This document shows, in pieces, positions 1 through 24,000 of a DNA stretch of 24,000 bases. The stretch lies in the NCBI RefSeq assembly GCF_900112425.1, contig NZ_FOLP01000001.1, positions 696,082-720,081 of the forward strand, given 5' to 3'. The translations under genes and the position numbers were made by a program. Each line of letters starts with the position of its first letter. Position 1 is the first letter of the stretch. This DNA is from Variovorax sp. OK212 (GTDB lineage Bacteria > Pseudomonadota > Gammaproteobacteria > Burkholderiales > Burkholderiaceae_C). The notes below the pieces were generated by a model. The model was not told where the DNA came from and searched no databases. It saw only the letters and a list, made by a program, of their open reading frames with translations.

Positions 1-63
1 ACGATCTGGAACCAGAAGAGCATGGCGGCCGAATTTACACGGCCTTGCACATGCCCGGGGGCA

Positions 64-2124
64 TCAGGCCGTCGTTGCTTCGGGTTTCTTGGAGACCAGC
101 GTCAGGATGTCGTAGCTGGCCACCAGCTCGCCGTCCTGGTTGGTCACCTCGACGTCCCAGGCCACCACGCCCTGGCCCTGGCCGGCGGCGTCCTTCTTGT
201 TGCGGTCGATCTTGCGCTTGCAGGTCAGGCGCGCGCGGATGGTGTCGCCGATGCCCACCGGCTTGACGAAGCGCAGCGTGTCCAGGCCGTAGTTGGCCAG
301 CACCGGGCCCGGCGCCGGCGATACGAACAGGCCGGCCGCGGCCGACAGCACGAAGTAGCCGTGCGCGATGCGCTTGCCGAACGGCGACTCCTTGGCCGCC
401 ACTTCGTCGAAGTGCATGTAGAAGTAGTCGCCCGAGATGCCGCCGAAGGCCACGATGTCGGCCTCGCCCACCGTGCGGCGGTGCGTGAGCAGCGAGTCGC
501 CGATGCGCAGGTCTTCGAAGTAGCTGCGAAACGGGTGCACCGCGCTCTCGCGCACGGCCGCGCCGCGCACGTGTTCGCCGGTGACGGCGGCCAGCATGGT
601 GGGCGAGCCCTGCACGGCGGCGCGCTGCAGGTAGTGCTTCACGGCGCGCAGGCCGCCGAGCTCTTCGCCGCCGCCCGCGCGGCCGGGGCCGCCGTGCTTG
701 AGCTGCGGCAGCGGCGAGCCGTGGCCGGTCGATTCGGCGGCGGCTTCGCGGTCGAGCACCAGCAGGCGGCCGTGCCAGGCGGCGGCCACTGGAATGGCCT
801 TGGCCGCGATGGCCGGGTCGCGCGTGACCAGCGTGCCCACGAGGCTGCCGCGGCCGCGCGCGGCCAGGGCCAGCGCTTCGTCGATTCCGTCATAGGGCAT
901 GAGCGTGCTGACGGGGCCGAAGGCCTCGACGTCGTGCGCCGCGTCGTGTTCGAGCGGCTTGCGGCTCAGCAGCAGCGTGGGCGCGAAGAACGCGCCCTGG
1001 GCCACGCCGTCGCCCACGGGCGAGAAGCCGTCGCGCTCGCCGTACACCAGCTCGGCGCCCTGCAGCAGCGTGGCCACGCGTTCGGCCACGTCGGCCTGCT
1101 GCGCGTGCGAGGCGAGGGCGCCCATGCGCACGTTGTCGAGCGAGGGGTCGCCCACCACGGTCTTGGCCAGCCGCGCGCGCAGGCGCTCGGCCACCGCGTC
1201 CAGGTGCTGGCGCGGCACGATGGCGCGGCGGATGGCCGTGCATTTCTGGCCAGCCTTGGTGGTCATCTCGCGCGCCACTTCCTTCACGAAGAGGTCGAAC
1301 TCCTCGTCGTCGGGCGTGACGTCGGGCGCGAGGATCGCGCAGTTGAGCGAGTCGGCCTCGGCGTTGAACGGGATCGACTGGCGCACCAGGTTCGGGTGCA
1401 CGCGCAGCTTGGCGGCGGTGTCGGCCGAACCGGTGAAGGTGACCACGTCGGGCCCCTCGAGCCGGTCGAGCAGGTCGCCGGTGCTGCCGATCACCAGCTG
1501 CAGGCTGCCTTCGGGCAGGATGCCCGACTGCACCACCAGCCGCATCATGGCCTCGGTGAGGTAGCTGGTGGCCGTGGCCGGCTTGCCGATGCACGGCATG
1601 CCTGCCAGGAAGCTGGGCGCGAACTTCTCGAGCAGGCCCCACACCGGGAAGTTGAACGCGTCGATGTGCACCGCCACGCCGCCGCGCGGCACCAGGATGT
1701 GCGTGCCCGCGAAGCCGCCCTTCTTGCCCAGCGGGAAGGCCGGGCCTTCGTGCACCAGGTTGCCCGAGGGCAGCTCGTTGGTGCCGATGCCGGCATAGGC
1801 GCTGAGCGTGCCCGCGCCGCCCTCGATGTCGATCCAGCTGTCGGCGCGCGTGGCGCCGGTGTGGGCCGAGACGGCGTACAGCTGCTCCTTGTTCGCGGCC
1901 AGGTACTTGGCCAGCGCCTTCAGGCGTTCGGCGCGCTGCTGGAAGTCGAGCTTCATGAGCGCGGGGATGCCGGTGCGGCGCGCGTAGGCGAGCGCCTCGG
2001 CGAAGTCGATGGCCTCGGCGTGCGTGGCGGCCACGGGCTTGCCGTTGACGGCGCTGTGCAGCTGCTGGGAGGCCTGCTGGCCGATCCAGCGGCCGGCGAT
2101 GTAGCTTTGGAGGGTGGCGGTCAT
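64..2124 (-). CDS. paaZ: PaaZ, bifunctional oxepin-CoA hydrolase / 3-oxo-5,6-dehydrosuberyl-CoA semialdehyde dehydrogenase (aldehyde dehydrogenase + MaoC hot-dog fusion)
   Basis: 686-aa product from the ATG at 2124 (MTATLQSYIAGRW...) inside track ORF 64..2445. The N-terminal ALDH fold carries the catalytic-Cys motif GQKCTAIRR. The C-terminal MaoC-like hydratase region contains FGKRIAHGYF. I rejected the 107 codons upstream of this ATG because they translate the REP-like intergenic repeat (Arg/Pro/Ser-rich). Confidence 0.9.
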   Translation of the reverse strand: MTATLQSYIAGRWIGQQASQQLHSAVNGKPVAATHAEAIDFAEALAYARRTGIPALMKLDFQQRAERLKALAKYLAANKEQLYAVSAHTGATRADSWIDIEGGAGTLSAYAGIGTNELPSGNLVHEGPAFPLGKKGGFAGTHILVPRGGVAVHIDAFNFPVWGLLEKFAPSFLAGMPCIGKPATATSYLTEAMMRLVVQSGILPEGSLQLVIGSTGDLLDRLEGPDVVTFTGSADTAAKLRVHPNLVRQSIPFNAEADSLNCAILAPDVTPDDEEFDLFVKEVAREMTTKAGQKCTAIRRAIVPRQHLDAVAERLRARLAKTVVGDPSLDNVRMGALASHAQQADVAERVATLLQGAELVYGERDGFSPVGDGVAQGAFFAPTLLLSRKPLEHDAAHDVEAFGPVSTLMPYDGIDEALALAARGRGSLVGTLVTRDPAIAAKAIPVAAAWHGRLLVLDREAAAESTGHGSPLPQLKHGGPGRAGGGEELGGLRAVKHYLQRAAVQGSPTMLAAVTGEHVRGAAVRESAVHPFRSYFEDLRIGDSLLTHRRTVGEADIVAFGGISGDYFYMHFDEVAAKESPFGKRIAHGYFVLSAAAGLFVSPAPGPVLANYGLDTLRFVKPVGIGDTIRARLTCKRKIDRNKKDAAGQGQGVVAWDVEVTNQDGELVASYDILTLVSKKPEATTA

Positions 2125-2144
2125 GTGCGATGTCCTTGTATGGC

Positions 2145-2260
2145 TCCTTCCCCTTGCGGGGGAAGGTGGGGATGGGGGCTGCGCCCAACGGGCGCTGCGC
2201 TTCGTTCGAGGCCGTCGTGCCCCCGCCCCGACCCTTGCCCGCAAGGGGAGGGCGCAAGGC
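2145..2260. repeat. Composite REP-like palindromic element (two inverted 31-nt modules flanking a central hairpin) between the transporter genes and paaZ
   Basis: Left module 2149-2179: TCCCCTTGCGGGGGAAGGTGGGGATGGGGGC. The reverse complement of the right module 2219-2249 is TCCCCTTGCGGGCAAGGGTCGGGGCGGGGGC, identical at 25/31 positions. Each module holds its own hairpin: CCTTCCCC/GGGGAAGG at 2146-2166 and CCCTTGC/GCAAGGG at 2232-2247. The central hairpin GCGCCC-AAC-GGGCGC is at 2181-2195. Confidence 0.7.
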
Positions 2261-2275
2261 AGGGTGGCACGAGGG

Positions 2276-3003
<728 letters not shown>

Positions 3004-3007
<4 letters not shown>

Positions 3008-4941
3008 CGTGCGTCTTCCAGCAGTTCGTCGTCGGCGCCGCCGAGGTAGGCCTCGAGCACGCGCGGGTTGGCCTGCACTTCGGCCGGGGTGCCGGTGGCG
3101 ATGACGGTGCCGAATTCGAGCACCGTGATGCGGTCGGCCAGGTTCATCACGAACTCCATGTCGTGCTCCACCACGAGGATGCCCAGGCCTTCGGCGCGCA
3201 GCTGGCTCAGCAGCACGGAGAGGGCGCGCTTTTCCAGGTGGCGCAGGCCGGCGGCGGGCTCGTCCAGCAGCAGCACCGACGGCTGTCCGGCCAATGCACG
3301 CGCGATTTCCACCACGCGCTGCTGGCCCAGCGAGAGCGAGGCGGCGGGCGTGTCGGCATGCGCGCCGAGGCCGCAGCGTTCGATCTGGCGGCGGGCCTCG
3401 GCCATCAGCGCGGCTTCTTCGGCGCGGTCGAGCCGCAGCGCGGCCGCGAGCCAGCCGCGCCTGGCGCGCAGGTGAGCGCCGAGCGCGACGTTCTCCACCA
3501 CGCTGCGCTGGCCCAGCAGCCGCACGTGCTGGAAGGTGCGGCCCAGGCCGCGCGCCGCGAAGGCGCGCGAAGGCTTGCCCGACATCGTCTCGCCCACCAG
3601 GCGAACCTCGCCCGAGCTGGGGTCGTCGACGCCCGAGATCATGTTGAAGAAGGTGCTCTTGCCTGCGCCGTTCGGCCCGATCAGCGCATGGATCTCGCCG
3701 GCCTTGAGCGTCATCGAGATGGCGTTGTTGGCCACCAGCCCGCCGAAGCGCTTGCTGACGTCGTCGGCCTGCAGCACCAGCGTGCCGGAGGCGGGCAGGG
3801 TGCGCTGGGCGAGTTGAGTGAGTTGAGCGAGTTGAGCAGGCGCACCAGTCGCGGCGGTTGCTTCAGGCACCGCCTTGGCCACCGGCCGCACCCAGCGGCT
3901 CAGCAGCCGCGCGAGCGTGGGCCACAGGCCGTCGGCGAAGCGCTGCAGCACGAACAGCATCAGCAGGCCGAACACCACCACCTCGAAGTTGCCGCTGGTG
4001 CCCAGCAGCGCGGGCAGCACGTCCTGCAGCTTTTCCTTCAGCAGCGTGATCAGCGTGGCGCCGAGCACCGCGCCCCACAGGTGGCCCGCGCCGCCGACCA
4101 CCGCCATGAACAGCATCTCGATGCCGATGTTCAGGTTGAAGGGCGTGGGGTTCACGAAGCGCTGCATGTGCGCGTAGAGCCAGCCCGACACGGCCGCCAG
4201 CAGCGCGGCCAGCACGAACAGCTTGATGCGGTGGCGGGCGGTGTCGACACCCATCGACTCGGCCATGAGCCGGCCGCCCTTGAGCGCGCGGATGGCGCGG
4301 CCTTCGCGCGAGTCGAGCAGGTTGTGCATGGCCCACAGCGCGAGCAGCAGCACCGCCCAGATCACCACGCCCAGCTTGCGCGGCGTGGCCAGCGAGAAGC
4401 CCGCCACCACCAGCGGCGGAACGCCGGTGATGCCGGTCTGCCCGCCCAGGAACTCCATGTTGCCCAGCAGGAAGTACAGGCTCAGGCCCCAGGCGATGGT
4501 GCACAGCGGCAGGTAGTGGCCCGACAGCTTGAGCGTGACCGCGCCGAGCGCCCAGGCCAGCAGGAAAGTGGCCACCAGCCCGAGCAGCAGCCCGGCCCAG
4601 GGCACCAGCGCCGAGCCGGCGAAGCCGCCGAGCCAGCCGGCCGCGGTGGGCGAGGTGCAGATCCACGCGGTGGCGTAGGCGCCCATGCCCACGAAGGCGG
4701 CCTGGCCGAACGAGGTCATGCCGCCCACGCCGGTGAGCAGCACGAGGCCGACCGCCACCAGCGCGTACAGGCCGATGTTGCTCAGCACCGAGACCGTGAA
4801 CTCGGGCAGCCAGCCCCAGGCCAGCGCGAGCGCGACGATGCAGGCCAGCGTGAGGGTGCGCGGCGTGACCAGCGGGCGGCCCTGCGCGGCGGCTCGGGTG
4901 GAAGCGGGAGAAGCAGCAGAAGTAGACGAAGACGGATTCAT
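3004..4941 (-). CDS. Fused LivM-type permease / LivG-type ATP-binding protein (single polypeptide)
   Basis: 645 aa from the ATG at 4941 (MNPSSSTS...) inside track ORF 3004..5775. This ATG overlaps the stop of the LivH-type gene as ATGA. The N-terminal half is polytopic and hydrophobic (LivM-like). A Gln/Leu/Ala linker ([13 protein letters not shown]) follows. The C-terminal half is an ATPase with [15 protein letters not shown] and [10 protein letters not shown]. The frame is continuous, with no stop or frameshift between the two halves. Confidence 0.88.
3811..3837. repeat. In-frame 9-bp tandem repeat x3 in the LivM-LivG linker
   Basis: GAGTTGAGT GAGTTGAGC GAGTTGAGC, encoding (QLA/QLT/QLA) on the minus strand. 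Confidence 0.9.
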
Positions 4942-5966
4942 TCTTCGTCCTCCACATGATGGCTGCGCAGCGAACGCCACCACAGCACGGGAATGATCAG
5001 GGTGAAGACCAGCACTTCCTTGTAGGCGCTGGCCCAGAACGACGAGAACGACTCCAGCAGGCCCACCAGCAGCGCGCCCGCGAGCGCCAGCGGGTAGCTG
5101 GCCAGCCCGCCGACGATGGCCGCCACGAAGCCCTTGAGGCCGATGAGGAAGCCGGTGTCGTAGTACACGGTGGTGATGGGTGCGATGAGCAGGCCCGACA
5201 CCGCGCCGATGACGGCCGCGAGCGCGAAGCTCAGGTCGCCCGACAGTTCGGTGGGAATGCCCGACAGCCGTGCGCCCACGCGGTTGATGGCGGTGGCGCG
5301 CAGCGCCTTGCCGACCATGGAGCGGCCGAAGAACCAGAACATGGCGATCACCAGCACCAGCGTGACGCCCACCACCACGACCGACTGGCCGCTGACGGGA
5401 ATGCCGCCGATGTCGAAGCGCGCGTCCGAGAACGGCGTGGTGCGCGAGCCTTCGGCGCCGAAGAAGTACAGGCCCAGGCCGACCAGCACACCGTGCAGCG
5501 CGACCGACACGATCAGCAGCATGAGCACGCTGGCGTCGGCCAGCGGACGGTAGGCCAGCCGGTAGAGCAGGGGCCCGAGCGGCGCGATCAGCACCAGCGT
5601 GGTGGCGGCCTGCAACGCCATCGAGGTGGGCTTGAAGCCGAGCACCAGCACCGCGGCCACGGCCGGGAATGCCACGCACCAGGTGAGGGCCGAGAACCAG
5701 TCGACGACCGTGCCGCGCTTCCAGCGCCAGGCTTCCACCGCCAGCACGGCCGCGGCCAGCGCCAGCAGCAGCCACAGCGTGGCCGGCGTGCGGCCGGCCT
5801 GCAGCGCGGCCATGGTGAGCGCACCGAAGGCGACGAACTCGCCCTGCGGGATGAAGATCACGCGCGTGACCGAAAACACCAGCACCAGCGCGAGCGCCAT
5901 CAGTCCGTAGACCGCGCCGTTCACGATGCCGTCCTGCCCCAGCAACAGGGCAATCTCCATGTCCAT
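4938..5966 (-). CDS. LivH-type ABC transporter permease
   Basis: 342-aa highly hydrophobic protein ([31 protein letters not shown]...), typical of the HAAT-family LivH N-terminus. A weak SD (GGAAAG) lies upstream. The start could instead be the third codon, which is also Met. Confidence 0.88.
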
Positions 5967-5996
5967 AAAAACTTTCCGACTAGCGTGCGTTCAGCA

Positions 5997-6024
5997 GGCC
6001 GGCGATGCACAGGAATCGCCGGCC
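5997..6024 (-). other. Intercistronic GC-rich stem-loop (10-bp perfect stem) between the binding-protein gene and the permease genes
   Basis: GGCCGGCGAT (5997-6006) pairs with ATCGCCGGCC (6015-6024) around an 8-nt loop. The T5 run (6026-6030) is on the plus-strand side. On the transcribed minus strand the stem is preceded by A5 rather than followed by U-run. Confidence 0.6.
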
Positions 6025-6036
6025 CTTTTTGCGGGA

Positions 6037-6070
6037 ACACCGCGCAACCGGTCGCGCCGGCCCGCGGTGT
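6037..6070 (-). other. Second intercistronic stem-loop downstream of the binding-protein gene
   Basis: ACACCGCG (6037-6044) pairs with CGCGGTGT (6063-6070), with an inner CCGG...CCGG extension. Confidence 0.5.
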
Positions 6071-6092
6071 CCTTTCGTTCGACCCCTGGAGA

Positions 6093-7238
6093 TCAGGGCT
6101 GGTATTTCCAGGCGCCGTTCTCGATCTTCACCATCACGCGGGCGCGCTGGTCCAGGCCCAGGTGGTCGGCCGCGGTCATGTTGAACACGCCGTGCGCGCC
6201 GGCCACTTCCTTGGTCTGCTCGAGCGCGTCGCGCAGCGCGGCACGGAACTCGGGCGTGCCCGGCTGGGCCTTCTTCAGCGCGGCCGGCACGGCCGAGCTC
6301 ATCAGCAGGCCGGCGTCCCAGGCGTGGCCGCCGAAGGTCGACACGGAACCCTTGCCGTAGGCGGCTTCGTACGCGGCCACATAGGCCAGCGCGGACTTCT
6401 TCACCGGGTTGCTGGCCGGCAGCTGGTCGGCCACGAGCACCGGGCCGGCGGGCAGGAAGGTGCCCTCGACGTCCTTGCCTCCCACGCGCAGGAAGTCGGC
6501 GTTGGCCACGCCGTGCGTCTGGTACATCTTGCCGTTGTAGCCGCGCTCCTTGAGCGTCTTCTGCGGCAGTGCGGCCGGCGTGCCGGAGCCTGCGACCAGC
6601 ACCGCGTCGGGCTTGGCGGACATGATCTTCAGCGCCTGGCCGGTCACCGAGGTGTCGGTGCGCGCATAGCGTTCGTTGGCCACGACCTTGATCTTCTTCA
6701 GCTCGGCGGCCTTGGCGAATTCCTGCGACCAGCCTTCGCCGTAGGCGTCGGAGAAGCCGATGAAGGCGACGGTCTTCACGCCGTTGGCGGCCATGTGCTC
6801 GGCGATGGCCAGCGACATCATGATGTCGTTCTGCGGCGTCTTGAAGACCCACTTCTTCTTGGCGTCCATCGGCTCGATGATGCGGGCCGAGGCGGCCACC
6901 GAGATCATCGGCGTCTGCGCTTCGCTGGCCACGTCGATCATGGCCAGCGAGGCCGGCGTGGTGGTCGAGCCCAGGATCACGTCGACCTTGTTCTCGGCGA
7001 TGAGCTTGCGCGTGTTGTTCACGGCGGCCGTGGTGTCGGACGCGTCGTCCAGCACGATGTAGTTGATCTTCTGCCCGCCGATCGTCTTGGGCATCAGGGC
7101 GATCGTGTTCTTCTCGGGAATGCCCAGCGAAGCGGCCGGGCCGGTGGCCGAGATGGTCACGCCGACGTTGACGTCGGCCCAGGCCGAGAGGGCCGTGGCG
7201 CACAGGGCAGTGATCAGCAGGGGCTTGAAGAATTTCAT
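6093..7238 (-). CDS. Periplasmic substrate-binding protein, LivK/Leu-Ile-Val-binding (type I PBP) family; ligand unknown, possibly an aromatic acid
   Basis: 381 aa with a Sec signal peptide (MKFFKPLLITALCATALSAWA/DV). The mature part has the alternating alpha/beta pattern of the LivK/amide-binding family. It is the first gene of the transporter block. Confidence 0.88.
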   Translation of the reverse strand: MKFFKPLLITALCATALSAWADVNVGVTISATGPAASLGIPEKNTIALMPKTIGGQKINYIVLDDASDTTAAVNNTRKLIAENKVDVILGSTTTPASLAMIDVASEAQTPMISVAASARIIEPMDAKKKWVFKTPQNDIMMSLAIAEHMAANGVKTVAFIGFSDAYGEGWSQEFAKAAELKKIKVVANERYARTDTSVTGQALKIMSAKPDAVLVAGSGTPAALPQKTLKERGYNGKMYQTHGVANADFLRVGGKDVEGTFLPAGPVLVADQLPASNPVKKSALAYVAAYEAAYGKGSVSTFGGHAWDAGLLMSSAVPAALKKAQPGTPEFRAALRDALEQTKEVAGAHGVFNMTAADHLGLDQRARVMVKIENGAWKYQP

Positions 7239-7285
7239 GGTTGGCTTGTCTCCGGGTTGAAATAAAAGTTGAGGCCTGAAGTATC

Positions 7286-8371
7286 TCAGCGCTCGTCGAA
7301 AGAGAGCGTGACGCGTTCGGTCAGGGGGTGTGCCTGGCAGGTCAGTACGAAACCCGCAGCCACTTCATTCTTGTCGAGCGCGAAGTTTCTTTCCATGCGG
7401 ACTTCCCCGTCCACGCATTTCGCGCGGCAGGTGCCGCACACGCCCGAGGTGCACGAGAACGGCACCTCGAGCCCGGCCGCGGAGGCCGCGTCCAGGATGC
7501 TGGGCTGGCCTTCGGTGTAGGTGATCTCGCGCTGCAGGCCGTCGCGCACGATGGTCACGCGCGCCTGCTTGGCGTCGCCCGGCTGCGCCTCGTGCACCAC
7601 CGCGCCCACCTGCGCGGCCGAGGGCAGCGCAACGCCGAAGCGTTCGATGTGGATGCGCGCCTCGGGCACGCCGGCGTCCAGCAGCGCGGCCTCGGCCTCG
7701 TCGTTCATCTGGAACGGGCCGCACACGTAGACGTGGTCGATGCGCGCGGCGGGCACCACGCTTTTCAGGAACTCGCCGATCTTCTCGCGGTTCATCACGC
7801 CGAAGCCCAGGGGCGAGTCGGTGTGTTCGTCGGAGAACACGTGCTGCAGCACCAGGCGCGTCATGTAGCGGTTCTTCAGGTCCTCGATTTCTTCCTTGAA
7901 CATCGTGGACTGCAGCTGGCGGTTGCCGTAGATCAGCGTGAAGCGGCTCGCGGGCTCGCGCGCCAGCACCGTCTTCATGATCGACAGGATGGGCGTGATG
8001 CCGCTGCCGCCGGCAATGCCGACGTGGTGCCGCGCCGAGGACGGCTCGATCGGCACGAAGAAGCGGCCCTGCGGCGCCATCACCTGCAGGGTGTCGCCGG
8101 GCTGCAGGCTGGCGTTGATCCAGTTGGAGAACACGCCGCCGCGCACCTTGCGCACGCCGACGCGCAGCTCGCCGTCGTCCAGGCCGGCGCAGATCGAATA
8201 GGAGCGGCGCAGGTCCTGGCCGTCGATGTCCTTGCGAAGCGTGAGGTACTGGCCCTGCGTGAAGCCGAAGACTTCCTGCAGGTCGGTGGGCACTTCGAAG
8301 GAGACGATGACGGCCTCGGCCGTGTCGGGCTCGATGGCCTTCACGCGCAGGGGGTGGAACAGGGTGCTCAT
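7286..8371 (-). CDS. paaE: PaaE, reductase subunit of phenylacetyl-CoA 1,2-epoxidase (FNR-like + plant-type 2Fe-2S ferredoxin)
   Basis: 361 aa. FAD motif RRSYSI, NAD(P)H motif GGSGITP, C-terminal 2Fe-2S cluster motif CTSGVCGTCRAKC...LTC. Confidence 0.92.
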   Translation of the reverse strand: MSTLFHPLRVKAIEPDTAEAVIVSFEVPTDLQEVFGFTQGQYLTLRKDIDGQDLRRSYSICAGLDDGELRVGVRKVRGGVFSNWINASLQPGDTLQVMAPQGRFFVPIEPSSARHHVGIAGGSGITPILSIMKTVLAREPASRFTLIYGNRQLQSTMFKEEIEDLKNRYMTRLVLQHVFSDEHTDSPLGFGVMNREKIGEFLKSVVPAARIDHVYVCGPFQMNDEAEAALLDAGVPEARIHIERFGVALPSAAQVGAVVHEAQPGDAKQARVTIVRDGLQREITYTEGQPSILDAASAAGLEVPFSCTSGVCGTCRAKCVDGEVRMERNFALDKNEVAAGFVLTCQAHPLTERVTLSFDER

Positions 8372-8384
8372 CGTGTGGGGTGCC

Positions 8385-8903
8385 TCAGATAGGCTTGAAA
8401 TGTTCGAAAGGTTCCCGGCAGGCGATACAGCGGTACAGCGCCTTGCAGGCGGTGGAGCCGAAGGCCGACAGGCGCTCGGTGCGCTCGCTCGCGCAGCGCG
8501 GGCAGGCGATGCGCTCGCCGGCGATGCGGCCGAACAGCTTGATCGGCATGGCGGTGTTGGCGGCGGCTTCGGGCGTGAGGTGCGCCGGCGGCGCGATGCC
8601 GTAGGCCTTGAGCTTGGCGCGGCCTTCGTCGCTGATCCAGTCGCTCGACCAGGCCGGCGCGCGGCGCAGCGTGGCGCGGGCCTGGCCCAGGCCGGCCTGC
8701 GCGATGGCGGCCAGCACGTCGTGCTCGATGGCCTCGGTCGCGGGGCAGCCGGAGTAGGTGGGCGTGAGCACGATCTCCAGGCCGTCGTCGTGTTCGATCA
8801 CGTCGCGCACGATGCCCAGGTCGCAGACCGACACGGCCGGCACCTCGGGGTCGAGCACCGTGTGCAGGACCGCCCAGGCCGCATCGACGCGCGAGGCCGT
8901 CAT
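8385..8903 (-). CDS. paaD: PaaD, phenylacetyl-CoA epoxidase accessory subunit (DUF59/Fe-S assembly-like + C-terminal Cys-rich ribbon)
   Basis: 172 aa from the ATG at 8903 (MTASRVDAAWAVLHTVLDPEVPAVSVCDLGIV...) with a C-terminal CPRC...CIAC. The rest of track ORF 8385..9611 overlaps paaC out of frame and is rejected. Alternative GTG starts at 8918 or 8921 would give a GTGA overlap with the paaC stop. Confidence 0.85.
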   Translation of the reverse strand: MTASRVDAAWAVLHTVLDPEVPAVSVCDLGIVRDVIEHDDGLEIVLTPTYSGCPATEAIEHDVLAAIAQAGLGQARATLRRAPAWSSDWISDEGRAKLKAYGIAPPAHLTPEAAANTAMPIKLFGRIAGERIACPRCASERTERLSAFGSTACKALYRCIACREPFEHFKPI

Positions 8904-8914
8904 GGCGCCGGAGG

Positions 8915-9706
8915 TCACCACACGCCCCCGGGGAAGCTGCGCTGCAGGTGCTGCATCTCGGCCAGGATGTAGCCCATGTGCTCGCTGTGCACGCCCTGCT
9001 TGCCGGTGCTGCGGAAGGCCGCTTCCTTGGGCATGGCGAGGCCGGCGGCGTCGAGCACGTGCTGCATCTCGGCGAGCCAAGGCTCGCGCAGCTCGCTCCA
9101 TGCGGGGCCGAGGCCGCTGGCGCTGGCTTGCGCCTCGACGTCGTCGCTCTCGAACAGCTCGGGCATGTACAGCCACAGCTGCTTGAGCGCCTTCTCGGTG
9201 CGGCGGCGCGACTCTTCGGTGCCGTCGCCCAGGCGCACGACCCAGTCGGCCGAGTGCTGCTGGTGGTAGCGCGCTTCCTTCAGCGCCTTGCCGGCGATGG
9301 CGGCCACCTCGGCGTCGTTCGATGCGGCCAGGCGCTGCCACAGCAGCTTGAGCAGCGTCGACACCATCGTGTTGCGCACCACGGCGAAGGCGAAGTCGCC
9401 GCGCGGCAGCTCGGCGATGGTGAGGTTGAAGTAGTCGCGCTCTTCGCGCAGGTAGGCCAGCTGGTCTTCGTCGTGCACGAGGCCTTCGCCGGCGCCTTCG
9501 GCTTCCAGCTTGCCGGCGTGCGTGAGCAGCGCGCGCGACTGGCCCACCAGGTCCAGCGCGATGTTGGCCATCGCGATGTCTTCTTCCAGCGCGGGCGCGT
9601 GGCCGCACCATTCGCCCAGGCGCTGCGCCAGCACCAGGCAGGTGTCGCCGATGCGCAGCAGGTATTGCACGGCCGGCGTGCGGTTCAGTTCGATCGATGC
9701 TTGCAT
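8915..9706 (-). CDS. paaC: PaaC, structural subunit of phenylacetyl-CoA 1,2-epoxidase
   Basis: 263 aa (MQASIELNRTPAVQYLLRIGDTCLVLAQRLGEWCGHAP...), a ferritin-like four-helix protein in the canonical position between paaB and paaD. Confidence 0.88.
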   Translation of the reverse strand: MQASIELNRTPAVQYLLRIGDTCLVLAQRLGEWCGHAPALEEDIAMANIALDLVGQSRALLTHAGKLEAEGAGEGLVHDEDQLAYLREERDYFNLTIAELPRGDFAFAVVRNTMVSTLLKLLWQRLAASNDAEVAAIAGKALKEARYHQQHSADWVVRLGDGTEESRRRTEKALKQLWLYMPELFESDDVEAQASASGLGPAWSELREPWLAEMQHVLDAAGLAMPKEAAFRSTGKQGVHSEHMGYILAEMQHLQRSFPGGVW

Positions 9707-9716
9707 GGCGTGCCGC

Positions 9717-10013
9717 TCACATGTGGTCGACCGACTTGGGCAACGCGTAGAAGGTGGGATGGCGGTAGACCTTGTCTTCCGCCGGGTCGAAGAACATGTC
9801 CTTGTCGCCCGGGTCGCTGGCCACGATCTGCTCGGAGCGCACCACCCAGATGCTGCTGCCTTCCTGGCGGCGCGTGTACACGTCGCGCGCCATCTGGATG
9901 GCCATCTTCGAATCGGCGGCGTGCAGGCTGCCGCAGTGCTTGTGGTCCAGGCCGGCCTTGCTGCGCACGAACACTTCCCACAGGGGCCATTCTTGTTTTG
10001 CTTCGGTGCTCAT
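9717..10013 (-). CDS. paaB: PaaB, small subunit of phenylacetyl-CoA 1,2-epoxidase
   Basis: 98 aa from the ATG at 10013 ([32 protein letters not shown]...). The ATG overlaps the paaA stop as ATGA. The remainder of track ORF 9717..10379 is an out-of-frame overlap with paaA and is rejected. Confidence 0.9.
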
Positions 10014-11020
10014 GCTGCTTCCTTCATCGGTTGTTTGTTGGCGTGGGCCATCGCGGCTTCGCGCACCCATGCGCCGTCTTCCCAGGCGTCGACGCGGGCC
10101 TGCAGGCGCTCGCGGTTGCAGGGGCCGTCGCCGCCGATCACGCGCCAGAACTCGCTCCAGTCGATGGCGCCGAAGTCGTGCGCCTGGCGCTCTTCGTTCC
10201 ACTTGAGGTCGGGGTCGGGCAGGGTCACGCCGAGGATGGCGGCCTGCTCCACGGCGGCGTCGATGAACTTCTGGCGCAGCTCGTCGTTGCTGAAGCGCTT
10301 GATGCCCCAGCGCATCGACTGCGCGGAGTTGGGCGACTGGTCGTCCGGCGGGCCGAACATCATGATCGAGGGCCACCACCAGCGGTTCACCGCGTCCTGC
10401 ACCATCGCCTTCTGCGCGTCGGTGCCGTGGGTCATCATGGTCAGCAGGGCTTCGTAGCCCTGGCGCTGGTGAAAGCTCTCCTCGCGGCAGATGCGGATCA
10501 TGGCGCGCGCATACGGTGCGTACGAGCAGCGGCAGATCGGCACCTGGTTCATGATGGCCGCGCCGTCCACCAGCCAGCCGATGGTGCCCATGTCGGCCCA
10601 GGTCAGCGTGGGGTAGTTGAAGATCGAGCTGTACTTGGCCTTGCCGCTGTGCAGCGCGTCGAACATCTGGTCGCGCGAGGTGCCCAGCGTCTCTGCCGCG
10701 GCGTACAGGTACAGGCCGTGGCCGCCTTCGTCCTGCACCTTGGCCAGCAGGATGGCCTTGCGCTTCAACGTGGGCGCGCGGCTGATCCAGTTGCCTTCGG
10801 GCAGCATGCCGACGATCTCGGAGTGCGCGTGCTGGCTGATCTGGCGCACCAGCGTCTTGCGGTAGTGCTCGGGCATCCAGTCTTTGGCCTCGATGAAGTC
10901 GCCCGCGTCGATGTGGGCGTCGAAGCGCTGCTCGAGTTGCATTTCCTCGGCCGAGCGCACGGCTTTCTGCTTGCCGTCGCCTGCGTCCTTGCCCATGGTG
11001 TCCATGGCTTGTGTGTACAT
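10010..11020 (-). CDS. paaA: PaaA, catalytic di-iron subunit of phenylacetyl-CoA 1,2-epoxidase
   Basis: 336 aa. Di-iron ligand motifs DEGGHG and REESFHQ. SD AGGAGA lies 7 nt upstream of the ATG at 11020. Confidence 0.93.
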
Positions 11021-11060
11021 CGCGGTTCTCCTTGAAAGGTGAAAGGGTCGTCGAGTCGGT

Positions 11061-13520
<2,460 letters not shown>

Positions 13521-13558
13521 CGGGGGGCAAATCTTCTAGAAGTTCGAAGGGACGGGCT

Positions 13559-14869
13559 TCAGCGCGGGCGCGTGTCGATCACGCGGCGCGCCTTGCCGGT
13601 CTGGGTGCGTTCCATCTCGTTGGGCGCATGGACCACCACGCGCGTGGAGATGCCGATGAGCGTCTTCACGCGGTGCTGCACCCAGTCGCCGATGGCGGCG
13701 CGGTCGGCCGAGGCGGCGTCGGCCGGGTTGAGCTCGCAGTGCACCTCGACCTGGTCGAGCTTGTCGGCGCGGCTCACGTGCACCTGGTACAGGCCCGACA
13801 GCGCCTGGTGCGCGAGCACGATCTCTTCGACCTGCGTGGGGAACACGTTCACGCCGCGGATGATCATCATGTCGTCGCTGCGACCGACGATCTTGCCCAT
13901 GCGGCGGAACGAGCGCGAGGTGGGCGCCAGCAGGCGCGTGAGGTCGCGCGTGCGGTAGCGCACGATGGGCATGGCCTCCTTGCTCAGCGAGGTGAAGACC
14001 AGTTCGCCTTCTTCGCCGTCGGCCTTCAGCTCGCCGGTCTCGGGGTCGATGATCTCGGGGTAGAAGTGGTCTTCCCAGATGACCGGGCCGTCCTTGCTCT
14101 CCACGCATTCGCTGGCCACGCCCGGGCCCATCACTTCGGACAGGCCATAGATGTCGACCGCGTCCAGGCCGGCCTTGGCCTCGATGTCGCGGCGCATGGC
14201 CTCGGTCCACGGTTCGGCGCCGAAGATGCCGATCTGCAGCGAGCTGTCTTTCGCGTCCAGGCCCTGGCGTTCGAACTGCTCGATGATCACCTGCATGTAG
14301 CTGGGCGTGACCATGATGATGTTCGGCTTGAAGTCCTGGATGAGCTGCACCTGCTTCTCGGTCTGGCCGCCCGACATCGGGATGACGGTGCAGCCCGCGC
14401 GCTCGGCGCCGTAGTGCGCGCCCAGGCCGCCGGTGAACAGGCCGTAGCCGTAGGACACATGGATCATGTCGCCGGGCCGCCCGCCCGCCGCGCGGATGGA
14501 GCGCGCCACCAGGCCGGCCCAGGTGTCGATGTCCTTCAGCGTGTAGCCGACCACGGTCGGCTTGCCGGTGGTGCCGGAGGACGCGTGGATGCGCGCGACT
14601 TTCTCGCGCGGCACGGCGAACATGCCGAAGGGGTAGTTGTCGCGCAGGTCGCTCTTCACCGTGAACGGGAACTTCGACAGGTCGGCCAGCGACTTCAGGT
14701 CGTCGGGGTGCACGCCCTTGGCGTCGAAGGCCTTGCGGTAGTGCGCCACGTTGTCGTAGGCGTTCTGCAGCGTGGCGCGCAGGCGCGTGAGCTGCAGCGC
14801 GGCGATCTCGTCGCGGCTGGCGGTCTCGATGGGGTCGAGCTCGCCGGGGGCGGGGTGTTTGACGGTCAT
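13559..14869 (-). CDS. paaK: Phenylacetate-CoA ligase
   Basis: 436 aa. Adenylate-forming motif SSGTTGKPT, YGLSE, and the characteristic PaaK length and N-terminus (DPIETASRDEIAALQLTRLR). Confidence 0.93.
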   Translation of the reverse strand: MTVKHPAPGELDPIETASRDEIAALQLTRLRATLQNAYDNVAHYRKAFDAKGVHPDDLKSLADLSKFPFTVKSDLRDNYPFGMFAVPREKVARIHASSGTTGKPTVVGYTLKDIDTWAGLVARSIRAAGGRPGDMIHVSYGYGLFTGGLGAHYGAERAGCTVIPMSGGQTEKQVQLIQDFKPNIIMVTPSYMQVIIEQFERQGLDAKDSSLQIGIFGAEPWTEAMRRDIEAKAGLDAVDIYGLSEVMGPGVASECVESKDGPVIWEDHFYPEIIDPETGELKADGEEGELVFTSLSKEAMPIVRYRTRDLTRLLAPTSRSFRRMGKIVGRSDDMMIIRGVNVFPTQVEEIVLAHQALSGLYQVHVSRADKLDQVEVHCELNPADAASADRAAIGDWVQHRVKTLIGISTRVVVHAPNEMERTQTGKARRVIDTRPR

Positions 14870-14882
14870 GGTGCTTGTCTCC

Positions 14883-15341
14883 TCAGGCTGCGACAGCGGG
14901 GCGGCCCTTGGCCGTGTACGAGCGGCCGCGGAAGATCGCGATGCGCTCGCCGCGCTGGTTGGTGATTTCGGTGTCGTACACGCCGGTGCGCCCGGCCTTC
15001 GACACTTCCTGGCAACGCGCGGTGAGCAGGTCGCCCTCGCGCGCCGGGGCGATGAAGTCGATGGCGAAGCCCGAGGCCACGGTCAGCTCGTTGTACGAGT
15101 TGCAGGCGAAGGCGAAGGTCGAGTCGGCCAGCGTGGCCATGAAGCCGCCGTGGCACATGGCGTGGCCGTTGAGCATGTCGGGGCGCACGCGCATCTCCAG
15201 CGTGGCCTGGCCGGGGCCGACCTCGACGATGCGCATGCCCAGGCCCTTGCTCGCGTTGTCGTTGGCGAACATGCCGTCGCGCACGTACTCGGCGGTCTGC
15301 TGGGGCGTGCGGGTGGTGTCGGAAGTGTGGGATGTGGTCAC
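14883..15341 (-). CDS. paaI: PaaI hot-dog fold acyl-CoA thioesterase
   Basis: 152 aa. Contains the CHGGFMATLADS motif and the LGMRIVEVGPGQATLEMRVRPDMLN segment typical of PaaI. The start codon at 15341 is GTG, 3 nt after the paaG stop, so the start is less certain than the gene call. Confidence 0.85.
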   Translation of the reverse strand: MTTSHTSDTTRTPQQTAEYVRDGMFANDNASKGLGMRIVEVGPGQATLEMRVRPDMLNGHAMCHGGFMATLADSTFAFACNSYNELTVASGFAIDFIAPAREGDLLTARCQEVSKAGRTGVYDTEITNQRGERIAIFRGRSYTAKGRPAVAA

Positions 15342-15344
15342 GGC

Positions 15345-16148
15345 TCAGCGGTCCTTGAAGATGGGTGCGCGCTTGGCGCGGAAGGCCTCGACGCCTTCGC
15401 GGTAGTCGTCGGCATTGCCCATGGCGCGCTGCACGCGGGCTTCCTCGTCGAGCGCGGTCGCCAGGTCCATGTCTTGTGCGTCGGCCATGGCCTGGCGCGT
15501 GGCGACCAGGGCGCGGGTGGGCATGCCGGCCAGCTTCAGTGCCAGCGCGGCGGTGGTTTCGGTGAGCGCCGCGTCGTCCACGCATTGCCAGATCAGGCCG
15601 ATGCGCGCCGCTTCCTCGGCGGGCAGCTTGTCGCCCAGCATCGCGATGCCCAGCGCGCGTGCCGAGCCCACGAGGCGCGGCAGCAACCAGGTGCCGCCGG
15701 TGTCGGGCACAAGGCCGATCCTGGTGAAGGCCTGGATGAAACTGGCCGAGCGGCCGGCCACCACCAGGTCGCAGCACAGCGCCAGGTTGGCGCCCGCGCC
15801 GGCGGCCACGCCGTTCACGGCGGCAACCACCGGCACCGGCATCGAGCGCAGGCGCGCGACCAGCGGGGCGTAGTAAGTGGAGATGACGTGGCCCAGGTCC
15901 TTGGGCGCGGCGCCGGGCGCCGGGTCGGGCGCGACCGAGGGGTCCGCCAGGTCCTGGCCGGCGCAGAAGGCGCGGCCGGCGCCGGTGAGCACCACGCAGC
16001 GCACGCCGGCATCCGTTGCCGCCGATTCCAGTGCGGCCATCAGCGCGGCATGCAGCTCGGTGGTGAAGCTGTTGAGCGCCGCGGGGCGGTTGAGGCTCAG
16101 CGTGCGCACCGCGCCGGCATTGCTGATGAGAACCAAAGGCTCAGTCAT
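15345..16148 (-). CDS. paaG: PaaG, 1,2-epoxyphenylacetyl-CoA isomerase (crotonase family)
   Basis: 267 aa. Crotonase motifs FCAGQDL and [14 protein letters not shown], a C-terminal [14 protein letters not shown], and close collinearity with E. coli PaaG as recalled. It is the first gene of the long minus-strand array. Confidence 0.88.
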
Positions 16149-16196
16149 GGCGTGTCTCTTTCATCCTTCGTGGGAGCCGTTCAAAGCACAAACACT

Positions 16197-16218
16197 ATTG
16201 ACCGACCGTTCGGTTGAT
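16197..16218. promoter_or_regulatory. 22-bp imperfect palindrome, candidate PaaR operator in the paaG / paaY-paaR divergent region
   Basis: ATTGACCGACCGTTCGGTTGAT has the core ACCGA-CCGT-TCGGT with symmetric flanks. It is the only long dyad in the 169-bp divergent intergenic region, 49 bp from the paaG ATG and 100 bp from the paaY ATG. From memory, the ACCG-N2-CG-N2-CGGT core resembles reported TetR-type PaaR operators. Confidence 0.5.
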
Positions 16219-16226
16219 TTTAGGAT
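16198..16226 (+). promoter_or_regulatory. Candidate sigma-70 promoter for paaY-paaR
   Basis: -35 TTGACC (16198-16203), 17-bp spacer, -10 TAGGAT (16221-16226). The palindrome covers the -35 and the spacer. Sequence inspection only. Confidence 0.3.
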
Positions 16227-16246
16227 CGACCTCGGCAACGGCACAA
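16217..16246 (-). promoter_or_regulatory. Candidate sigma-70 promoter for the paaG...paaZ array
   Basis: On the minus strand: -35 TTGTGC (16246-16241), 18-bp spacer, -10 TAAAAT (16222-16217). It sits back-to-back with the plus-strand -10, and the palindrome starts at the -10 and covers the presumed start site. Sequence inspection only. Confidence 0.3.
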
Positions 16247-16317
16247 GCGGGGGCTATTCAGGGCAAACCCTAGGACCCGCGAAAACTTGTGCCAACCCGA
16301 GACAACAAGGAGACCGA

Positions 16318-16947
16318 ATGCCCAGCTATTCCATCGACGGCGTGATCCCGGTCGTCGACCCGAGCGCGTACGTGCACCCCACGGCCGTGCTGATCGGCGA
16401 CGTGATCGTCGGCCCCCGCTGCTACGTGGGCCCGTGCGCGAGCCTGCGCGGCGACTTCGGGCGCATCGTGCTGGAGGAGGGCGCCAACGTGCAGGACCAC
16501 TGCTGCATCCACGGCTTTCCGGAGAACGACACCGTGGTGGAGGTCAACGGCCACATCGGCCACGGCGCGATCCTGCACAGCTGCATCGTGCGGCGCGACG
16601 CGCTGGTGGGCATGAACGCGGTGGTGATGGACGAGGCCGAGATCGGCGAGAAGTCGATCGTGGCCGCCTGCGCCTTCGTGCCGGCCGGCATGAAGGTGCC
16701 GCCGCGCTCGCTGGTGGCGGGCATTCCGGCGAAGGTGCGGCGCGAGCTGAGCGACGACGAGATCGCGTGGAAGCTCGAAGGCACGCAGACCTACCAGGCG
16801 CTCACGGTGCGCAGCCTCGCGAGCCTGCATGAGGTGGCGCCGCTCGCGCAGGTGGAGGCCGGCCGGCCGCGGCTGCCGCAGACCGACGTGCGCTCGCTCA
16901 TCGCCACCAAGCGAGGCGAACGGGGCGAACGGGGCGAGGGCGGCTGA
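16318..16947 (+). CDS. paaY: PaaY, hexapeptide-repeat (gamma-carbonic-anhydrase-like) thioesterase/regulatory protein
   Basis: 209 aa from the ATG at 16318 ([32 protein letters not shown]...) with SD AAGGAGA at 16307-16313. Left-handed beta-helix hexapeptide repeats. The upstream part of track ORF 15877..16947 is antisense to paaG and rejected. The unusual C-terminal tail [12 protein letters not shown] comes from a 9-bp tandem repeat. Confidence 0.88.
16915..16941. repeat. In-frame 9-bp tandem repeat x3 at the paaY 3' end
   Basis: GGCGAACGG GGCGAACGG GGCGAGGGC, encoding GERGERGEG immediately before the stop codon. Confidence 0.85.
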
Positions 16948-17020
16948 GCGCGCCGGTGCTTCGTGCAAGATCGCCCGTTGCCTTCAACCGATCACCCGAT
17001 CAACCCAGGAACCCGACCCG

Positions 17021-17704
17021 ATGCCGCGTGGAAGATCCGCCACCTACGACGACCAGCGTGAACTGATCCTTGCGCAGGCCGCCCAGCTGTTCGCGCGCAG
17101 CGGCTACCCGGCCACCTCGATGAACCAGGTGGCCGAGGCCTGCGGCCTGTCGAAGGCCACGCTCTATCACTACTACAAGGACAAGAGCAGCCTGCTGATC
17201 AGCATTGCCGAGACGCACGTGTCCAAGCTGGCCGCGCTGGTGGCCGAGGAAGAGGCTTCCACGCACACCGACGAGCAGCGCCTGCGCCGCTTCATCTACC
17301 GCATCGTCGAGGAATACGCCGGCGCGCAGGACGCGCACCGCGTGCTGACCGACGACGTGCGCTTTCTCGAAGAGGCCGACCGCGAGCGCGTGCTCGACAA
17401 GGAGCGCGAGGTGGTCGCGGGCTTTGCGCGCGCGGTGTCGGCGATACGCCCCGGCGCGCCCAGCGACGAGCTCGCCAAGCCGCTGACCATGCTGCTGTTC
17501 GGCATGATCAACTGGATGTTCACCTGGATGAAGCCCAACGGCCGGCTCGACCACACGGCGATTGCGCCGATCGTGGCCGACCTGTTCCTGGGCGGCATCG
17601 GCGCTGTGAAGTCGCCGGACTATGCGGCCATCGAGGCCGCGAAGGCCGCAATGGCCACAGCGGCCACAGCGGCTGCAGCGGCCGCCCAGGCGGTCACCGA
17701 GTAA
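17021..17704 (+). CDS. paaR: TetR-family transcriptional regulator, probable PaaR repressor of the paa genes
   Basis: 227 aa from the ATG at 17021 (MPRGRSATYDDQRELILAQAAQLFARSGYPATSMNQVAEACGLSKATLYHYYKDK), i.e. an N-terminal TetR HTH. It lies next to paaY and divergent from the paa operon, the arrangement seen for PaaR-type regulators. Ala-rich C-terminal tail. Confidence 0.8.
   Translation: MPRGRSATYDDQRELILAQAAQLFARSGYPATSMNQVAEACGLSKATLYHYYKDKSSLLISIAETHVSKLAALVAEEEASTHTDEQRLRRFIYRIVEEYAGAQDAHRVLTDDVRFLEEADRERVLDKEREVVAGFARAVSAIRPGAPSDELAKPLTMLLFGMINWMFTWMKPNGRLDHTAIAPIVADLFLGGIGAVKSPDYAAIEAAKAAMATAATAAAAAAQAVTE
17653..17688. repeat. In-frame 9-bp tandem repeat x3-4 at the paaR 3' end
   Basis: GGCCACAGC GGCCACAGC GGCTGCAGC (GGCCGCCCA), encoding the ATAATAAAAAA tail. 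Confidence 0.8.
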
Positions 17705-18497
17705 CCGCGTAGCGCGCCGCCGGCTTGCCGCTCTGCGACGCGCCGAACAGCTTGGCGCTCGCATCGGTGAAGCCGGCAAGCAATGCCGCTTCGTTCACCG
17801 ACGGCATCGTGATCGCCTCGCCCTGGTCGAGCCCGGCCAGCGCGGCGTCCACGCAGTGCTCGGCGGCCATCACCGTGCCTTCGGCCAGGTTCGACACCGG
17901 CACGCCCGACAGCTCCCAGATGTCGGTGGCCGTGGCCGCCGGCAGCACCAGTTGCACCTTCACGCCGGTGCCCGCCACTTCGTCCTGCAGGCCGCGCGTG
18001 AACGCCAGCACGAAGGCCTTGGTGCCGCTGTAGATGCTGCTGATCGGCAGCGTGTGGAAGCCCAGCACCGAGCCGATGTTGACCAGCGTGCCGCGGTTGC
18101 GCGCCTTGAAGGCGGGCAGCACCGCGTGGCTCAGGCGGGCCAGCGCCTGGATGTTCACGTCGAGCATCGACTGCAACTGCCCGGCCGAGGTCTGCGCCAC
18201 GGGCGCCAGCGTCGAGGTGCCGGCGTTGTTCACCAGCAGCGTGATCGCGGGGTTGGTGGCCACCGCCTGGGCCACGCGCTCGAGGTCTGCCGCCGCGCCC
18301 AGGTCGGCCGCCAGCGCCTGCACCTTCACGCCGTAGGCCGCGCGCAGGGTCTTCGCCACTTCTTCCAGCAGGTCGCCGCGCCGGGCCACCAGCAGCAGGT
18401 CGTACCCGCGGCGGGCCAGGCGGTCTGCGTAGATCTTGCCGAGACCGGCGGAGGCGCCCGTGACGACGGCGGTGCCGAGGCTTGCTTGTTCGCTCAT
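17694..18497 (-). CDS. Short-chain dehydrogenase/reductase (classical SDR), substrate unknown
   Basis: 267 aa. Cofactor motif TGASAGLG, NNAG, catalytic YSGTK. Its 3' end overlaps the paaR 3' end by 11 bp (convergent). Confidence 0.88.
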   Translation of the reverse strand: MSEQASLGTAVVTGASAGLGKIYADRLARRGYDLLLVARRGDLLEEVAKTLRAAYGVKVQALAADLGAAADLERVAQAVATNPAITLLVNNAGTSTLAPVAQTSAGQLQSMLDVNIQALARLSHAVLPAFKARNRGTLVNIGSVLGFHTLPISSIYSGTKAFVLAFTRGLQDEVAGTGVKVQLVLPAATATDIWELSGVPVSNLAEGTVMAAEHCVDAALAGLDQGEAITMPSVNEAALLAGFTDASAKLFGASQSGKPAARYAVTR

Positions 18498-18529
18498 TTC
18501 GAATCCATTCAGGAGTAGGTTGGGTGCTC

Positions 18530-18551
18530 AAGCATGATGATCATCATGTTT
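18530..18551. promoter_or_regulatory. Operator-like 22-bp palindrome 1 in the SDR/TetR divergent region
   Basis: AAGCATGAT-GATC-ATCATGTTT. The 9-bp arms have one mismatch, and the inner CATGATGATCATCATG is a perfect 16-bp palindrome. Confidence 0.55.
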
Positions 18552-18578
18552 GATCGGCCGAAGCATGATGGCTATCAT
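18550..18578 (+). promoter_or_regulatory. Candidate sigma-70 promoter for the TetR gene at 18629
   Basis: -35 TTGATC (18550-18555), 17-bp spacer, -10 TATCAT (18573-18578). Palindrome 2 overlaps the -10. Confidence 0.35.
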
Positions 18579-18582
18579 GCTT
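18561..18582. promoter_or_regulatory. Operator-like 22-bp palindrome 2 in the SDR/TetR divergent region
   Basis: AAGCATGAT-GGCT-ATCATGCTT has perfect 9-bp arms, the same arms as palindrome 1. Centre-to-centre distance is 31 bp. Confidence 0.55.
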
Positions 18583-18628
18583 AGCGTCAAGCCAGTGTTC
18601 GAAGTACCCCGCAGCAGGAAGAGGTCAC

Positions 18629-19204
18629 ATGCGATACCCCGCAGCAGAAACCGCCGAAAAGCACCAGAAGATCCTTGTGGAAGCCTCGCGCCTGTTCAAG
18701 GAGCGCGGCTTCGGTGTCAGCGTGAGCGAGATCATGAAAGCCACCGGCCTTACGCACGGGCCCTTCTACAACCACTTCGAGTCGAAGGAGGCGCTGATGG
18801 CCGAGTGCATCGCGCACTCCGCGGACGGCGCGCTGGTCGAGCTCGACGCGGCCGGCGAAACGCCCGAGGGCATGCGCGCCTATGTGCGCGACTACCTGAG
18901 CCACGAGCACCGCGACGCGCGCGCCGACGGCTGCCTGGTGGCGGCCTTCGCGGGGCAGGCGGGCAGCGCGCAAGGCGTGAGCACCTCGCTGACGACGTAC
19001 CTGAAGTCGGTCATCGGGCGCTTTGCCGGCAACTTCCCCTGGCGCACGAAGAAGAACGCCCGGGGCGACGCGATTCGCATGCTCGCCGCGATGTACGGCG
19101 GCGTGGTGCTGGCCCGCGCGGTGGACGACGAGGCCTTGTCCGAGGAAATCCTGCGCGAGGTGCTGGCGGGCCTTCAGGCCCTGCCGAAGCCTACCGACAC
19201 GTAG
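18629..19204 (+). CDS. TetR-family transcriptional regulator (divergent from the SDR gene)
   Basis: 191 aa. HTH VSVSEIMKATGLTHGPFYNHFESK. SD GGAAGAGG lies upstream of the ATG at 18629. Confidence 0.85.
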   Translation: MRYPAAETAEKHQKILVEASRLFKERGFGVSVSEIMKATGLTHGPFYNHFESKEALMAECIAHSADGALVELDAAGETPEGMRAYVRDYLSHEHRDARADGCLVAAFAGQAGSAQGVSTSLTTYLKSVIGRFAGNFPWRTKKNARGDAIRMLAAMYGGVVLARAVDDEALSEEILREVLAGLQALPKPTDT

Positions 19205-19210
19205 GCAAGC

Positions 19211-20248
19211 CTAGAGAATCCGGTTGAACCACAGCAGCGACAGCCCGGCCGACAACAGCGTGAGCACGGCGGCGCCCATCGCGAACAGCGCGGAGATTTC
19301 GGTTTCCTTCTTCTCCACGGTGAGCTTGGAACTCAGCGTGTTGTAGACCTTCTTCAGGTCGTCGGCGGTGCCCGCGTAGAAGTACTCGGCATTGGTCTTG
19401 TTGGCGATGGCCTTGAGCGTGTCCTCGTCGAGCCGCACGCGCATCGACCAGCCCTCGAAGCCGATGGTCTCGCCGTCCACCGTGCCCACGCCCACCGTGT
19501 AGATGCGCACGCCGCGGTCGGCCGCGGCCTTGGCTGCGTCGAGCGGGTCGACGCCGGTGGTGCGCTGGCCGTCGGTCAGCATGATGATCGCGGCCGAGGT
19601 GAACGAGCCGGGCGCCACGGGCGTGAAGTCCTTGAGCTTCTTCTCCGACTGGTCGATGGCCGCGCCGCGCTGGCGGCTCGGCGCGCTGAACTGCTCCACG
19701 TCCAGGCCCGCGTCGGGGAACAGCGTGGCCAGCGACACCACGATGGCATTGCCCGTGGCGGTGGCGCGCTGCAGCTGGAAGCTGTCGATGGCGGTCACCA
19801 GGTCTTCGTGGTTGGTGGTGGGCAGCTGCGCCACCTGCGCGCTGCCCGCGAAGGCCACCACGCCCACCTTCACGCTGCGCGGCAGGTCCTTGATGAAGCT
19901 CTTGGCCGCTTCCTGCGCCGCCACCAGCCGGTTGGGCAGCACGTCGGCCGCGCGCATGCTGCCCGACACGTCCATCGCCAGGATGATGGTCTGCTGGTTC
20001 GACGGCAGCACCACCACCGCCATCGGCCGCGCCGCGGCCACCAGCATCGCGGCCATGGCCAGCAGGAACAGCAGCGGCGGAAGATGCCTGCGCAGGCTCT
20101 GCGCCGGGCCCATGGCCTCGCGCACGATCGACAGGCTCGCGTAGCGCACCGCCAGCTTCTTCTTGCGCCGCAGCAGCCACAGGTAGAGCAGGATCAGCAG
20201 CGGCAAGGCCGCCAGCAGGTAGAGGAATTGAGGCCAGAGAAAGGTCAT
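19211..20248 (-). CDS. BatA-like membrane-anchored von Willebrand factor A (VWA) domain protein
   Basis: 345 aa from the ATG at 20248 (MTFLWPQFLYLLAALPLLILLYLWLLRRKKK...). This ATG overlaps the DUF58 stop as ATGA. Two N-terminal TM helices separated by a strongly basic loop, MIDAS motif DVSGSM, TDG, and a C-terminal TM helix. The upstream part of track ORF 19211..20488 is rejected. Confidence 0.85.
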   Translation of the reverse strand: MTFLWPQFLYLLAALPLLILLYLWLLRRKKKLAVRYASLSIVREAMGPAQSLRRHLPPLLFLLAMAAMLVAAARPMAVVVLPSNQQTIILAMDVSGSMRAADVLPNRLVAAQEAAKSFIKDLPRSVKVGVVAFAGSAQVAQLPTTNHEDLVTAIDSFQLQRATATGNAIVVSLATLFPDAGLDVEQFSAPSRQRGAAIDQSEKKLKDFTPVAPGSFTSAAIIMLTDGQRTTGVDPLDAAKAAADRGVRIYTVGVGTVDGETIGFEGWSMRVRLDEDTLKAIANKTNAEYFYAGTADDLKKVYNTLSSKLTVEKKETEISALFAMGAAVLTLLSAGLSLLWFNRIL

Positions 20249-21243
20249 GCTGCCACCGCCTTCATGCCAGCCGAGCCGCTGCGCGTGCGGCGCTTGCGCA
20301 GGTCGGCGAAACGGACGATGGCTTCCACCAGGTCGTCGTTGGTCGAGAGTTCGAGGGCATCGACGCCGGCCTTGGCCAGCGCCGCGCGCAGTGCGGTCTC
20401 GCGCTCGGACGCCAGGCGCGCGAAGCGCTTGCGAAAGCCGGCGTCGTGCGTGTCGACCCAGAGCTGCTCGCCGGTCTCGGCATCGCACAGCGGCACCAGG
20501 CCCAGGTCGGGCAGCTCGAGCTCGAGCGGATCGAACAGGCGCACGGCAATCACCTCATGGCGTTGCACCAGTTGCCCGAGCGGGCGTTCCCAGCCGGGCT
20601 CGCTCAGGAAGTCGGACACCACGAACACGGTGGAGCGCCGGGGCATCAGCGCGGCGGCCGACTTCAGCAGGTCGTCCAGCCGCGTCATGCCTTTTTGCAC
20701 GGGCGCCACTTCGGCCTGGTCGGCGCGCTTTTCCATTGCGTGCAGCAGGTGCAGCACATGGCGGCGCCCGGTGCGCGGCGGAATCACGGCCTCCAGGTCG
20801 TTGCCGTAGACCAGCGCGCCCACCCGGTTGCCGTGCCGCGTGAGCAGCCGCGCCAGCACGCCGACGAAGCCGGCGGAAATCTCGCGCTTGGCCTTCAGGC
20901 CCGAGCCGAAGTCCACCGAGCGGCTCAGGTCGAGCACGAACCAGGCGGCCATCTCGCGGTCTTCGGTGAACACGCGCACATGCGGCGTCTGCAGCCGCGC
21001 GGTGACGTTCCAGTCAATGTGGCGCACGTCGTCGTGGTGCTGGTATTCGCGCAGGTCGGCCAGGTCGAGCCCGGCACCGCGCATCAGCGTGCGGTAGTCG
21101 CCCTGCAGCAGCCCGTCGAGGCGGCGGATCACGGTCCACTCGAGCCGGCGCAGCGCGCGCTCGGTCCCGCCGGCCACGGCCGCTTCGGCGGCCAGCCGTT
21201 CGTCGTTGGCGGCCGCGGGGGCCTTACGCCACCAGCTTTTCAT
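20245..21243 (-). CDS. DUF58 family protein (MoxR-associated, VWA-like)
   Basis: 332 aa. Contains the conserved DUF58 segment GDYRTLMRGAGLDLADLREYQHHDDVRHIDWNVTAR. No obvious TM helix. Canonical position between MoxR and the VWA protein. Confidence 0.82.
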   Translation of the reverse strand: MKSWWRKAPAAANDERLAAEAAVAGGTERALRRLEWTVIRRLDGLLQGDYRTLMRGAGLDLADLREYQHHDDVRHIDWNVTARLQTPHVRVFTEDREMAAWFVLDLSRSVDFGSGLKAKREISAGFVGVLARLLTRHGNRVGALVYGNDLEAVIPPRTGRRHVLHLLHAMEKRADQAEVAPVQKGMTRLDDLLKSAAALMPRRSTVFVVSDFLSEPGWERPLGQLVQRHEVIAVRLFDPLELELPDLGLVPLCDAETGEQLWVDTHDAGFRKRFARLASERETALRAALAKAGVDALELSTNDDLVEAIVRFADLRKRRTRSGSAGMKAVAA

Positions 21244-21244
21244 G
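21228..21244. repeat. Direct repeat copy 1 (GCCACCAGCTTTTCATG), includes the DUF58 start codon
   Basis: 17/17 identical to 21361-21377. Read on the minus strand it is CATGAAAAGCTGGTGGC. Confidence 0.9.
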
Positions 21245-21360
21245 CGATTTCAAGGGGCACACCGCGGAACCGGCTTTGCCGGGCCGCGGGTGTTGCCCCC
21301 TGCAAGGGGGGTGGCGAAGCGACACGGCGTGCGCGAAGACTGGGGGTGTGCTCATTTCAG
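21245..21360. repeat. 116-bp GC-rich structured insert between moxR and the DUF58 gene, carrying a REP-like hairpin
   Basis: Bounded by a 17-bp perfect direct repeat. Contains the hairpin CCCCCT-GCA-AGGGGG (21296-21310) followed by GTGGCGA, which resembles the CCCCTTGC..GGGG..GGTGGGGA core of the 2149-2179 module. A second imperfect long hairpin, ACCGCGGAACCGGC-TTT-GCCGGGCCGCGGGT, lies at about 21261-21291. Confidence 0.6.
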
Positions 21361-22370
21361 GCCACCAGCTTTTCATGTTCGAGCGGCTTGGGGGGAGCGG
21401 GCACTGCACGCATGATCTTCTCGACCAGCCCGTCGGGTGTCAGGCCCTCGGACAAGCCTTCATAGGAAAGCGTCACGCGATGGCGCAGCACATCGGCCAC
21501 CAGCGCGGTCATGTCTTCGGGCAGCGCATAGCTGCGCCCGCGCAGCAGGGCCAGGGCGCGCGCGCCTTCGGTCAGGCTGATGCTGGCGCGCGGGCTGGCG
21601 CCGAAGGTGATGAAGCGGCGCAGGTCCTTCAGGCCGTGCTTCTCGGGCGTGCGCGTGGCCGACACCAGCTTCACCGCGTACTGGATCAGCGAAGGGTCCA
21701 CATACACGCGGCGCGCCTCGGCCTGCAACGCGGCCAGCTGCTCGGTCGTGGCCACGGCCGTGGCCTCGACCGGCGGGCCGATCACGCGCTGCACGATCAC
21801 GAACTCTTCCTCGTCGCTCGGGTAGTCGACCAGCACCTTCATCATGAAGCGGTCGACCTGCGCCTCGGGCAGCGGGTAGGTGCCTTCGGTCTCGATGGGG
21901 TTCTGCGTGGCCATCACCAGGAAGGGGCGCGGCACCTTGTGCGTTTCGCCGGCAATGGTGACCTGGCGTTCCTGCATCACCTCGAGCAGCGCGCTCTGCA
22001 CCTTGGCCGGCGCGCGGTTGATTTCGTCGGCCAGCAGCAGGTTGGCGAACACCGGGCCCAGCGAGGTGCTGAACTCGCCCGTCTTCTGGTTGTAGATGCG
22101 CGTGCCCACCAGGTCGGCCGGCACCAGGTCGGGCGTGAACTGGATGCGCTTGAAGTGGCCGCGCACCGTGTCGGCCAGCGTCTTGATGGTGAGCGTCTTC
22201 GCAAGGCCCGGCACGCCCTCGACCAGCAGGTGCCCGCCCGCGAGCATGGCGACCATCACGCGCTCCAGGAAGCGGTCCTGGCCGACGACCACGCGCTTCA
22301 CCTCGTAGAGGATCTGCTCCATCAGTTCGGCGGTGCCCGCGGGCGTGGGGTTGGCGGTCTCTGTGCTCAT
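21357..22370 (-). CDS. MoxR-family AAA+ ATPase
   Basis: 337 aa. Walker A GVPGLAKT, Walker B LLADEINRAP, followed by ATQNPIE and the length typical of MoxR proteins. Confidence 0.9.
   Translation of the reverse strand: MSTETANPTPAGTAELMEQILYEVKRVVVGQDRFLERVMVAMLAGGHLLVEGVPGLAKTLTIKTLADTVRGHFKRIQFTPDLVPADLVGTRIYNQKTGEFSTSLGPVFANLLLADEINRAPAKVQSALLEVMQERQVTIAGETHKVPRPFLVMATQNPIETEGTYPLPEAQVDRFMMKVLVDYPSDEEEFVIVQRVIGPPVEATAVATTEQLAALQAEARRVYVDPSLIQYAVKLVSATRTPEKHGLKDLRRFITFGASPRASISLTEGARALALLRGRSYALPEDMTALVADVLRHRVTLSYEGLSEGLTPDGLVEKIMRAVPAPPKPLEHEKLVA
21361..21377. repeat. Direct repeat copy 2 (GCCACCAGCTTTTCATG), encodes the MoxR C-terminus HEKLVA
   Basis: 17/17 identical to 21228-21244, offset 133 bp. 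Confidence 0.9.
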
Positions 22371-22404
22371 GCGAAGTGCTTTCGTAGAGGGAAAGAAAGA
22401 AGGC

Positions 22405-23448
22405 TCAGAACGGCGGCGAACCCGCGGCGGAGGCGGCGTTCTCGATGGGCACCGCGAAGCCGATGCCGATGAAGGTGCGCTGCTGCGTCGGGTTCAGGAT
22501 GGCGGTGACGATGCCCAGCACCTCGCCGTCCATGTTGATGAGCGGGCCGCCCGAGTTGCCGGGGTTGGCGGCCGCGTCGAACTGGATCAGGTTGCCGAGT
22601 TCCTGCTTGCCCTCGGGCGAGCGGAACGAACGCTTCAGGCCCGACACCACGCCGGCCGACACCGAAGGCCCGATGCCGAACGGAAAGCCCACCGCGGCCA
22701 CCTGGTCGCCGGGGCGCAGGTCGGCGGTGGAACGCATGGTGGCGGGAATCAGGTCGTCGGGAATCTTCTGTGCCTGCAGCACCGCGAGGTCGTTCTCGGG
22801 TTGCACGCCGGTGATGGTGGCCACGGCTTCCAGCCCGTCGTAGAAGGTGACCTTGATCTTGTCGGAGCCCGCGACCACGTGCAGGTTGGTCAGGATCACG
22901 CCCTTGTCGACGATCACCACGCCCGTGCCCACGCCGCGCTCGACTTCGTCGCTCGGCCCGCCGTCGTTGGGCGCTTCGGGCGGCTTGCCCTTGGCCACGT
23001 TGCGCCCGCGCTTCTGCGTCCTGGCCTCGGGCGTGTGCTTCTCTTCGCCGTAGCTCACCACCCGCACCACCGAAGGCCGGATGATGTCGGCCGCCTTGGC
23101 CGCGGGCGAGGGGAGGGTGTTGGTCTGCAGCGTGCGCAGCACGGCCGCGTCGATGTCTTTCTGGGTGAGGGCCTTGGCGCCCGGGCGAGGCGCCCACAGC
23201 GCGGCGCCGGTGACCAGCGCGGCCGACAGGACGAAGAGCAGCGCGAAGCTCTTGCGCCCGGGTTGCCAGCCGGTCTTCGAAACGGAGGGGATGGGAGAAA
23301 TGCGAGAAATGGGCGGTTGGCGGGACGCCGCGGCAACCGCCGTTGCGCCCGCTTCGGACGATGCGAGCCCGCCCGCCTGATCGGCCGCCTGGTCTGCGGC
23401 CGGTGGCGGCGTGCGGGGCGAACGGCTGTAGAAAGCTGGCCTGCGCAT
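22405..23448 (-). CDS. Membrane-anchored trypsin-like (S1C/HtrA-type) serine protease lacking PDZ domains
   Basis: 347 aa. Catalytic triad contexts TNLHVV (His), ENDLAVL (Asp), GNSGGPL (Ser). About 66 aa of N-terminal Pro/Ala-rich region, then the basic patch GRK and one TM helix (FALLFVLSAALVTGAALW). The protein ends right after the protease fold. SD GGAGGTG lies 6 nt upstream of the ATG at 23448. Confidence 0.85.
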   Translation of the reverse strand: MRRPAFYSRSPRTPPPAADQAADQAGGLASSEAGATAVAAASRQPPISRISPIPSVSKTGWQPGRKSFALLFVLSAALVTGAALWAPRPGAKALTQKDIDAAVLRTLQTNTLPSPAAKAADIIRPSVVRVVSYGEEKHTPEARTQKRGRNVAKGKPPEAPNDGGPSDEVERGVGTGVVIVDKGVILTNLHVVAGSDKIKVTFYDGLEAVATITGVQPENDLAVLQAQKIPDDLIPATMRSTADLRPGDQVAAVGFPFGIGPSVSAGVVSGLKRSFRSPEGKQELGNLIQFDAAANPGNSGGPLINMDGEVLGIVTAILNPTQQRTFIGIGFAVPIENAASAAGSPPF

Positions 23449-23536
23449 CGGGGCACCTCCGGCAAAAATATCGCGTGAAGGAGTTCACAGTAGCACGCTT
23501 TCCGCGGCTGTGCATCCCTTCGGGCATCATCGTGCG

Positions 23537-24000
23537 ATGGCTACCTTCGTCGATACCCACTGCCATCTGGACGCGCCCGAATTCGGTGCGGAGATGCCCG
23601 AGATCCGCGCGCGCGCCGCCGAACAGGGGGTGGCGATGTGCGTCATTCCCGCGGTGGCGGTCTTCAATTTCGCCACCGTGCGCGAGCTGGCGCATGCGCA
23701 AGGCGACAGCTACGCGCTGGGCATCCACCCGCTGTGCACCGGCGATGCGAAGGACGAAGACCTCGACACGCTCGACGCCGAACTGAGCGCACGGCGCGAC
23801 GACCCGCGGCTGGTGGCGGTCGGCGAGATCGGGCTCGACTATTTCGTCGAAGGCCTCGACGGCCCGAAACAGGAGCGTTTTTTTCACACTCAGTTGCAAC
23901 TGGCACGCAAGCACGGGTTACCCGTGCTGATCCATGTGCGGCGTTCGGTCGACAAGGTGCTCAAGCATTTGCGCCAGACGGCGGGCGGGCGCCCGTGGCT
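23537..24000 (+). CDS. tatD: TatD-family metal-dependent hydrolase (5' part; runs off the window end)
   Basis: Not in the ORF track because there is no stop in the window. My own translation from the ATG at 23537 gives MATFVDTHCHLDAPEFGAEM...LVAVGEIGLDYF...LPVLIHVRRS, containing the TatD motifs DTHCHL, GEIGLD and IHxR. Confidence 0.85.
   Translation, partial: MATFVDTHCHLDAPEFGAEMPEIRARAAEQGVAMCVIPAVAVFNFATVRELAHAQGDSYALGIHPLCTGDAKDEDLDTLDAELSARRDDPRLVAVGEIGLDYFVEGLDGPKQERFFHTQLQLARKHGLPVLIHVRRSVDKVLKHLRQTAGGRPW

What the first reader, a model, noticed from the sequence alone, without database searches (positions are those of the whole stretch)
21228..21377. 133-bp insertion/duplication at the moxR-DUF58 junction, flanked by a 17-bp perfect direct repeat that preserves both protein ends
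GCCACCAGCTTTTCATG occurs at 21228-21244 and again at 21361-21377. On the coding (minus) strand copy 2 reads CAT GAA AAG CTG GTG GCC TGA, giving the MoxR C-terminus HEKLVA-stop. Copy 1 contains the DUF58 start (ATG AAA AGC TGG TGG = MKSWW). In the MoxR frame copy 1 would read CAT GAA AAG CTG GTG GCG TAA, the same HEKLVA-stop. Deleting one repeat plus the intervening 116 bp therefore reconstructs an ancestral locus. In that locus the DUF58 start lay inside the last 20 nt of moxR, and both proteins keep exactly their present termini. The intervening DNA is highly structured and carries a hairpin core related to the REP-like modules at 2149-2249. This looks like the footprint of a small non-autonomous element (or a repair-associated duplication) that uncoupled two translationally overlapping genes. 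The leftover second copy of the MKSWW start now heads a spurious ORF (track ORF 21224..21409).
Basis: seen in the sequence. Interest (0 to 1): 0.65.

Follow-up and report, generated by a model that had tools for sequence, protein, structure and literature searches.

The report
Mobile hairpin element splitting overlapping genes
A 116-base hairpin-forming repeat, one copy of a large and apparently undescribed family in Burkholderiales, inserted into the overlap between two Variovorax genes, and a 17-base duplication kept both genes whole and may keep their translation linked.

Summary
GCCACCAGCTTTTCATG occurs exactly twice, 133 bp apart, and the two copies carry the MoxR end and the DUF58 start as described.

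The insertion reading is confirmed. Strains about 99.4% identical carry either this filled site or an empty site 133 bp shorter. The empty site has one 17-mer and a 20-nt gene overlap. Four other Variovorax lineages are all empty.

The 116-nt insert is not local debris. It belongs to a roughly 100-nt, three-hairpin family with more than 200 copies sampled across Burkholderiales. The family has strong compensatory base-pair changes, no Rfam match, and no description in the literature I could search.

Copies lie in the sense orientation. They start within 11–15 nt after the upstream gene's stop codon in about 80% of cases, and most sit between co-directional genes. About half of those between-gene copies carry an ORF running from the upstream stop to the downstream start. 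This recalls mycobacterial MIRUs.

It ends at the old moxR stop, inside DUF58, so coupling may be relayed rather than lost.

The link to the repeat at 2149–2249 is not supported. The enzyme that moves the element, and the reason the duplication is 17 bp, remain unknown.

The parts
21357..22370 (-). moxR (AAA+ ATPase). Its last six codons, HEKLVA, lie in the upstream 17-mer copy. Its present stop codon, TGA at 21357-21359, is supplied by the insert.
   Evidence: ORF list. Pfam AAA_3, AAA_lid_2, bpMoxR. In empty alleles the gene ends GCG TAA instead of GCC TGA.
21361..21377 (-). Upstream copy, in gene sense, of the duplicated 17-mer CATGAAAAGCTGGTGGC. It encodes the MoxR C-terminus and contains a now redundant copy of the DUF58 start codon (ATG 21374-21376).
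21352..21360 (-). 5' leader of the insert, CTGAAATGA. It brings the stop codon TGA, followed one base later by an ATG (21353-21355).
   Evidence: Absent from empty alleles. TGAAAT(R)(R)G and ATGA leaders recur at the 5' edge of many family copies.
21249..21351 (-). Core of the repeat element, 103 nt. It consists of a C-run, hairpin H1 (21319-21334), hairpin H2 CCCCCC-TTGC-AGGGGG (21296-21311), the long bulged hairpin H3 (21258-21295), and the tail TGTGCCCCTTGAA.
   Evidence: Covariance model hit at 21244-21374, 78.2 bits, E = 2.5e-14. Family boundaries come from flank profiles and from 98-nt tandem arrays. Covariation in H3. Coordinates.
21245..21248 (-). Last four bases of the insert (ATCG), outside the conserved core.
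21228..21244 (-). Downstream copy of the 17-mer. It contains the functional DUF58 start (ATG 21241-21243). It is followed by G and then TAA (21224-21226), the ancestral moxR stop codon.
20245..21243 (-). DUF58/VWA gene. The N-terminus MKSWWRKA is conserved in 110 of the 120 best homologues.
21224..21376 (-). Candidate relay ORF, 50 codons plus stop: MKSWWPEMSTPPVFAHAVSLRHPPCRGQHPRPGKAGSAVCPLKSHEKLVA*. It starts at the duplicated DUF58 ATG, and a second in-frame ATG lies 1 nt after the moxR TGA. It reads through the whole element and stops at the ancestral moxR TAA, 17 nt inside DUF58.
   Evidence: Translation. Family-wide enrichment of such ORFs. Translation itself has not been shown.

Best explanation
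The 133 extra bases are a derived insertion in one Variovorax lineage. One copy of a roughly 100-nt, GC-rich, three-hairpin interspersed element landed in the 20-nt overlap between moxR and the DUF58 gene.

Shown:
- The overlapping arrangement is ancestral, and the site is polymorphic among near-identical strains.
- The integration left two copies of the 17 bp that run from the base before the DUF58 start codon to the second base of the last moxR codon.
- The element's own leader supplies the new moxR stop (GCC TGA replaces GCG TAA).
- As a result, both proteins keep their sequences.

Family features (shown statistically):
- The family is widespread in Burkholderiales.
- Its hairpins are maintained by compensatory changes on the sense strand.
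- Copies sit in the sense orientation directly after stop codons, mostly between co-directional genes.

Inferred:
- The element is a non-autonomous mobile sequence that is tolerated inside operons. It terminates the upstream ORF, has few or no stop codons in any sense frame, and often leaves an ORF that runs from the upstream stop to the downstream start.
- In this locus, ribosomes finishing moxR could restart at the ATG 1 nt after the TGA, or at the duplicated MKSWW ATG. They would translate through the hairpins and terminate at the old TAA inside DUF58. That reproduces the ancestral termination-reinitiation geometry.

The enzyme or process that moves the element is not identified. The origin of the 17-bp duplication is also open: a staggered cut, or a microhomology or template-switch copy of a donor's spacer between genes.
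For: Insertion and its direction:
- Filled versus empty alleles differ by exactly 133 bp in contigs encoding identical proteins.
- Ten outgroup junctions from four lineages are all empty, with the same junction sequence.
- MKSWWRKA is conserved in 110 of 120 homologues.

Family membership:
- blastn found 15 places on Variovorax and other Comamonadaceae plasmids.
- The covariance model scores 78 bits on the insert.

Structure:
- Outer H3 pairs show 16-57 double changes among 108 copies.
- G.U pairs outnumber A.C pairs 54 to 23.

Placement:
- The upstream gene is on the same strand in 100 copies against 13 on the opposite strand, and in 85 against 6 in the second data set.
- The stop codon ends 0-11 nt before the element in 77 of 100 copies, and within 15 nt in 83 of 104.
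- The element abuts a stop codon in 19 of 33 copies even next to convergent genes.

Other polymorphic sites:
- In Variovorax secondary replicons (records filed as plasmids), three more filled/empty loci place the element exactly at stop/start junctions.

Relay ORFs:
- 37 of 68 between-gene copies have one, against 18.8±2.9, 22 and 24.3±2.7 in three controls.
- The ORF ends overlap the flanking codons as NTGA in 20 of 37 on the left and 15 of 37 on the right.
- The window ORF is shown. L101 has the same design at the same gene junction.
Against: - No terminal inverted repeats and no autonomous partner were found.
- Flanking repeats of 8 nt or more are not enriched in the family. The 17-bp duplication is so far unique. 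Only L010 (9 nt), L190 (8 nt) and L014 (TTGA) show anything comparable.
- Presence of the insert does not follow the flanking SNPs. Only 2 sites split filled from empty alleles, while 14 split the window and L002 from all the others. Recombination or re-excision is therefore involved.
- Relay ORFs occur in only about half of the between-gene copies. The excess over controls is about 1.5 to 2-fold, and GC-rich DNA is open by default.
- The invariant tip of H3 was imposed by my search pattern.
- Nothing here shows transcription or translation.
Confidence: 0.8

Rival explanations
1. The element and both repeats are ancestral. The 'empty' alleles arose by precise deletion between the two 17-mers.
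For: Perfect 17-bp direct repeats 116 bp apart are a good substrate for slippage or recombination. Presence of the insert is not congruent with the flanking SNPs. A distant MAG (L101) also has a family copy at the moxR/DUF58 junction.
Against: All ten outgroup junctions from four Variovorax-level lineages are empty and share the same sequence. The DUF58 start MKSWWRKA, which requires the overlap sequence, is conserved across the genus. L101 lacks the duplication and has a different DUF58 start, so it is a separate event. Excision may still occur as a secondary process.
Confidence: 0.05
2. No dedicated transposase is involved. A donor's whole spacer between genes (stop codon, element, sequence up to the next start) was copied into the target. 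The copying happened by template switching or by homology-facilitated illegitimate recombination, using microhomology at gene ends. The duplication is whatever target sequence lies between the two joints.
For: - The insert carries non-core ends (CTGAAATGA and ATCG) that look like a donor's stop/restart context.
- L190 has GGTGGCCTGAcATGgaacaCCCCC, nearly the window's left joint GGTGGCCTGAaATGagcacaCCCCC.
- In filled alleles at other loci, the last codons of the upstream gene are replaced by similar but not identical ones: GCC AAG TGA becomes GCG AAA TAA, and GCC TGA becomes ACA TGA or TCA TGA.
- The duplicated length differs from site to site (4, 8, 9 and 17 nt) and each duplication covers at least the upstream gene's stop codon or the gene overlap.
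- The family shows no fixed target duplication and no inverted ends.
Against: More than 200 copies at unrelated loci, and spread over several families of Burkholderiales, are hard to reach by rare illegitimate events alone. Tandem 98-nt arrays and sharply defined core boundaries suggest a defined unit. No donor locus with the window's exact flanks was found.
Confidence: 0.3
3. It is a classical miniature inverted-repeat element, moved by a DDE transposase that makes staggered cuts. The 17-mer is its target-site duplication.
For: The insertion is flanked by a perfect direct repeat. The window copy has a weak inverted pair, AAGGGGCACACC / GGTGTGCTCATT, 83% complementary.
Against: - That inverted pair is not a conserved family feature. 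The family ends are GGCTCGCCCCC... and ...TGTTCCNSGAA.
- Flanking repeats are not enriched, and where they are seen their lengths differ.
- From my own knowledge, 17 bp is outside the usual 2-14 bp range for bacterial transposase families.
- The strong sense-orientation bias is not expected for such elements.
Confidence: 0.08
4. It is a REP/REPIN-type element, moved as single-stranded DNA by a RAYT (an IS200/IS605-like Y1 transposase) that recognises the bulged hairpin.
For: It is a GC-rich imperfect palindrome with a conserved asymmetric internal loop in H3 (C opposite TT, or A/AT, G/AC, T/TC). It has high copy number, lies in 3' and between-gene positions, and shows no target duplication in most copies.
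Against: The units are about 100 nt with three different hairpins. They occur singly or in direct tandem arrays, not as inverted doublets. No Y1 transposase gene was seen next to copies. The one close inverted pair checked flanks pyrF. The orientation follows the gene, and I could not test it against replication direction. The 17-bp duplication is unexplained by this mechanism.
Confidence: 0.12
5. The sequence is above all a functional RNA module, such as an mRNA stabiliser, a processing site or a translation regulator. It is kept at each locus by selection, and its spread is incidental.
For: Compensatory changes and the G.U excess indicate selection on the sense-strand fold. Copies sit inside transcription units directly after stop codons. 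The long form ends with a GGAG 5-9 nt before the downstream ATG.
Against: The site is polymorphic among near-identical strains, and all other Variovorax lineages sampled lack the element at this junction, so it is not needed there. The neighbouring genes are unrelated in function. No T-run follows H3, so it is not an intrinsic terminator. This reading does not exclude mobility.
Confidence: 0.2
6. The insert encodes a small protein, with the element acting as a mobile micro-gene.
For: An ATG lies 1 nt after the moxR stop and heads a 43-codon ORF. An ATG lies near the 5' edge in 53 of 108 copies.
Against: The frame of that ATG relative to the conserved hairpin is uniform (20:18:15). Loop lengths vary by non-multiples of three. 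Paired columns co-vary, which fits a fold rather than a peptide.
Confidence: 0.02

Closest known systems
MIRUs (mycobacterial interspersed repetitive units)
   Same: Both are short repeats of 40-100 bp found between genes of operons. Both lie in the sense orientation, alone or in tandem arrays. Both carry an ORF whose ends overlap the neighbours' stop and start codons with -4 spacing. Both appear mobile with no known transposase. [quoted passage not shown] Here the matching features are 98-nt tandem arrays, NTGA overlaps at both ends and an excess of relay ORFs.
   Different: The host phylum differs (Betaproteobacteria versus Actinobacteria), and no sequence relation was tested. This family is defined by three hairpins with covariation. 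The reading frame through it is not conserved. It abuts the upstream stop codon and can bring its own stop. Relay ORFs are present in only about half of the between-gene copies.
REP / BIME / REPIN elements with RAYT transposases
   Same: Both are GC-rich imperfect palindromes with bulges, present in many copies per genome, located after genes and between genes of operons, and co-transcribed. Most copies have no target duplication.
   Different: REPs are 20-40 nt single palindromes, typically arranged in inverted pairs and linked to a RAYT gene (Nunvar 2010, PMC2817692, abstract seen). This unit is about 100 nt with three distinct hairpins. It occurs in direct tandem arrays, has a strict sense orientation, and shows no RAYT nearby in the loci inspected.
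Bacterial MITEs (Correia/NEMIS, ERIC, RUP, BOX)
   Same: Both are non-autonomous small repeats that fold as RNA, are co-transcribed, show presence/absence polymorphism between strains, and can supply or alter gene ends.
   Different: Those elements have terminal inverted repeats and a fixed short target duplication (from my own knowledge). Neither feature is found here.
Integron attC sites
   Same: Both are structured imperfect palindromes of 57-141 nt, placed directly after the stop codon of a gene in the sense orientation, with conserved unpaired bases in the stem.
   Different: No RYYYAAC / GTTRRRY core sites were evident on reading the sequence. Copies are scattered after ordinary chromosomal genes, not in cassette arrays beside an integrase. 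The attC features are recalled from my own knowledge and were not tested.

Membership tests
Burkholderiales three-hairpin, stop-abutting repeat family (defined here) | A significant match to a covariance model built from 108 copies (C-run, H1, H2, H3). | tested here: met
   Window 21244-21374 (-), 78.2 bits, E = 2.5e-14. The window copy was itself part of the training alignment, so its score is inflated. Independent support comes from blastn hits at 80-91% identity to plasmid copies.
Burkholderiales three-hairpin, stop-abutting repeat family (defined here) | Sense orientation, with the 5' edge within about 15 nt of the upstream gene's stop codon. | tested here: met
   The moxR TGA lies inside the leader, 11 nt before the C-run. 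The family rates are 77 of 100 and 83 of 104.
MITE (DDE-transposase-mobilised) | Conserved terminal inverted repeats. | tested here: not met
   The family ends GGCTCGCCCCC... and ...TGTTCCNSGAA are not complementary. Only a weak 12-nt pair exists in the window copy.
MITE (DDE-transposase-mobilised) | A target-site duplication of fixed length at most copies. | tested here: not met
   Flanking repeats are no more frequent than in permuted controls in 134 and 98 copies. Where repeats are seen, their lengths are 4, 8, 9 and 17 nt.
MITE (DDE-transposase-mobilised) | A full-length autonomous element sharing the termini. | not tested
   Whole genomes could not be scanned. No such element was noticed in the fetched loci.
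REP / REPIN-RAYT | Short palindromes arranged as inverted pairs. | tested here: not met
   Copies are single or in direct 98-nt tandem arrays.
REP / REPIN-RAYT | Association with a RAYT (Y1 transposase) gene flanked by the repeats. | not tested
   Only a few loci with two copies were inspected. In L186 the copies flank pyrF. No genome-wide test was possible.
MIRU-like between-gene repeats (a functional class, not a homology group) | Located between co-directional genes, in the sense orientation. | tested here: met
   The context is co-directional on both sides in 66 of 126 and 57 of 104 copies. The upstream gene is on the same strand in 100 against 13, and in 85 against 6. In the window the element sits between moxR and DUF58.
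MIRU-like between-gene repeats (a functional class, not a homology group) | An ORF through the repeat whose start and stop overlap or abut the neighbours' stop and start codons. | tested here: met
   In the window: ORF 21224-21376. In the family: 37 of 68 against 19-24 expected. The -4 overlap occurs at the left end in 20 of 37 and at the right end in 15 of 37.
MIRU-like between-gene repeats (a functional class, not a homology group) | Sequence homology to mycobacterial MIRUs. | not tested
   No MIRU sequences were at hand. Given the phylum and the composition, homology is not expected.
Any Rfam family | A score at or above the family's gathering threshold. | tested here: not met
   There were no hits in the window. 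The best sub-threshold hits were 11-14 bits against thresholds of 40-100. In 15 other loci that carry the element, no hit overlapped it.

The most novel reading that the evidence does not exclude
Burkholderiales may harbour a previously undescribed class of mobile 'operon-safe' spacers. These would be roughly 100-nt structured elements that carry their own stop-restart signal (TGA-n-ATG) and, in the long form, a Shine-Dalgarno sequence. They would be open in all sense frames. They would integrate at stop/start junctions by a non-canonical process that duplicates exactly the junction, 4 to 17 nt depending on the gene overlap. Ribosomes would then be relayed across the insert and translational coupling would survive. 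A second, unrelated repeat in the same window (2127-2275) follows the same design, which suggests that this layout recurs in unrelated between-gene repeats of this genome.
Probability: 0.35. Interest if true: 0.78.

Novelty: new variant of a known kind. Interest (0 to 1): 0.62.

Why it matters
A repeat insertion between two genes is ordinary in itself. Three things make this case useful.

1. It captures a clean before-and-after pair for an insertion into a 20-nt gene overlap that leaves both proteins unchanged. This shows how overlapping genes can be pulled apart without loss.

2. It exposes a large structured repeat family across Comamonadaceae, Sphaerotilaceae and Alcaligenaceae. The family has no Rfam entry, and I found no description of it in the literature held here. 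It confounds assembly (one sample's contigs break inside it) and gene calling (ORFs run through it).

3. The family's placement and its stop-to-start ORFs parallel the mycobacterial MIRUs in an unrelated phylum. This makes one idea directly testable: that mobile repeats persist inside operons by relaying ribosomes. The natural filled and empty Variovorax alleles provide the isogenic comparison.

Tried and rejected
1. Known RNA families. Rfam at gathering and at E ≤ 10 gave nothing relevant.

2. Relation to the window repeat at 2149-2249. The covariance model gave E = 0.52, so it is a different family.

3. A small protein gene in the element. The ATG frame relative to the hairpin is uniform and loop indels break the frame.

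4. A general target-site duplication. Two scans against permuted nulls were negative.

5. Terminal inverted repeats. The flank profiles show none.

6. A nearby transposase.
- The Methylibium copy lies antisense inside an ORF annotated 'transposase' that has only an N-terminal HTH_Tnp_1 domain. This was uninformative.
- The inverted pair in L186 flanks pyrF.
- L201 was listed but not pursued.

7. An intrinsic terminator. No T-run follows H3.

8. Literature. The core sequence string gave no hits. Searches on Variovorax or Comamonadaceae repeat terms returned nothing relevant. Nunvar 2010 mentions Variovorax only in passing.

9. Polarity from the SNP phylogeny of five close strains. This was inconclusive because the population recombines. 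Polarity was settled by the outgroups instead.
Full report
**Observation**

The 17-mer GCCACCAGCTTTTCATG is present at 21228-21244 and 21361-21377, 133 bp apart. No other match exists in the window even with three mismatches allowed, and none of 100 shuffles gave two matches.

All genes here are on the minus strand.
- The ORF at 21357-22370 is a MoxR-type AAA ATPase ending ...PLEHEKLVA followed by TGA.
- The ORF at 20245-21243 is a DUF58/VWA protein starting MKSWWRKA.
- A BatA/VWA gene follows, and a trypsin-like protease gene precedes.
- In the moxR frame, the downstream 17-mer reads CAT GAA AAG CTG GTG GCG TAA.

**Empty sites and polarity**

Look-ups of the exact MoxR and DUF58 proteins returned contigs of two kinds.
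- L001 and L002/L006 are filled: the DUF58 gene starts 114 nt after the moxR gene ends.
- L003, L004 and L008 are empty: the two genes overlap by 20 nt.

The alignment shows a clean 133-bp difference, with the empty alleles reading ...CTCGAA CATGAAAAGCTGGTGGC GTAAGG....

In a further sample, the assembly breaks inside the insert's hairpin (L005 ends there and L007 starts there). This is the behaviour expected of a repeat or of a mixed population.

The organism is a Variovorax. The 120 best DUF58 homologues are 89-96% identical, and 110 of them start MKSWWRKA. All of those that carry a name are from Variovorax, except one record named 'Acidovorax cavernicola'.

Junctions were fetched from Variovorax sp. 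H27-G14, V. paradoxus, V. boronicumulans and the record named 'Acidovorax cavernicola'. All are empty, with the identical junction GAACATGAAAAGCTGGTGGCGTAAGG. The overlap is therefore ancestral and the filled allele is derived.

Among five close strains (99.3-99.4% identity over 5.6 kb), presence of the insert does not follow the flanking SNPs. Two sites separate filled from empty alleles, while 14 separate the window and L002 from all the others. The allele is therefore moving by recombination, or is being lost again, within a recombining population.

**What the insert is**

blastn of the 116 nt found 15 related places on nine Variovorax, Comamonadaceae, Methylibium and Diaphorobacter plasmids and secondary replicons, at 77-91% identity.

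- A scan of one genome per species, using the hairpin core GGNCCGGCRRAGCCGGNNSCRCGG, hit Variovorax, Polaromonas, Hydrogenophaga, Rhodoferax, Hylemonella, Aquabacterium, Piscinibacter, Rhizobacter, Roseateles, Ramlibacter, Acidovorax, Achromobacter, Bordetella and Pigmentiphaga.
- A metagenome scan used the 5' half of the Variovorax subtype.

The common architecture is: a stop codon; 0-11 nt; a C-run; a variable hairpin H1; hairpin H2 (CCCCC-loop-GGGGG); and a long bulged hairpin H3.

Tandem arrays with a 98-nt period (L163, L179, L221), together with flank conservation profiles, delimit a core of about 100 nt. It runs from GGCTCR-CCCCC to ...CGG-TGTTCCNSGAA.

RNAalifold on 108 distinct copies predicts H2 and H3. 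The outer H3 pairs show 16-57 sequences with changes on both sides, and an inner pair switches C-G to U-A in 22 sequences. The tip of H3 is invariant only because my search pattern required it. G.U pairs outnumber A.C pairs 54 to 23, which points to folding of the sense strand.

No Rfam family matches. Full-text searches found no description of the family.

A covariance model built from the 108 copies finds one copy in the window: 21244-21374, 78.2 bits. It does not recognise the repeat at 2149-2249 (10.2 bits, E = 0.52).

**Where copies sit**

I called coding frames from GC3-GC2 (the excess of G+C at third over second codon positions).
- The gene upstream is on the element's strand in 100 of 126 copies and on the opposite strand in 13. 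In the independent metagenome set the figures are 85 and 6 of 104.
- In 77 of 100 copies, the upstream gene's stop codon ends 0-11 nt before the C-run. In 83 of 104 it ends within 15 nt.
- By construction, this test cannot see stops further than 20 nt upstream. Such cases fall into the remaining roughly 20%.
- The element abuts a stop codon in 86 of 101 copies followed by a co-directional gene. It still does so in 19 of 33 copies followed by a convergent gene. The association with stop codons is therefore not only a by-product of operon constraints.

The filled and empty alleles show part of the reason: the element can bring its own stop. In the window, GCG TAA became GCC TGA, with the C and the TGA belonging to the insert. 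Leaders of the form TGAAAT(R)(R)G or ATGA recur at the 5' edge in several genera.

**Other insertion polymorphisms**

Three more filled/empty pairs were found on Variovorax secondary replicons.
- L014 versus L141 and L142. The empty junction is CGT TGA G ATG CAG. The filled allele has 158 extra nt, with TTGA on both sides. It ends ...CATGGAGAT, which places a GGAG 7 nt before the ATG.
- L009 versus L138. The empty junction is AAG TGATG TTC.
- L013 and L139 versus L140. The empty allele has a 22-nt spacer after GCC TGA.

In all three, the element sits exactly at the stop codon of the upstream gene. The codons next to the insert differ more between alleles than the 3% background: GCC AAG TGA versus GCG AAA TAA, and GCC versus ACA or TCA.

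**Flanking duplications**

Across 134 and 98 copies, the longest direct repeat shared by the two flanks is no longer than in permuted pairs. The window's 17-mer is the outlier.

Short duplications do appear at operon junctions.
- ATGA or NTGA lies on both sides of many copies.
- L190 has CTGACATG on both sides, and L010 has TGAGATGAA.

In every such case the repeated segment covers at least the upstream gene's stop codon or the gene overlap: 4 nt for ATGA overlaps and for L014's TTGA, 8-9 nt for TGAnATG, and 17 nt for the 20-nt overlap here. A fixed-stagger transposase does not predict this. Selection on variable joints would, and so would copying a donor's stop-to-start spacer through microhomology. 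Part of the 8-9-nt identities may be coincidence, because the element's leader itself resembles TGAnATG.

**Relay ORFs**

The element is not a conserved coding sequence. An ATG lies near its 5' edge in 53 of 108 copies, and the frame of that ATG relative to H3 is uniform at 20:18:15.

Even so, the cores are poor in stop triplets. 105 of 188 have none in any sense frame, against 47±5 in shuffles. On the antisense strand the figures are 77 against 31±5.

I then took the 68 copies that abut an upstream gene and have a co-directional gene starting within 200 nt. Of these, 37 have an ORF that meets three conditions: it starts within -25 to +12 nt of the upstream stop; it is open through the core; and it stops within -30 to +12 nt of a candidate downstream start. 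The controls gave:
- 18.8±2.9 with the spacer shuffled;
- 22 with the spacer reverse-complemented;
- 24.3±2.7 with first-order Markov resampling.

With tight limits (-4 to +6 at both ends), the count is 22 against 11 and 12.9±2.1.

The ORF start overlaps the upstream stop as NTGA in 20 of the 37. Its stop overlaps the downstream start as NTGA in 15, and as TGAnATG in 6.

This is the design reported for mycobacterial MIRUs. According to a 2025 review, MIRUs insert at start codons so that an ORF in the repeat is coupled to the gene with -4 spacing (PMC12548453).

**The window in that light**

Neither the empty junction (GCTCGAACATG) nor the filled one (GAAATCGCATG) has a Shine-Dalgarno sequence before the DUF58 ATG. 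DUF58 therefore probably depends on termination-reinitiation. That is inference.

In the filled allele, moxR ends at TGA (21357-21359). An ATG follows after one base (21353-21355). The duplicated MKSWW ATG (21374-21376) is in the same frame. This frame stays open through all three hairpins and ends at TAA (21224-21226), the ancestral moxR stop, 17 nt inside DUF58.

The geometry needs the period to be 1 mod 3, and 133 is. L190 (145 nt) and L010 (164 nt) likewise put the left ATG in frame with the right TGA. L101, a distant MAG with an independent family copy at the same moxR/DUF58 junction, has an ORF from 3 nt after the moxR stop to 2 nt before the DUF58 ATG.

'Uncoupled' may be the wrong word. 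No expression data were available.

**Mechanism: shown and inferred**

Shown:
- The insertion is derived and polymorphic.
- The insert belongs to a dispersed structured family.
- The family abuts stop codons in the sense orientation.
- Both proteins are unchanged.
- The element supplies the new moxR stop codon.

Supported statistically: an excess of stop-to-start ORFs, and folding of the sense strand.

Inferred: relay translation, and mobility as a non-autonomous element.

Unknown: what moves the element, and the origin of the 17-bp duplication.

I give 0.8 to the core statement. Within it, I give roughly 0.3 to the sub-hypothesis that integration is microhomology-driven or template-switch-driven rather than enzyme-specific.

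**Comparison and novelty**

- The closest functional analogue is the MIRU. The differences are host phylum, the covarying hairpins, the abutment to stop codons and the unfixed reading frame.
- REP/REPIN membership fails on arrangement: direct arrays, not inverted pairs. The link to a RAYT gene is untested.
- MITE membership fails on inverted ends and on a fixed target duplication.
- No Rfam family matches.

I rate it a new variant of a known kind: small non-autonomous repeats that live between the genes of operons.

Noticed in passing
window 2121-2279 (minus strand): A second, unrelated repeat lies between genes: an inverted doublet of CCCCATCCCCACCTTCCCCCGCAAGGGGAAGG-type modules, with 46-nt arms. 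It sits between an ABC-transporter ATPase gene (2276-3007) and an aldehyde dehydrogenase gene (ending its start at 2124). A 52-codon ORF (2121-2279) runs through it. That ORF's ATG overlaps the upstream TGA as ATGA, and its TGA overlaps the downstream ATG as ATGA. This is the same relay layout in a different repeat family.
   Followed up: partly
L163 14337-14640; L179 478-680; L221 3681-3880: The element forms direct tandem arrays with a 98-nt period, with units joined as ...GGTGKNRCTTG|GCTCG.... No stop or start codons lie between units. This resembles minisatellites such as MIRU-VNTR loci.
   Followed up: partly
L014 500-560; L190 9650-9700; L010 510-565; also L146, L211, L227, L252: Many copies carry an optional 3' module of about 20-60 nt. 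It has a conserved GTTTCATGCGTYG motif and ends in TGGAG(A/C) 5-9 nt before the downstream ATG. The element thus appears to bring a Shine-Dalgarno sequence. In L014 this module is part of the polymorphic insert.
   Followed up: partly
L101 6190-6360 (MAG JAFKGD010000005): A diverged family copy occupies the same moxR/DUF58 junction in a distant Burkholderiales MAG (GCC TGA AAT ATG CCCACC...). It has no 17-mer duplication, and the DUF58 start there is MFFKRRR. It looks like an independent hit at the same gene junction.
   Followed up: partly
L005 end (4113) and L007 start (1): In sample SRR4235200, two contigs end and begin inside hairpin H3 of the insert. The repeat, or a mixture of filled and empty alleles, breaks the assembly.
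   Followed up: no
L009 vs L138; L014 vs L141/L142; L013/L139 vs L140: At three other polymorphic sites, the codons immediately next to the insert differ far more between filled and empty alleles than the 3% background. Examples are GCC AAG TGA versus GCG AAA TAA, and a 6-nt length difference at the downstream gene's N-terminus. It looks as though flanking bases came in with the element.
   Followed up: no
alignment A5, columns 205 and 219-220 (H3): The single base 5' of the CCGGC stem co-varies with the two bases 3' of GCCGG: C with TT, A with AT, G with AC, and T with TC. This keeps an asymmetric internal loop or bulge, the kind of feature that structure-specific recombinases read.
   Followed up: no
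L015 360-400: The 5' part of the element is partially duplicated in tandem: AGCTCGCCCCCAGGCTGCGCGCAATGCATTGA, followed by a full copy. Its orthologue L012 lacks this.
   Followed up: no
L016 2501-2572 (Methylibium petroleiphilum plasmid RPME01): A family copy lies antisense inside a 339-aa ORF annotated 'transposase'. That ORF has only an N-terminal HTH_Tnp_1 domain. It is probably an over-extended ORF call through GC-rich repeat DNA.
   Followed up: partly
L031 (contig binned as Synechococcus sp. UW140): A typical family copy sits on a contig assigned to a cyanobacterial MAG. The contig is probably a mis-binned Burkholderiales contig.
   Followed up: no
P0001 (445 aa) and P0014 (340 aa, starts VRFPLHPNLSNMKSWW): Two DUF58 homologues in the database have unusual lengths or N-terminal extensions that read through the junction. 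They are likely gene-calling artefacts at this overlap.
   Followed up: no
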